Source: Chloroflexota bacterium
GTDB lineage: Bacteria > Chloroflexota > UBA11872 > VXNJ01
Assembly (NCBI GenBank): GCA_965261345.1
Contig: OZ253449.1
Coordinates: forward strand, 832,001 to 896,000
Length of the DNA: 64,000 nucleotides
Direction of reading: 5' to 3'
Made by a program: the position numbers and the translations under genes. Shown piece by piece: positions 1-64,000 of this stretch (the stretch's first letter is position 1; each line of letters starts with the position of its first letter). The notes under the pieces are model-generated. The model made no database searches. It saw only the letters and a program-made list of their open reading frames with translations, and was not told the DNA's origin.

Positions 1-2
1 AC

Positions 3-488
3 GAACGGCGCGCCAACCTTATCTCGCGCCCGTTGAACGGGTCAGCATACCGAAATCTGCTGGCGCGATTGCGCGGTCACCTGGCCGTCGTCGAACGCGT
101 AGAGGTGTTCGCTGGCGACGGTCCCCCCGAAGCGTTAGTAACCCTCGGTGGGCCGGCCGGTCGAGTCGAACCGGCCGCCGCCGACCTGGCCGACCTGGCC
201 ACCCCGGTCGACCGGCTGCCGCCCGACTCGACCGGCGTGCTGGGTGGGGGCTCCCGACTCAGGATCCCGATCCGGGAAGGAACGATGGTCAATCTGCTGG
301 ACGGGAGGCCTCGCACGCGGTTCTGCGCTTTTCCGCTGCAGCGGATCGCCTATCTGAGCGCGGCCCGGAAATTGCCGGACCTGCCCGACGCCGACCAACT
401 GCTTTTGCCGCTGGCCGATCCCGCCGAATTGCGTGGCCCCAATCGCCTGCTGTTTGACGGGTTAGATCCCGAACAGCGCTTGCGGTAG
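3..488 (+). CDS. hypothetical protein, 5'-partial
   Basis: Frame is open from the window edge to TAG at 488; no family recognised. Confidence 0.4.
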   Translation, partial: ERRANLISRPLNGSAYRNLLARLRGHLAVVERVEVFAGDGPPEALVTLGGPAGRVEPAAADLADLATPVDRLPPDSTGVLGGGSRLRIPIREGTMVNLLDGRPRTRFCAFPLQRIAYLSAARKLPDLPDADQLLLPLADPAELRGPNRLLFDGLDPEQRLR

Positions 489-718
489 CCACGGACGACT
501 CGCTACCATTTCTCCAGCCGGCCTAGAGCGATGCGGCAGCATCTTTGGCCGGTCGGGCGCAATCGCGTCCCGGCTCCAATCCGCGCGGGTGGTAGCGACT
601 AAGAGCTGCCAGGGCGGAGGCGCCCAAAATCCCGATCACGGTCGGATCGATCAGGTCGATACAAGTCGACGGCCACCTAGAACTGGATCGCAGCTGGGAC
701 GCCAACGGGCAACTGCTA

Positions 719-1770
719 GGGCCTGTTGAAAAAGTCTCGGTCTGGACAAGCCCAATTTCCATTCCTACGATGTAGTTGACGGCGTCAATCAGCACTCGAG
801 GTAAGGGGGCATGCTCGAAGCCCTTGACCGCCATAAGCGCGACTCGGCGCCGTTTCATTTCACCACCAGGCAGCTACGTGATTTCATCGACCCCAATCGC
901 CGGCTGCTGAAAGATCGATGATTCTTTCGACATTGGCGAACTGCTGGATCACGTCCCCTGGAGTGGTGTAAGAACACCAGCTTGATCAACTAAGCCAACG
1001 CGATGACAAAGGGCCATCGTGTAAACCTCTACGGAGTCACTTCACTTACTTCGTCGAGGAACCATCGATGGCCCAACTTGATTATCAGACCTTGCTTGCC
1101 CTTATCGCCAAGCAAGGGTTTGACACCAGCGAATTCGTCCGCAGCGCCGTACGGCACGCCTACCAGGAACTTATTGACGCCGGCCTGGCCGAAAACATCG
1201 GTGCCCAACCGCAACACCAACAGCTATCAATTTGTGGCCCTGCAAAGGGACTGCCAAGCCTGCCCGATCAAGACTGGTTGCCTGCAAAAGAATCAACTAC
1301 GACGATCGGTTGGAGTAAGCCCCCATTACGAGGCCATTGCCAGGGCCCGGAAGCGCAACGCCACCCCTACCTACCTGGCCCACAAAAAAGCTCGCTCGCA
1401 TGTGGTCGAGGGGGTGTTCGCCCACCTGGACCAATTGGGATTTAGAAGGGCCCGGGTGCGCGGATTACACAAAGTGGACGGCGAAGCGTTCATCGCTTCC
1501 CTGGCCCCCAACCTTGGCAAGGCGATGCGTAAGCTGGCGCCCAATCCAGTCACAGGGCCAGTGATGGCGACTTGAAGTGGTGGAGGCGGTAAATAATTCC
1601 GGCCAATTACGGGCAAATTGCTCCATGACGACCGCAATTGGGCGATTTAGCCGCGTGGTGACGTATCTGACGCGGCAGGAACTGGTTGACCGAACCCAAT
1701 CGGGGCGCAGTATCAAAAAAATCAGCGGCGGCTGAAATTACCGCCGAATTGCCTGATTTTCAACAGGCCC
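719..1770 (+). mobile_element. IS1182-family insertion sequence remnant (internally deleted)
   Basis: Perfect 14-bp terminal inverted repeats GGGCCTGTTGAAAA (719-732) / TTTTCAACAGGCCC (1757-1770). C-terminal transposase segment DCQACPIKTGC...RSHVVEGVFAHL...GFRRARVRGL at about 1225-1575; N-terminal fragment near 870-950. Confidence 0.75.
960..1222 (+). mobile_element. IS256-family transposase N-terminal fragment nested in the IS1182 remnant
   Basis: ORF from 1068 with SD GAGGA (MAQLDY...VRSAVRHAYQELIDAGLAENIGA) resembles IS256 N-termini and then stops being transposase-like; boundaries approximate. Confidence 0.5.
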
Positions 1771-1801
1771 CTGTTAGCGACCGCCAGGCAGTAGCAACCG
1801 C

Positions 1802-3235
1802 TTAGTGCCCAGCGATGCTGGGGTTGGCTCTTTCGCGCCGCATCCGCCAGAAGGAGAGTCCCCCGGCCGCAATCATGATTACGGCCGCGAGCCGGAATCC
1901 GATCGCAAAATTGTCCGCCTGAAGCTGGAGCGGTGCGTCGATCGCCCGCGCCCCCGAAAACTCCAATAACACCAGAAATGCGAATAGGCCGCCCCAGAAT
2001 GATTGTCCGGCACCGAAACCAAAGGTCCGCGAGGCGGCGATGAAGGCACCGGCGGTCCCCAGCTGGGTGCGCGGCACCGAACCCATGATGATCGAATTGT
2101 TGGCCGTCTGGATCAATCCGGTTGCCAACCCCAGTAACAGCAATCCCACGATCGCCGGCAGCAGTGATTGATCCGGTCCAGTCAGGGCAAAAACCAGGTA
2201 GGCGGCAGCGGCGATCGGGAAGCCGATGGTTCGCGGCAGATCGTTACCGATGCGATCGGCCCACCAGCCGATCAGGGGCGCCGACAGGCCGCCGACCGCC
2301 GGGTAGATGGCCATAAGCATGCCCACCTGGAATGCCGAAATGCCCATGACCCGTTCCAGTACAAACGGTCCGTTGAGCATGATTGCGGCCATGCAGCCAA
2401 ACCCGGCCAGGCCCACAACCACGCCGGTTGAAAAGTCTGCCCGTTTGAACAACTTCAAATCCAGCAGCGGGTTCGGCGCGATCTCGGTGCGGACTGCAAA
2501 ACTCGCCCCGAACGCCCCGAACGCCGCCAACGCGATGCCCACCTCGGGGGTCAGGCCCTGGGCAAATCCGCGATTGATCGCAAAGATCAGCGGGGTCACC
2601 CAACCCAGGAGGAGGACCGCCGAGAGCACGTCGAAATTGCCCTCGCCGGTACCGGGCAGGTGCGGGACGGCGGCGATCGCCAGGACCAAGGTTGCGGCCG
2701 CGAGTGGAACCAGCGCAAAGAACATCCAGCGCCAGTCAGCCAACTCGATCACTGTCCCAGCCAGCAATGGCCCGATGGCCAGCCCGAGCGCGGCCAGGGT
2801 AAACCAGAGTCCGATTGCCCGGCTGCGCTGGGCGGGCGGAAAGACCGCAACCAGGATCGCGGTCCCGTTCGATTGCATCAGCGCGGCGCCGATCGCCGCC
2901 GCCACCCGGCCGGCGATCAACCAGCCGATATCCGGGGCCAGCCCACAGGCCAGCGAGGCCACCCCGAACACCGCCGCTCCGAGGACGAACGCGCCGCGCC
3001 GCCCATAGATGTCGCCATATCGGCCGGTGGTCAGATGCAGACTGGAGACGACGATGAAAAAGATCAACGCCACCCATTGAACGGTGGTTATGTCGGCGGT
3101 AAATTCATCGGCCAGCGTCGGCAAGGCGACATTTACCATCGACGTCGTAATCGTGGCCAGCATGGTCGAAACGCCAACCGCCACCAGCACCATATAGCGC
3201 CGTTCCCGCGAGAACGTTGGGGATCCCTCGGTCAA
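1802..3235 (-). CDS. MFS transporter, DHA2 (EmrB/QacA) type
   Basis: 477 aa, about 14 hydrophobic segments, motifs VNVALP and GRYGDIYGRR. Confidence 0.9.
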   Translation of the reverse strand: MTEGSPTFSRERRYMVLVAVGVSTMLATITTSMVNVALPTLADEFTADITTVQWVALIFFIVVSSLHLTTGRYGDIYGRRGAFVLGAAVFGVASLACGLAPDIGWLIAGRVAAAIGAALMQSNGTAILVAVFPPAQRSRAIGLWFTLAALGLAIGPLLAGTVIELADWRWMFFALVPLAAATLVLAIAAVPHLPGTGEGNFDVLSAVLLLGWVTPLIFAINRGFAQGLTPEVGIALAAFGAFGASFAVRTEIAPNPLLDLKLFKRADFSTGVVVGLAGFGCMAAIMLNGPFVLERVMGISAFQVGMLMAIYPAVGGLSAPLIGWWADRIGNDLPRTIGFPIAAAAYLVFALTGPDQSLLPAIVGLLLLGLATGLIQTANNSIIMGSVPRTQLGTAGAFIAASRTFGFGAGQSFWGGLFAFLVLLEFSGARAIDAPLQLQADNFAIGFRLAAVIMIAAGGLSFWRMRRERANPSIAGH

Positions 3236-3290
3236 ATGGCCCCCGTAGCCTGGATGTCGCTGGGCAGATCGTCCAAAGCGTACGCGTGAC

Positions 3291-3367
3291 TGGTCGGGGC
3301 GGCCGGATTTGAACCGGCGACCTCATCGTCCCGAACGATGCGCGCTACCAAACTGCGCCACGCCCCG
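3291..3367 (-). tRNA. tRNA-Pro(CGG)
   Basis: Cloverleaf CGGGGCG...CGCCCCG-ACCA; anticodon arm CATCG-TT-CGG-GA-CGATG; GGTTCAAATCC T-arm. Confidence 0.95.
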
Positions 3368-3504
3368 CGTCAAGCGTTGCGACCGGGACTGGCACATGCG
3401 CCCGCAAAGGAGCTTTGAGTACCGGCCGGCCGACTGCCCATTATCTGAAACCGACCGCATCCGGCAAGGATCGCCAATATGACCGGAAATGTTTCGGTTC
3501 TAGA

Positions 3505-5139
3505 TCAGTTCATTTCGATCGGACGCGGCAGCTGGGCCGGAACGTGCACCAATGCCGGCCCTCCTTCAGAGATTGCCCGCTGCAGGGTATGGGTAATCTG
3601 CTCCGGTCGGCAACGGTAGGCATTGACGCCGAAGGCTCTGGCGTAGGCCACGTAATCTGGGTTTGCCAGGTCGACCTCAAACGCCTCGCCGTATAGGTGT
3701 TGCATGCCCTGTTTGATGACCCCGTAGGCCGAATCGTCGAATACAACCGCCACCACCGCCAGGTCGTGGCGCACCGCGGTGGCCAGTTCCTGCCCGGTAA
3801 AAAGGAAACCGCCGTCCCCGGCAAGTGCTACTACCGGCACATCGGGCATGGCCGCCTTGGCGCCAAGGGCGACCGGATAGGAGTAACCCAGCGCGCAACC
3901 GGTCATCCCGTAGATCCATTTGCGCGGTTGGTCGATCGGCAGAAAGGGCCGGCACCAGTAACCTGCCACATGCGGGTCGGCGGTGATGATCGCCTCGGCC
4001 GGAATTCCCGCGCGGATGTTGCGCACCAGCTCCATCTCGGTTGAGGCGTGATCGTTCATGAAGGCAAACACCCGCGCACGGGCGTTCTGCGCTTGTTTGA
4101 CCCAACCATCATGGTTGTCCTGACCGGGACCGAGCGCCGCCAGCAGCCCCTCGAGTGCCAGTGCGGCGTCGGCACAAATCCCGATTTCGGCCGGATAGTT
4201 CTTGCCCGGTTGATTCGGATCGATGTCAACGTGGATCAGTTTTTCGCCAACCGGCATTGACCACATCCGCGTCGGGTTGGCGCCGAAGGCGGTGCCGACC
4301 GCCAACATCACATCGGACTGTTCCAACAGACGCTGGACCGGCCCGAATCCGAAGAGTGAACCCACGTGCAGGCGATGGTCGTCGGGAATTACACCCTTGC
4401 CGGTATTGGAGGTGACCACCGGCGCATCGAGCCGTTCGGCCAGGGCCCGGAATTGATCCCAGGCGCCCCCGGTCATCACCCCGCCGCCGGCCCAGAGCAG
4501 GGGGCGTTTGGCCTGGGCGAGCAGACGCGCCGCCCGCTCGATGTCGGACGGGTCGCCCCTCGGGAGTCGGGCCGGGGCCGGCGGCACGACGTCCACCGGG
4601 CCCTCGGCCAGGTGGACGTCGTGGGGAACTTCAATGGCCACCGGGCGGGGGCGGAGCTCACGCATACGCCGAAACCCCTCGCGGATTGCCCCCGGAATGG
4701 CCGCCGGCGACTGGACCTGGGTATTCCATTGGGTCAGACCGGCAAAGAGCTGTTGCTGGTTTTTGATTTCGTGCAGGAAGCCCACGTCGCGATAGAGCAG
4801 ATTGCGCGCTTCCTCGGCCATGACGACCATGATCGGCGAGGAATCGGCATGCGCCTGGGCCAATGGCGTGGCCGCGTTCAAGGCCCCGGGTCCCGGCGTG
4901 GTCAGGGCGACCCCGGGTTCGCCGCTGGCGCGGGCGGCCCCGATCGCGGCGAACCCGGCGCCCTGCTCGTGTCGGACCAGGATGTGGCGAATGCTCCCGT
5001 CGCGCGGTAGCGACGCATACAGGTGCTGAGTGTGCACACCGGGAATCCCGAATACAAGCTTTACGCCCTGGGCCAAAAGCCCCTTAACGACGGCTTCCGA
5101 GCCATTCATTACGGTTGCCGGGGTTGTCTGGGCTACCAA
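3505..5139 (-). CDS. thiamine pyrophosphate-binding enzyme (acetolactate synthase-like, probably catabolic)
   Basis: FGIPG, RHEQGA and GDGG...D TPP motifs; 544 aa. Confidence 0.9.
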   Translation of the reverse strand: MVAQTTPATVMNGSEAVVKGLLAQGVKLVFGIPGVHTQHLYASLPRDGSIRHILVRHEQGAGFAAIGAARASGEPGVALTTPGPGALNAATPLAQAHADSSPIMVVMAEEARNLLYRDVGFLHEIKNQQQLFAGLTQWNTQVQSPAAIPGAIREGFRRMRELRPRPVAIEVPHDVHLAEGPVDVVPPAPARLPRGDPSDIERAARLLAQAKRPLLWAGGGVMTGGAWDQFRALAERLDAPVVTSNTGKGVIPDDHRLHVGSLFGFGPVQRLLEQSDVMLAVGTAFGANPTRMWSMPVGEKLIHVDIDPNQPGKNYPAEIGICADAALALEGLLAALGPGQDNHDGWVKQAQNARARVFAFMNDHASTEMELVRNIRAGIPAEAIITADPHVAGYWCRPFLPIDQPRKWIYGMTGCALGYSYPVALGAKAAMPDVPVVALAGDGGFLFTGQELATAVRHDLAVVAVVFDDSAYGVIKQGMQHLYGEAFEVDLANPDYVAYARAFGVNAYRCRPEQITHTLQRAISEGGPALVHVPAQLPRPIEMN

Positions 5140-5331
5140 CGATCGTGCTCCAAACTGGTTGAGTATTTTGCGGACTGCTTTGATTTAATGCTCGCCGGCA
5201 ATTCCAAGGCGCCCAAAAATGCGCACTGCGAAAGCCGGATAGAGCCGAATTGGAAGCCCCTGCAACTTCACTTTCCGGCCAGTTTGCTGTTATATTGCTT
5301 CAAATCGGAAATCCTCCGCAACGGAACCGCA

Positions 5332-6435
5332 ATGGCTATTGCACCAGAACTTAGGTCCGGCCGACCGCAGGCGAGTAAAGCCGCGGTCTCGTTAGTTGAC
5401 GTCGACGTACACAACTACGTGCCCACCGCGAGCGCACTCTACCCGTACATGACCGAACGCTGGTCCTACTACTGCCAGCACACCAACTTCGAACGACCAC
5501 CCGCCGACTTTTACCCGCGGTTCTATCGGAACGCGGCGCGGCGCGATGCCTTTCCGCCAGGGGGAATTCCGGGATCGGACTCGGCCTTTTCCGCCCAGCA
5601 GCTGCTCGATCGTTACGGGATCGACTACGGGATCCTTAACTGCCTTTATCCCAGTTACAAGATGTTCAACATCGATTTGGCCAACGCCCTCACCAAAGCG
5701 GTCAATGATTGGCAGATCGAACACTGGCTGGAAGCGGACCCCCGCTGGCGCGCCTCGATATTGATCAATCCGCATGACATTAATTTTTCGATCGAGGAAA
5801 TCAAGCGCTGCGCCCAGCACGGTGGCTATGTCCAGGTAATGATGCTGGCGCGGACCCATGCGCCGCTCGGCCGCCGCGAGTTCTGGCCGATCTATGCCAC
5901 CGCCCAGGAATTGGGCCTGCCGATCGGAATTCACTTCGGCGGCGGACTGACCAGCCCGATAACACCTTCGGGCTGGCCGTCCTACTACATCGAAGACCAC
6001 ACCGGCATGGCGCAGGCGTTCCAGTCGCAGGTACTCAGCCTGGTCTGTGAAGGGGTGTTCGTTGAATACTCGAAGCTCCGGGTTGTCCTAATCGAGGGCG
6101 GTTTCGCCTGGATGCCACCGCTGATGTGGCGCCTCGACAAGAACTGGAAAGGCCTACGCGGCGAGATCCCGTGGCTTACCAAACCGCCGAGCGATTACAT
6201 TCGCGAACACATCCGCTGCTCGACCCAGCCGATGGAGGAACCAGCCGATCCGAGGCACGTGGCGCAGATCATCGAAATGCTCGGCACCGATGATTTTCTG
6301 CTCTTTGCCACCGACTATCCGCACTGGGACTTTGATTCGCCCGAGCGCTCGCTGCCGGCAAATATCGGCAAGCGAATGCGCGAGCGGATCTTTAGCCAGA
6401 ACGCCCTCGCCATCTACGACTTTGAGCGAGGTTGA
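5332..6435 (+). CDS. amidohydrolase family protein (amidohydro_2 type)
   Basis: DVDVH, IHFGG, EGGFAW and FATDYPHWD motifs; start placed at ATG 5332. Confidence 0.85.
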   Translation: MAIAPELRSGRPQASKAAVSLVDVDVHNYVPTASALYPYMTERWSYYCQHTNFERPPADFYPRFYRNAARRDAFPPGGIPGSDSAFSAQQLLDRYGIDYGILNCLYPSYKMFNIDLANALTKAVNDWQIEHWLEADPRWRASILINPHDINFSIEEIKRCAQHGGYVQVMMLARTHAPLGRREFWPIYATAQELGLPIGIHFGGGLTSPITPSGWPSYYIEDHTGMAQAFQSQVLSLVCEGVFVEYSKLRVVLIEGGFAWMPPLMWRLDKNWKGLRGEIPWLTKPPSDYIREHIRCSTQPMEEPADPRHVAQIIEMLGTDDFLLFATDYPHWDFDSPERSLPANIGKRMRERIFSQNALAIYDFERG

Positions 6436-6778
6436 CGTAGGCGCGGTCGAGGACTTCCCGCTCGGAAAAATAACCGCGGCCAACCTGAGCGGCCGTGGGA
6501 TTCTGATCGTGCGCAACCGGGACGGCGTCTTCGCCTTGCGCGACATCTGTCCGCACCAGGGCGCGATGCTCTCGCGCGGAACCCTGACCGGCGAACTAAA
6601 TTACTGCGGGACTGGCCGGATCGAGCTTGCCAATTTCGGCAGCGTCCTAAAGTGCCCCTGGCACGGTTGGGACTATTCGCTGGCGAGCGGGCAAGCCGTG
6701 GGCGGCAACCGCAACGCCAGGGTGCGCTCCTATCGGGCCCGCGAAGCCGACGGCCGCATCATGGTCGACCCCGGTTAG
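6422..6778 (+). CDS. Rieske [2Fe-2S] ferredoxin
   Basis: CPHQG and CPWHGW ligands; TTG start overlaps the upstream gene end. Confidence 0.85.
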   Translation: MSEVDVGAVEDFPLGKITAANLSGRGILIVRNRDGVFALRDICPHQGAMLSRGTLTGELNYCGTGRIELANFGSVLKCPWHGWDYSLASGQAVGGNRNARVRSYRAREADGRIMVDPG

Positions 6779-6887
6779 GGCTCCCGCCGGGCCACCATTT
6801 GATTAATCTTTGATGGGGTCGGGTTGTGCGCAGCCCGGTACGCGCCCTAATCGGTCCGACAACGACAACTGAGAGGAATGAGCGCCC

Positions 6888-7526
6888 TTGGCCAGCAACC
6901 AGCCAGCCAATCCCAAAATCCAGGATCCGCTTTTGGTGCGACTGGGTGAGAAGAACGGCGCGCTCGACATCCTCACCACCACCGCCGACAAACTTTTTTC
7001 TTGGTGCATGGCCAATTCGCTGTGGCCGCTAACCTTTGGCCTGGCGTGCTGCGCGATCGAATACATGGCATCGGCCGCCCCAATGTACGACACCGACCGA
7101 TTCGGAGTCATTCTGCGCTCTTCACCACGGCAGAGCGACGTGATGGTGGTGGCCGGCACGGTGACTAACAAAATGGCCCCGGTGGTACGGCACCTCTATG
7201 AGCAGATGCCCGATCCCAAGTACGTTATCGCGATGGGGATCTGCACCATTGCGGGCGGTCCGTTCCGCACCTACAACACCTTGCAGGGTGTGGATCGAAT
7301 CGTTCCGGTGGACGTGCATGTGCCCGGTTGCCCGCCGCGGCCCGAAGCCCTAATCGATGCCATTCTGCTCCTCCAGCAAAAGATCAAGAAAGAGGGCGTC
7401 CTGCGCTGGAAGCCTCCAGAGTTGCCGCCGCGTCCATCGGGAATCGGCCACTCGCTCGAGGCCCCCTTGCCCGGCGAGAGCATCTCGCGGGTGCCCCGGG
7501 GAATGCTGCCGGCCCACCGCGGATAG
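6888..7526 (+). CDS. nuoB: NADH-quinone oxidoreductase subunit B
   Basis: [14 protein letters not shown] and VPGCPPRPE motifs. Confidence 0.9.
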
Positions 7527-7542
7527 ACGGGCGATCCGGCCG

Positions 7543-9108
7543 CTAGGCCGACCGCCGCCGGGCATGGATCGCGTATTCGTACCCGTCAATTAGGGCCGAC
7601 CAAGAGGCCTCGACAATATTTGAAGAACTGCCGACCGTATTCCACACGCGCTCGCCATCCGTCATCGAGATCAGGACCCGGGTGTGGGCGTCGGTGCCCG
7701 AATCCGGATCGAGAATCCTCACCCTGTAGTCGGACAGATGCACACCGGAGAGCATCGGATAGGCGGGTAGGATCGCCTTACGCAGGGCTCCGTCAAGGGC
7801 CGAGACTGGACCGTTGCCGTCACCCGCGGTGTGTGAGCCGACCCCGTCAACCTGTAGCTTGACCACCGCTTCCGAGATCGCCGAATCGGCCCCCCGAGTT
7901 TGGGTAAAGGCCAGGAAATCAATCAATCGGAACGGCGCAGAATATCCCGGCTGGCGGCGCATCAGCAGCAACTCGAACGACGCCTCAGCGCCCTCGAACT
8001 GGTAGCCTTCGGCTTCGAGCAGTTTTACGGCCGCCAGCGTCTCGGCCGCCCCCTCCTTGGACTGCAGAATGCCCAGGCGCTCCGCGGCGGCGGAGATGTT
8101 CTTGGACCCGGAAAGTTCGGAAATGAGAATTCGTTGGCGGTTTCCAACCAGGGCCGGATCAATGTGCTGGTAGGCATGTTCAAACTTGCTTGAGGCCGAG
8201 GCGTGGTACCCGGCCTTGTGGGCAAACGCCGAGTGACCGACGAATGGTTGGTGCTGGTTGGGGGTGAGATTGGCCAACTCTGAAACCAGGTGTGAGAGTT
8301 CGGTCAGAGTGCCCAGGCTGTCGTCTGACATGCTGCTGCGGTCAAGTTTTAGGCGCACGGTCGGGATGATCGAGCACAGATTCGCGTTTCCGGTCCGTTC
8401 CCCGATCCCATTGATCGTTCCGTGGACTCCACGCGCCCCGGCGTTGATCGCCGCTACCGTCACCGCGACCCCCATGTCCAGGTCGTTATGGGCGTGAATT
8501 GCCACCGGAACCGAGAATTTCGAGACCACCCGTCGGGTTATATCCCGGACCTGATCAGGCAGAGTCCCGCCGTTGGTATCGCACAGTGCCAGCCAGCTGG
8601 CACCGGCATCGGCGGCAGCGCCCAGCGCCGCCAGCGCGAAATCGGGATCTTCCAGGAATCCATCGAAGAAATGCTCGGCGTCCAGGATCACTTCCTTGCC
8701 GCCGGCGACCAAATAGGCGACCGTGTCGGCGATCATTGCCAGACCTTCGCGTGCGTCCGTCTCGAGGATGTTTTGCACCTGGAAGAGCGAGCTCTTGGCG
8801 ACGATCGCACAGGCCGGCGCCGCTGAACCGGCTACCGCCTGCACCGCGGAGTCGTCTTCGCATATTGATCCCTTGTAGCGCGTCGCGCCGAAGGCGGTCA
8901 ATTTGGCAGATTGCCAGGTCATCTTCTCGGCGCGGCGAAAAAACTCTTCATCCTTGGGATTGGCGCCGGGAAAGCCGCCTTCGATGTAATCGATCCCGAA
9001 CCGGTCGAGCGCCCGGGCAATGTTGAGCTTGTCGGAAACCGAGAACGAGACGCCCTCGGTTTGCGCACCGTCGCGCAGGGTGGTATCGAGATAGAAGATT
9101 TGGGTCAT
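7543..9108 (-). CDS. cimA: citramalate synthase
   Basis: DTTLRDGAQTEG, DAEHFFDG, LCDTNGG, HAHND motifs and LeuA-type C-terminal domain. Confidence 0.9.
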   Translation of the reverse strand: MTQIFYLDTTLRDGAQTEGVSFSVSDKLNIARALDRFGIDYIEGGFPGANPKDEEFFRRAEKMTWQSAKLTAFGATRYKGSICEDDSAVQAVAGSAAPACAIVAKSSLFQVQNILETDAREGLAMIADTVAYLVAGGKEVILDAEHFFDGFLEDPDFALAALGAAADAGASWLALCDTNGGTLPDQVRDITRRVVSKFSVPVAIHAHNDLDMGVAVTVAAINAGARGVHGTINGIGERTGNANLCSIIPTVRLKLDRSSMSDDSLGTLTELSHLVSELANLTPNQHQPFVGHSAFAHKAGYHASASSKFEHAYQHIDPALVGNRQRILISELSGSKNISAAAERLGILQSKEGAAETLAAVKLLEAEGYQFEGAEASFELLLMRRQPGYSAPFRLIDFLAFTQTRGADSAISEAVVKLQVDGVGSHTAGDGNGPVSALDGALRKAILPAYPMLSGVHLSDYRVRILDPDSGTDAHTRVLISMTDGERVWNTVGSSSNIVEASWSALIDGYEYAIHARRRSA

Positions 9109-9192
9109 GTGGTTACGGGCAATTTTCGAGAGGAAAGGGATGTTGGCGGGGAAAGTTGGGCGCTTCCGAGCGCCCGATCCGGATCGGTGGAC

Positions 9193-10281
9193 CTAGGCGG
9201 TCGCCGCTACGCCCAACCGCGCAATGATGGCTTCGCCCATGTCGGTGGTACCGACATGTGACGAACCCGCCTCCTTGATGTCCCGCGTGCGCAGGCCGTC
9301 ATCGAGCGCCATTGCCACCGCGTCCTCGACCGCCCGGGCCGCGTCCTCAAGCCCACAGGTGAGGCGCAGCAGCATTGCCGTCGAAAGGATCGCCCCGATC
9401 GGGTTGGCGATACCCTGGCCGGCGATGTCAGGGGCTGCGCCGTGGATCGGCTCATACAATCCGCGGGTCCCGTCGCCCAGGCTGGCCGAGGGCATCATCC
9501 CCAGCGAGGCCGAGAGCACCGCCATCTCATCGGTGATGATGTCACCGAACATGTTTGTCGTAACCACCACGTCAAAATCGCGCGGCGACAAAATCAGCCG
9601 CATCGCGAAGGCGTCAACCAGGATTTGGTCAAAACCTATTCCGGGGTATTGGGCCGCCACCGATGACATGACCTCGTGCCAGAAGGCCGATGATTCGAGC
9701 ACGTTTTGCTTGTCCACCGAGGTGACCTTGCCGGAGCGGGAAGCGGCCATCTGGAAGGCCCTATGGCCTATTCGTTCAACTTCCGATTTGCGGTACAGCA
9801 GGGTGTCGCGGGCGGCCGGTTCACCATCAACTGTCAGGCGGCCGCGGGGCGTTGCGTAGTAAATGCCGCCGGTCAGCTCCCGCAGGACCACCATGTCCAC
9901 GCCGCGTAAGATCTCGGGCTTTACCGGCGACGAATCGATGATCGGTTCAAAGATCCTCAGTGGACGAATGTTGGTCCACAGGCCGAGCTCGGTGCGCAGC
10001 GCCAGCACCGCGCGCTCTGGATGCCGACCGTTGACCGCCGCTCCGCCGGCCACGCCGCAGGCGCCCAGCAAGACCGAATCGGCAGCTTGGCACTGATCGA
10101 TCACCTCATCGGTGATCTCTACCCCTGAAGCGGCAATTGATGCAGCCCCGATGAGAACCTGGCTAAAACTAAACCGCGCGCCAAAATGCTGACCGACCGC
10201 CTCAAGGGTGCGGCGCGCTTGGGCGACGACTTCGGGTCCGATGCCGTCGCCGGCAGCCAGGACGATGTGATGTGAGGCCAT
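9193..10281 (-). CDS. leuB: 3-isopropylmalate dehydrogenase
   Basis: GDGIGPE, RELTGGIY, NMFGDI, EPIHGAAPDIAG motifs; start at ATG 10281. Confidence 0.95.
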   Translation of the reverse strand: MASHHIVLAAGDGIGPEVVAQARRTLEAVGQHFGARFSFSQVLIGAASIAASGVEITDEVIDQCQAADSVLLGACGVAGGAAVNGRHPERAVLALRTELGLWTNIRPLRIFEPIIDSSPVKPEILRGVDMVVLRELTGGIYYATPRGRLTVDGEPAARDTLLYRKSEVERIGHRAFQMAASRSGKVTSVDKQNVLESSAFWHEVMSSVAAQYPGIGFDQILVDAFAMRLILSPRDFDVVVTTNMFGDIITDEMAVLSASLGMMPSASLGDGTRGLYEPIHGAAPDIAGQGIANPIGAILSTAMLLRLTCGLEDAARAVEDAVAMALDDGLRTRDIKEAGSSHVGTTDMGEAIIARLGVAATA

Positions 10282-10291
10282 GCTGCAGCGA

Positions 10292-10900
10292 TTATCCCGA
10301 AAAGCCGGTGGCGTAGGGCAAACGTTCGTAAACGCGTCGGGCCGCCGGCGCTCCGGCGAGCAGTTCCGACAATGCATCCCAACGCCCCGAAAGGAGGGAA
10401 TCACGGGTAGCGGCGGGCAGCCCAACCGCTACTTGTTCCGATCCAAAGGTCAGGCTCAGGGCCTCGATATCAAGGTGCAGGCCGATTTGCGGCTGCCGCT
10501 CGATCAGGTCTTGCAATCGTGCGGCCAACGGGGCTGGGACGGTTACCAACGGCAGGCCCAGGGTGGTCGCATTGCCAAAGAAAATTTCGGCAAAACTCTC
10601 GCCCACGATCGCTTCGATCCCCCATCGGGCCAGGGCCTGCGGGGCGTGTTCACGCGAGGATCCGGACCCGAAATTGTCATTGACAACCAGGATCTTGGCT
10701 GCGGCGAAGTGTTCATCCTCGAACGGATGCGTGGCGCCGACAGCCTTGCGGACATCCTCAAATACGAATTGACCAAGGCCGTCGAAGGTGATCGCCCGTA
10801 GGTGCCGGGCTGGAATGATCTGGTCGGTGTCGACATTGTTGCCGCGGATCGCAATCGCGGAACCGGAGATTTGCCGGATTGGGGTGCCTGGAGTTCGCAT
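10292..10900 (-). CDS. leuD: 3-isopropylmalate dehydratase small subunit
   Basis: NVDTDQIIP and NFGSGSSREHAP motifs. Confidence 0.95.
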   Translation of the reverse strand: MRTPGTPIRQISGSAIAIRGNNVDTDQIIPARHLRAITFDGLGQFVFEDVRKAVGATHPFEDEHFAAAKILVVNDNFGSGSSREHAPQALARWGIEAIVGESFAEIFFGNATTLGLPLVTVPAPLAARLQDLIERQPQIGLHLDIEALSLTFGSEQVAVGLPAATRDSLLSGRWDALSELLAGAPAARRVYERLPYATGFSG

Positions 10901-12301
10901 CTAGATCGCCGCCCTTACATCGGTTACCGCGCCGGCCAGCGCCGCGGCCGCTACCATGGCTGGGCTCATCAGCAGGGTTCGCCCGGTCGGCGAGCCCTGG
11001 CGGCCGATGAAATTTCGGTTCGAGGAGGATGCCGACACCTGCCGGCCAATCAATTTGTCGGGGTTCATTCCCAAGCACATGGAACAGCCGGCCGCGCGCC
11101 ATTCGAACCCGGCTTCCTGGAAGATCTCGTGCAGGCCTTCGGCCTCGGCCTGGGCCAGCACCTGCTGGGAACCGGGAACCACTATGGCCTTGACCGATCG
11201 GGCTACCCGATTGCCGCGGGCGATCTTGGCTGCTTCGCGCAGATCGGTAATTCGGCTGTTGGTGCAGGATCCAATAAATGCCACGTCGATTGGAAATCCG
11301 CTGATCGGCTGATTTGGCGAAAGGCCCATGAAATCGAGCGTGGCGGCTACCGCGTTCGAGTCGGCGGGGTGGACCGAATCGGGATCTGGAACCGTTTGAC
11401 CGACCCCTACGACCTGTCCGGGGTTGGTGCCCCAGGTAACCATCGGTTCGATCTGGTCACCGGAAAATTCGACCACATCGTCGTAATTGGCGTCGTTGTC
11501 AGAGGCTTGGCCCAACCACCATTCGGCCGCCGTCGCAAAGTTCTGGCTCGGCGGGGCGAAACGGCGTCCCCGCAGGTAGTCGATGGTCTTTTGATCGGGG
11601 TTGACGTAGCCCACCCGGGCGCCGCCCTCGATCGACATGTTGCAGACCGTCATGCGGCCTTCCATCGACATTTGGTCAAAGACCGCTCCGCCGTATTCGT
11701 AAGCGTAGCCGGTGCCACCCTGCACCCCCAGGCTGCCGATGACGTTGAGGATCACGTCCTTCGGGTAGACCCCGCGGCCAAGGCCCCCAACCACTTCGAT
11801 TCGGCGCAGCTTGGGCTTGGAAACGGCCATCGTTTGGGTGGCCAGAACGTCGCGCACCTGCGAGGTTCCGATTCCGAAGGCGATTGCCCCGAGCGCTCCG
11901 TGGGTCGAGGTGTGGGAGTCGCCGCAGGCAATCGTCATGCCCGGCTGCGAAAGCCCCAGCTCAGGGCCGATCACATGCACGATTCCCTGATATCCGGAAG
12001 CCTCGTCAAAGAAGGCCACGCCGGTCCGGGCCATGTTTTTCTCGATCGCCGCGAACATCGCCTCGGCCATCGAATCAGAAAAGGGCCGGGCCGACCCATC
12101 GGTTGGGATGATGTGGTCGACGGTGGCGAAGGTGCGATCCAAGTAGGCCACGTTGAGGCCCAGTTCGGCGAGCATGTCGAACGCCTGCGGGCTGGTTACC
12201 TCATGGACCAGATGCAATCCGATGAACAGTTGCGATTGGCCCGAGGGCAGCTTTGCGACCTCGTGGTTCTCCCAGACCTTGTCGAGCAGTGAAGCGGGCA
12301 T
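10901..12301 (-). CDS. leuC: 3-isopropylmalate dehydratase large subunit
   Basis: [29 protein letters not shown] and NRNF motifs. Confidence 0.97.
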
Positions 12302-12332
12302 GGTTAACCGATCATTTCAATGAATTGGGTAG

Positions 12333-13883
12333 TTAGGCCGGCTGGGCGGCGGCGGACTTAGCATCGGCCGCGGAAAACTCCGCGGTCAGACGGTTGAGCC
12401 CATTGACGAACGCGTTGGCCGACGCCACCAGGATGTCGGTGTCGACCCCGTGACCGCTGGCCGTTCGATTTTCACTCTCAATCCGCACGATGACCTCACC
12501 GAGCGAGTCGGTAGATTCTGAAACCGCCGAAATCGAGAAATCGGTCAGATCGACCTCCATTCCGGTGGCCTCCATGATCGCCTTGTAGACCGCATCGACT
12601 GGCCCATCGCCCATCGCCGCAGTCTGAACCGGGTTGTCGTCAACTAGCACCCGCACCGTCGCCGTCGGGACACCAAATGTCCCGCACGAGACCTGGACCA
12701 TCTCCAGCTTGAATCGCTGTTGACGCTGCAGGCGCAGGCGTGCGCCGACGATCGCGTCCAGCTCCTGGTCGGTAATTTCCTTTTTGCGATCGGCAACCCG
12801 CTTGAACTCGTCGAAGACCTCCTGGAAGGAGTCTTCGTCGTCGATGCTGATTCCCATCTGCAGGAGATGGTTGCGGAAGGCATGGCGACCAGAGAATTTG
12901 CCCAGCACGATGCGCGAGGAATGGTGTCCCACATCGTCGGGTCGCATGATCTCGTAATTGATCGAATTCTTTAGCACCCCATCCTGATGCAGTCCGGAGG
13001 AGTGGGCGAAGGCGTTGGCGCCTACGATCGCCTTGTTTGGCGGAACCGGCATCCCCATCAGGTTGGAAACCAATCGGCTGGTTCGATAGAGTTCGCCGGT
13101 GTTGATCTGCGTATCGGCCCGATAGTAATCCGAGCGGGTTCGCAGGGCCATTACGATTTCCTCTAGCGAGGCGTTGCCGGCGCGTTCGCCGACACCGTTT
13201 ATCGTGCATTCGACCTGCGATACGCCCTTGGCCACGCCGGTGAGCGAATTGGCCACCGCGTGGCCTAGGTCGTCATGACAGTGCACCGAAACGATCACTC
13301 CGCCGATGCCAGGGACGTTTTGCATGCAATATTCGACCAGCGATCCAAATTCCCCCGGCATCGAATAGCCCACCGTGTCGGGTATGTTGACGATGGTGGC
13401 CCCGGCGGCGATAGCCGCCGCGAACACCTCGACCAGATATTGGGGGTCTGAACGAGTTGCGTCCATCGTCGAAAACTCGACCCGCGGACAGAGTCGGCGG
13501 GCCAATTCGACGGTCGATCGGGTCAGTTCGAGCACTTCCTGGCGGGTCATGTTCAGCTGATTTTGCAGGTGCACGTCAGACGTCGAAATTACGGTGTGCA
13601 GGAGTGGGCGCTCGGCCTCGCGCAGGGCCTCCCAGGTCCGCTCAATCTGGTAGTCGCGGAATCCCGAGAGGGCCGCGATCTCCACCTCGCGCAACTGGCG
13701 GCACATCCGGGTTACCGCCTCGAAATCGCCCGGCGAGGTCGATGGAAATCCAGCCTCGATTACGGTGACGCCCAGCTTTTCGAGCTGGGTGCCGATCTCC
13801 AGTTTTTCATCGAGCGCCAACGCCCCGCCGGCGGCCTGTTCGCCGTCGCGCAGCGTTGTGTCAAAGATGCGTATGTCGCGCAT
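12333..13883 (-). CDS. leuA: 2-isopropylmalate synthase
   Basis: FDTTLRDGEQ, PDTVG, HCHDDLG and GERAGNA motifs. Confidence 0.95.
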   Translation of the reverse strand: MRDIRIFDTTLRDGEQAAGGALALDEKLEIGTQLEKLGVTVIEAGFPSTSPGDFEAVTRMCRQLREVEIAALSGFRDYQIERTWEALREAERPLLHTVISTSDVHLQNQLNMTRQEVLELTRSTVELARRLCPRVEFSTMDATRSDPQYLVEVFAAAIAAGATIVNIPDTVGYSMPGEFGSLVEYCMQNVPGIGGVIVSVHCHDDLGHAVANSLTGVAKGVSQVECTINGVGERAGNASLEEIVMALRTRSDYYRADTQINTGELYRTSRLVSNLMGMPVPPNKAIVGANAFAHSSGLHQDGVLKNSINYEIMRPDDVGHHSSRIVLGKFSGRHAFRNHLLQMGISIDDEDSFQEVFDEFKRVADRKKEITDQELDAIVGARLRLQRQQRFKLEMVQVSCGTFGVPTATVRVLVDDNPVQTAAMGDGPVDAVYKAIMEATGMEVDLTDFSISAVSESTDSLGEVIVRIESENRTASGHGVDTDILVASANAFVNGLNRLTAEFSAADAKSAAAQPA

Positions 13884-14072
13884 CCAACTTCCCCTTAAGT
13901 TGCCGAAATATTTAAAAGTTTTGGGTGTCCGCCAGTGTTTTCTGGGAATACCTTAGCGGCGGTATCGGTTCTGGGCTCAGACCCCCCTGCCGTCGATCGC
14001 CGGCGAGGGGCCGCTAAGCGCGAGCAGTAGCCGGCATTGCAACCGCGGAGTGGGGAAGGGGGAAGACTTCAT
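13884..14072 (-). promoter_or_regulatory. putative leucine leader peptide (13977-14072) and RNA switch upstream of leuA
   Basis: 31-aa uORF MKSSPFPTPRLQCRLLLALSGPSPAIDGRGV with Leu codons CTA CTG CTC..CTT, alternative helices, and a segment complementary to the leuA SD. Confidence 0.65.
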
Positions 14073-14107
14073 GGGCAGATTCTAAGATGCCACCGCGCGC
14101 TTTCCGG

Positions 14108-15109
14108 TCAGGCGCGACGGCTCCGCAGATGTGGCATCATGGACCGCAGGCGCGACCCAACTTCTTCAAGCTGGCTTTCCTTATCCTTCTGGCGCAGCGC
14201 CGAGTAGGACGGTCTACCAGCCTGATTTTCCAGGATCCAGCGGGTGGCAAAGTTGCCGTTCTGAATGTCGGCGAGGATTTCCTGCATCGCCCGGCGCGAC
14301 TCCGGGCCGATCACTCGTGGACCGGAAACCAGGTCACCGAATTCGGCGGTATCGGAAACAGAATAGCGCATGTAATCGATTCCGCCCTGGTACATGAGAT
14401 CGACGATCAATTTGAGCTCGTGAAGGCATTCGAAATAGGCCAGCTCGGGGGCGTAACCGGCCCCGACCAGGGTCTCGAATCCGGCTTTGACCAGGGCCGT
14501 GGCGCCACCGCAGAGAACCGCCTGTTCGCCGAACAGATCGGTTTCAGTTTCATCGCGGAAGGTAGTTTCGATCAATCCGGCCTTGGTCGCGCCGATGGCC
14601 TTGGCGTAGGCCATGGTCAACTGGCGGGCGCGCCCCGAGGCATCCTGGTGCACCGCGAACAACGCCGGAACTCCGACTCCCTCTTCAAACATGTCACGGA
14701 CAATGTGCCCGGGGCCCTTGGGAGCGACCATAGCCACATCCACATCGGCGGGTGGGCGAACCTGGCCGTAGTGGATGTTGAAACCGTGCGCGAACATGAG
14801 CATGTCACCCGACCCAAGGTTCGGCGCGATGTCGTTTTCATAGGCATCCGGCGCGTTCTGGTCAGGGACCAGGACCATCGCGATATCCGAAGCCGCGACC
14901 GCCTCGGCGGTGGGCAGCACCAGCAGATCGGCACTTTCCGCGCGGGCCCAGGAAGGGGATCCCTCACGCAGGCCGATGACGACGTCTATCCCGGAGTCTT
15001 TGAGGTTTAGCGAGTGAGCATGACCCTGGCTGCCGTAGCCGATTACGGCAATTTTTTTGCCGCCCAGCTCGTCCATGTCGGCGTCAGAGTCGTAGTAAAC
15101 ATCAACCAT
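14108..15109 (-). CDS. ilvC: ketol-acid reductoisomerase
   Basis: GYGSQG, APKGPG and [16 protein letters not shown] motifs. Confidence 0.97.
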
Positions 15110-15113
15110 CTAG

Positions 15114-15662
15114 TTATTTCCTTAGTCCGTTGCTGGAACCGGCCTTGGCCATGATTGGGCGAGCAGCGATTGAACCGCGGGCCATGGCAACTACGCCAGT
15201 GCGGGCCAGTTCGAGGATGCCAAAGTCCTTTGCAATCTGCAGAAAGCGGTCGATCGAATAGGGCGAAGCGGTCAGTTCGATCATGAGGTGATCGCGCCCG
15301 ACATCGTCAACCCGCCCACCGAAAACCTGGGCCAGGCTGATGATTTCGGCACGATTGGCACCGGTCGCGGCAATTCGGATCAGGGCCACTTCCTTCTGCA
15401 CGGTATCGATACCGGACAGATCGTTGACCTTGAGGACTTCGATGACCTTGTAGAGCTGCTTTTCTACCTGCTTAACCGCGGCCTCATCCCCTTCAACAAC
15501 GATTGTCATTCGAGAAATCCCCGGTGTTTCGGAGTGCCCGACCGCCAGCGAAGCGAGGTTGAAATTGCGGCGCCGCAGAACCATAGTGACCTTGGCCAAG
15601 ACCCCGGGGCGGTCCTGCACCAACGCCATGACGGTGTTGAGGCGCGATTGTGAAACGCTCAA
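15114..15662 (-). CDS. ilvN: acetolactate synthase small subunit
   Basis: ACT domain DRPGVL...RRNFNL and ELARTG. Confidence 0.93.
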   Translation of the reverse strand: MSVSQSRLNTVMALVQDRPGVLAKVTMVLRRRNFNLASLAVGHSETPGISRMTIVVEGDEAAVKQVEKQLYKVIEVLKVNDLSGIDTVQKEVALIRIAATGANRAEIISLAQVFGGRVDDVGRDHLMIELTASPYSIDRFLQIAKDFGILELARTGVVAMARGSIAARPIMAKAGSSNGLRK

Positions 15663-15666
15663 TTGG

Positions 15667-17346
15667 CTAGCGCTCCACCGTCTCGCCGAGCGAGGCGCCG
15701 GGAATCACCATCGGCATGCAGTCCTCCAGCTCGTCGACTAGGAAGTCGATTACCACCGGCCCATCTATCTCACGGGCGGCCGCGATCGCCTCGTCGGCCT
15801 CGGCCTGAGTGGAGGCCCGAAACCCTGGGATCCCGTAGGCTTCGGCCACCTTGTCAAACGGTGGATTGGCCAGTCGTGCTCCCAGCAGGCGGCCACCATA
15901 GAAGCGACTCTGCCATTGCCGGATCATGCCGAGGTGGCCATTGTTCATGATGCCGACCTTGACCGGAATTTGAAATTCGGCCAGGGTGGCAAATTCCTGG
16001 ATGTTGATCTGCAGCCCGCCGTCGCCGGTCACGCACCAGACTTCGTCGTCGGGACAGGCAACCGAAACTCCCAGCGCGGCCGGCAGGGCATAGCCCATCG
16101 GCCCGGTGCCGCCAGCCGAGAAAAACTGCAGTGGGCGGTCGTAGAAATAGTTTTGCGAGGCCCACATCTGGTTCTGGCCGACATCGGCGATCACCTTGGC
16201 CCGCCCCCCAGAATGCTCGTAGATCTTGCGTACCATGTGCTGCGGCAAAAAGTTCTCGACCTGCGGCGGCTCGTGTGAAGGGTGATCGAGCTTTAGCTGT
16301 TCCAGGTAGGCAAGCCACTCCTGGTTCTGGGGCGGCGTTACGATCTGGTTGAGCAGCGCCAGCGTAGGTTTGGCGTCACCCACAATCGGCACCGCAGTCG
16401 GCACGATCTTGCCGATTTCGGCCGGATCGACGTCGATGTGGATGATCTTTGCACCGGGCGCGAAATCGGCCACCCGTCCGGTGACTCGATCGTCGAAGCG
16501 GCAGCCGATTCCGATCACCAGGTCGCTGTTGTGGACCGCCATGTTGGCGTAATACATGCCGTGCATACCCAGCATGCCCAGCGACAGTGGATGGCGTTCG
16601 GGGAAACAGCCGACGCCATGCAGAGTGGTTATTACCGGTAGCTTGTTCGCGGTAGCCAGGGCGAAGAGTTCGTCCCAGGCCCCCGAAATCGCCACGCCGT
16701 GACCGGCCATGATCACCGGCCGTTTGGAGGCGCTGATCAGGTCGGCCGCCCGCCGGATCATCAGCTTGTGGCCGGCCCCAACTGGGCGGTAGCCGGGAAC
16801 GCTCACCTCATCCGGGATCGGGGCGCTGGATTCGGCCAGAAAGACGTCTTTAGGAATGTCGACGTGCACCGGCCCCGGTCGTCCGGATCGTGCCAGGTAG
16901 AAGGCTTCCTTCATGATGTGCGGCAGCTCGTCGGGATCGGTGACCAGGTAGTTCTGCTTGGTCACCGGGATCGAACACCCGGTAGCGTCGGTCTCCTGGA
17001 ATGCGTCGGTGCCAATGAATTCACGGGCCACCTGCCCGGTTATGTATACGACCGGGACCGAATCCATTAGCGCCGAGGCCATCGAGGTCACAAAATTTGT
17101 GGCCCCGGGGCCCGAGGTCGAAGTTGCTACCCCGACCTGATTCTTGGCGCGCGCATATCCGTCGGCGGCAAACCCAGCGCCCTGTTCGTGGCGCGTGAGG
17201 AAATGGCGAATCTGCGGGTAGTGGTAAAGGGCATCATAAAGCGGTAGGCTGGCTCCGCCGGGCATGCCGAAAATGGCATCAACGCCTTCCTGTAGCATCA
17301 CCTCGCACACGATTTGTCCACCGGTGCGGGTACGGTCGGTGCTCAT
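15667..17346 (-). CDS. ilvB: acetolactate synthase large subunit
   Basis: FGMPGG, TSGPGATN, DAFQE, GMLGMHG, RFDDRVTG and GDGG motifs. Confidence 0.95.
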   Translation of the reverse strand: MSTDRTRTGGQIVCEVMLQEGVDAIFGMPGGASLPLYDALYHYPQIRHFLTRHEQGAGFAADGYARAKNQVGVATSTSGPGATNFVTSMASALMDSVPVVYITGQVAREFIGTDAFQETDATGCSIPVTKQNYLVTDPDELPHIMKEAFYLARSGRPGPVHVDIPKDVFLAESSAPIPDEVSVPGYRPVGAGHKLMIRRAADLISASKRPVIMAGHGVAISGAWDELFALATANKLPVITTLHGVGCFPERHPLSLGMLGMHGMYYANMAVHNSDLVIGIGCRFDDRVTGRVADFAPGAKIIHIDVDPAEIGKIVPTAVPIVGDAKPTLALLNQIVTPPQNQEWLAYLEQLKLDHPSHEPPQVENFLPQHMVRKIYEHSGGRAKVIADVGQNQMWASQNYFYDRPLQFFSAGGTGPMGYALPAALGVSVACPDDEVWCVTGDGGLQINIQEFATLAEFQIPVKVGIMNNGHLGMIRQWQSRFYGGRLLGARLANPPFDKVAEAYGIPGFRASTQAEADEAIAAAREIDGPVVIDFLVDELEDCMPMVIPGASLGETVER

Positions 17347-17492
17347 TGAAAAAGTCCTTGCCTGGGGTCTAGTGGATTGGGTAATTGAAGATTGGAGCGG
17401 GTTATCGGTTTGGTTTTCGAGAGCCGCCCTGCCTAGCTAGGCAAACAGCTCTCGCCGCCTACGGTAACCGGTACCAGCCTCTGGATCCCCAA
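17347..17492 (-). promoter_or_regulatory. putative ilv leader peptide (17433-17492) with hairpin over its stop codon
   Basis: TTG-started uORF (M)GIQRLVPVTVGGESCLPS; hairpin GAGAGCTGTTTGCCT-AGCT-AGGCAGGGCGGCTCTC. Confidence 0.45.
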
Positions 17493-17685
17493 TCGGCGAA
17501 CTGCGCTAAGGCCCAAAACGGGGCCGGGCCGGAAGGACGGAAACCGCCCGCGGCAGACAAAAAGCTCGAGATTGATAAGGAAGAACTTGCGACTATAAGG
17601 TAGCGCGCCCGATTTTATGTTGTCAGCCCAACCCCCGGGGGGAACACGGTCGGGTTCGATAGCCTCCGGCAGGCGGCAGCCCGGT

Positions 17686-18417
17686 TTAGCGGGTTCGGCC
17701 TGGCAATTCGACTGGCACCCCCGGCACAAGCTGCAGGATCTGGGGTTTGGCTGCCCCGCCCAACCCGGCGATAAGGCTCGAGGCGTCCTGGGCCAGCATC
17801 GGGAACGTCTGATAGTGGCAGGGGATAACGTACTCGCAGCCCAGCATCCGCGCGGCCCGGGCAGCATGGGTGCCATCCATCGTAAAGTGCCCTCCGATCG
17901 GCAGCACCGCCAGGTTCGGGCGGTAGAGTTCGCCGATAAGCGTCAGATCGCCAAAGAGTGCGGTGTCACCGGCAAAGTAGATTGACCGTCCGTCCGCCAA
18001 CGCCACCACGTAGCCTACCGGCACGCCGGCGTAGACGATGCCGTCGCCCACCTTCAGCGATGACGTGTGCTTGGCCTCGACCATGCTCACCGAGGAGCCT
18101 CCGATCTCAACCGTTCCGCCCAGGTTCATCGCCTGGGTGGAGGATTCGGAAAGTCCCTGGGGAAAAAGATGGATCGCCGCCTCAAGTACTGCCACCACGG
18201 TCGCCTGCGGATTCAGGTCAAGAGTCGTCAGCAGGCCGCCGACGTGGTCTTCGTGCCCGTGGGTGAGCAAGATGGCGTCGATTCCGCGCTGCTCGTGTTC
18301 GGCCGACGGGCAGGAGGGGTTGTCGGCCAGCCAGGGGTCGACCAGGATTGTTTCACCGGAGGGGGTCTCCAGCCTAAAGGTCGCATGTCCAAGCCAGGTA
18401 ATGGCTCCCGCTTCCAT
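17686..18417 (-). CDS. metal-dependent hydrolase, metallo-beta-lactamase fold (UPF0173-like)
   Basis: ITWLGHA, VDPW, THGHEDH, AGDT, LPIGG and PCHY motifs. Confidence 0.88.
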   Translation of the reverse strand: MEAGAITWLGHATFRLETPSGETILVDPWLADNPSCPSAEHEQRGIDAILLTHGHEDHVGGLLTTLDLNPQATVVAVLEAAIHLFPQGLSESSTQAMNLGGTVEIGGSSVSMVEAKHTSSLKVGDGIVYAGVPVGYVVALADGRSIYFAGDTALFGDLTLIGELYRPNLAVLPIGGHFTMDGTHAARAARMLGCEYVIPCHYQTFPMLAQDASSLIAGLGGAAKPQILQLVPGVPVELPGRTR

Positions 18418-18448
18418 GGGCAAGTTCCAGTCGGGTGGTTTTGCGAAC

Positions 18449-19204
18449 ATGAATATAACACCGGCATTGGACGCCAAGGGAATGTGGACCGGGCGGAACA
18501 GAACTGTGCAGACCTGGCTTGAATCCTCCAACCGCCTTCACCTAATTGGCGGGGACTCCAATCGACGGACGCAATTACTCGTTGCCCTGGCGGTGCTGCT
18601 GCTGGTGATCATGCAGGCCGACGAGCTAAACATCTTTACCGCGACCCTGGTCGGTGGCTTCGGCGCATGGATCGTAGGACTGCTATTGCGCCGCAGCATC
18701 GAGGTCGTCATCGACCGCCAATTCCGGGTGGTCATCGTTCGGCGGCGCGACCTGTTTGGCGTCTTTTCGTTTGGCGACGAAGTGTTTGAGCTGTCGCAGC
18801 TGGAATCAATTCCGGTGGCCGCGCGCAAGCGCTACGTCGCATTCGGGCCGGAGTCATTCTGGTTGCTGGGGGTCAAGTTCACAGGCCAGGAAACCGTGAT
18901 CGTTGGAACCGTGCACGGCGAATCGCGCCGCGTAGAGGTGGTGCTAAACGAGATTTCGGAATTTCTTTCCGCCCCCTTGGCCGAAGATTCGTTTCGGGCC
19001 GGCGCCCGAATGAACATCGGGCCGCAGGGCCTGCTGGCCGAATTGCTAGATTCCGAAGCGACCGTGCGGATCGGACAGGTGCTCTGCCTGGTAATGGTCC
19101 TGCTGTCATTGTTTGCCGCCCCCGGTATGGCGATTTTCTACCTGATCGCGCTGTTCCTGGGCACCTGGTTTGACTGGTTAGCGCGGCGCGGCGACCGCTC
19201 TTAG
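18449..19204 (+). CDS. hypothetical membrane protein
   Basis: About four TM-like segments; start uncertain (ATG 18449 or GTG 18506). Confidence 0.55.
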   Translation: MNITPALDAKGMWTGRNRTVQTWLESSNRLHLIGGDSNRRTQLLVALAVLLLVIMQADELNIFTATLVGGFGAWIVGLLLRRSIEVVIDRQFRVVIVRRRDLFGVFSFGDEVFELSQLESIPVAARKRYVAFGPESFWLLGVKFTGQETVIVGTVHGESRRVEVVLNEISEFLSAPLAEDSFRAGARMNIGPQGLLAELLDSEATVRIGQVLCLVMVLLSLFAAPGMAIFYLIALFLGTWFDWLARRGDRS

Positions 19205-19252
19205 CAGTTGGCGACGGTCAGGCTGGCGTCCGGAGCCGGATTCCGTTGATAC

Positions 19253-19984
19253 CTAGCCGCTGCCCAGGTAGGCATTGGCAACTTCCGGGTCCGAGCGCAG
19301 TGTCGCGGCCGGCCCCTGTTTGACTACCTGCCCGTTCTGGAGAACGTACCCTCGGTCGGCCACCGCAAACGCGGCGTTGGCGTTCTGTTCAACCAGCAGG
19401 ATCGTGGTGCCGGCGGAATTGATTTCGCCAATCTTGGTAAATATTTCCTGTACCAGGATCGGCGCTATCCCCATCGACGGCTCGTCCAGCAATAGCAGAT
19501 CGGGCGCAGCCATGAGTCCGCGCCCGATGGCCAGCATCTGCTGTTCGCCGCCCGAGAGTGTGCCGCCGGCCTGGCCGGCGCGCTCGCGCAGCCGGGGAAA
19601 TAGCTCGAAAACCGAGCGCAGTGACTCCTCGCGCTCGCTCCGGCTGGTCCGTGTATATGCGCCGAGCCGCAGGTTTTCAGCCACGCTCAGACGGGAGAAG
19701 ATTCGGCGGCCCTCGGGCACGTGGACGATTCCCAGTTCGACCACCGCATGGGCAGGCACGGGGTTGATGGATTGCTCATCAAAGGTAATGTCACCAGCGT
19801 AGGCGACCAACTTCGAGATCGCCTTCAGGATGGTTGATTTGCCGGCTCCGTTGGCACCAATAAGGCAGACTATCTCGCCGCGGCCGACTGCAAAGCTCAC
19901 ATCGCGCAGGGCCTCGATTCCACCGTAGTGGACGCTTACCCGGTCAACTTTCAGGATCTGCCCCGGTGCCGATGACGCGGTCAA
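19253..19984 (-). CDS. livF: branched-chain amino acid ABC transporter ATP-binding protein
   Basis: GANGAGKS, VPEGRRIF and LSGGEQQMLAIGR motifs. Confidence 0.92.
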   Translation of the reverse strand: MTASSAPGQILKVDRVSVHYGGIEALRDVSFAVGRGEIVCLIGANGAGKSTILKAISKLVAYAGDITFDEQSINPVPAHAVVELGIVHVPEGRRIFSRLSVAENLRLGAYTRTSRSEREESLRSVFELFPRLRERAGQAGGTLSGGEQQMLAIGRGLMAAPDLLLLDEPSMGIAPILVQEIFTKIGEINSAGTTILLVEQNANAAFAVADRGYVLQNGQVVKQGPAATLRSDPEVANAYLGSG

Positions 19985-20754
19985 AACCCGGTGCCCAGAT
20001 AGGCCTCGATTACCGCCGGGTGGGCCCGCACCATGGCCGGCGGGCCAGCGGCGATCCCTGATCCGAAATTGAGCACCGCCACTTGGTCGCTGATCGACAT
20101 GACGACGTTCATGTTGTGCTCAATTAGCAGCACCGTCAGGTCCAATTGCGACCGCAATCGCTCAATCAGGTTCGCCAGCTGCGCACTCTCGACCCCACTC
20201 ATGCCGGCCGAGGGTTCGTCCAGCAATAGCAGTTTTGGATCGGCGGCCAGGGCCCGCGCAATCTCGACTCGACGTTGCAGCCCATAGGGAAGCGCGCTCG
20301 CGCGCTCGTCGGCCGCGCCCGCCAGGCCGAGCAGGTCCAGCAGCTGCCAGGTTCGCAGCTCCGATGCTCGCTCCTGGGCGCGGGCCCGGGGCGAGGAGAG
20401 AAGGGCGCCAATAATCGAAGCATTCCCGATCCGGTGCTGACCGACCTGGACATTTTCATACACCGACATCGCGTCGAAAAGACGTATGTTCTGGAAGGTT
20501 CGGGCAATGCCCGAGCCCGCAACCGCCTCAGGTGCAAGTCCGCCGATTTGCCGCCCGCGGAATTCAATCCGCCCGCTGTCGGCCTTCTCAAACCCGGTGA
20601 TGACGTTGAAAAAAGTCGATTTTCCGGCCCCATTAGGTCCGATCAACCCCACGATCGTCCCACTGGCGATATCGATTGAAAAGCGGTCCAGCGCGACCAC
20701 CCCGCCGAAGCGCTTGGTCACCGCCCGGGCGGAAAAGAACTCCCTGTTCGCCAC
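19981..20754 (-). CDS. livG: branched-chain amino acid ABC transporter ATP-binding protein
   Basis: GPNGAGKS, RTFQNIRLF and LPYGLQRRVEIARAL motifs; start at GTG 20754. Confidence 0.92.
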   Translation of the reverse strand: MANREFFSARAVTKRFGGVVALDRFSIDIASGTIVGLIGPNGAGKSTFFNVITGFEKADSGRIEFRGRQIGGLAPEAVAGSGIARTFQNIRLFDAMSVYENVQVGQHRIGNASIIGALLSSPRARAQERASELRTWQLLDLLGLAGAADERASALPYGLQRRVEIARALAADPKLLLLDEPSAGMSGVESAQLANLIERLRSQLDLTVLLIEHNMNVVMSISDQVAVLNFGSGIAAGPPAMVRAHPAVIEAYLGTGF

Positions 20755-20756
20755 CG

Positions 20757-22181
20757 TCAGGAAAAACCGGCCGCGTCGGCCTTGGTTGCAATCCGGGCTG
20801 GGGCCGGCCTGGAACCGTGCGGCAGCATTCCCTGCGGGCGCAGTATCATCGCCACCACCAGCAGGGCACCGAACGCGACCAGGCGAAATTCGGATGCCTC
20901 GCGCAGGACCTCTGGCACGCCGACCAGGATCACCGACCCGATGATTACGCCCGGGACCGAGCCCATGCCGCCGATGATGACGAGGCAAAGCACGTTTATC
21001 GACACCAGGAGGGTGAAATCGCCGGGAAAGATCGCCGACTGGCGGGCGGCAAATATCGCGCCACCGATTCCGGCAAATAGCGCCCCCACCGCAAACGCCA
21101 ACAGCTTGTAGCGCACCGCCCTGATCCCCAGCGAACGGGCGACGTCCTCGTCCTCGCGCAGAGCAAACCAGGCCCTGCCGATCCGTGATCGCGCCAGCTG
21201 CAGCGAACTGATGGCAACAACCAGGGTGGCGACCGCGATCAGGTAGAGGAAATCTTTCGAATCCACCAGGGTCCGCCCGGCCACCACCGGTTGGGCAACC
21301 GCCTGCACGCCCTGTGGGCCATTGGTCAATTGCGTAAGGTTCTGCGAAAAAATGCGAATGATTTCGCCAAAACCGAGGGTAACGATCGCCAGGTAGTCGC
21401 CGCGCAGGGAGAGTACCGGGATCCCCAGCAGGACACCGGCCAGGGCCCCAATCGCGGCGGCGATTGGAAACGCCAACCAGAAATCCAATGCAATGCCGTG
21501 CAGGGGCGAGGTCAGGATGGCCATCGTATAGGCGCCAATGGCAAAGAATGCCACGTACCCCAAATCCAGCAATCCGGCATAGCCGACCACGATGTTGAGG
21601 CCAAGGCCCATCAGCAGATAGATGCCGATCGACCCGAGCACTTGGTTCCAGTAGAGCCCGGCAACCTGCGGGATCACAACCAGGGCCAGGGCGATCGCCC
21701 CCAGGTAGGCCAGTTGCGGAGGGGAGAAGCGGCGCACCGCGCCAATCGTTGGTAAGGGAATTCGCCGACGCATTGTTCCCAGAAGAAACCGGGCAACGGC
21801 GGCGCCGGCAAGGCCGAATCCGGCCCCCAGTGCAACCGCCAGCGCAGTCCTTGCCAAACCGCCTCCCAGTAGCAGGGTAGTGGCCACCGGTTGAGTGAAT
21901 TTGATCAATGACTCACCCAGATTGAACGCCAATCCAGCGGCGGCGGCGGCAAGGATGGTCACCGCCACAATGGAACCGGCCAGCGCGCCGGCCCAGGCGC
22001 GGCCGGTTCGCCGAGCGACCATGAACCCGGCCGGCGCCGCCAGCCCATGAGCTACCAGCGCACCGGGATTTATCTGCGGCCAGTAGCCATTGGCGACTCC
22101 CACCACTCCTAGCAGAGCCAGGAAAACTGCCAATCCACCAAAACCCAGCCCGGTTCGGACGGCGGCCTTAACGGGTGGCAC
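20757..22181 (-). CDS. livM: branched-chain amino acid ABC transporter permease, with N-terminal membrane extension
   Basis: GLNIVVGYAGLLDLG and LRGDYLAIVTLGFGEI motifs. Confidence 0.92.
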   Translation of the reverse strand: MPPVKAAVRTGLGFGGLAVFLALLGVVGVANGYWPQINPGALVAHGLAAPAGFMVARRTGRAWAGALAGSIVAVTILAAAAAGLAFNLGESLIKFTQPVATTLLLGGGLARTALAVALGAGFGLAGAAVARFLLGTMRRRIPLPTIGAVRRFSPPQLAYLGAIALALVVIPQVAGLYWNQVLGSIGIYLLMGLGLNIVVGYAGLLDLGYVAFFAIGAYTMAILTSPLHGIALDFWLAFPIAAAIGALAGVLLGIPVLSLRGDYLAIVTLGFGEIIRIFSQNLTQLTNGPQGVQAVAQPVVAGRTLVDSKDFLYLIAVATLVVAISSLQLARSRIGRAWFALREDEDVARSLGIRAVRYKLLAFAVGALFAGIGGAIFAARQSAIFPGDFTLLVSINVLCLVIIGGMGSVPGVIIGSVILVGVPEVLREASEFRLVAFGALLVVAMILRPQGMLPHGSRPAPARIATKADAAGFS

Positions 22182-22182
22182 T

Positions 22183-23286
22183 TTAGGCCCGTTCTCGCTC
22201 TAGCACTTCGCCAAAGATCCCGGTGGGCCGAAAGATCAATACGACCACCAGCAGACTGAACGCAATCACGTCTTTGTAGGCAACTGGAATTCCCAGCGCA
22301 AACGGCCCGATCGACTCAGCCAACCCGAGCAGGAAGCCTCCGGCCACCGCCCCGCCGACGTTGCCGATTCCGCCAACTACGGCCGCAGTAAACGCCTTGA
22401 GCCCGGGTAGGAACCCCGAATAGTGATTTACCTGGCGATTGTGAAATCCCAGCATCACGCCGCCGGACCCGGCCAGGATGGCTGCTAGGACAAAGGTGAG
22501 CATGATCACCCGGTCAACATCTATCCCCATCAAACGGGCGGTTGGAATATCTTCAGCCACGGCCCTTACCGCAACTCCGAACCGGGTCCGCCGGAGCACG
22601 TGCAGCACGATGAGTAGCATCAGGCCGGTCAGCACCACAATCATGATTCCGGTGTTGGTCACGAATGCCCCGGCGATCCGCTGCCCTCCGGCCAGGGCGG
22701 CGATATCGGTGGTGGGATAGACCTTGGCGTTTGCGCCGACGATCAACTGGGTGGCATTTTGCAGAAATATCGAGACGCCGATGGCCGAGATCAGCACTAT
22801 CAAGCGGGGTACTTCGCGCAGTGGACGATAGGCTACCCGTTCGGTGGCAACTCCCGCAAAGACCGACATCGCGATCCCGGCCGCAAACGTGAGGGTGACT
22901 GCCAGCAGCGCAAACGACTCCAGCCAGCCGGCGCTGGCCATTGCCTCGAGGGCAAAGTAGCCGGCCATGGCCCCGAGCATGAGTACTTCGCCGTGGGCGA
23001 AATTGATCATCTTCAGGATTCCGTAGACCAGCGTATACCCGATAGCCACCAAAGCATAAACGGAACCCAGCACCAGGCCATTGGCCAGCTGTTGTAGCCA
23101 GAGGGCCGGCGGATAGTCGGCACTGGTTACGGTCGCGGCCAACCGCCAGGTAACGAAACCGATGATCAGCAATCCAAGCGGCAATACGATCGCGCGGCTG
23201 CGCAACCGGGACACCAGGTCAAACGCCCGACCGAGACGCTGCTCGCTCAACGGTTCACCGCTCTCCAGGGGACCGCGTCGGGACAA
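22183..23286 (-). CDS. livH: branched-chain amino acid ABC transporter permease
   Basis: GYTLVYGILKMINFAHG and KAFTAAVVGGIG motifs. Confidence 0.92.
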   Translation of the reverse strand: MSRRGPLESGEPLSEQRLGRAFDLVSRLRSRAIVLPLGLLIIGFVTWRLAATVTSADYPPALWLQQLANGLVLGSVYALVAIGYTLVYGILKMINFAHGEVLMLGAMAGYFALEAMASAGWLESFALLAVTLTFAAGIAMSVFAGVATERVAYRPLREVPRLIVLISAIGVSIFLQNATQLIVGANAKVYPTTDIAALAGGQRIAGAFVTNTGIMIVVLTGLMLLIVLHVLRRTRFGVAVRAVAEDIPTARLMGIDVDRVIMLTFVLAAILAGSGGVMLGFHNRQVNHYSGFLPGLKAFTAAVVGGIGNVGGAVAGGFLLGLAESIGPFALGIPVAYKDVIAFSLLVVVLIFRPTGIFGEVLERERA

Positions 23287-23361
23287 TCAGCACCCATCGC
23301 GGGCCGCGCCGCGCCGTGACCAAATCGCGCCGGTTTTGGGCCTAGCGCCTCAATCGAAGCG

Positions 23362-24708
23362 TTAGACCGGCGTCCATTCGCCGCCGGCAACAATCTGGAA
23401 GGCAACCGAGCCGCTCCCGCAATCGCCATTAGCATCGCATGAAATCGTGCCGGTGAGCCCTGCGTGCCCGACGGTTGCGCGGATGGAATCGTTGATGGCC
23501 TTGCGCCGAATCAATAGCGACCCGTCGGTATCCAATTGGGAAGCCGCCTCGATCGCTGTTAGCAACACCACCGCGGCGTCGTAGCCGTGGGCGCCAAAAG
23601 GACCCTGCAGCTGATCGACATTGAAGCGTTCGAGATAGCGGGCCTCGAACTCGGCCAGTTTTTGCGGATCAGATTCGGCCAGATCGGCACCGGACGCGTA
23701 AACCCCTTCGGCATCGGGACCGGCCAGCTCAATGAATTCGGGGGCAAAGATTCCGTCTGCGCCAAAGAGGATGGTTTCAGACAGGCCGACCTGTTTTCGC
23801 TGGATCGCCAACTGGGCCGCTTCAGGATGAAAGCCACCGAAGTAAATCAGGTCGGGTAGATTGGCCGAAAGAAGGGTGAGCAGCGAGCGGAAATCATCTT
23901 CGCCGACGGTGAGTCCCTCGGTCTGGGTTATTTCTCCGCCGGCGTTTATAAAAGCTGCCTCAAACACCCGCACCAGCCCCTCGCCATAGGGACTTTGGTC
24001 GTGGACCAGGGCAGCCTTGCCCGCACCGAGCGTATTGCGCGCGAATTCGGCGGCCACCTCGCCCTGAATGGCATCGTTCCAACACACCCGGTTGGCGACG
24101 TCTAGTCCCTGGGCCGTAAATTCCACCGCAGTGGAGGACGGCGAGATCATCGGGATCCCGGACCGCTGGTAAATGGCCGCTGCAGGGATCGAGGACGAGG
24201 AACAGGTATGCCCGACCACACCCAGGATGGTCTCGTCGGCGGCAAACTTATTGGCGACCGCGGTTCCACCCTCACCGCTGCAGAGACTGTCCTGGCTGTC
24301 CAGCTCAACCCGGAAGCCGCGGATTTGGCTCAGATCCTCAACCCCCAACTGGGCACCCCACAGCACGTCCTCGCCAATGGCTGCCAGGTCGCCCGAGAGA
24401 ACTCCGGCAAAGCCGATCCGAACCGGGTCGCCCGGTTCGATTCGCACGACCCCCCAGGGATCGTCAACGACCAATGGTTCGGCCGGTTCGGGTGCAGATA
24501 CCGGCGCGGCCGCCGCGGGGGTGGGTTGCGGCGCCGGCTGGACGGCCGCCGGAGCGGGTTGCTCGGCGGCATCGTCGCACGCCGCCAGCAGGGTCGCCGC
24601 TGCGGTAGCCGCTACCCCGATACGCAGCGCCTGGCGTCGGCTCAGCCGACGGCCTAGGGCCCGCTCAACACGTACCGGATCAATAATTTGCCTAACAGAA
24701 TCTTCCAC
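23362..24708 (-). CDS. branched-chain amino acid ABC substrate-binding lipoprotein (Tat-like signal)
   Basis: SRRQAL...LAAC signal and LivJ/K-type VVGHTCS motif. Confidence 0.88.
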   Translation of the reverse strand: MEDSVRQIIDPVRVERALGRRLSRRQALRIGVAATAAATLLAACDDAAEQPAPAAVQPAPQPTPAAAAPVSAPEPAEPLVVDDPWGVVRIEPGDPVRIGFAGVLSGDLAAIGEDVLWGAQLGVEDLSQIRGFRVELDSQDSLCSGEGGTAVANKFAADETILGVVGHTCSSSSIPAAAIYQRSGIPMISPSSTAVEFTAQGLDVANRVCWNDAIQGEVAAEFARNTLGAGKAALVHDQSPYGEGLVRVFEAAFINAGGEITQTEGLTVGEDDFRSLLTLLSANLPDLIYFGGFHPEAAQLAIQRKQVGLSETILFGADGIFAPEFIELAGPDAEGVYASGADLAESDPQKLAEFEARYLERFNVDQLQGPFGAHGYDAAVVLLTAIEAASQLDTDGSLLIRRKAINDSIRATVGHAGLTGTISCDANGDCGSGSVAFQIVAGGEWTPV

Positions 24709-24796
24709 TTCTCACCTCGGTGCTTTTAAGGACCAGCGTTCGGCTTGATTTCGGTTGAGTCGTTGTGAATTGGCAACGCGGATTTGTGGGCATTAT

Positions 24797-27100
24797 CTAA
24801 TATGATCGCCGTTTCCGATCCAGCGCCGCTTGCAGCTTGGGTGGGGAAATCGGAAGGTCGCGCATCCAGACCCCGGTCGCATCTGCGACAGCGTCGGCCA
24901 ACGCCGCCGGGGCGGCCACGATCGAGGCCTCGCCGACGCCGCGAACTCCAAACGGATGCTCAGGGTTGGGAACCTCGACGATGATCGGGTCGATCCTGGG
25001 CAGGTCCAGCGCGGTTGGGGTGCGGTAGTCAAGCAGGGAGGCGTTGACCAGGATTCCCTTCTGGTCGTACCAGTATTCCTCGTTTAATGCCCAACCGGCG
25101 CCCTGGGCCACGCCGCCCTGCATCTGGCCCTCAACGTACGGCGGATAGATGGCGCACCCCGCATCCTGGGCTATCGTCCAGCGCAGGATGTCGACCTTGC
25201 CGGTTTCGACATCTATCGACACATCGCAAAGGTGCAGGGCAAAAGAAGGCGACTTGTAGGTGGGAGCCGCACTGGCGGTTGCCGAAGGTAACCGGCCGGC
25301 AACCTCGATCAGCGCCGCGGCGGCGGCAAAATCCAATTCCCCTTGAGGGCCGCTAAATCGCCCGTCGGCGAACTCAACGCCATCGGCTCCACATTCCCAG
25401 ATTACCGCCAGCTCGGCGGCCATGGCCGCGAGCAATCGTTTCCCCGCCAGGATGGCGGCCTGGCCAGTCACGTTGGTGGTCCGCGAGCCGCCGGTCGAAT
25501 GGGTGTAACCGACCGAGTCGGTGTCGACTACCACCGGCTGAATCGTGGCGACATCCACGCCCAGCACCTCGGCAAGCTGCAGGGCGATGGCGGTCCGCGA
25601 GCCTCCGATATCAACCGAACCTTCGGTCAGGGTGACCGTCCCGTCGCCATGCAGGCGCAAATCGAGCGAGGAGACAAACGTGTTGTTGCGCCACATTCCG
25701 CTGGCAAAGCCACGGCCGCAAACGCGATTCGAATCCTTAGACCGCGGCAATGGCGACCGAAAGTGCGGGCTCGCTTCGATCGCCGCGATGCATTCCAGGT
25801 TGCCGGCCACCGGCAGGGTCGTCCCGTCCGCCCGCCAGGCGCCGGCAACTGCCGCATTGCGGCGACGAAATTCCAGCGCGCCAATTCCCAGCCGATCACA
25901 GATTTCGTTCATGAGCGACTCGACCGCGAAACTGGTCAGCGGTGCGCCGGGAGCGCGATAAGCGTGCACGTGCGGCTTGTTTACCAGCACCTCCCACCCT
26001 TCGATCTCGACATTCTCGAGCCAATAGGGCCCGAAAGCCATCAGCATCGCCTGGGCCAGCGAGGAACCGGGATGCATGCCGGATTCGAGCACAACCTCGG
26101 CCCGCGCCGCGGTGATCTTCCCGGAGTTTGTTACCCCGACTTTCACCCGAGTCCGGCTCGCCGAAGTTGGCCCCGAAGCCCTAAGAACATCGGTGCGGCT
26201 CATCGTCATCTTGACCGGGCGCGCGCACTTGCGGGCCAGCAATGCCGCCGGCAATTCCAGATACGAGGTCAGTTTCCCGCCAAATCCACCACCGATTTCC
26301 ATCGGATGCACGCGGATCCTGGAGGGTGAGAGCGCCAGCAGCTGGGCCAGCTCGGCCCGGATCGCAAAAGCCCCCTGGGAAGAGCACCATACCTCCAGCT
26401 GGCCGTCTTCGAGCCAACGCGCGGTCGCGTTGTGGGGCTCGATGTACCCCTGGTGGACGGTGCTGGTCGAATATTCCCGCTCAATAACCAAATCAGCGGC
26501 GGCGAACCCGGCCGCTAGGTTGCCGTGGCCAACCAGGCTGTGCACCGCCACGTTTGAGGGCTGCGTATCGATCCGCCCGTCATGATCCGTGTACACGTCG
26601 GGAAGGATCAGCGGCGCGCCTTTGTCCATCGCTTCGCGAGCGGACATGATCGGCGGCAGCAGCTCGTAGTCAACCTGAATCAGTCGGGTGGCGGCTTCAG
26701 CGGTGTGGGGATTTAGGGCAGCAACTGCGGCGATTGCATGACCGTCGTAGAGGACCTTGTCACCGGCCAGCATGTTCATCGACTTGTAGGAGATGCGGGC
26801 GTCGATTCCCTCCCCCAACTCGGCGAGGCGATCGGCAATACTGGGCAGGTCAGCCGAAGTAACAATTGCCAAGACTCCGGGTAGGGCGGTCGCCTGTGAG
26901 GTGTCGATTGCGCGGATGCGGGCGTGGGCGTGCGGGGAACGCAGCATCGCGCCGTAGGCCAATCGGCCGGGAAAGACGTCGGCGCCGTAGCGGGCCCGAC
27001 CGGTCACCTTATCAACGCCGTCATGGCGAACCGGCCGGGTCCCGATTTGCTTGTACTGCGGCTTGGCGGGGGCCTGCGCCAACTCGGTTAGGATCGCCAT
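24797..27100 (-). CDS. xanthine dehydrogenase/CoxL-family molybdopterin-binding subunit
   Basis: DKVTGRARY, RSPHAHA, IGGGFGGK, AYRAPG, EGQMQGG and RGVGE motifs. Confidence 0.9.
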   Translation of the reverse strand: MAILTELAQAPAKPQYKQIGTRPVRHDGVDKVTGRARYGADVFPGRLAYGAMLRSPHAHARIRAIDTSQATALPGVLAIVTSADLPSIADRLAELGEGIDARISYKSMNMLAGDKVLYDGHAIAAVAALNPHTAEAATRLIQVDYELLPPIMSAREAMDKGAPLILPDVYTDHDGRIDTQPSNVAVHSLVGHGNLAAGFAAADLVIEREYSTSTVHQGYIEPHNATARWLEDGQLEVWCSSQGAFAIRAELAQLLALSPSRIRVHPMEIGGGFGGKLTSYLELPAALLARKCARPVKMTMSRTDVLRASGPTSASRTRVKVGVTNSGKITAARAEVVLESGMHPGSSLAQAMLMAFGPYWLENVEIEGWEVLVNKPHVHAYRAPGAPLTSFAVESLMNEICDRLGIGALEFRRRNAAVAGAWRADGTTLPVAGNLECIAAIEASPHFRSPLPRSKDSNRVCGRGFASGMWRNNTFVSSLDLRLHGDGTVTLTEGSVDIGGSRTAIALQLAEVLGVDVATIQPVVVDTDSVGYTHSTGGSRTTNVTGQAAILAGKRLLAAMAAELAVIWECGADGVEFADGRFSGPQGELDFAAAAALIEVAGRLPSATASAAPTYKSPSFALHLCDVSIDVETGKVDILRWTIAQDAGCAIYPPYVEGQMQGGVAQGAGWALNEEYWYDQKGILVNASLLDYRTPTALDLPRIDPIIVEVPNPEHPFGVRGVGEASIVAAPAALADAVADATGVWMRDLPISPPKLQAALDRKRRSY

Positions 27101-27167
27101 CGCGGCGGTGCCTTTACGTTCGACCAATCATTTTCCATTTATATAGCCAGACGGTTGTCGGAAGGGC

Positions 27168-29453
27168 TTAGCCGCGCGCTGGTTCCGGATCGCCCAGATC
27201 CAGGTAAAACGGACTGGTCCAGGCCATGTTGCAGTCGGCCTGGATGATCCGCAGATGGTAGCCGGCGCTGCGCAGGCCGTCTCCGGGCAACTCCCAATCA
27301 AACTCGATCAGGCGGTCGCCGCCCGGACTTACCCGTTCGGCCTGGACCTGGCAGTCAATTCCGGCGCCGGCCTGCGTGTACACCGAATCGCCAAGCCGGT
27401 CAAGGTCCAGCTCGAAGCTGGCCGGCCCGGAGACAAATTCGAGCCAGCCGCCCAGCTCCCGCAGTTCGATTTCGATACCGTCGTAATCACCCTCGGTTGC
27501 GGATCGCCAGGCAAGCAAATCCGGAGCCTGGTCGATCAGGCCTTCGCCCGGGTGGTCAAACCCGACTCCGTGCGCGGCCAATATCGAATTGCCGTGAACC
27601 GTTAGCCGACCACTCCAGTTGAGCGAGCGGCGGCGCCCGTAACTGGCCGCTCCCTTCCAGGTGATGCGCAGATGGCGTGAATTGGCGCTGCTGCGCGGCC
27701 GCAGCACCGATACCGGCTCCCAGTCGCAGAGCAGGTCGATCTGCTGGATCGGGGCAGTCCCGTCAACAAAACCGTTCACTCGCAGCGGCTGGCCCGCGGC
27801 CAGCGCGAGGTTGGAGCCAATTGGTTCCCCGTTGCCCAACGCGTCAACGAGCATCCTCACGCCGGTGGTCCCGTAGCAGCGCCTCGCCCGCAATGCCGCA
27901 AAAATCGACCGCCGATCGAGCCTTGGCGTGAGCACCGCCGCCAGCCCGCCGGTGACCCCCAGACCGTCCTCACCGGCCTTTACCGCCGGTCGCGCCGCCC
28001 CCGGCCGACCAACGTGCACGTCGGAGCCGCAAAAGTAGCCGACTTTCAGGCCGCGCGCGCGCGCCTGCCGGCCCAGCCATTCGAACGTCCCGTGGGCCGA
28101 GTGAATCTCGATTACCGGTTCAAGTTCGCAGTCGTGGAAGTCGAGGTTGGCATAGCGGCCGCCCACGTGCGGGACCAGGAGCACGTCATCGCGCCCGGCC
28201 AATCGATCGTAGAGCTCGGAAACCGGGCAGGCGTCGCTGGCGGCATCCGAAACATCTCGCAGCAGGGCATGCGAGGAGCGGTGCAAGGGGCCATCGTCGC
28301 CGAGGAAGTGAACGTTGCGATCCCCGCCGGTCGTGGTGTTGCCGGACCACTCCCAGCCAAAGAAGGGGATGAAGCGGCCCGGCCGGTGCAGCTCCCTGGT
28401 CAGACTTCCCAGGGTCGCCAGGAACTCGTTCGTTATCTGAAAGTCGTTGGCTTGGTGACCGACGAATTCGACGAAGGCATCGTCACGGGCAAATCGAAAA
28501 TAGTCGGCCGCCTCCAGGGTGCCAACCGATTCACGGCTTTGACCGTGCAGGTCGCCCCAGCGGATGCGCCGGTTGTCGGCGCTTCCGGGACCAATATGAA
28601 CCGGGTTGGAGGCCCCCTCGGCCAGGCCCGGTGCCCGCGCCGTAAATCGCATCCGGCCAGGCTGGCCGGCGGTTAGGCCCGAAATCACCCGGACCCCACG
28701 ATCGCCGGGCTGCAACTTGATCTGATCTGGCAGACCGGCAATCGGCAGCGAAACCGACAGCTCGACCGCGTTGCCGGCAAATTCGTCGCTGTTGCCCCAG
28801 CGGTCGACCACCCGCAGGTGCAGCTCGAACGGTTCGCCGACGGCAAATTGCGATCCGCAGCGAAGTTCGATGGCACTGCCTGCGTCCCCCAGCACGCACA
28901 GGGCGGGGTGGTCCTCAACCGGGAAGTATCGCTGCGCCCCGAACGGATCAACGTGAACTTGAAATTCCGAACACGGCTCGCGGAAGGTCTGGGCCCGGCG
29001 GCCCGGTCCGCCGCCGGATGTATCGCCGAGGGTTATCTCGACCCGCTCGCCGGGCCGCAGTGATCCATTGGCCACGGTCGCCAGCAGGGTTCGCCGGAAT
29101 GGGCGCTCGTGCAGGGATTCAAACCAGGCCAATTCGATGTCGGCCTGGCCGTCGGTTGCCGCGGTGGTGTATGCGGCAGCGCCCGGATCGCTAAATTGCG
29201 GCCTCTCCCAGTCGGCAACCTGGCGCTCGCAGATCCGGATGTGACCACCATCGTCTACGCCGACCACCCCGCAGACAAATACGATCTTCCAGGTGCCATA
29301 GGTACCGGCCAGGACCAGGCCATCCGGTTCAATCCAGGCCCGTCCCAGCAAATCTGCGTCAAACGGTGGCGTGATTCCGGAAAAGGGCCGTGGCGGATCG
29401 GCGCCTTCCCGATCGGGGGGCGGTTGGCGAGAACTAGAATTTGCATTCATCAA
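27168..29453 (-). CDS. DUF3604-like PHP-fold protein
   Basis: WGDLHGQS, GGDRNV, HVGGR, GSDVH, RRCYGTTG and AWTSP motifs. Confidence 0.75.
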   Translation of the reverse strand: MMNANSSSRQPPPDREGADPPRPFSGITPPFDADLLGRAWIEPDGLVLAGTYGTWKIVFVCGVVGVDDGGHIRICERQVADWERPQFSDPGAAAYTTAATDGQADIELAWFESLHERPFRRTLLATVANGSLRPGERVEITLGDTSGGGPGRRAQTFREPCSEFQVHVDPFGAQRYFPVEDHPALCVLGDAGSAIELRCGSQFAVGEPFELHLRVVDRWGNSDEFAGNAVELSVSLPIAGLPDQIKLQPGDRGVRVISGLTAGQPGRMRFTARAPGLAEGASNPVHIGPGSADNRRIRWGDLHGQSRESVGTLEAADYFRFARDDAFVEFVGHQANDFQITNEFLATLGSLTRELHRPGRFIPFFGWEWSGNTTTGGDRNVHFLGDDGPLHRSSHALLRDVSDAASDACPVSELYDRLAGRDDVLLVPHVGGRYANLDFHDCELEPVIEIHSAHGTFEWLGRQARARGLKVGYFCGSDVHVGRPGAARPAVKAGEDGLGVTGGLAAVLTPRLDRRSIFAALRARRCYGTTGVRMLVDALGNGEPIGSNLALAAGQPLRVNGFVDGTAPIQQIDLLCDWEPVSVLRPRSSANSRHLRITWKGAASYGRRRSLNWSGRLTVHGNSILAAHGVGFDHPGEGLIDQAPDLLAWRSATEGDYDGIEIELRELGGWLEFVSGPASFELDLDRLGDSVYTQAGAGIDCQVQAERVSPGGDRLIEFDWELPGDGLRSAGYHLRIIQADCNMAWTSPFYLDLGDPEPARG

Positions 29454-29480
29454 CAGAATTTATTGGGTGGGTGAGCGCCA

Positions 29481-29789
29481 ATGATCCAAGAAGTAGATCT
29501 CCAACGCGCCAAGGAACTGATCGGCGACGGGGTTGCAATCATCGACGTGCGCGAACAGCGTGAATATGACGCTGCTCACGTACCCGGTGCCAAGCACCTT
29601 CCGCTCAACACTATCTTGATGGACACTTCGACCCTGCCTGAAGGCGACATTTTATTTGTCTGCAACGTTGGCGTCACGTCGCGGGTGGCATCGGAAATGG
29701 CTCTGGCGGCGGGGCGCGGTAACGTTTACAACCTCTCTGCCGGAACCAAGGGTTGGGTGGCGGCAGGCAACTCAGTGGAAACCGCCTGA
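29481..29789 (+). CDS. rhodanese-like domain protein
   Basis: IDVRE..EY...HVPGA, active-site Cys (VCNVG) and GTKGW. Confidence 0.88.
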   Translation: MIQEVDLQRAKELIGDGVAIIDVREQREYDAAHVPGAKHLPLNTILMDTSTLPEGDILFVCNVGVTSRVASEMALAAGRGNVYNLSAGTKGWVAAGNSVETA

Positions 29790-29879
29790 CCTGCGGCGGC
29801 CTCAACCAACTGGCCGATAACCGCCACTCATCATTAACGCGCATCCAAACGCAGTAACTAAATCGAAGGAATAAAGAAG

Positions 29880-30719
29880 ATGTTTACGCCCGAGCAAGTG
29901 CGCCGCTACAGTCGCCATATGCTCCTGCCCGAGGTTGGCCCGATGGGGCAGCAGCGACTGCTCTCGGCCTCGGTCGTGCTCATTGGCGCGGGTGGCCTGG
30001 GTTCTCCGGCCGCCTACTATTTGGCCGCCGCCGGGGTAGGCAAGATTGGGCTGGTCGACCACGACGTGGTTGAGGACTCCAACCTGCAGCGCCAAATCCT
30101 CCACGACACCGCCCGGGTGGGCGTGCCCAAAGTTGAGTCGGCGCGGCAAACCCTGCAAGGGTTAAACCCTGATGTCGAGATCGTCACCTACGACGAGGTG
30201 ATCGATTCGCAGAATGCGATGCGCATCATCGCCGACTATGACTACGTCGTAAACGGGTGTGACAATTTCCCGACCCGCTACCTGGTCAACGACGCCTGCG
30301 TTCTGCTGGGCAAGACCATGATCGACGGCTCGGTGCTCAAATTCGAGGGCATGGTATCGGTATTTGCGCCCGGCCATGGCTGCTATCGCTGCATGTACCC
30401 GGCACCGCCTCCACCGGAGCTGGCGCCCTCCTGCGCCGAAGCCGGGGTGCTTGGCGTTGTCCCCGGGGTAATTGGCTGCCTGCAAGCATCCGAGACCATC
30501 AAGCTAATTCTGGGACTTGGCGAATCGCTGAGCGGTCGGTTACTTACCTGGGACGCGTTGGAGATGGAATTTATCACCTTCCGGACCAAGCGGCGGACCG
30601 AGTGCCCGGTCTGCGGCGACAACCCCAGCATTACCGAACTGATCGACTACGAGGAATTCTGCGGGTTGCCGGCCCCGCGCCAATCGCGCGAAGAAGAACT
30701 GGTAGCCGGGGCCGTATAA
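29880..30719 (+). CDS. moeB: MoeB/ThiF-family adenylyltransferase
   Basis: RYSRH, GAGGLG, SNLQRQ, DNFPTRY, CYRC and CPVC motifs; no fused rhodanese domain. Confidence 0.9.
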   Translation: MFTPEQVRRYSRHMLLPEVGPMGQQRLLSASVVLIGAGGLGSPAAYYLAAAGVGKIGLVDHDVVEDSNLQRQILHDTARVGVPKVESARQTLQGLNPDVEIVTYDEVIDSQNAMRIIADYDYVVNGCDNFPTRYLVNDACVLLGKTMIDGSVLKFEGMVSVFAPGHGCYRCMYPAPPPPELAPSCAEAGVLGVVPGVIGCLQASETIKLILGLGESLSGRLLTWDALEMEFITFRTKRRTECPVCGDNPSITELIDYEEFCGLPAPRQSREEELVAGAV

Positions 30720-30724
30720 CGGCG

Positions 30725-31471
30725 ATGGTAAATATCGAGGGCGCGGCGGCCCTGATAACCGGCGGCGGCACCGGCAGCGGGCGGGCCTGCGCCGAGGCCC
30801 TGGCGGCCCTTGGCGTTTCCGTTTGCCTCAACTATTCACGATCGGCGGCAGAAGCGCAGGCGGCCGCCACGGCTATCGATGATGCCGGCGGGACGGCCAT
30901 AACGTACAAGGCCTCGGTCGGCGACGAAGCCCAGGTCAAGGCAATGGTTGACCATGTTGCCGAGCATTTCGGCCGCCTCGACATCATCGTCAACAGCGCC
31001 GGAACCACCCATTTCATCCCTCATACTCAGTTGGACGATATGACCGACGAGAAGTGGGACGAAATTCTCCAGGTCAACTTGAAGGGGTCGTTTTACACGG
31101 TGCGCTGTGCGATCGAGCACCTCAAAGCCTCGCCCTGCGCCAGCGTTGTATCAATCTCATCGGTGGCCGGATTGAGTGGTGGTGGCAGTTCGATCGCCTA
31201 TGCGGTTTCCAAGGCCGGCCAGATCAGCATCACAAAATCGTTGGCGCGCGCCTTTGCGCCAATCCGCTTTAACGCAATCGCCCCGGGGGTCATCCTCACC
31301 CGTTGGGTCGAGGGCAAGGACGATTTCATCGCCAGCTACATCGATAGGACCCTGCTGGGCCTGGCCTGCACGCCGGCCGACATCGGCCAGGCCTGCGCTT
31401 TCCTAACCCAGGCGGGCACGATTACCGGGCAGACCCTGGTGCTCGACGCCGGCATCGGGTTGGGGAAGTAG
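30725..31471 (+). CDS. SDR family oxidoreductase
   Basis: TGGGTGSG, VNSAG and YAVSK motifs. Confidence 0.9.
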   Translation: MVNIEGAAALITGGGTGSGRACAEALAALGVSVCLNYSRSAAEAQAAATAIDDAGGTAITYKASVGDEAQVKAMVDHVAEHFGRLDIIVNSAGTTHFIPHTQLDDMTDEKWDEILQVNLKGSFYTVRCAIEHLKASPCASVVSISSVAGLSGGGSSIAYAVSKAGQISITKSLARAFAPIRFNAIAPGVILTRWVEGKDDFIASYIDRTLLGLACTPADIGQACAFLTQAGTITGQTLVLDAGIGLGK

Positions 31472-31531
31472 GATTCGAACTCAAGGTGGGGTCACAATCG
31501 GCCCGCAGCAATAAAGGGTTGGACGGACCAG

Positions 31532-32227
31532 TTGGCAATAGCTAGTCAAAACTCCACCGAATGCGATGATCTGGCCTTTGCCGATTCGCGCCGCAGCGTT
31601 GGCAATCGACCTGGGCGGACTGCCTGGCGGCGGCGGCGGCGCACCTGGTCATCTGATATTCAGGTCGTCTTTGACAAGGACCCGGCCGCGCGCAACATCG
31701 GCGAGGTGATGCTCTATCAGGGCCTGCACGCCGTCCTGTTGCACCGGCTGGCGCATATTCTCTACACCCGACGGATACCAATCATCCCGCGCTTGATCTC
31801 GCAATTTGCCAGGGTCGTTACCGGCGGAATCGAGATTCACCCGGGCGCCAAGATCGGGCGCCGGTTTTTTATCGATCACGGATCCGGGGTGGTCATCGGG
31901 GCAACCGCCGAAATCGGTGACGACGTGATGCTCTACCACCAGGTAACCCTCGGGGCGACCGGTTGGTGGCGCGATGTCGGACGCCCTGGTGGGCGCCGCC
32001 ACCCAATAATTGGAAATTGCGTCACGATCGGCTCGGGCGCCTCGGTCCTGGGACCGGTTACGATCGGCCACAACTCCAAGATCGGGGCGATGGCGCTGGT
32101 GGTAGAAGACGTTCCACCGCGTTCTGTCGTGGTCGGTCCGCCGGCAACTTATCTGGTCAAGGAGGGCGTGCGAACGTATGGCCTGCGCATGCGCTCTTCC
32201 GGTGTTCCGCCCGAATACCAAATCTAA
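31532..32227 (+). CDS. cysE: serine O-acetyltransferase (CysE/EpsC family)
   Basis: DPAA, IEIHPGA, FIDHG and RHP motifs; start uncertain. Confidence 0.8.
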
Positions 32228-32266
32228 TTTACGGCCGCGGCGGCGGAATTTAGGGGCATCAGCCCG

Positions 32267-34018
32267 ATGTTGATGTCACGGTATTTCGGCCGCACCCTGC
32301 GCGAGGACCCAGTCGGCGCGACTACCGCGTCGCACCGACTGCTGGTGCGATCGGGAATGATCCAGCAGCTTGGCGCGGGCATTTACTCCTATCTCCCGGC
32401 AGCCTATCGGGCGTTGGCCAGGATTGAGCAGATCGTCGCCGAGGAGATGGACCGGATAGATGGTCAGCGCATCGAGATGCCGGTCGTCCACCCCGCCGAT
32501 CTTTGGAAGCAGAGTCGGCGCTGGTACGACGTCGGCGATGAGATGGTCCGGTTCCACGATCGCCAAGGTCACGACATGGTGCTGGCCATGACCCACGAGG
32601 AAGTCGTTGCCGATCTGGCCGCTGCCCATATTTCCTCCTATCGCGATCTGCCAGTGATGGTGTATCAGATCCAGACCAAATTTCGTGACGAGCCCAGATC
32701 GCGGGCCGGCCTAGTGCGAGTGCGCGAATTTGCAATGAAGGATGCCTACAGCCTCCATTGCGACGAGGACCAGATGCGCGCCTACTACGCCCGGGTGGTG
32801 GATGCCTACGTGCGGATTTTTCGCCGCTGCGGGCTGGAGGCGGTGGTCGTTGAGTCTTCGACCGGCATGATGGGTGGATCGACCGCACACGAATTCATGC
32901 TGCTCGATCCGAGCGGCGAAGATACCGTGCTCGTCTGCCCGGGGTGTGGATATGCCGCCAACCAGGAAGTGGCCCGGGCCCGACCAGCAGCCGCTGGCAA
33001 GGCTGAACCGCTGCCGCTGCACGAAGTGGCCACTCCGGGCGCCCGAACAATCGACCAGGTCGCCCGCTTCCTGGAGATTGACCCGGCCGGGACCGCCAAG
33101 GCGGTCTTTTATCATGCCGGCGGAGAGCTGGTGTTTGCGCTAATCCGCGGTGACCGCGACGTCAACGAGGCCAAGCTGGCCGCCCATCTGCAGTCTGATC
33201 TCAAGCCCGCCGAGAGCGATCTGCTGGAACGGGCCGGGGTCGTGGCCGGATTTGCCTCGCCGGTCGGGCTCTCCGGCCCCAGGGTGGTGGTGGACCGCTC
33301 GGTGGCCGAAACCGCCAACCTGGTCGGTGGCGCCAATCGCCCCGACTATCACCTGGCCAATACCAACTACCCGCGCGACTACGAAGGGGAATTGTGCGAC
33401 ATCAGCCAGGTCATCGGCGGCGACGGTTGTCCGCAATGTGACGACAGCCTGCTGGCGGCACGGGCGGTCGAATTGGGTAACACCTTCCAGCTCGGATACG
33501 GCTATTCACAGAAACGCGGCGCTTTGTACCTTGATCCCGACGGCCAGCAGCGGCCGTTTTTCATGTGCTCGTACGGGATAGGGATCGGCCGCATTCTGGG
33601 GACCGTGATAGAACGTTGGAACGATCGCAACGGAATGATCCTGCCCGCCAGCATCGCGCCCTGGAACGTACACATCGTCCAACTTGGGGAATCCCCCGCA
33701 GTGGCCGCTTGCGCAATCGAGCTGGAGCGGTCGCTTGGCGAATTGGGCCTGCAGGTGCTGCGCGACGACCGGGATCTGAGTGCCGGCGTCAAATTCAACG
33801 ATGCCGACCTGCTGGGACTGCCAATCCGCCTGACCGTATCGACCCGCAACCTCAAGGCCGACCAAGTCGAGCTGAAACTGCGCGATTCGAGTGAACGAGA
33901 GATGTTCGCAATCACCGATGTGGCCGGGGCGACGTTGGACCGACATCACGAGCTACTCTCCCGCACCGATCCGGAGCGGCAGCGCTGGGACCCGCTCGCC
34001 GAAATTGACACCAACTGA
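32267..34018 (+). CDS. proS: proline--tRNA ligase (with editing domain)
   Basis: THEE, KFRDEPR, REFAMKDAYS, YGIGIGR and GVKFNDADLLG motifs. Confidence 0.97.
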   Translation: MLMSRYFGRTLREDPVGATTASHRLLVRSGMIQQLGAGIYSYLPAAYRALARIEQIVAEEMDRIDGQRIEMPVVHPADLWKQSRRWYDVGDEMVRFHDRQGHDMVLAMTHEEVVADLAAAHISSYRDLPVMVYQIQTKFRDEPRSRAGLVRVREFAMKDAYSLHCDEDQMRAYYARVVDAYVRIFRRCGLEAVVVESSTGMMGGSTAHEFMLLDPSGEDTVLVCPGCGYAANQEVARARPAAAGKAEPLPLHEVATPGARTIDQVARFLEIDPAGTAKAVFYHAGGELVFALIRGDRDVNEAKLAAHLQSDLKPAESDLLERAGVVAGFASPVGLSGPRVVVDRSVAETANLVGGANRPDYHLANTNYPRDYEGELCDISQVIGGDGCPQCDDSLLAARAVELGNTFQLGYGYSQKRGALYLDPDGQQRPFFMCSYGIGIGRILGTVIERWNDRNGMILPASIAPWNVHIVQLGESPAVAACAIELERSLGELGLQVLRDDRDLSAGVKFNDADLLGLPIRLTVSTRNLKADQVELKLRDSSEREMFAITDVAGATLDRHHELLSRTDPERQRWDPLAEIDTN

Positions 34019-35118
34019 ACGCCGACTATTACTGTCCACGCTGTGGACCGGGTCGACCCAACCGATTGGCTCTGTGTGCTGCCTGCGGATTGCTGCTGTC
34101 GCCGGCCCCGGCGGCGAAGATCCCGCTAGCGGAAATCGCCCCGGCGGCGGGCCCGGGCATCTGGGCGTGGTCGGACCTGTTGGGATTTGCTGCCGGCCGC
34201 GACCGGCTAACCCTGGGCGAGGCCAACGCGCCGCTGAAAGCGATTCCGCGCTGGGGTCGGTCGGTCGGATTGCCCCGGTCGGAAACAATGCTTGAATTCC
34301 TCTCGCCCAGCGAGAGTTTCAAGGATCGCGGCGCAGTCCTGGTTGCCGCCCGCCTCGGGGCGGCCGGATTTGACCGCCTGGTTGAGGATTCGTCCGGGAA
34401 TGCCGGGGCGGCGTTGGCCGCCTACTGTGCTGCCGCCGGACTGAACTGTCAGATATTTGCCCCGGCCGACGCCGATCCGCCCAAGCTAGCCCAAATCGCT
34501 GCCTACGGAGCAATCGTTACGCCAACCGGCAGAGCACGCAGCAACGCAGCGGTCGCCGCAAGAGCGGAGGCCGCCCAACCGGGTACGGTGTACGCCTCGC
34601 ATGTCCGCGATCCGGCCTTTCTGCTGGGGATGAAATCATTCCTACTGAGCCTGTGCTTTCAGCGCGATCAGACCCTTCCCGATCACATCGTCTTTCCGAC
34701 CGGCAACGGCGGCCTGTTGCTCGGTACCGCACTGGCGCTGGCCGACATCACCCTGCCCGCAGGGCAAGACAGTCCGCATCTCCATGCGGCCCAGGCCCGA
34801 GCGGTTTCGCCGCTGGCAGATTCCGGGTTCGAACCCCAAGGATCCACCATTGCCAGCGGAATCGCGGTGGCCAATCCGGAACGATTCGAGCAGATTTGTA
34901 CAGCGGTCAAATTGAGCGGCGGCAAAGTCGCAACTGTTACTGATAATCAGATCAGGCGGGCGGGCGCCGATCTGGCCGCAAACGAAGGCATATACGTTGA
35001 ACCGACGGCAGCTGCCGGATTTGCCGCCGCTGCCCAATTGGCGAGTGCTGGCCTGATCGGGTCTGATGAATCGGTGTTGATCCCGGCCACCGGCAGTGGA
35101 TTAAAGTCCTACACATGA
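34015..35118 (+). CDS. threonine synthase-like PLP-dependent enzyme
   Basis: SFKDRG, DSSGNAG, PTGNG and EPT motifs. The N-terminal CPRC...CAAC ribbon needs a CTG start at 34015. Confidence 0.8.
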   Translation: MNADYYCPRCGPGRPNRLALCAACGLLLSPAPAAKIPLAEIAPAAGPGIWAWSDLLGFAAGRDRLTLGEANAPLKAIPRWGRSVGLPRSETMLEFLSPSESFKDRGAVLVAARLGAAGFDRLVEDSSGNAGAALAAYCAAAGLNCQIFAPADADPPKLAQIAAYGAIVTPTGRARSNAAVAARAEAAQPGTVYASHVRDPAFLLGMKSFLLSLCFQRDQTLPDHIVFPTGNGGLLLGTALALADITLPAGQDSPHLHAAQARAVSPLADSGFEPQGSTIASGIAVANPERFEQICTAVKLSGGKVATVTDNQIRRAGADLAANEGIYVEPTAAAGFAAAAQLASAGLIGSDESVLIPATGSGLKSYT

Positions 35119-35903
35119 AAACAACGCGCTGGTTATTGCCCCTTCTGCTGGCCCTGACAATCGCCCTCGTTGCCTGCGGCGACCCGGAGCCGGAACCGAT
35201 CTCAGAGCCGGTCGCGGTCGCACCAGTCACCGCGCCAACCGCCGCGCCGACCCCGACCCCGGAGCCGACTCCGGAGCCCTTTACGGCCGCGGGTTACCTG
35301 GCCAAGCTGGCCGACGAGCCGCCTAGTTCGGTCCGCATGCGTACCTTGGTTGAGGACTATGCCGGGGCCCCGGCGGGCATTGCTTTCGCCGTCGAAACCG
35401 TCTCGATTCCGGCTCACACCGGGCGCCAAACCGTAGGCCTGGACGTGATCAGCGAGGGCGAGAAGAAGGCCCGGATCGATCTTCTCCTCGATGGGGACTT
35501 CATCTACATAAACCCGCCTGGCACCGAACGGTGGCTACGCACCCTGCGCGAAACCGAAGGAACCGATGCAACCGCCTCCGAAATACTGCCGATCGCCGAC
35601 CAGACATCCGGGTTCTTTGCCGCACTGCCCGACCCGGCAACCGTCAGCTACGAGGGCGAGAACGACTGTGACGGGGTGCCCTGCCACATTCTGGTCGGCG
35701 AATCAGTCACCCTGGAGGTGCGGGTCGAGGACCTGGTGCCGATCAGGATCGTTTCCGAGTTCAATGACGGGACACCGGTGGTAATCGAAATCGTCGGTTG
35801 GGACGAAGGCTTAGAAATAGAGATCCCAGGGGATTCCCGCGACGTTCCAGCGAGCGCGTTCTGGCAATTGGTAATTACCATCCTTGCCGGTGCGTTTACC
35901 TAG
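35115..35903 (+). CDS. lipoprotein of unknown function
   Basis: Lipobox LVAC followed by a Pro/Thr linker. Confidence 0.75.
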   Translation: MKTTRWLLPLLLALTIALVACGDPEPEPISEPVAVAPVTAPTAAPTPTPEPTPEPFTAAGYLAKLADEPPSSVRMRTLVEDYAGAPAGIAFAVETVSIPAHTGRQTVGLDVISEGEKKARIDLLLDGDFIYINPPGTERWLRTLRETEGTDATASEILPIADQTSGFFAALPDPATVSYEGENDCDGVPCHILVGESVTLEVRVEDLVPIRIVSEFNDGTPVVIEIVGWDEGLEIEIPGDSRDVPASAFWQLVITILAGAFT

Positions 35904-35912
35904 GCGGCCCCA

Positions 35913-36668
35913 CTGACTTGGCGGGCGCGCCGCTGCGTCGCCTACGCCATGCTCATTGTGGTGATCCTGGCCGGTTGTGGCGAGGAGGAATCCGCCCTGC
36001 CCAGCGGGCCGATGGTGAACGCGCCATTTTCGATTCAAAGCTGGATCGAACACTGGGACCTGAACCAACCCCGCTCGGTGCGAATTACCACCAGCATCGA
36101 CGGTGGCTTCCTGCCCGGCGATCTGGGGCTGCAAATCGAGATGGTCGGGAATGCGAATCGCGAATCGGACGATTCGCTGGCGGCCAACCTTCAGATCCTA
36201 GAAGATAGCCGGGTCAAGCAGGAGCTTGAATTCTTCCTGCAGGGCGGTGACCTATACGCGCTGCCCGACGCCGCGCTCGACAACTGGATCGTGGTCAAGG
36301 GATCTGAATCTGAGGATGTGCGCGGTATGTTCGCAGATGCCGAAGACGGACTGGCGCTACTTACCAGATTCGAGCAGCGCAGTGATCTCTCCCATGCCCG
36401 CACCGGCCCGTGCGGAACGGAAGAGTGCCACTATCTGGAAGGGGAGGATATAGCTATCGCGGTGCATTCGGGTCACTGGATTCCGCGCTACGCCCTGCTC
36501 GGCAATTCCGCGGGCGAATCGGGGGAGCCTGCAGCCGAATCACTGCGTTTGGACATCATCGGTTGGGACGAAGAGTTACTGCTCGCGCCCCCAGCCGGCG
36601 CCCGCGAGGTATCCGAAGACGAATTATTCAGTGTTCTGTTCACGCTGTTTGCGATGCAGCTGCTTTAG
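35913..36668 (+). CDS. lipoprotein of unknown function, paralog of the upstream gene
   Basis: Lipobox LAGC; shared C-x4-CH and GWDE motifs. Start is CTG 35913 or ATG 35949. Confidence 0.7.
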   Translation: MTWRARRCVAYAMLIVVILAGCGEEESALPSGPMVNAPFSIQSWIEHWDLNQPRSVRITTSIDGGFLPGDLGLQIEMVGNANRESDDSLAANLQILEDSRVKQELEFFLQGGDLYALPDAALDNWIVVKGSESEDVRGMFADAEDGLALLTRFEQRSDLSHARTGPCGTEECHYLEGEDIAIAVHSGHWIPRYALLGNSAGESGEPAAESLRLDIIGWDEELLLAPPAGAREVSEDELFSVLFTLFAMQLL

Positions 36669-37490
36669 ATGAATCCACCCGAATCGGCCGGGTTTACCGG
36701 CAGCCAGATCCGCGAGCTGATCCGCGCCGGGTCGTGGAGAGGTCCGACCGCCGGCGCGGCAACACGCTATGTCCAGGCAAATCTGGTCATCGTGGAAACC
36801 ACAATGGCCGATGAGTTCGAGGAGTTCTGCAATGCCAATCCCAAACCGTGCCCATTGCTGGAACGGCTCCCGAACGGGGATCCGCATCCTATCCGGATGG
36901 CCCGCGATTCAAACATCTGCACCGACCTACCACGCTATCGGATATACCGCCGCGGCCGAATGGTTGCCGAAGTCGAAAACATCTCCGAGTACTGGAACAA
37001 GGAGTTGACCGGTTTTCTGACCGGCTGCAGCTTCACTTTCGAGAAGCGTTTGGATGCGGCTGGAATTCCAATACGCCACATTGAATGCGGGACCAATGTG
37101 CCCATGTATGTGACCAACATCGACTGCCAGGCGGTCGGGAGATTGGCCGGCCCGATGGTTGTTTCGATGCGGCCGGTGGCAATGGACCAAGTAGCAAGAG
37201 CGGTGGCGATTACCGCCCAGGTCCCCCAGGTTCATGGTTCTCCGGTCCACAGCGGTGCTCCCGAAGCGATCGGCATCAAGGATCTGGGTCGTCCTGATTG
37301 GGGCGATCCGGTGCCGCTATATGCCGGTGAGATTCCGGTGTTTTGGGCCTGCGGGGTAACCCCTCAGGCGATTGCCCAGTCAGCCAAGCTTCCGCTGATG
37401 ATTACCCATGCGCCCGGCCACATGTACGTCTCGGACTTGCTTGAAGCATATCTGGACAAGGCAATCCCTAGTTCTCGGCAAAGCGGGTAA
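36669..37490 (+). CDS. DUF1445 / D-glutamate cyclase-like putative hydro-lyase
   Basis: QANL, NPKPCPLL, GCSFTFE, VFWACGVTPQ and THAPGHM motifs. Confidence 0.9.
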   Translation: MNPPESAGFTGSQIRELIRAGSWRGPTAGAATRYVQANLVIVETTMADEFEEFCNANPKPCPLLERLPNGDPHPIRMARDSNICTDLPRYRIYRRGRMVAEVENISEYWNKELTGFLTGCSFTFEKRLDAAGIPIRHIECGTNVPMYVTNIDCQAVGRLAGPMVVSMRPVAMDQVARAVAITAQVPQVHGSPVHSGAPEAIGIKDLGRPDWGDPVPLYAGEIPVFWACGVTPQAIAQSAKLPLMITHAPGHMYVSDLLEAYLDKAIPSSRQSG

Positions 37491-37492
37491 AG

Positions 37493-37831
37493 ATGATCAA
37501 CATGATTTCAGGTCAAGTGTTACGAACCGTAACCGAGAAGGTGATGAGCAAGGTCGGTGAGCAGTTGCCGCGCCTATTGGCCGAGTATGCCGGCCCGGTA
37601 ACCAGTGGGGACCCAGCCTCAATTCAACTGGCCGCCGCCCAAACCGAGCGGCAGCGCCTCCGCGAACAACTGAAAGTCGTAAACGGGCGAGTCGATGCGC
37701 TCACCGCGCAGATCGCCGCATTGGAACGGCGTATTGAAAAACGCGATATCTGGTTGTGGGCCCTGGGCGGTGCCTGGATCGTATCGACCGCCGGAATCGC
37801 CCTCTTGGCGATTGCCCCGTATCTGGGGTAG
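37493..37831 (+). CDS. hypothetical protein (coiled coil plus C-terminal TM segment)
   Basis: Sits 2 nt after the upstream gene; heptad-rich region followed by a hydrophobic tail. Confidence 0.6.
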   Translation: MINMISGQVLRTVTEKVMSKVGEQLPRLLAEYAGPVTSGDPASIQLAAAQTERQRLREQLKVVNGRVDALTAQIAALERRIEKRDIWLWALGGAWIVSTAGIALLAIAPYLG

Positions 37832-37834
37832 CCT

Positions 37835-38455
37835 CTAGACGGCGGCCGCGAACTGCCCGCGGCGCACCCGCCCCGGCTCGGGGACCGAAGCCCCGGAGCG
37901 TTCCAGCAACCCGTTTGACGGGCAAGTTGAGCAGCTCCCACCCCCGCACGCTCCGCTCTGGGTTTGGCGGCGGGCGCCCAGGTTTCGAAGTTGCAGGCCC
38001 ACTCCTGGAAACCGCTTGGACAATTCCTTGCGCAGGCTAAAGCCGGAGTAAGCCTGGTCGCAGCGGAACCGAAACCGCAGCCTTGAACCATCGAAGCTGA
38101 AATCGGCATGCACGGACGAGACTTCCAGCCCCGCTGAAAACGCCGCCCGGAAAAATTCCATGCGGGCGGCAACCTCACCTAATACGTGGCGGTGCAGGCT
38201 GGCCAGGTCCTGCGGGCTGGCAGTTCGCAGGATCCGTCTACCCTGTAGCGGAGTATCTGAAGCGGCTGGGCTGGTAGCCAGCATAACTTTGGCGATTTCG
38301 GGACCCGACGAGGTGCGCACAATCGCCATCGTCCCGACTTCAAGCTCGAAACCGTTGGCATCGCAAAAGAGCAGCCGGCGGCTGCGCCGCAGGCGCACGC
38401 CAGCAACCTTTTGGGAACTAAGCTCGGCCGGGACCGAAGGGACAACGTTTAACAC
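37835..38455 (-). CDS. PSP1 (RicT/YaaT-like) domain protein
   Basis: VAGVRL...GTMAIVRTSSGPEIAKV...ILRTA...FSFDGSRLRF...LRKELS pattern; start approximate. Confidence 0.7.
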   Translation of the reverse strand: MLNVVPSVPAELSSQKVAGVRLRRSRRLLFCDANGFELEVGTMAIVRTSSGPEIAKVMLATSPAASDTPLQGRRILRTASPQDLASLHRHVLGEVAARMEFFRAAFSAGLEVSSVHADFSFDGSRLRFRFRCDQAYSGFSLRKELSKRFPGVGLQLRNLGARRQTQSGACGGGSCSTCPSNGLLERSGASVPEPGRVRRGQFAAAV

Positions 38456-38517
38456 CGGCGATTTTATTGCGCCGGCCCGACCGTCCGACAGCTGCTTGAT
38501 AATGGAATCTTGCTTGC

Positions 38518-38593
38518 GGGCCCATAGCTCAGTGGTTAGAGCGGCCGGCTCATAACCGGTTGGTCGTTGGTTCGAATCCAACTGGGCCCACCA
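38518..38593 (+). tRNA. tRNA with CAT anticodon, most likely tRNA-Ile2 (lysidine)
   Basis: GGGCCCA...TGGGCCC-ACCA acceptor; GCCGG-CT-CAT-AA-CCGGT anticodon arm; body resembles Ile2 rather than Met. Confidence 0.9.
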
Positions 38594-38870
38594 TGACCTA
38601 CCGAATTCATAACTCGCCCGTTCAGAGCGATTTTGCGACTTCGGCTCCCCTCCTAGGGCTTTGTCCATCCGGCGTGGGTACGGAGTAGGCGATGGCGCCC
38701 CTGCCGGGCTTGGCCATAACCTCCTTGGCGAAGGACCCGACGACGGCTTTGGTCTCGGTCAGTTCGCTGGTTTTGAGGAACTCGCTCATCTCGGCGGCGA
38801 AGGTGGTGGTGGTGTCGGAGCTGGCCAGGACCCGACGCCGCTCCGTCAGCTGGCCTCGCGCTTCTGATTA
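38594..38870 (-). pseudogene. C-terminal remnant of a probable large serine recombinase (integrase)
   Basis: Minus-strand translation EARGQLTERRRVL...FAAEMSEFLKTSELTETKAVVGSFAKEV...AIAYSVPTP, then after a frameshift IALNGRVMNSVGHGGP running into the tRNA. Family recognised from memory only. Confidence 0.55.
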
Positions 38871-38879
38871 CCACCACCT

Positions 38880-39520
38880 GCTGGCCTCGCGTACACACTC
38901 TGCCACATGGCTCGCGGCGAAATATCCGGCGTGAGCCAACGTCAATCTGCGACTCCGCCCCGGTCGTCTCTTCGGCCTGCCCGACCATCGGCATCAGCAG
39001 GGCATTGACATTGGCCTGATCCAACACGTCCACGGCGGTGACCAACATGCCGGGTGCCCCTCTTCCGTCTCCATGGGCGGGACCACATCCTGGGCGGTGT
39101 AGCCGGCAACGGTACCCTGTCCGCTCTCCATCAGTCGGAAGTTTGTGTCGCTTCTGACTCCCAAAATCGGCCATCGCTTGCCCCACCGATTCTTCTCAAG
39201 GCCTCCTTGTCGGCCAACTCCTCTGGCAAACGGGCAGCAGAAACGTCTTCTCCCGCTTCGTTTTTCTGTGCCTCAAGGTCGGCTATCACCTTATCCAGGC
39301 GCTCCAACAGCCCTCTCAGTCCTTCGGCATCATTGCTCCTTTTCGCTGAGGCGTTGGCGGCTACCTTCGTGCCATCCACCGCCTGGACCGCCAGATCAGC
39401 CACATCCATGACCACCGGGATGCGCACCGTCCGCTCAAGCAGCTTCCTAATAGCCTGTCGATGGCGTTTGTAGAACCGCCACAGGGTGTTGCGGTCAGGA
39501 TGCTGCCACCCGTGATCAAC
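38880..39520 (-). mobile_element. IS1182-family transposase pseudogene fragment
   Basis: PDRNTLWRF...AVDGTKVAANAS and AHAGY (degenerate ADAGY) segments with frameshifts. Confidence 0.7.
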
Positions 39521-39549
39521 GACTTTGAGATTTGCCGGTCCCGTTGCCT

Positions 39550-41178
39550 TGCCTCACCAAAAAATGTAACCGAAATTTGGGACCGTTTATTTGACTCCGA
39601 TTGGCGCGATTTCACTTACGATTTCGGCGTTCTCAACCGCACCATCAGCACCGTTTACGACCCCGTATACGAGCTCTTTGGCCATAACCGACCGCCATTG
39701 CTTTGAGCCTGCGCTGCAACGTCCGCAGCTGCTTGGGACCGACAGCGTCGGGATGGTTGCGCATGAGTACTTTCAGGATCCCGGTGCCGCTGGCGTCGGG
39801 ATGATCCTGCAGGTAGCTAAGCACCTCGGGCCATATGTGCTCTAGGGGATCTCTACGCGTTCGCCACCAGATACGGCGTTTACGCTTGGGACTCCGGGTG
39901 GGATTGGCATCGCCCTCGCGCCAGAGGTGAGAGAGCCTGGCCAGGAATTGCGACAGATCGTCTCTTTGTACCTTGCTGCGTTCCTTAAGGCGATGCCAAT
40001 GTGGCCAGGGCCGACTGGGCCGCTCGGATCTCGCTAAGGAGCAAGAGCGGATCCAGTTGCAAGCGCGTAGCACGCAATCGCTCCTTGACCTTTTCGGCAA
40101 CAGCGGGATGATCAAGCAGTCGCTGGCAGGGAGTTAAGGGACGGTCGTAGCGCTTCAGGGTCCTGGCCCCGTATCGCTGCTTGGAGATCAGTTTGAAGGA
40201 CGGTTGGAAGAAATTGGTGTAGAGACCAACTAAGGCAAAGAGTCGGGCCAGGGTCTGTCCGGCGATGAATCCGGCAAAGCGTTCGTAGCCGGCAAAGCGC
40301 TCAGATTACGGCGCCGTTCTTCTGTTCGATGAAGGCCTGGTCATTGGAGCGATAGGCACGTGAGCGGGTGAACTCGATTTCACGCTGCTGGCAGTAGTCG
40401 ATAAGAGTCTGGGAGATGAAGGCGCTGTCGTTATCTTTAGTCGTCCGAGCACTGGAATCGGCAACCGCCCGCCTATAACCTCAAGCGCCTCGGTCACCAG
40501 CGTCTGCTCGCGGGCTAGCAGCGGGACTGCTTCAACCCAGCCCGAGGCAACGTCGGTAACTGACAGAGTCTGGATGAAGCTCCCGGCCATGTTGCCACCA
40601 CAATGGGCCACCAGGTCTATTTCCAGGTAACCGGGTTGGGGGCCATGCCAATCGGCAAACGTCCTGATCGGGACCTTGGCGTGATGACGGTTGCGGCGGC
40701 AGGGATTTCGCCGTCGGCTGCTGCCGGCGATCTTGCGCACTGGTTTGAGCATCCGATCGATCGATGCCGGGCTGATTGCGAGCAGCTTGCTTCTAAGGTC
40801 CAGATCAAGCTGCAGGTGGCCATGCCCTTCCAGTGATTCGATCAGGCTGGGCAATATCGCTTGCAATCGTTTGCCGCAGATGCGATCGGCTGCTTCCCTT
40901 AAGGACGATCAAGGAGTCCCTGACGGCCTCGTCGTAGATGCGGTATGAGGACTTGGTGGGCGGTGCCGGATCAGGGCTTGCAGCATTGCCCAGTATTCGG
41001 ATTGCGTATTTGCGGTTGTAGCCGCTAAGGGCTACGAATTCGTCCAGAATCGCGCCCTTGTCGCTCTTGGTCGAGCGCGCATAGCGGTCCTGCAACGCGG
41101 TCAGTATTTCCTTCCGCGCCGCCCGGCTCAGCTTCTTTCCTCGCATCGGTTGCCTCCCTATGGATTTGGGTTACAAAT
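39550..41178 (-). mobile_element. ISNCY-like element with frameshifted integrase-core transposase
   Basis: ORF pieces 40805-41146 (RY...K..ILDEFVALSGYNRKYAIR), 40306-40866 (PGYLEIDLVAHCG...TDVASGW) and 39645-40115 (WRTRRDP...QLRTLQRR). Inverted end motifs TGTAACCGAAAT (39565-39576) and TGTAACCCAAAT (minus strand, 41164-41175). Confidence 0.75.
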
Positions 41179-41298
41179 CTTGTATGTTGGCAATGGGTAG
41201 TCCGGGTGCAGCGGACCGCACAAATCTCGGTCCGCTTTCGCGGGACCGTTCACTAGCATGGGTCGCCGCACCCGGCTCCCGCGGCCAATTACCCGAAC
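41179..41298 (+). ncRNA. IS110 left end with bridge-RNA-like target-binding loop (copy A, truncated)
   Basis: Begins CT-TGTAT; stem CCGGGTGC/GCACCCGG encloses guide ACAAATCT, hairpin CGGTCC..GGACCG and guide CACTAG; homologous to 43272-43383. Confidence 0.75.
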
Positions 41299-43232
41299 GT
41301 TCGCGGTAGGAACACCGGTTACCCGGTGCCCCCCGCACGGATCCCGGCGTGCGCGTTAACGCACCGGGCTCTTAGCTTGAGTGTTTGACGGCAAAACGGT
41401 CGGCGGGCCATGGGTGGAGGATGGAGACGGTTGGGAGATGGGCAGTGCTCAATGCGCGCAGGCGCCCCCATGGGAATCGATCATGCTGCGACCGGCGGCG
41501 CAGGCTGCGTAACCACTGGCGCTCGAGTTCATATTTGAAACTCCTCAGGTACGTGGAGCTGGTTGGGACGGCGTAATAGCCGAGCCAGCCCCGCAGCACC
41601 AACCCGAGCCATTGCCCGGTCTGCGCGGGCGTCGTGCATGCGCATGCGTAGTCGTTCCTTGATCGCCTTCAGGGTGCGTCTGACGCGCTTGGCGATGGGC
41701 TTGCGTCCCAGTCCGAACTTTCCGTTGCTCATCGTCCGGCAGTAATGCGTTAGGCCGAGGAAGTCAAAAGTCTCCGGACGGCTGTCGTTACGCTGGCGGC
41801 GATTCTCGATCGCGTATCTGCCGAACTCGATCAGGCGGGTCTTGTGGGCTGCAAGCTCTAATCCGTACTCTTCTAGCCTGTCTCGCAAATCCTTTGCAAA
41901 TCTGACCGCATCGCTGCGGTACTCAAATCCCAGGACGAAGTCATCGGCATACCTGACGATGTAGACCTCGCCGCTGGCCCTTTTGGGTCGCCATTCCTTG
42001 GCAAACCATGAGTCCAGGACTTTGTGCAGGTACACGTTGGCAAGCAGCGGCGATATCGGCGCCCCTTGCGGTGTTCCCTGCACGCTGTCGGATAGTTCTC
42101 CGGCTTCCATTACTCCGGTGCTCAGCCATTTGCGGATTAGGCGCAGGACGCGGTTGTCTCCGATTCGCTCTCCCAGGAACGAGATGAGTCGCTCGCGGTC
42201 GAGATGGTCGAAGAAGCCTTTTATGTCGGCGTCAAGAATCCAGTTGACTTTTCTCCGTTCGATGGCGTAGGCCAGGGCGTCCAGCGCGTCGTGCGCTGAT
42301 CTTTTTGGCCGGAACCCGTATGCGAACCCGGCGAACTCCGATTCATAGATCGGGTCAAGGATCTGTTGACACACCGCCCGCTGCAGGATCTTGTCCTCTA
42401 TGGATGCGATTCCAAGCGCTCGCTTCCCGCCGTCCGGTTTGGGTATCGCTACCCGCAGGACGGGGGTCGCTCGGTATGCTCCTTTGTGCACGCGGTCTTT
42501 AAGGTCGAGAAGTTTCTCTTCCAGGTTTTCCTCGTACATCCTCCACGTGATCCCGTCGGCGCCGGGAGCGGCATTGGGTTTTAGCCCGTAGAACGCATCC
42601 CTTAGCGCGTCAAGGTCTATGTGGTGTAAGAGCGCGGTGAGTTTTCCCTCTGGGTTCTCTTTGGCGTGTTGCCGTACGCGTTCGGCTCCGGGTGACACGG
42701 GAACCCACCCCTGGGTGTAGTCCGTGCCGGTGCCTGGCGCGTTCCTCTTGCTTGCGGCCCTTTCCTCCGGCGGCTCCGCCGGGGTTTTACGCCCCATTGT
42801 TCGCCGCCTTCGCAGGTACTATGGCCGCATCAGACTTCTGCACATCGTGCATCATCGGCTACGGATACCTCCTTCCCGATGCGGCCCCGGATCTGCGAGT
42901 GAACCGGGGTAATGCGCAGATCTCCCAGTTCCCGGCCCGGGACTTACGTACGTACATGAGTTCTTTGACACCGTCGAGCCCGGCTGACGGCTGGCCATCT
43001 ATTGCCGCCGCCGGTGTTGCCTTCGACAAGATCAAGAGTCTCGGCGCTCGGATCGTCGACAAACCCGATGTTTCGGTGCTCCATAGCTCTGTCCGCACGC
43101 TCCGCTACCGACGCTTCACGGGTAACCTCGCGGTTACCCGCGCACGGCTCGCGGGCTGATGTGGGCTGGCTCTCGCCCTTCATCCCGGGAGACTTTCACT
43201 CCTTGTCCTGGTACCAGTTGGACTGGCTGTTC
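41299..43232 (-). mobile_element. group II intron (bacterial class E/F-like)
   Basis: Domain V GAGCCCGGTGCGTTAACGCGCACGCCGGGATCCGTGCGG and domain VI ending CCTACCGCGAAC at 41299; domain I motifs (GAGTGAAAGTC, GAGCCGTGCG, GAAGCGTCGG) near 43100-43210. 5' boundary approximate. Confidence 0.85.
41372..42797 (-). pseudogene. ltrA: group II intron reverse transcriptase/maturase, frameshifted in domain X, no endonuclease domain
   Basis: APGADG, IPKPDG, YGFRP, DADIKGFFD, GTPQG and YADD motifs. C-terminus continues in another frame (LRGWLGYY...LRRRSQ...LHPWP). Confidence 0.85.
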
Positions 43233-43271
43233 TGATCTGTTCGGGCGAGTACTTTCTTTTCGGGCTGTCCC

Positions 43272-44606
<1,335 letters not shown>

Positions 44607-44663
44607 TTCGTTGGAACCAGATTATTCACATTCCCTCTGGTACCAATGAGGGGGAGCCGGCCA

Positions 44664-44876
44664 ATACCGCCGGAGTTGGGCAACCTCGCCAAGGTGGAAT
44701 CATTGTCCTTCGCTGGAAATCACCTGACCGGGGAGATACCGCCGGAGTTGGGCAATCTTGCCAATCTGGAATCGCTGAATTTCGCCGGTAACCAGTTGAG
44801 CGGGTGCGTACCGGGAAGCTTGCAAGACCAATTGGAATTGGAATCTACCTATCTGGGTGATCTGGAGTTTTGCTGA
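44664..44876 (+). pseudogene. 3' fragment of a leucine-rich-repeat (plant-type LRR) protein
   Basis: Two 24-aa repeats IPPELGNL..LESL.FAGN.L.G; no intact 5' part. Confidence 0.7.
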
Positions 44877-44893
44877 GGTTCTGCCCTCGAAAA

Positions 44894-45046
44894 CGGTTCC
44901 CTCGCATGCGCAGGGATTTACTCACCGCTCGCGGGAAGCGGCCGCTTCTTTTACAACGTTCCCTCGCGCGCGCAGCGGATAGACGCAGCGGCCCGCATTC
45001 ATCCGATATTTGGCGTGGGTTCCGCCGCAAGCGCGGGGGAAGGCCG
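44894..45046 (+). CRISPR. degenerate orphan CRISPR mini-array (3 repeats, type I-E-like)
   Basis: GTTCC at 44896, 44958 and 45019 (periods 62 and 61). Repeats resemble GGTTCCCCCGC.GCGCGGGGATAGACCC with several mismatches; no cas genes in the window. Confidence 0.6.
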
Positions 45047-45167
45047 CAATCGATTGAGACAACGCGCGATGAGCGGCTGGATGATAGCCTTTAGAGCCCG
45101 CGCGCCGGCACTGCAATCGGCGACGGGAAACCCAATCGAGTGACGCGGTCAAAAAGAGGCAACTTTC

Positions 45168-45581
45168 ATGCGGAACTTGAAGCTAGTCCTTTTTGCGGTT
45201 TGCATGGCCGTTGCGTTGGCCATCGGCGGCTGCGGCGAAGGCCTGGAGGGTTCGGGTGAACATGGAGGCAGACAAGAGTCGGCCGACGGCGACGAGGAAT
45301 CCGGCACTCAATACGGACTAAACGACGAGTTCGAGCAGATTCGTTCAGGTGCCAGGTTGATGCTCTCTTACGACCAGTCCACCAATGCCTTCACCGGAAT
45401 CGTGGAGAACACGACCGGCAGCACCCTGGGGCAGGTGAGAGTTGAGGTTCATCTCTCCAATGGGATCGAACTGGGCCCGACTACGCCGATCAATCTGGGT
45501 CCCGCCGAGATGGTACCGGTAGAGTTGCCGGCTGGCAACCAACCCTTTGAAACGTGGAGCGCCCACGCTGAAGTCGGTTAG
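45168..45581 (+). CDS. hypothetical lipoprotein
   Basis: SD AGAGG, signal ending IGGC, acidic Gly-rich linker and small beta-rich domain. Confidence 0.7.
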   Translation: MRNLKLVLFAVCMAVALAIGGCGEGLEGSGEHGGRQESADGDEESGTQYGLNDEFEQIRSGARLMLSYDQSTNAFTGIVENTTGSTLGQVRVEVHLSNGIELGPTTPINLGPAEMVPVELPAGNQPFETWSAHAEVG

Positions 45582-45868
45582 GTTGTCACCTGGAAGTACT
45601 TGCATTTGAGGTCACCTAGATGCAGTCAATAGATCGCCGGTTGGCCCCGCCGGGTCACAGCCCGGCCGGTTTTTACACCGCCAATTCCGGCTGCTTCGAT
45701 GCCAATCGCCGAACGAAGCCGCCAATGAGTTCGGTAGCGCCCGATCTGGCCCGCCAGCGCGCTGAATCAATAGGGGACCTCGGCCGGATACCCGCGTCGC
45801 AAGTGACCTAGGTCCGGACCCCAGAATTCGTTGGCGCGGATTTCGGGACAAATTAACTGACCCACTGC

Positions 45869-47470
45869 ATGAGTTCTAACCAACCAACCGTGGGCTCCGA
45901 GCAAAGCCCCAACCGAGGCGAGGAAGGTACCGGTTGGCAGTTTCCAAAGAGCCTCATCCGGTTGCAGGCCCTGGAGCCGTATCTGATCGTCTTCGTGGCC
46001 AGCGCGGTCACCCTGATCATCGAGATCGTGGCCGCCCGGATCCTCGCTCCGCACATCGGCGTCTCGGTGTACACCTGGACCAGCGTCATCGGAGTCATAC
46101 TCGCCGGAATCAGCGCCGGCAATTGGTTGGGCGGAATCCTGGCCGACCGCGCCGCGTCCCGTACCAACCTCGGCCTCATCCTATTGGCGGGCGCCGGAGC
46201 CACTCTGCTGATTCTGCCGGTTGCCCAATTGGCGCCGGGTTGGGTTTCGGCGGTACCGCTGCTGCCACGCATCGTTCTGCTCACAACCATGCTCTTTATG
46301 GCCCCGGCTTTGATCCTGGGGATGGTTTCACCAATGGTCATAAAACTGACCCTGAGCGACCTGGCGGCGGCTGGAAACGTGGTCGGACGGATTTACGCAA
46401 TCTCCACTGCCGGCGCCATCCTGGGGGTATTTTTAACTGGGTTCGTGCTAATCCAAGCATTGGGGTCGCGCGAAACCGTGCTCGCGGTTGCGATTGTTAC
46501 CGCCCTTTTGGCAGTGCTGGCGGGCCGGCTCTGGCGGGCCTTCGCCAAGAGCTCGATCAGCCTACTGATATTGATCGCCTTGGCGATTTTTACCTGGACC
46601 CAGGACCCCCTCGCCTCACTGTGCGTTGCCGAGAGCAATTACTTTTGCATTCGCGTGTCGGAAAAGCAGTTGGAGGACGATTCGACGGTGATGGTCCTAG
46701 CGCTTGACCGGCTAGTTCACAGTTATTCCCGTCCGGAGGACCCGACCTACCTCCACTACGGTTATCAGCATGTATTCGCAAGCGTCGCCGAAATGATCGC
46801 CAATAAAAAGCCGGACTTTAGTTCGCTGTTTATCGGCGGAGGGGGTTACGAACTTCCGCGCTACCTCGACGCAGTTCATCCTCAGAGCTCGATCGACGTC
46901 ATCGAAATCGACCCGGAGGTAACCGCCACCGCGCACCGCTACCTTGGCCTGGACGCGTCAAACCGGGTAATTACCCACAACCGGGACGCCCGCATGGCCC
47001 TGCCGGAAGAATCTGACGGTCATTACGACCTGGTTATCGGCGATGCCTTCAATGACCTATCGGTTCCCTATCACCTCACGACGACCGAGTTCAATCAAGA
47101 GGTCAAGCGCACGCTCAGCGCGGGCGGCGTCTACGCCGTAAACATCGTCGATGCACCGAGTCCGGGCCGATTCCTGCGCGCATTCGTCTATACCCTGCAG
47201 CAATCTTTCGACCATGTGAGTCTGGTCCCCCTATCCAAAGACCTCGGATACAAAAACCGCACGACCACGATTGTCCTGGCGTCCGATCGGCCAATCGGCC
47301 AGGAAGATTTCGATGCCGCCAACAATCGGCTCGGTGCCGAAGAGGATGGCAAGTTGATATCCGCCGACGATCTGGAAACCTGGATGGGGCTTGGGCAGAG
47401 CGTGCTGCTAACTGACAATTACGCGCCGATCGACAACTACTTGGCACCCCTATTTCTCAAGAAATCCTAA
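45869..47470 (+). CDS. fused membrane/spermidine synthase-like methyltransferase
   Basis: N-terminal TM domain (EIVAARILAP..G); IGGGG, EIDP, GDAF and LTDNYAP motifs. Confidence 0.88.
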   Translation: MSSNQPTVGSEQSPNRGEEGTGWQFPKSLIRLQALEPYLIVFVASAVTLIIEIVAARILAPHIGVSVYTWTSVIGVILAGISAGNWLGGILADRAASRTNLGLILLAGAGATLLILPVAQLAPGWVSAVPLLPRIVLLTTMLFMAPALILGMVSPMVIKLTLSDLAAAGNVVGRIYAISTAGAILGVFLTGFVLIQALGSRETVLAVAIVTALLAVLAGRLWRAFAKSSISLLILIALAIFTWTQDPLASLCVAESNYFCIRVSEKQLEDDSTVMVLALDRLVHSYSRPEDPTYLHYGYQHVFASVAEMIANKKPDFSSLFIGGGGYELPRYLDAVHPQSSIDVIEIDPEVTATAHRYLGLDASNRVITHNRDARMALPEESDGHYDLVIGDAFNDLSVPYHLTTTEFNQEVKRTLSAGGVYAVNIVDAPSPGRFLRAFVYTLQQSFDHVSLVPLSKDLGYKNRTTTIVLASDRPIGQEDFDAANNRLGAEEDGKLISADDLETWMGLGQSVLLTDNYAPIDNYLAPLFLKKS

Positions 47471-47812
47471 AAGGGGCGCAACTTCTGGCCCTTTCCTATC
47501 TTTGTGCCTGGGGCGATGCCGCAGATGGCTGGAATACGGCAACTAACCGCTAAACCCCCAACAACCGTCCGTTTCGCGGTCGCGCTTTGCCAGAAGATAC
47601 CGCGCGGGGTCTGGCCGGGTCGGTAGCGACGTAGATCAGGTTCAAATCAATGCAATCGCCGCTCGTTCGGGCGTTAGCGGGTTGACCAACAAAAGCTCAA
47701 AAACTCCGGCGCGCCAAAGGCGGCGCCCGGATTCATCGCCCCAACCAGTCCCCCTCGGCTTCTCGCGACTAAGATCAAAATACAAGCGTCCTTCGGCGGG
47801 AATGATTGCCAA

Positions 47813-49021
47813 TTGGCCCTTGCCCAAAACCTGATCGAGGTTGAAGGACTATGGAAGGTATTCGGCGATCGCCCGGAGCGCGTCTTTGAAGCCGACCACT
47901 CAGGGATGAGCCGGACGGACATCCAGAGCCGACTAAACCTGGTCGTAGCGCTCCGCGATGTTTCATTCAGCGTCGCCCCCGGGGAGACGTTCGTGGTAAT
48001 GGGGCTCTCAGGCAGCGGCAAGTCAACCCTGGTGCGCTGTCTGGTCAGGCTTATTGAAGCTTCGAGGGGCCAGATCCGTTTTGCCGGCGAGAACATATTG
48101 GGGTACTCGCCAAGGGAAATGATGGAGTTTCGGCGCGGCAAGGTCGCCATGGTTTTTCAAAGCTATGGGTTGCTGCCGCACCGGCGGGTAATTGACAACG
48201 TTACGTACGGCCTCGAAATTCGAGGCGTGGAAAAGCGGGCCCGCTATCGGGTGGCGGCGGAAGTAATCGAAACCGTGGGGTTGAAGGGCTGGGAGAACTA
48301 CTTGCCCGGTGAAATGAGCGGCGGAATGCAGCAGCGGGTGGGGATCGCCCGCGCACTGGCGGTAAACCCGGATGTCCTGCTCCTGGACGAACCGTTCAGC
48401 GGGCTCGATCCGCTCATTAGGCGGGAAATGCAGGATGAGTTAGTTGCCCTCCAGGCAGAAATGCAAAAGACGGTTGTATTCATTACCCACGACCTGAACG
48501 AAGCGCTAAAAATCGGTGACCGGATCGCGATCATGCGCGATGGCGAAATTGTCCAGGAGGGTTCTCCGGAGGAAATCGTCACCCTGCCGGCCGACGAATA
48601 CGTGTCCGAATTTGTACAGGATGTCCCACGCGCCAAGGTCATCCAAGTTGGTTCGGTGATGCAGGATCCAAAGTCCGTAGTCGGAGACTGGCAGGGGCCG
48701 CGGGTTGCCCTGCACTTGATGCAGAACCACGGTATCGAGAAGATCCTGGTGGTTGGGCGTGACCGACGCCTCAAGGGCTTGCTCACCAAAGAATTGGCCA
48801 AGACCCTGGCCGCCCGCGAAACCGGCAAATTGGCGGATGGGCGGATCGCGCCGGTGGTCAAAACTCGCCCCGAATCCTATATCGAGGAAATCATACCGAT
48901 GGCGGCCCTAAATGAAGGTCCCATCGCGGTCGTCGACGACCAAGAACGCCTGCTGGGCGAACTTCATCCCGGGACCCTGTTGGCGGGTATGGCGGAAAAC
49001 CAGCTGACCGGTCAGGCCTAG
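47813..49021 (+). CDS. proV: glycine betaine/proline ABC transporter ATP-binding protein
   Basis: GLSGSGKS, MSGGMQQRVG, DPLIRREMQDEL motifs and CBS tail. Confidence 0.92.
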   Translation: MALAQNLIEVEGLWKVFGDRPERVFEADHSGMSRTDIQSRLNLVVALRDVSFSVAPGETFVVMGLSGSGKSTLVRCLVRLIEASRGQIRFAGENILGYSPREMMEFRRGKVAMVFQSYGLLPHRRVIDNVTYGLEIRGVEKRARYRVAAEVIETVGLKGWENYLPGEMSGGMQQRVGIARALAVNPDVLLLDEPFSGLDPLIRREMQDELVALQAEMQKTVVFITHDLNEALKIGDRIAIMRDGEIVQEGSPEEIVTLPADEYVSEFVQDVPRAKVIQVGSVMQDPKSVVGDWQGPRVALHLMQNHGIEKILVVGRDRRLKGLLTKELAKTLAARETGKLADGRIAPVVKTRPESYIEEIIPMAALNEGPIAVVDDQERLLGELHPGTLLAGMAENQLTGQA

Positions 49022-49025
49022 CGCT

Positions 49026-50102
49026 ATGGGAATGAAAAATCTGATGGGCCAACGAAGTGGGGGCGATAGCGTCACTGAAATCAAATCACGACGACCCGGA
49101 CTGTACGCCAAAGCCCGGGATAATGCGTGGGTGATTGGGGCGGTGGCAATAGTTGTGGTACTCATTGCCAGCCTGCAGCTTTGGGGGCCGCAGGCCCAAT
49201 TCCCGACCACGGTCTCGCGTGAGGTCGCCACCGACGGCTCATTTACGCTCGACCGCAGCGTGCGCGATGTTGCCGGCGATGCGATCGATGACGTCGTCAA
49301 ATGGATCACCAGGGAAGGTTCCTGGCTCTTTAACGGCATCAGCACCGCAATTACCTACGCGTTGATCAATATCGAGAGGGTTCTTAAGTGGCTCCCCTGG
49401 CCAGCGGTCGTATTCGGCCTCGCGCTGCTTTCATATGTGGTTGGGCGGTGGCGGTTTCTCGCGTTTACAACCATCGGCCTCCTCTTCGTCGGGTTCATGG
49501 GTCTGTGGCCCAATACCATCGACACCGTGGCGCTGATGGTGGTGGCGGTGGCCATTGCGGTGGCAATCGGCCTGCCGCTAGGGGTAATTGCGACCCGCAG
49601 CGATCTGGCCGACAAACTGATGCGGCCGGTCCTGGACGGGATGCAGACGATGCCGAGCTTCGTCTATCTTCTTCCAGGAATCCTGTTTTTCGGACTGGGC
49701 AAACCGGCCGGGATTTTCGCCACGATCATCTACGCCGTCCCACCGGTGATCCGGCTGACCAATTTGGGGATTCGCCAGGTCTCACCGGGCACGGTTGAGG
49801 CCGCAAGGTCGTTCGGCGCCTCCCCCTGGCAAATTCTGACCAAGGTGCAGATCCCAATGGCCCTGCCGACGATCATGGCTGGAATCAACCAGACGACAAT
49901 GATGGCCTTGGCGATGGTGACAATCGCCAGTCTGGTGGCCGCCGGCGGGTTGGGCGACAACGTGAATCGGGCGCTGCAAAAGAACGAACCGGGCAACGGC
50001 CTGCTGGCAGGTTTAGCGATCGTTTTTCTAGCCATTTTGATTGATCGGCTCACTCAATCGGTAGCCAACCGCGGGCAGGACGCGATTCGCAGCGTCGGCT
50101 GA
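49026..50102 (+). CDS. proW: glycine betaine/proline ABC transporter permease
   Basis: MQTMPSFVYL and EAARSFG motifs. Confidence 0.92.
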   Translation: MGMKNLMGQRSGGDSVTEIKSRRPGLYAKARDNAWVIGAVAIVVVLIASLQLWGPQAQFPTTVSREVATDGSFTLDRSVRDVAGDAIDDVVKWITREGSWLFNGISTAITYALINIERVLKWLPWPAVVFGLALLSYVVGRWRFLAFTTIGLLFVGFMGLWPNTIDTVALMVVAVAIAVAIGLPLGVIATRSDLADKLMRPVLDGMQTMPSFVYLLPGILFFGLGKPAGIFATIIYAVPPVIRLTNLGIRQVSPGTVEAARSFGASPWQILTKVQIPMALPTIMAGINQTTMMALAMVTIASLVAAGGLGDNVNRALQKNEPGNGLLAGLAIVFLAILIDRLTQSVANRGQDAIRSVG

Positions 50103-50415
50103 GACGCTCATTAGAAATCTGATTCGGCGGAAGGCGTCGGTCGATCCGGCGCCACGGCGCCTCAACGGCAGCCTGGCAGATATCGGGCGCACGGTCGCCG
50201 CCCGCGCACAGTTCAATGGTCAGGCCCTACGGACCGGCCCTTGCCCGGCGTGAAGATACCAACCGGGCCGATTGACCTTCCTGCCAAACCCCTATCGCGA
50301 TAACTGACTTATTGGGTTTTCGGGCGAGGAATCGATTGGCCCGCCCAATGTGTTAAAACAACTTAGCAGAAGAAATCCCGCTGGCCCGCTAAACGCCAGC
50401 TTTTAAACGGGTCAT

Positions 50416-51528
50416 ATGGATGGCGGATACAACGCGGTGAACCTGATCGATACCCTGCGGCGGGCCCTCTCGGCCCGGCTGCCACTTCTAAAGCCCCGGT
50501 CAATTGGCGCTAAGGTCGGGATGGTTATCTTGGCGACCTTGATCGCGGCGATTTTTCCGCTGGCCGCATGTGGTGAAAGCGAAACCGAAGAGTCGAAGCC
50601 AACCATCATATTTAGCGACCTGAATTGGAACAGCGCTCAGATGCAGGACCGGATTGCCCAGTACATCGTGGAAAAAGGGTACGGGTATTCAACCGAACTC
50701 GTCTTCGGTGGCACGCTGGCGTTGTTCCAGGGTCTGCGCCGCGGCGACAGCAACGTAACCCTGGAAATTTGGCTGCCCAACCAGGCTGAAGTCTGGGCAG
50801 AGGCGGTGGAAGCCGGCGAGGTGGTTCCGGTGGGGGCCAGCCTGGGCAATGACTGGCAGTCGGCATTCGTAATTCCGGCCTATCTTCAGGAGCAATACCC
50901 AGATCTGGACAGCGTCGAAGACCTAAAGGATGAGCGGTTCAAGCAGTTATTTGCCACGGTGGAGACGGATGGGCGGGCGCGCCTGGTGTCCTGCGTAATC
51001 GGTTGGTCCTGCGAGGAAGCAAACGCCCAGCAGATTGAGGCATACGGTTTGAGCGATCACGTCCACATCGTCAATCCGGGAGACTCGGCCGCCGCCAACG
51101 CCGACCTGTATCGTGCATACGAAAACCGCGAACCGTGGGTCGGTTACCAATGGGGTACCAACGACCCTAATCAGATCCTCGACCTGGTCCGGCTAGAAGA
51201 ACCCGAATACACCGATTTATGCTGGCTGACCACCAAGGCGTGCGGCTACAAGGAAGCCAACATTATCATCGCCGTGCACCCCGATCTGACGGTTGAAGCC
51301 CCGGACGTGGTGGCGATGCTGCGGGCCTGGAATCTTGGAATTCCCGAGTACCAAAAAGCCCTCGCTTGGATGCTGGACAACCCCGGCGCCGAAATCAACG
51401 ATGCCGCCCTATGGTGGTTGAGCAACAATTCCGACGTTTGGACCAGTTGGGTTACCCCGGAGGCCGCCGAGGCGATCGAGGAAGCACTAGCCAACGACGA
51501 AATCCCGGCCGGTTGGCCAGTGGAGTAG
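50416..51528 (+). CDS. proX: glycine betaine ABC substrate-binding lipoprotein
   Basis: LAAC lipobox, DLNWNS and CVIGWSC; start uncertain. Confidence 0.85.
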   Translation: MDGGYNAVNLIDTLRRALSARLPLLKPRSIGAKVGMVILATLIAAIFPLAACGESETEESKPTIIFSDLNWNSAQMQDRIAQYIVEKGYGYSTELVFGGTLALFQGLRRGDSNVTLEIWLPNQAEVWAEAVEAGEVVPVGASLGNDWQSAFVIPAYLQEQYPDLDSVEDLKDERFKQLFATVETDGRARLVSCVIGWSCEEANAQQIEAYGLSDHVHIVNPGDSAAANADLYRAYENREPWVGYQWGTNDPNQILDLVRLEEPEYTDLCWLTTKACGYKEANIIIAVHPDLTVEAPDVVAMLRAWNLGIPEYQKALAWMLDNPGAEINDAALWWLSNNSDVWTSWVTPEAAEAIEEALANDEIPAGWPVE

Positions 51529-51567
51529 GTTTTAGCCGCGCACCGGCCGCGGTACGGACCAATCTGA

Positions 51568-51611
51568 GGCATTGTTCGACGGCTGCGGGGTATGCACCGT
51601 CGAACAATGCC
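51568..51611. repeat. perfect 15-bp inverted repeat (hairpin) downstream of proX
   Basis: GGCATTGTTCGACGG ... CCGTCGAACAATGCC; no U-tract. Confidence 0.8.
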
Positions 51612-51740
51612 GGGTGGTAAATCCTCCAGGACCATTCGCGCAGACGACCGAGGCCGGGAGCATTCCGCTACAGTTGGCCGGGCAAGCATCGACTGGCTCT
51701 CCCGCCCGCGCGAAATTCCCTAATATGGATTGCGATATGC

Positions 51741-51815
51741 GGCGGGGTAGCTCAGCGGTAGAGCAGGAGATTCATAAGCTCTTGGCCGTCGGTTCGATTC
51801 CGACCCCCGCTACCA
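51741..51815 (+). tRNA. tRNA-Met(CAT), probably elongator
   Basis: GGCGGGG/CCCCGCT-ACCA acceptor, TT-CAT-AA loop and GGTTCGATTCC T-arm. Confidence 0.88.
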
Positions 51816-51870
51816 GCGGGTTGCGGCTCTGGCACGGCCTAAACCGTTGGCCATTGATTTGCAAAATTTA

Positions 51871-51957
51871 GCCGAAGTGGCGGAACTGGCAGACGCGCGG
51901 CGTTCAGGGCGCCGTGCCCGTACGGGCGTGTGGGTTCGAATCCCACCTTCGGCACCA
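51871..51957 (+). tRNA. tRNA-Leu(CAG)
   Basis: 87 nt with long variable arm; CGGCG-TT-CAG-GG-CGCCG; ends ACCA. Confidence 0.95.
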
Positions 51958-51985
51958 ATCACTGCAACGGACAGGGAAGGGCATC

Positions 51986-52306
51986 ATTCAAATTCAATTT
52001 CTCTGGTACCCCGACTGCCCTTCGCACCCGCAGGCGCGGGCGATGCTCGACGAATCACTCGCTGAGCTCGGGTTGAACGCCAGCGTTGAATCCATCTGCA
52101 TTGACAGTTGGGAAGCTGCGCGGTCCCACCAATTTCCGGGATCCCCCACCATCCGCCTCGACGGGGCCGACATCGATCCGGAAGGAGCGGCGCTAATGGG
52201 GGTAGCGCTTACTTGCCGCACCTACCTGCGGGAGGGTTCGGGGTTTTCACCGCTTCCGCTGAAGGGTGATCTGGTCGCGGCCATCAAACGAGCGGCTAAC
52301 CTTTAG
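51986..52306 (+). CDS. small thioredoxin-fold protein (DUF2703-like)
   Basis: YPDCPSH, FPGSPTI and CRTY motifs; no ATG/GTG/TTG upstream of the first motif, so ATT/ATC start inferred. Confidence 0.65.
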   Translation: MQIQFLWYPDCPSHPQARAMLDESLAELGLNASVESICIDSWEAARSHQFPGSPTIRLDGADIDPEGAALMGVALTCRTYLREGSGFSPLPLKGDLVAAIKRAANL

Positions 52307-52360
52307 CCAGGCATCACCAATAATTTTTCTGCGAGTCGCAGATTGCAAAGGTCGTCCACA

Positions 52361-52885
52361 ATGCCACTCCCAATAGGCGCTCCCGCCCCCGATTTCTCCC
52401 TGCCGGCCACCGACGGTTCTATGGTTGGTTTAAACGACCTGGGCAACGGCCCGAAGCTGATCGTTTTTACATGCAACCACTGCCCCTACGCCAAGGCGTG
52501 GGAAGGTCGGCTGATCGACATCGGTAACACCTATGAGGGTCGCATCGGGATGGCGGCCATTTGCGCCAACGACGCCAAAAATTACCCGGCCGACAGTTTC
52601 GAAAAAATGGCTGCGCTGGCCAAGGCCCACAAGTACTCGTTCCCGTACCTGCACGACGGGTCGCAGGCGGTTGCCCGCGCCTATGCCGCCGAGCACACGC
52701 CCGAGGTCTACCTGTTCGACCAGTCCGGCAACCTCGTCTACACCGGTGCCGTCGACGATAGCGTCGAGGCGGCCGACGCCAGCGCCAACCACCTGCGAGA
52801 TGCGATCGAGGCGCTCCTGGCCGGCGCGGCTCCGCCGGTTTCGGCGACCGCTGCGGTCGGTTGCACGATCAAGTGGGCGGCCTAG
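52361..52885 (+). CDS. thioredoxin family protein (AhpC/TSA-like)
   Basis: APDFSLP, CNHCPY, TPE and GCTIKW motifs. Confidence 0.9.
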   Translation: MPLPIGAPAPDFSLPATDGSMVGLNDLGNGPKLIVFTCNHCPYAKAWEGRLIDIGNTYEGRIGMAAICANDAKNYPADSFEKMAALAKAHKYSFPYLHDGSQAVARAYAAEHTPEVYLFDQSGNLVYTGAVDDSVEAADASANHLRDAIEALLAGAAPPVSATAAVGCTIKWAA

Positions 52886-52932
52886 GGCAATCGGACCCCG
52901 GTGGACGCCGCCGGTTTCGGCGCCCACCGGGC

Positions 52933-54033
52933 CTAGGTAGGCAAGCGCGGAGCGGATATTTCCAGCTGGTCACGGCCGCCGAGTCCCGGAAACGGATCGG
53001 TTGGCAATTCCTGATACCAGTAGGCGACTGAGGCGATGTCATCTTGTAGCGGCAGGTAACGCCGCTCGCGACGGTTGCGCCAGCCCAGCGCCTGGATGCT
53101 CGCCCGCAAGCGCTCGCCGAAGCGAATCGGGTCCATGACGTGGAATCGGTACATCGCAAATCGCCGGTTCTGGTTGTAGGTGGCGGTCGAATCGTAGACC
53201 ACCCGCATCCCGAGGAACGGCGTCGAATAATCGACGTAACGGCCGTCGACATCCCAGTTGTAGGCACCGCCGAAATAGTCTTCGGTGCCGGTGCCACAGA
53301 TGGTTGGAAATTGGTCGTCGGAATCGATGAAGAACTTGATCTCGCCCTCGCCCCACCAACCATCATCATTGGGCTGCCAGCCGATTGAGCAACCAACAAA
53401 ATGGCCACGCCCGAACACGCCGTCCACAATCGTGTGGTCGCTCATGTATTTGAGGGGGTTGGAGCGACGAAATTGGGCGTGGAAATACGCCGCGTCGGAT
53501 TCAATTTCAGTCAGCGCATAGTTGATCTGGTAGTAGCACGATAACGAATCCGATGAGCGGTTTTCAATCGTGATCCGGGCGTTCGTCCTAAACGGCATCT
53601 CCCAGAAACAATTGACGCCGTTGTTGGGATTTACCGAAACCGGCAACGCGTTTACGGGCGAATACTTCTCCCATGGCTGGGCGAAGAAATCACACACTGG
53701 GGCTTCAACCGAGGGCTGTTCCTGACCGTCCCAGAAAAATCGCAGAATGCACTCGCGCCTAACGATCCGTCCGGCAAACCAAATGCTCTGGACCGCTCCA
53801 GGTCCGGAAATATTGGCCAACTCGAAGGTTTGGCCGGGTGCCAGCGTGACCGCCGGTGCAACCTTCCAGCCACGGCCCAGATCAGTGGCCGCCTCACCGC
53901 CGAAACCATTGGTGGCCATGCCCCCGCGGCCGGGCGCACCATCCGGATTTTCGGCGCTGATTGACCGCGTCTTGGCGTTCGAAAGTCGTGATAGGTTGCC
54001 TAGGTGTAACCCCAGGCCGTTGAAGCCGTTCAT
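52933..54033 (-). CDS. DUF2961 / glycoside hydrolase family 172 protein
   Basis: TRSISAEN, WWGEGE, GTGTEDYF and DDIASVAYWYQ motifs. Confidence 0.88.
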   Translation of the reverse strand: MNGFNGLGLHLGNLSRLSNAKTRSISAENPDGAPGRGGMATNGFGGEAATDLGRGWKVAPAVTLAPGQTFELANISGPGAVQSIWFAGRIVRRECILRFFWDGQEQPSVEAPVCDFFAQPWEKYSPVNALPVSVNPNNGVNCFWEMPFRTNARITIENRSSDSLSCYYQINYALTEIESDAAYFHAQFRRSNPLKYMSDHTIVDGVFGRGHFVGCSIGWQPNDDGWWGEGEIKFFIDSDDQFPTICGTGTEDYFGGAYNWDVDGRYVDYSTPFLGMRVVYDSTATYNQNRRFAMYRFHVMDPIRFGERLRASIQALGWRNRRERRYLPLQDDIASVAYWYQELPTDPFPGLGGRDQLEISAPRLPT

Positions 54034-54119
54034 TGGCGGTTGCGCCTGCCATTAGCTCTGATACTGCCCGCAATAAGACTTTAGGCAAGCTGGCACCCGG
54101 CCCTATGGGCCGTTGGGAG

Positions 54120-54434
54120 TCATGACAGCTTGAGCGCGGTCCCGTAGGCGACGATCTCGGCCGAACCCTGCGAAACACTGGCGGTAATAAAGCGGGTCGC
54201 AACAATGGCATTGGCGCCCCTGGACTCGGCTTCGGCCACCATTCGTCCAACCGCCTGCTCGCGCGCTTCAGCTAGCAGTTTGGTGTATTCGATCACCTCA
54301 CCGCCAACGATATTGCGCAGTCCCGCCACGATATCGCGGCCTACGTTGCGCGCCCGCACGGTGCTTCCGCGCACCAACCCGACGGTTTCAAGGACCTGGC
54401 GCCCCGGCACCGAATCAGTCGTAGTAATAATCAA
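54120..54434 (-). CDS. YbjQ (UPF0145) family protein
   Basis: GRDIVAGLRNIVGGE..EYT and YGTA motifs. Confidence 0.92.
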   Translation of the reverse strand: MIITTTDSVPGRQVLETVGLVRGSTVRARNVGRDIVAGLRNIVGGEVIEYTKLLAEAREQAVGRMVAEAESRGANAIVATRFITASVSQGSAEIVAYGTALKLS

Positions 54435-54682
54435 TTGTCAACTTCCTTAAAGTCTTCCTCGCCGCGCTTGCGGAGCCGATCCAGCAGCAGCGCCAAGGTG
54501 GATAACAGCAACCCGACGATCATCGCCGCGACGCCAACGCGGACCGGCAACGGTACCTTGGGGTCGCCTAGAAATATATCCACCAATTGATAGGCCCAGT
54601 AACCGAGCAACAAGACAACGCCGGCGGCCAAACAAATCAGACCGATCCAGAGTGCCGCTTTAACCGCCAAATCTCGCGTCAA
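54431..54682 (-). CDS. small two-TM hypothetical protein
   Basis: TTG start after SD GGTGAGG; overlaps the ybjQ start. Confidence 0.6.
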   Translation of the reverse strand: MTRDLAVKAALWIGLICLAAGVVLLLGYWAYQLVDIFLGDPKVPLPVRVGVAAMIVGLLLSTLALLLDRLRKRGEEDFKEVDN

Positions 54683-54801
54683 TTGCGCCTCACCATCAAA
54701 CCGTATACCAGAAACCGCATAGGGATCTGCAAGCCGATTTTGGCACTCTCCCGGGCCGCACAGAAAAATTCGCAGCCGGTCCACAGTCCTTAAAATGCTG
54801 C

Positions 54802-54874
54802 GGGCCCATAGCTCAGCTGGAAGAGCGCCTCAATGGCATTGAGGAGGCCGTCGGTTCGAGTCCGATTGGGTCCA
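54802..54874 (+). tRNA. tRNA-Ala(GGC), CCA not encoded
   Basis: G3.U70 pair; CCTCA-AT-GGC-AT-TGAGG anticodon arm. Confidence 0.93.
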
Positions 54875-55577
54875 CCGGGGCGTTGCCCCCAAAGTCGGCC
54901 CCCTCGGGTGGCCCTCAAGGGTTCATTGGCTCTGTGGGACCGCCGGGCAATGTGGCGGTCGCATCGAGGATTCAAAACCCGCTGGGCTCTACGCCAATTC
55001 ATTGGTGGCGGGCCGGACGAGCCGCCTGGCTCTGCCAATATCGTTGGTGGTTGAGAGTTCGACAAAGTGGCGGTGTTGGAGGATCTGCCCGGAATCACGC
55101 CCCGCCAGCACCATCCACCATACCGGCGCAGTTGGCAATGTGAAATGCCCACTCCAATGTCAGGCCGCGCGTGCAGGACCGCCTCTGCTACGAAATCGAA
55201 AAGTCGGTGCGCGCGCGCTCATACGTAGCGTTCAGGCCGCCCAACTGACACGATGCGGCACTCCGGACTGCCGGATTTTGCAGTGGGCGCGCAGCAGATT
55301 CGATTTCCCAGAAACCGTGATTTGCACGGGTCCGAGTTCGGCTTGGTAAAACTCAAACAAGAGGTCGGTGGCCGCGTTGATCCCCCTCACGTGCATGTTC
55401 ATCCTCAAGTAACCGACATCTGGGTCGGGATCGAGCCGATGGGAGAAGCCAGATGTTGCCGGTCCGCCTCCGGGATTGTCATGCCGGGACCCACCAGCGA
55501 GAATTTCGGAGGACAGTTTGCTTAAACTCACCGATCGCCCGGCAACCACCTAGGCGGATCATTTGGAAGAAGGACCG

Positions 55578-56279
55578 ATGCGACCCAAACGCCTGGCCCT
55601 GATATTTGCAGGTATTGCCCTGGCAGTCGGTCTGGCTGCCTGCGATGGGCAGACCGAAACGCCCGAAATTGATACGGCGCCACCGGCAGCGAGCGTGGCC
55701 ACCCCGGCCGTGCCCGCAGCAACAGTTCCCGCCCCGCCGGCACCGGTCGCACCCGCCCCTGCCTCGGCAGCGACAACCGAGCCGGTTGCGGCTCCGCCCG
55801 CACCCGAAGTTGATCCGGCCGTACCGGCGCCACCGGTCCTGGATGCTCCCGCACCGCCCCCGCCCGAGCAGCCGGCCGAGCCGGGCCCGCTGGATGGCAT
55901 CATGGTGCCCGACCCCTATGATCCCAATGAGGAGGCGTCGATCCTGGCTCGCTACCAAGCAGATAAAGCACGGTTGCCGGCAGTCCTCGCGTCCGGTTCA
56001 CCGGTGTTGTGGGTTACCGATGCAATCTGGTGCTACCTTTGCGAGGCGGTCCGGCCCCACGTCCGCGAAATCATGGACGAATATGCGGGACGGGTCCACG
56101 TTTTGATCATGGATTACGACGATTCCGACTTGGCCGGCTACCGCAGCGATTTCAACGCCGAAAACCACCCCTCGCTGGCGACTTTAGGGGCAAACGGGGT
56201 CTTGGTCCGCTCCCACCAGGGGGTTGCCAACAAAGCCCAGATCGTGGAGATGATCGAGGCGGCGTTGGCCGCCAGCTAA
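55578..56279 (+). CDS. lipoprotein with Pro/Ala linker and thioredoxin-like domain
   Basis: LAAC lipobox, WCYLC motif and cis-Pro HP. Confidence 0.75.
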   Translation: MRPKRLALIFAGIALAVGLAACDGQTETPEIDTAPPAASVATPAVPAATVPAPPAPVAPAPASAATTEPVAAPPAPEVDPAVPAPPVLDAPAPPPPEQPAEPGPLDGIMVPDPYDPNEEASILARYQADKARLPAVLASGSPVLWVTDAIWCYLCEAVRPHVREIMDEYAGRVHVLIMDYDDSDLAGYRSDFNAENHPSLATLGANGVLVRSHQGVANKAQIVEMIEAALAAS

Positions 56280-56313
56280 TCCGCTCCCGCGACTTTACAA
56301 AAGGCCGGGCCGG

Positions 56314-57501
56314 CTAGCCCAATATCGCGATTCCGGGCAGGGTCTTGCCCTCGAGCATTTCCAGCGCGGCCCCGCCACCAGTAGATACGTGGTCAAACTC
56401 GCGTTCGAGGCCGAGGCCGACGACCGCGGCCACGGAATCGCCACCGCCAACGACTGAATAGGCCTTAGATTGAGCTACCGCCAAGGCGACCCCGTTCGTT
56501 CCGGTCGCAAACGCCGGGACCTCGCTCATCCCCATCGGGCCATTCCAAACCACGCTGCCGGCCAACGCGATCTGCTCAGCGAACGAAGCAATCGTTTTGG
56601 GGCCAATGTCGAGCATCATCTGATCCGGCGGGATTGCGGTCGCCGATACGATCTCGGCCTGGTCGCCAAATTCGGGGCCGGGGGCGATGACCGCGTCCTG
56701 GGTAACCTGCAATTTGATTCCCGCAGCAAGGGCGGCTGCTTCAATCGCCGAAGTTTCCGTCAACAGATCGGGTTCAAGCAGCGATCGGCCGATTTCCAGT
56801 CCCCTGCCGAATAAAAAATTTCCGGCCATGCCGCCGCCTATAAGCAGCGCATCGACTCGATTGAGCAGGCTGCGCAATACCCCGAGCTTGCTGGAAATCT
56901 TGGCGCCGCCAACGATTGCCACCAACGGTCGCGACGGGTCCTGCAGTACCCCGGCGAGTGCCGCGATTTCGCGCTCGACCAAAAATCCCGGGTAGGCCGG
57001 CAGATGGTCGGCTATTCCAACAATCGATGCATGGGCGCGGTGCGAGGCCCCAAATGCGTCATTTACGTACAGATCGCCGGGACCTGACAGGGCTTTGGCA
57101 AAGTGGGGGTCGTTGACGTTTTCACCCGGGTGAAAACGGACATTTTCCGCAAGCACCATCCCTCCTGAAGGCACCTGGGCCAGGGCGCTGGTTACCGAAC
57201 GGCCGATGCAATCATCGGCAAATTGCACCGGACAGCGACAGATTCGAGCCAGTGCCGGGGCTATTGGGGCGAGCGACATTCTTGGATCCGGTCGACCTGC
57301 CGGACGCTTGAAATGTGAATATACGACCACCGCCTTGGCCCTCTCGCGCAGAAATCTAAGCGTTGCAGCAACCGCCTCGATCCGCGTGTTGTCGAGGATC
57401 TTGCCATTCTGTGCGGTGGGGACATTGAGATCGGCCCGGACCAAGACGGTTAGGCCGGCCAGATCGGCCGCCTTGAGGCTACGCATCCACGCTGGCCCCA
57501 C
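56314..57501 (-). CDS. pgk: phosphoglycerate kinase
   Basis: RADLNVP, NDAFG, WNGPMG and STGGGA motifs. Confidence 0.96.
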   Translation of the reverse strand: MGPAWMRSLKAADLAGLTVLVRADLNVPTAQNGKILDNTRIEAVAATLRFLRERAKAVVVYSHFKRPAGRPDPRMSLAPIAPALARICRCPVQFADDCIGRSVTSALAQVPSGGMVLAENVRFHPGENVNDPHFAKALSGPGDLYVNDAFGASHRAHASIVGIADHLPAYPGFLVEREIAALAGVLQDPSRPLVAIVGGAKISSKLGVLRSLLNRVDALLIGGGMAGNFLFGRGLEIGRSLLEPDLLTETSAIEAAALAAGIKLQVTQDAVIAPGPEFGDQAEIVSATAIPPDQMMLDIGPKTIASFAEQIALAGSVVWNGPMGMSEVPAFATGTNGVALAVAQSKAYSVVGGGDSVAAVVGLGLEREFDHVSTGGGAALEMLEGKTLPGIAILG

Positions 57502-57526
57502 AGAGTGCGGGGCTAAGGTCCTGAGC

Positions 57527-58540
57527 CTAGCCCGCTACCGCCGCCGGAGAACCGACCAAATTGACCACATCGGCCAGGCGCGAAGCGTAACCCCACTCGT
57601 TGTCGTACCAAGCCGCGACCTTGGCCAAATTACCGCCCACCACCATAGTGCTGGCCGAGTCGACGATTGACGAGTGTTCATCGCCGCGCAGATCGGCCGA
57701 GACCAGCGGCTCGTCGGAGACCGTCAGGATGCCGGCTAGTTCACCGGCGGCGGCCTGGCGCAGGGTATCGTTGATCTCTTCCGAACTGGTATCGCGATCG
57801 AGCACCACCACAAATTCGACGATCGATACGGTGGCGGTCGGGACCCGGTACGCGGCGCCGTCAAGCCGGCCGTTGAGCTCAGGGATCACCTGTCCGATCG
57901 CCCGGGCGGCACCGGTGGCGGCGGGGACGATATTGAACCCGGCGGCACGCGCATCACGCATATCGGAAACCGCCGAATCAACCAGCGACTGCGACGATGT
58001 ATAGGCGTGAACGGTGGTCATTTGGCCTTTGCGGATTCCGAAGTTGTCGTGAATTACCTTCACCGCCGGCGCCAACCCGTTGGTTGTACACGAAGCGTTG
58101 GAGATGATCCGGTGTCGCTCCGGGTCAAATTGCCGATCGTTAACGCCTAGCACCATCATCAGATCAGCGTCGCTCGACGGCGCCGAAATAATCACTCGCC
58201 GGGCGCCGGCCGCTAGATGCTTTTCAGCAAAGGAACGTTTGGTTCCAACCCCGGTGGCCTCGATGACGACATCGACCTCGAGGTCGGCCCAGGGGAGATT
58301 TGTCCATTCGCGCTCGGCAAATATCCGCACCGGCCGATCATCTACCAGCAGGGTCCCGTCTAGTGCCTCGATCGTACCCGGATAGGGACCGTAATTGGTG
58401 TCGTATTTGAGCAAGTGAGCATTGTGGGCGGGGTCGGTCAGGTCATTGATGGCAACGATCTCAGTCGCCGGATAGCGTTGGCGCAGTGATCGGAAGCAGA
58501 GGCGGCCAATCCGGCCAAAACCATTAATGGCAACACGCAT
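57527..58540 (-). CDS. gap: glyceraldehyde-3-phosphate dehydrogenase
   Basis: INGFGRIGR, SNASCTTN and WYDNEWGY motifs. Confidence 0.97.
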   Translation of the reverse strand: MRVAINGFGRIGRLCFRSLRQRYPATEIVAINDLTDPAHNAHLLKYDTNYGPYPGTIEALDGTLLVDDRPVRIFAEREWTNLPWADLEVDVVIEATGVGTKRSFAEKHLAAGARRVIISAPSSDADLMMVLGVNDRQFDPERHRIISNASCTTNGLAPAVKVIHDNFGIRKGQMTTVHAYTSSQSLVDSAVSDMRDARAAGFNIVPAATGAARAIGQVIPELNGRLDGAAYRVPTATVSIVEFVVVLDRDTSSEEINDTLRQAAAGELAGILTVSDEPLVSADLRGDEHSSIVDSASTMVVGGNLAKVAAWYDNEWGYASRLADVVNLVGSPAAVAG

Positions 58541-58710
58541 GCAGACAGGGTCCTAGGTGATGGGGCGAGCGGTGGTTACTGTACCGGTGCGCTGTGTGGC
58601 TCAATGATCGACCGGTGCGGCGGGTTCGCGAGATTGGATTGGGCCGCGGCAAAATTTTAGCTATTTGATGGATTAACGCCGGAGCCAACCCGCATCGCGA
58701 AAGGGATAGA

Positions 58711-60045
58711 TCAAGCCGGCGGGTCGGACGCCCGATGCAGATCGATCACCCGCGGCCGGGTTGATCCAGCCGAACCGTAGTAGATCGACAGTACGGTACT
58801 GGCGAGCCGCTCAGGGTGGTGATGGATCGGCAGTTCGTGGTCAATGATCGCGTCGGTAAATGTCTCGTAGCCGCGGGCTACAAGTTGCGCCTGGTGGCTG
58901 GCTGGAGCCAGCACAAACGAGCGACTGCGGGTCGACCCCGGCAGGCGCGCCGTGGTATCGGCGTTGACCAGTATGTAATCGAACAGATTTGGGCCGACAT
59001 GGTCCTCGATCGCCCGCACGTGGTCGAGGACGTCAAAGCTCTCGGTCTCACCCCGTTCGGTGGTCACGTTGACCACAAAGAGTTTCATCGCCGAGGAATG
59101 GCGGATCGCGGCGGCGATTTCCGGAACTAACAGATTGGGCAGGATCGAAGTGTAGACGCTGCCCGGTCCGATGACTACGATTTCAGCGGCCAGGATCGCA
59201 TTGACGGCATCTTCGTTGGCGATAACCCGCGCGGGGTGCAGGTAGACCCGGCGAATACGGCGGTTGCCAGACCCGATCCGCGATTCACCGATGACGGTGG
59301 TGCCATCCTCCATTTCGGCAGCCAAATGAACGTCGGTGGCCGTGGAGGGGGTAACGTTCCCATGGATCCGCAACACCTCGGTGAGACCCTCCACCCCGCG
59401 CTCGACTCCCCCGGCAATATCGCGCATGGCGGTAATCAATAGATTTCCCAGGCTGTGACCCTGCAGACCGTCACCGCGGCGGAAACGGTAATCGAGCAAT
59501 TTGGTCATCAATGCTTCCGAATCGGCCAGCGAGGCCAGGCAATTGCGCAGATCGCCCGGCGGCACCAGTTGGAATTCCTTGCGCAGGCGGCCGGAGCTGC
59601 CGCCGTCATCGGCGACCGTCACCACCGCCGTGATGTTGGCGGTTTTTTCCTTGAGCCCGCGCAGCAGCACCCCTTGGCCGGTCCCGCCGCCGATGCTCAC
59701 AACGCGCGGACCACGGCGTAGCAGGCGGCCGCGATAGACCATTTCAGCAACGTTTTCGCCCGGGGCGACCACAATTGAAATCACCGAACGAAACAACAGG
59801 AACACGCTGCTGGCCATTACGGTCAATCCGACCGCGCCGACGAATATTTCACGATAAGGGTGCGCCACCCATTGCAGGGTCCCCAAGCCGACCAGGGAGG
59901 AGGTGCTTTCGGGAAAATCAACCGTGCGATAGACGGTGGCCAGGATCATCGCCAGCGCCAGCCCGACCAATACGGTGCCTACCAATATCCCGACCACGTA
60001 GCGCTTAACGCCCATACCGATTCGCAGCCAGCGTGTAGACCGCAT
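58711..60045 (-). CDS. yvcK: YvcK/GlmR (UPF0052) family protein with N-terminal TM segments
   Basis: GGGTG, DDGGSSGRL, PPGDLRNC and GPGSVYTSI motifs. Confidence 0.9.
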   Translation of the reverse strand: MRSTRWLRIGMGVKRYVVGILVGTVLVGLALAMILATVYRTVDFPESTSSLVGLGTLQWVAHPYREIFVGAVGLTVMASSVFLLFRSVISIVVAPGENVAEMVYRGRLLRRGPRVVSIGGGTGQGVLLRGLKEKTANITAVVTVADDGGSSGRLRKEFQLVPPGDLRNCLASLADSEALMTKLLDYRFRRGDGLQGHSLGNLLITAMRDIAGGVERGVEGLTEVLRIHGNVTPSTATDVHLAAEMEDGTTVIGESRIGSGNRRIRRVYLHPARVIANEDAVNAILAAEIVVIGPGSVYTSILPNLLVPEIAAAIRHSSAMKLFVVNVTTERGETESFDVLDHVRAIEDHVGPNLFDYILVNADTTARLPGSTRSRSFVLAPASHQAQLVARGYETFTDAIIDHELPIHHHPERLASTVLSIYYGSAGSTRPRVIDLHRASDPPA

Positions 60046-60199
60046 CGCCGGAGACCTCCTTGGTGAAGAACCCGCACGGGAAGTTGTAATCTAAGCCCGG
60101 CAGCCGCCAACCCGCCGCCCCGATTCGGACAACGGCCACAATCTAGAATAGCGACCTTATATTGCCGAATTGTTGCAACCCAATGGGAGCCTGCTGAGG

Positions 60200-60490
60200 A
60201 TGTGGGTCGGAACCCTGCAGTTGAACATGCAACTTCCCGGATGCCAATCGCGCAAGGAGAAGCGCAGCATCGTCCGGTCGCTGGTCGAAAGTTCCCGGGC
60301 CAGATTCAACGTCGCCTGCGCCGAAGTCGGTCATCTCGATCGCCGCGACTCAACTCAGATCGGGGTGGCGGCAGTCGCCAATCAGCGGGCATTCGTTCAG
60401 CAGGTGCTAGAAAAAGTGGAAGCGGCGATGCTGGCCCGCCAGCCCGAGGTCGAAATCGGCAGCCGCGAATGTGAAATATACTCGCTCTAG
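60200..60490 (+). CDS. DUF503 family protein
   Basis: SRKEKRS...RFNVACAEV pattern. Confidence 0.85.
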   Translation: MWVGTLQLNMQLPGCQSRKEKRSIVRSLVESSRARFNVACAEVGHLDRRDSTQIGVAAVANQRAFVQQVLEKVEAAMLARQPEVEIGSRECEIYSL

Positions 60491-60589
60491 CAACTAGACG
60501 GTCCCGCAACGCCAGCTCGCAGCCGGCCCCTTCCCGGCCTATGCATCACACGCAACGGTGACCACCGCGCCAAAACTGGGCAATTGGAC

Positions 60590-60724
60590 ATGAAACGCAC
60601 CTATCAACCCAAAGTGCGACGCCGCAAGCGCCGCCATGGGTTCATGCATCGCATGCGCACCCGCGGAGGGCGAGCAGTAATATGCCGCCGCCGCCGCCGA
60701 GGCCGCCAGCGTTTGGCCGCTTAG
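60590..60724 (+). CDS. rpmH: 50S ribosomal protein L34
   Basis: [27 protein letters not shown]..., 44 aa (too short for the ORF track). Confidence 0.96.
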
Positions 60725-60747
60725 CCGCCGGACCGGTATTTTTCAAT

Positions 60748-61092
60748 ATGTCTGACAATCGGACCCCCGTTCCGACCTTGCGGCTGCGCCGCGGCGCCGA
60801 TATCCTGCGGGTACGCGCGCACGGCCTGGTCCACAAGTCGCGGTCCATGCGCGTCTTTGCCACCTCCAATCCGGGTGGTCAGCTGCGGCTCGCCGTTACC
60901 GCCAGCCGCCGGGCTGGAAAAGCGGTGGACCGCAATCGCGCCCGGCGCCGCATCCGGGCCGCTTTCAGACAAGCCCAACTAAGCGTTGGCGCCGAACTTG
61001 ACGTTGTGGCCAACGTGTACCGCCCGGCGCTCTACCAGCCTTGGCCCGGGTTGCTGGCAAACGCCCGCGAAGCACTGTTAAAAGCGTGCTGA
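60748..61092 (+). CDS. rnpA: ribonuclease P protein component
   Basis: GKAVDRNRARRR motif and synteny. Confidence 0.9.
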   Translation: MSDNRTPVPTLRLRRGADILRVRAHGLVHKSRSMRVFATSNPGGQLRLAVTASRRAGKAVDRNRARRRIRAAFRQAQLSVGAELDVVANVYRPALYQPWPGLLANAREALLKAC

Positions 61093-61325
61093 TTCAAAGG
61101 GTTCTGCTGGCCTCAATCAAGGCTTACCAGCTCCTGCTATCGCCGCTGCTGGGTTCCAACTGCCGGTTCCTGCCGACCTGTTCGCAGTACGCCGCCGAGG
61201 CAATTTCCCAGCATGGCGCCCGGCGCGGCGTCTGGCTGACAATTACCCGAATCATGCGCTGCCATCCCTTTAGCAGCACCGGCTACGACCCGGTTCCTGG
61301 GCCACAGCCTGGGAAGGAACACTAG
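61086..61325 (+). CDS. yidD: membrane protein insertion efficiency factor
   Basis: CRFLPTCSQY...RCHP...GYDPVP motif. Confidence 0.93.
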   Translation: MLIQRVLLASIKAYQLLLSPLLGSNCRFLPTCSQYAAEAISQHGARRGVWLTITRIMRCHPFSSTGYDPVPGPQPGKEH

Positions 61326-62297
61326 ATGCCCGGTTGGCAGGAATTTGTCATTGACCCGCTCACCGTGGGCCTTACCGGATTGGCCGACGCGGTCGGTGGA
61401 TTCGGGGTAGCAATAGTCCTAATGACCCTGGCGATCAGGGTATTGATCTTCCCGCTGTCAGTGCGCGGGATTCGCGCTCAACGCAAGATCCAGGTACTCC
61501 AACCCAAGGTCAACGAAATCAAGATGCGGGCTCGCGGTGATCGTCAAAAAGAGTCACAGTTGACCATGGCCTTATATAAGGAATATGGCGTGAGCCCGCT
61601 ATCTGGATGTTTGCCACTGCTGCTGCAGATGCCGGTCCTGCTGGCCATGTACGGGGCGCTGCTTACGGTTGGCACCTGCATTGGCGCCGACGGGGTGCGC
61701 ATCGAACAGGGGATCATGGGGCTGGGTGCTGATACCTACGCCAATTGCGCCGCTCTCGGGGGAACCGTTCCCCTTGACCAAGACTTCCTCTGGTTCAACT
61801 TGGCCCAGATTGATCGCACTATCGAGTTCTTGTTTCTGCCGCAATGGTGGCCCGCCCCGCTCACCTACATCTCGGTGCTGGCGCTGTTGGGCGGCCTGAC
61901 CTTCTGGCTGCAGACCTTTATGGCCCAGCCGGTCCAGGCCCCGACGGGTCCGCAGGCCACATTCCAAAGGGTGATGCAAATCTACCCGCTGTTCTTCGTA
62001 TTTATCGGTTGGTTCTTTTTCTCCGGCATCCTGCTGTACTGGGTCTTGGCCGGATTTATTCAAATCGCTCAGCAGTTTTTCATCTCTGGCTTAGGCAAGC
62101 TCGAGCCAATGCTCTCGCCCGACCACCAAGAGCTTGCCCAACGCCTGGGCGCCGGTTACTTTGCCGGCTCTCAGCCCCCGCCGCCGCAGGCAACGTCGCT
62201 CCCTAAAGAGACCGAGCAACCGGATTCACCGACGCTGGGGGCCAAAACTGCCAACACTCGCAAAAGACGCAGACGAAGGAGACGCCGTCGTGGATGA
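61326..62297 (+). CDS. yidC: membrane protein insertase
   Basis: LQPK and GCLPLLLQMP motifs; synteny. Confidence 0.93.
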   Translation: MPGWQEFVIDPLTVGLTGLADAVGGFGVAIVLMTLAIRVLIFPLSVRGIRAQRKIQVLQPKVNEIKMRARGDRQKESQLTMALYKEYGVSPLSGCLPLLLQMPVLLAMYGALLTVGTCIGADGVRIEQGIMGLGADTYANCAALGGTVPLDQDFLWFNLAQIDRTIEFLFLPQWWPAPLTYISVLALLGGLTFWLQTFMAQPVQAPTGPQATFQRVMQIYPLFFVFIGWFFFSGILLYWVLAGFIQIAQQFFISGLGKLEPMLSPDHQELAQRLGAGYFAGSQPPPPQATSLPKETEQPDSPTLGAKTANTRKRRRRRRRRRG

Positions 62298-63153
62298 AAT
62301 CGAAGTTAAGGCTTCGACCGTTGAGGCCGCAATTAAACAGGCCCTCGAATCGCTGGGCGCCACACTTGACGAGGTGGACGCACGAATCCTTGATTCGGGA
62401 TCGCCCGGCCGACTGCTCGGCTTTGGCGCCCGCGACGCGAAGGTCCTGGTGACCCGTCGCAAGGTCCCGCTGGTATTCGAGGACGAAACCGAACAAGACG
62501 ACGAAATTGAGGACCGGCCGCCAGGTAGGCGCCGGCGATCGCGCGGTTCGCGCGGGCGCCGGCGGCAACCCTCAGCCGAGCGGGAATCGCAAGACGATGA
62601 GAACGGCGAGCGGCGAGGTCGCCGCCGAACCGCCGAACGGGCCCCACGCAAAGCCCCAAGCGAGCGCCGCGAGCGACCTGAACCTGAACCAATGGATCCC
62701 GAAGCGGTCGAACAGGCGCGCGAGTTTGTGGCCGAGTTTTTGCAACAGATGGGGTTTTCGGCCGAGGTCGAGACCGTCGAAAGTAACCCACCAACTCTAA
62801 ATATCCTCTCGACCGGCGACCAGGACATGGCCGCCTTGATCGGATCGCGCGGAGATACTCTGCGGCAGTTCGGGTTCCTGGTGAGCTCGATGCTGGGACG
62901 CCGGATGGAGCAGGGCGTGCGCTTGGTAATCGACGTTGACAACTACCGCGGTCGCCGCGAGGATTCGATCCGCGAACTTGCAACGGAAGCCGCCGACGCG
63001 GTGCGCGAAACCGGGCGCACCGTGACTCTGCGCGTCATGCCCGGGCACGAACGGCGGATCGTACATCTGGCGCTAGCCGACGACGAGGAAGTTCACACGT
63101 ATTCGATCGGCCAAGTTCGCAACCGACGGGTTGTTATCGCCCTGCGCGAGTAG
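62290..63153 (+). CDS. jag: RNA-binding protein Jag/EloR (KH and R3H domains)
   Basis: TVEAAI, LIGSRGDTL and ERRIVH motifs. Confidence 0.9.
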   Translation: MDEIEVKASTVEAAIKQALESLGATLDEVDARILDSGSPGRLLGFGARDAKVLVTRRKVPLVFEDETEQDDEIEDRPPGRRRRSRGSRGRRRQPSAERESQDDENGERRGRRRTAERAPRKAPSERRERPEPEPMDPEAVEQAREFVAEFLQQMGFSAEVETVESNPPTLNILSTGDQDMAALIGSRGDTLRQFGFLVSSMLGRRMEQGVRLVIDVDNYRGRREDSIRELATEAADAVRETGRTVTLRVMPGHERRIVHLALADDEEVHTYSIGQVRNRRVVIALRE

Positions 63154-63164
63154 CCGAACCGATC

Positions 63165-64000
63165 ATGAATACGTCCGGACGGCGGCAGACCTACGCGATA
63201 GCTGGCCATGTGGTGCTCGACCGGGTAGCTGACGGCACCCGGGTCGGAGGCACCGTGTCATTTGGCGGGGTTACCGCGGTCAAGCTGGGGGCCAAGGTCA
63301 GGGTTGTCACCGCGGTGGCCGAACGCGACCGCGATCGAATCGCCGTTCGCTACGGAGACGCCGATTTCATCTGGGTGGAAACACCGGTAACCACCATTTA
63401 CGAAAACATCTATCTCCCCGATGGGCGGGTCCAGTATTGCCACGAGTTGGCCAGTCCGGTGGCGGTGGAACTTATCCCGCCCAGTTGGCTGGAATCTGAC
63501 GTCTTCCACCTGGCGCCCCTGACCGACGAGGTGCCGGCCAGTCTGGCGGCGGCGATCGCCGATTCGGCGCTGGTCGGGGTCACCCCGCAAGGATGGCTGC
63601 GGCACCGGGCGGCCGATGGCCTGATTTCGCCCAAGCTGTGGGACGAATGCGAACAGATCCTAAATCGGGCCGACATACTGGTGCTCTCCGAACACGACCC
63701 GCGCGATCGGTACGAGTTGGAACGTTACCTGCGCCCGGTTCGCTACGGGATTGTTACCCGCTCGATCCACGGCGCCGATATCTTCGAATACGGAAAGCAC
63801 CTGGCGCATGTGCCGGCGTTTCCAGCCGAGGAATTGGACCAGACCGGGGCCGGCGATTGCTACGCGGCGGCGGTATTCCTCGAATTTCATCGGAGCGGGG
63901 ACATTGCGCAATCCTGCCGCTTCGCCTCTGCGGCGGCGGCGTTCCAGGTCGAGGGACCAGGGTTGGATGGGATCGTCGGCGAGGCCCGGGTAAGAGCGCG
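63165..64000 (+). CDS. PfkB family carbohydrate kinase, 3'-partial
   Basis: GHVVLD...GG, TPQGW and DQTGAGD motifs; runs off the window end. Confidence 0.85.
   Translation, partial: MNTSGRRQTYAIAGHVVLDRVADGTRVGGTVSFGGVTAVKLGAKVRVVTAVAERDRDRIAVRYGDADFIWVETPVTTIYENIYLPDGRVQYCHELASPVAVELIPPSWLESDVFHLAPLTDEVPASLAAAIADSALVGVTPQGWLRHRAADGLISPKLWDECEQILNRADILVLSEHDPRDRYELERYLRPVRYGIVTRSIHGADIFEYGKHLAHVPAFPAEELDQTGAGDCYAAAVFLEFHRSGDIAQSCRFASAAAAFQVEGPGLDGIVGEARVRA

Follow-up and report, generated by a model that had tools for sequence, protein, structure and literature searches.

A truncated IS110-family left end with a predicted bridge-RNA target loop matching a subterminal repeat of another insertion sequence

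The window analysed here, a stretch of 64,000 nucleotides (G000:C1:832001-896000) from a single-contig genome of 2.39 Mb, contains the relic of an IS110-family element, IS110-A, at the severed end of a degraded insertion sequence, ISX. The guide of this relic correctly foretold five bases that the locus itself has lost and that are found in seven sister copies of ISX. The overall best explanation, to which we give a probability of about 0.87, is that IS110-A once inserted into ISX by bridge-RNA-guided recombination.

Layout of the region and state of IS110-A

The features of the region are the following, with positions counted from the first letter of the window.

38518-38590, + strand: tRNA
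39513-41180, - strand: ISX, degraded copy of an insertion sequence of ~1.7 kb with a frameshifted rve-type DDE transposase
39554-39576, + strand: subterminal repeat of the ISX far end, TCAC-N-TGTAACCGAAAT, by direct sequence reading
41160-41180, + strand: left half of the targeted ISX repeat, …GGATTTGGGTTACAAATCT, with the left target at 41172-41178 and the CT core at 41179-41180
41181-41298, + strand: LE_A, the initial 118 nt of an IS110-family left end (predicted 5' part of the bridge RNA and complete target-binding loop)
41203-41217, + strand: LE_A, 5' strand of the outer stem of the target-binding loop, pairing with 41261-41274 (consensus columns 24-38 and 84-97)
41219-41227, + strand: LE_A, left target guide CACAAAUCU, placed by the rule of PMC11208160
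41228-41248, + strand: LE_A, inner hairpin of the target-binding loop, CGGUCCGC UUUC GCGGGACCG
41249-41256, + strand: LE_A, right target guide and core complement, UUCACUAG
41261-41274, + strand: LE_A, 3' strand of the outer stem, from the consensus structure
41299-~43232, - strand: group II intron (RF02005, 141.9 bits) with an RT ORF at 41529-42797 (RVT_1, E 1.9e-36)
43233-43273, - strand: IS3-like fragment of ~40 nt (left end, orfA start), the usual 5' exon of the intron and the left flank of IS110-B, with a CT core at 43272-43273
43274-44606, + strand: IS110-B, degraded sibling IS110 element with a full bridge-RNA left end and, at 44522-44538, a 17-nt intron remnant inside

Both boundaries of LE_A are spanned by public-run contigs, 41180/41181 by record 3 of X1, records 22-23 of X8 and record 30 of X9, and 41298/41299 by record 3 of X1, record 24 of X8 and record 31 of X9. 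The contigs come from several studies, and both junctions are thus real and not an assembly artefact. None of the junction-spanning contigs holds sequence past the LE_A junctions that would belong to the missing part of IS110-A.

LE_A stops at 41298/41299, cut by the oppositely oriented group II intron at the point at which the left donor guide starts in the sibling elements; for this reason it has neither donor-binding loop nor recombinase gene nor right end. The downstream gene with DEDD (RuvC-like) and Transposase_20 domains, typical of the IS110 subgroup, is absent from copy A, whereas sibling B has both domains. The sequence gttcgcggtagg (41299-41310) is the reverse complement of the intron 3' end common to 9/9 copies. 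The two flanks of the intron are not contiguous, with LE_A at its 3' end and, at the 5' exon side, an IS3-like left end that is not part of IS110-A; the start of the IS3-like orfA is the usual homing site, or 5' exon, of this intron subfamily (4/9 copies). Judged from its sequence, LE_A is a dead fragment of IS110 origin and no whole member of IS110.

LE_A is unique in its own genome, and no intact IS110-A was found in 61 related genomes, where the best relative is 76% identical and carries other guides. The left-junction pattern, searched in 57 genomes of the order, returned a scar in G002 only, and the right-junction pattern, searched in 19 genomes of the family, gave a single match beyond the window's own genome, a chance match in a coding region. 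The exact two-guide pattern matched once in genome_contigs and twice in metagenome_contigs, always in coding DNA and without IS110 ends; these scans require exact matches, and the window's own genome may be outside the collections.

The predicted target-binding loop and its site in ISX

LE_A starts with TGTATG at 41181, directly after the CT core at 41179-41180, and is, as in the IS110 subgroup, a long non-coding left end homologous to bona fide IS110 left ends. The motif ACAAATCT is present twice, as flank plus core at 41173-41180 and within LE_A at 41220-41227, and TCACTAG lies in LE_A at 41250-41256. The positions of these motifs, together with the CT at 41179, the far-end repeat at 39554-39576 and the end coordinate 41298, had been given by the first-pass annotation. 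Direct reading finds them all right, and 41298 is the true break.

The single-sequence fold of LE_A (-57.7 kcal/mol, z = -4.06, 0/200 shuffles as good) consists of a long stem enclosing an internal loop and a small hairpin, with the two guide motifs on opposite sides of the loop. LE_A was aligned with 11 left ends preceding DEDD transposase genes; this genome supplied 5 of them and four congeneric genomes the other 6. The consensus fold calculated for all 12 contains 19 pairs, 7 of them with compensatory changes in which both sides changed, and its variable columns 40-48 and 72-79 are bordered by invariant positions, among them the AGC of columns 78-80. Ten of the 12 start with TGTAT, the start that the first-pass annotation gives for the left end of IS621.

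A covariance model, a search suggested by the first-pass annotation, was trained on 10 left ends with LE_A and the window's B copy left out. LE_A (match at 41181-41305) was its top match in the 64-kb window with 106 bits (E about 1e-25), followed by the window's B with 83 bits, and there was no further credible match in the window. At gathering thresholds, no bridge-RNA family of Rfam 15 matches LE_A; with E values up to 1, sX15 appeared below threshold and on the opposite strand only, and was taken as chance.

The stem, internal loop, inner hairpin and covariation of LE_A are those of the target-binding loop of an IS621-type bridge RNA. The donor-binding loop matching the element's own ends is missing from LE_A and present in IS110-B, where ACAAUUGCU equals the right end ACAATTGCT. 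LE_A thus contains a predicted bridge-RNA target loop, which would have been transcribed and would have guided the insertion.

According to parts of PMC11208160, the left guide corresponds to the top-strand left flank plus core, while the right guide is complementary to the core plus right flank. The LE_A left guide CACAAAUCU agrees with the flank TACAAATCT at 8/9 positions, or 6/7 outside the core. The right guide UUCACUAG predicts CT-AGTGAA on the top strand, and intact ISX has CT-AGTGAG, that is the core and 5/6 of the positions after it. The predicted right flank, AGTGA..., is absent from the window. In seven ISX copies elsewhere in the genome, whose end is uninterrupted, we read ...GGGTTACAAATCT/AGTGAGGCAAC (slash after the core), i.e. 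ACAAATCT/AGTGAGG; at greater length, the same seven ends read ...GGATTTGGGTTACAAATCT/AGTGAGGCAACGGCCCTGTTTGGGTTACAAAAACAGTGAGTCAATGCGC, and the flanks diverge beyond. The first-pass annotation had derived the right flank CT-AGTGA from the guide TCACTAG, and had named intact ends without AGTG as the outcome against its reading; the opposite was found, with AGTGA in all seven. Since AGTGA... is missing from the window and kept in intact ISX, its claim that the guide preserves host sequence that has since been deleted is also borne out.

The 13-mer ACAAATCTAGTGA occurs 7 times in the 2.39 Mb, every time at the targeted ISX position, with a chance expectation that we estimate at ~0.07; allowing one mismatch adds one non-ISX locus and one ISX variant. 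The 13-mer is exclusive to ISX in this genome and, therefore, the multi-copy ISX would have been the landing pad of IS110-A. With the A guides the intact ISX site reaches 8/9 + 5/6, and none of the four other guide sets exceeds 4/9 + 2/6 on it. ISX copies in two congeneric genomes bear an identical site.

The guides of the sibling lineages were scored in the same way. Left matches of 8-9/9 and right matches of 3-5/6 are obtained for the B guides on 5/7 B sites, and left matches of 7-8/9 and right matches of 3-4/6 for the C guides on 3/3 C sites; other guide/site combinations score much lower, save for two B copies (B_win and b14). The non-core cognate matches (of 7) of the 12 left ends are 6, 2, 6, 4, 6, 5, 3, 1, 4, 4, 1 and 5, with a mean of 3.9, compared to a mean of 1.9 for non-cognate guide/flank pairs, 0/100 of which reach 6/7. 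LE_A is among the best cognate left-guide matches of the 12. The left-flank match is poor (<=2/7 non-core) in 3/12 left ends, B_win, L003 and L009, and right-flank matches are often partial among related IS110 elements. The guide rule holds among the sibling IS110 lineages, though imperfectly.

ISX is present in at least 9 further full or near-full copies in the genome, 88-90% identical, and two copies retain the whole 518-aa gene (526-codon open frame). Its end comprises, in the sense of the transposase, the terminus, repeat 1 (CTCAC TGTTTT TGTAACCCAAAC), repeat 2 (CTCAC TAGATT TGTAACCCAAAT), 32 nt and the ATG. The IS110 site falls within the spacer of repeat 2, which is variable, at a distance of 49 bp from the ISX terminus and 32 nt upstream of the transposase start. 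The far-end repeat TCACCAAAAAATGTAACCGAAAT (39554-39576) is the inverted counterpart of the targeted repeat and has no AG/CT core; repeat 1 has no core either, and neither of the two is the predicted target. The resemblance between the site and the far end, pointed out in the first-pass annotation, thus holds for the repeat but not for the core, and only one ISX end has the site. Likewise, its description of a specific parasite of the terminal repeat is right as to specificity for the ISX repeat, but this repeat is subterminal, 49 bp inside the element, and 'parasite' describes the past of IS110-A because the IS110 copy is a dead fragment. The window's ISX is severed at 41180 by the IS110 insertion and is without its last 49 bp. 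As the insertion parts the ISX gene from the outer end, this ISX copy should be disabled.

The ISX transposase contains an rve (integrase-core) domain (E 6.6e-9), the only domain given by Pfam. Against NCBIfam, only IS481, IS3 and IS21 profiles appear, far below cut-off, the best being IS481 with 39 vs 224 bits, and the more than 5000 homologues are named at most 'transposase family protein'. No IS-family name for ISX came from Pfam, NCBIfam or the homologue names. The label ISNCY-like, given to the host element in the first-pass annotation, has no support from any profile, and the transposase matches no curated ISNCY transposase profile.

Further traces, proposed history and alternative readings

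Two orphan IS110 right ends, ...GGGTTTGACTTTTGACACGGTTGCT, are located in two different ISX ends of the genome. The one at genome position 1299106 (minus strand) reads ...TTGACTTTTGACACGGTTGCT/AGTGAGG, adjoining AGTGAGGCAACGG, and the one at 1602257 adjoins /AATGAGG, AATGAGGCAACGG. They retain the final ~35 codons of an IS110-type recombinase, in DNA 77% identical to B. In their terminal bases they are similar to the right end of L002, which is the nearest relative of LE_A, at 76% identity, and has the donor guide ACGGTTGC. Because the donor loop of LE_A is missing, these right ends are placed in the IS110-A lineage by resemblance only.

Three further ISX ends, 2 in this genome and 1 in another species, bear scars in which 8-17 nt from the beginning of LE_A stand between the CT and further ISX sequence (TGTATGTT(GGCAATGGG)..., TGCATGTT... 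and TGTATGTTGGCAATGGG). We read these scars as deletions that would have occurred between the similar octamers GGCAATGG of the left end and GGCAACGG of ISX. All 6 traces of the lineage (LE_A, 2 right ends and 3 scars) lie at one ISX position; insertions at unrelated sites, the other outcome that would have spoken against the first-pass reading, are found neither among the right-end junctions nor among the scars. The traces are not necessarily independent, as the scars are all built alike and the flank at the 655896 locus is 78% similar to that of the window, and the five besides LE_A could go back to a smaller number of events.

In the history that we propose, IS110-A would have entered the site ACAAAT-CT-AGTGA. 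The transposase-proximal end of ISX has two direct subterminal repeats, of which the inner one holds this site. The left guide of the target loop would have read the left flank plus core, and the right guide would have paired with the core plus right flank. The next step would have been the arrival of an oppositely oriented group II intron in LE_A. Recombination between this intron and another copy located in an IS3-like element then probably removed the last 49 bp of ISX along with the right end, recombinase gene and donor loop of IS110-A. An intact IS110-A would have a donor loop fitting a right end ...ACGGTTGCT.

A wider reading, speculative and in our opinion unlikely, is that the sibling IS110 lineages form a guild, each targeting another mobile element, with loops that would be exchangeable or trans-acting and ISX variants that would be escape forms. 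The targets would be, on an equally doubtful assignment, the ISX repeat for A, an IS3-like orfB for C, and an IS3-like left end for E and the window's B. Just as tentatively, B would have as its target another IS110-family element, at its left junction. If this were true, orphan loops such as LE_A would retarget siblings, and the TGTATGTT scar and the changes of CT to CC and of AGTGA to TGTGA would be escapes in an IS-versus-IS arms race.

The orphan guide might still be active, the truncated left end being transcribed and its loop steering a sibling recombinase and a donor-loop RNA into ISX in trans. Separate TBL and DBL RNAs sustain IS621 recombination in vitro, as stated in parts of PMC11208158, intact B transposase genes are present, and two B copies fit the guides of siblings (E/F) better than their own, B_win with 7/9 + 5/6 vs 4/9 + 2/6 and b14 with 8/9 + 5/6 vs 4/9 + 2/6. 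This last pattern is, however, also explicable by exchange of left ends between copies after insertion. Moreover, the natural promoter requires a right end joined to a left end, which is absent at LE_A, and all 7/7 perfect ISX sites of the genome are empty, with no B, C, E or F element in any ISX end, so that we consider present activity improbable.

Still less probable is that ISX was a by-catch, the true target being another sequence and the ISX match fortuitous or off-target. Guide mismatches are tolerated by IS621 and off-target insertions are documented (in parts of PMC11208160), and the right-guide match ends after 5 nt, with AGTGA-G instead of the predicted AGTGA-A. Nevertheless, 7/7 exact 13-mer sites are in ISX, the one-mismatch search adds just one non-ISX locus beside an ISX variant, and 6/6 lineage traces are at the targeted ISX position. 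That the repeated ACAAATCT and the TCACTAG/ISX match are functionless chance resemblances is hardly credible, for, despite motif lengths of just 8 and 7 nt and a repeat-rich genome, the two motifs occupy homologous guide columns of a conserved, covarying loop, 0/100 non-cognate pairs equal the observed match, and the blind prediction of 5 further bases came true in 7 copies.

Comparison with known systems and significance

The closest likeness of the inserted IS110-A is to the IS621/IS110 subgroup as described in parts of PMC11208160 and PMC11208158, with the RNA encoded upstream of the recombinase gene, the same guide layout, a CT core, a possible promoter across the joined ends and a repeated sequence as target. 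The likeness is one of layout and presumed mechanism, and only the target loop of IS110-A is left. A junction promoter is formed in IS110 circles (parts of PMC11208160); joining the hypothetical right end to the left end of IS110-A would give TTGACT, 17 nt and TATGTT across the core, as read by eye. The same sources give a REP element as the IS621 target and 4 bases for its right guide, whereas IS110-A is directed at the subterminal repeat of another IS and its right guide apparently pairs with 5 nt plus the core.

IS4321 and IS5075 resemble IS110-A in belonging to the DEDD-transposase superfamily and in being site-specific, in one orientation, for the end of another transposable element; the IS4321 target is mentioned in a passage of PMC11187229, where Partridge & Hall 2003 is cited by title. 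These elements have subterminal inverted repeats, a seekRNA downstream of the transposase gene and, as host, the TIR of Tn3-family transposons, whereas IS110-A has its RNA upstream, an rve-type IS as host and a site 49 bp inside the end. The guide loop is upstream of the gene in 11/11 siblings and no subterminal inverted repeat was seen. Because of the upstream guide, IS110-A is placed outside the IS4321 (IS1111) subgroup, even though its choice of target is like that of IS4321.

ISPa11, ISPpu9/ISPpu10 and the IS1111-attC group also use, according to parts of PMC11187229 and PMC12288879, a multi-copy and selectively neutral repeat as landing site, but in their case these are host repeats (REP) or attC sites, and in that of IS110-A another IS. 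We found nothing specific in the literature searched on IS110-subgroup elements aimed at the end of another IS, of which the supplementary target tables of PMC11208160 and PMC11187229 may list some. Targeting of transposon ends by the IS110 superfamily is already known from IS4321/IS5075, and IS110-A adds an IS110-subgroup example. LE_A and ISX show clearly, though in no unusual way, how one mobile element can be directed at another, and they leave the knowledge of the mechanism unchanged.

The case is, nonetheless, a clean natural check of the bridge-RNA rule, and two things stand out in it: the guide of a relic allowed a successful blind prediction, and targeted mobile elements are densely stacked around it. 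Such guides can be used as a record of lost target sequence and for annotating what IS110 relics once attacked. With its stacked RNA-guided elements and group II introns, this small 2.39-Mb genome is a possible natural system for bridge-RNA cross-talk.

Ends of ISX and the IS110-A site

The IS110-A site (ACAAAT-CT-AGTGA), lying in repeat 2 of ISX, an insertion sequence of about 1.7 kb with an rve-type transposase, is altered in some copies (G000, G002 and G003; loci L014-L023). The core CT is changed to CC, and AGTGA to AATGA, TGTGA or TGTGC; the scar form, in which 8-17 nt of the start of the IS110-A left end are left inside the ISX end, is a further variant. Nearly all ISX copies carry a 26-nt module, TGATCMRCGACA...CCGG, at the transposase-distal end, as in the following examples.

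window 39513-39538, 26-nt ISX end module
G000:C1 257728 onward, 26-nt ISX end module

An inverted copy of this module lies beyond the opposite end in some copies only, a pattern that would reflect either two forms of ISX or the insertion of ISX into a palindromic repeat.

The interval between the tRNA and ISX (window 38611-38845) is 78% identical to G000:C1:656321-656089, which adjoins a decayed ISX end with a scar at 655896. Given this identity and the neighbouring scarred end, the pair may go back to an old duplication.

Left ends nested in themselves and the group II intron

Two IS110 left ends contain a second, nested copy of themselves.

G000:C1:147400-148650, minus strand, IS110 left end with its own left end nested within it (L029)
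G006, IS110 left end with its own left end nested within it (L009)

In E_148, the nested insertion lies directly after its own left guide, CAATCCCCT. The nested left ends look like self-targeting of the guide-encoding DNA.

The group II intron family counts nine copies, one at window 41299-43232 and eight elsewhere in the genome. The intron appears to home to the beginning of an IS3-like orfA (…AAGTACTCGCCCGAACAGATCA|TCAACAAGC); other copies are housed within genes for IS110 transposases. In the right non-coding end of IS110-B, at window 44522-44538, a remnant of 17 nt from the 5' region of the intron persists. A contig from one public run (X8 record 24) matches the window from 41255 across the junction of the IS110-A left end and the intron (window 41255-41500), the 79 letters before the match point disagreeing with the window. 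The contig may come from a relative of this left end that differs in its guide region but shares the intron junction.

Target sites of lineages C and B

The guides of lineage C read AACCCCGCU / CT-ACGGCA. One insertion lies in an IS3-like orfB, in the conserved stretch ...CCCCGCT|ATGGCTACAAGCGCATC, another within a different IS110 gene and one at a further locus.

G000:C1 1301419, 147490 (minus strand) and 818268, lineage C copies
G000:C1 41473, 20706, 813509, 159109 and 268256, main lineage B copies, at CCTGTACCT|TTTAAAG-like sites

The lineage B sites span the left boundary of another element of the IS110 family, whose DEDD transposase has 412 aa and whose left end is about 340 nt long; the insertion junction of that element thus seems to be the aim of lineage B.

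Two IS110-B copies occupy sites with a better match to a sibling lineage's guides than to their own, scored as left-guide (flank and core, of 9) plus right-guide (of 6) matches. The site of the window's copy (43274-44606) scores 7/9 + 5/6 with the lineage E guides against 4/9 + 2/6 with its own, and that of b14 (G000:C1:14041) 8/9 + 5/6 with the lineage F guides against 4/9 + 2/6. This fit suggests that the two copies were either guided in trans by the target loop of a sibling or had their left ends exchanged later.
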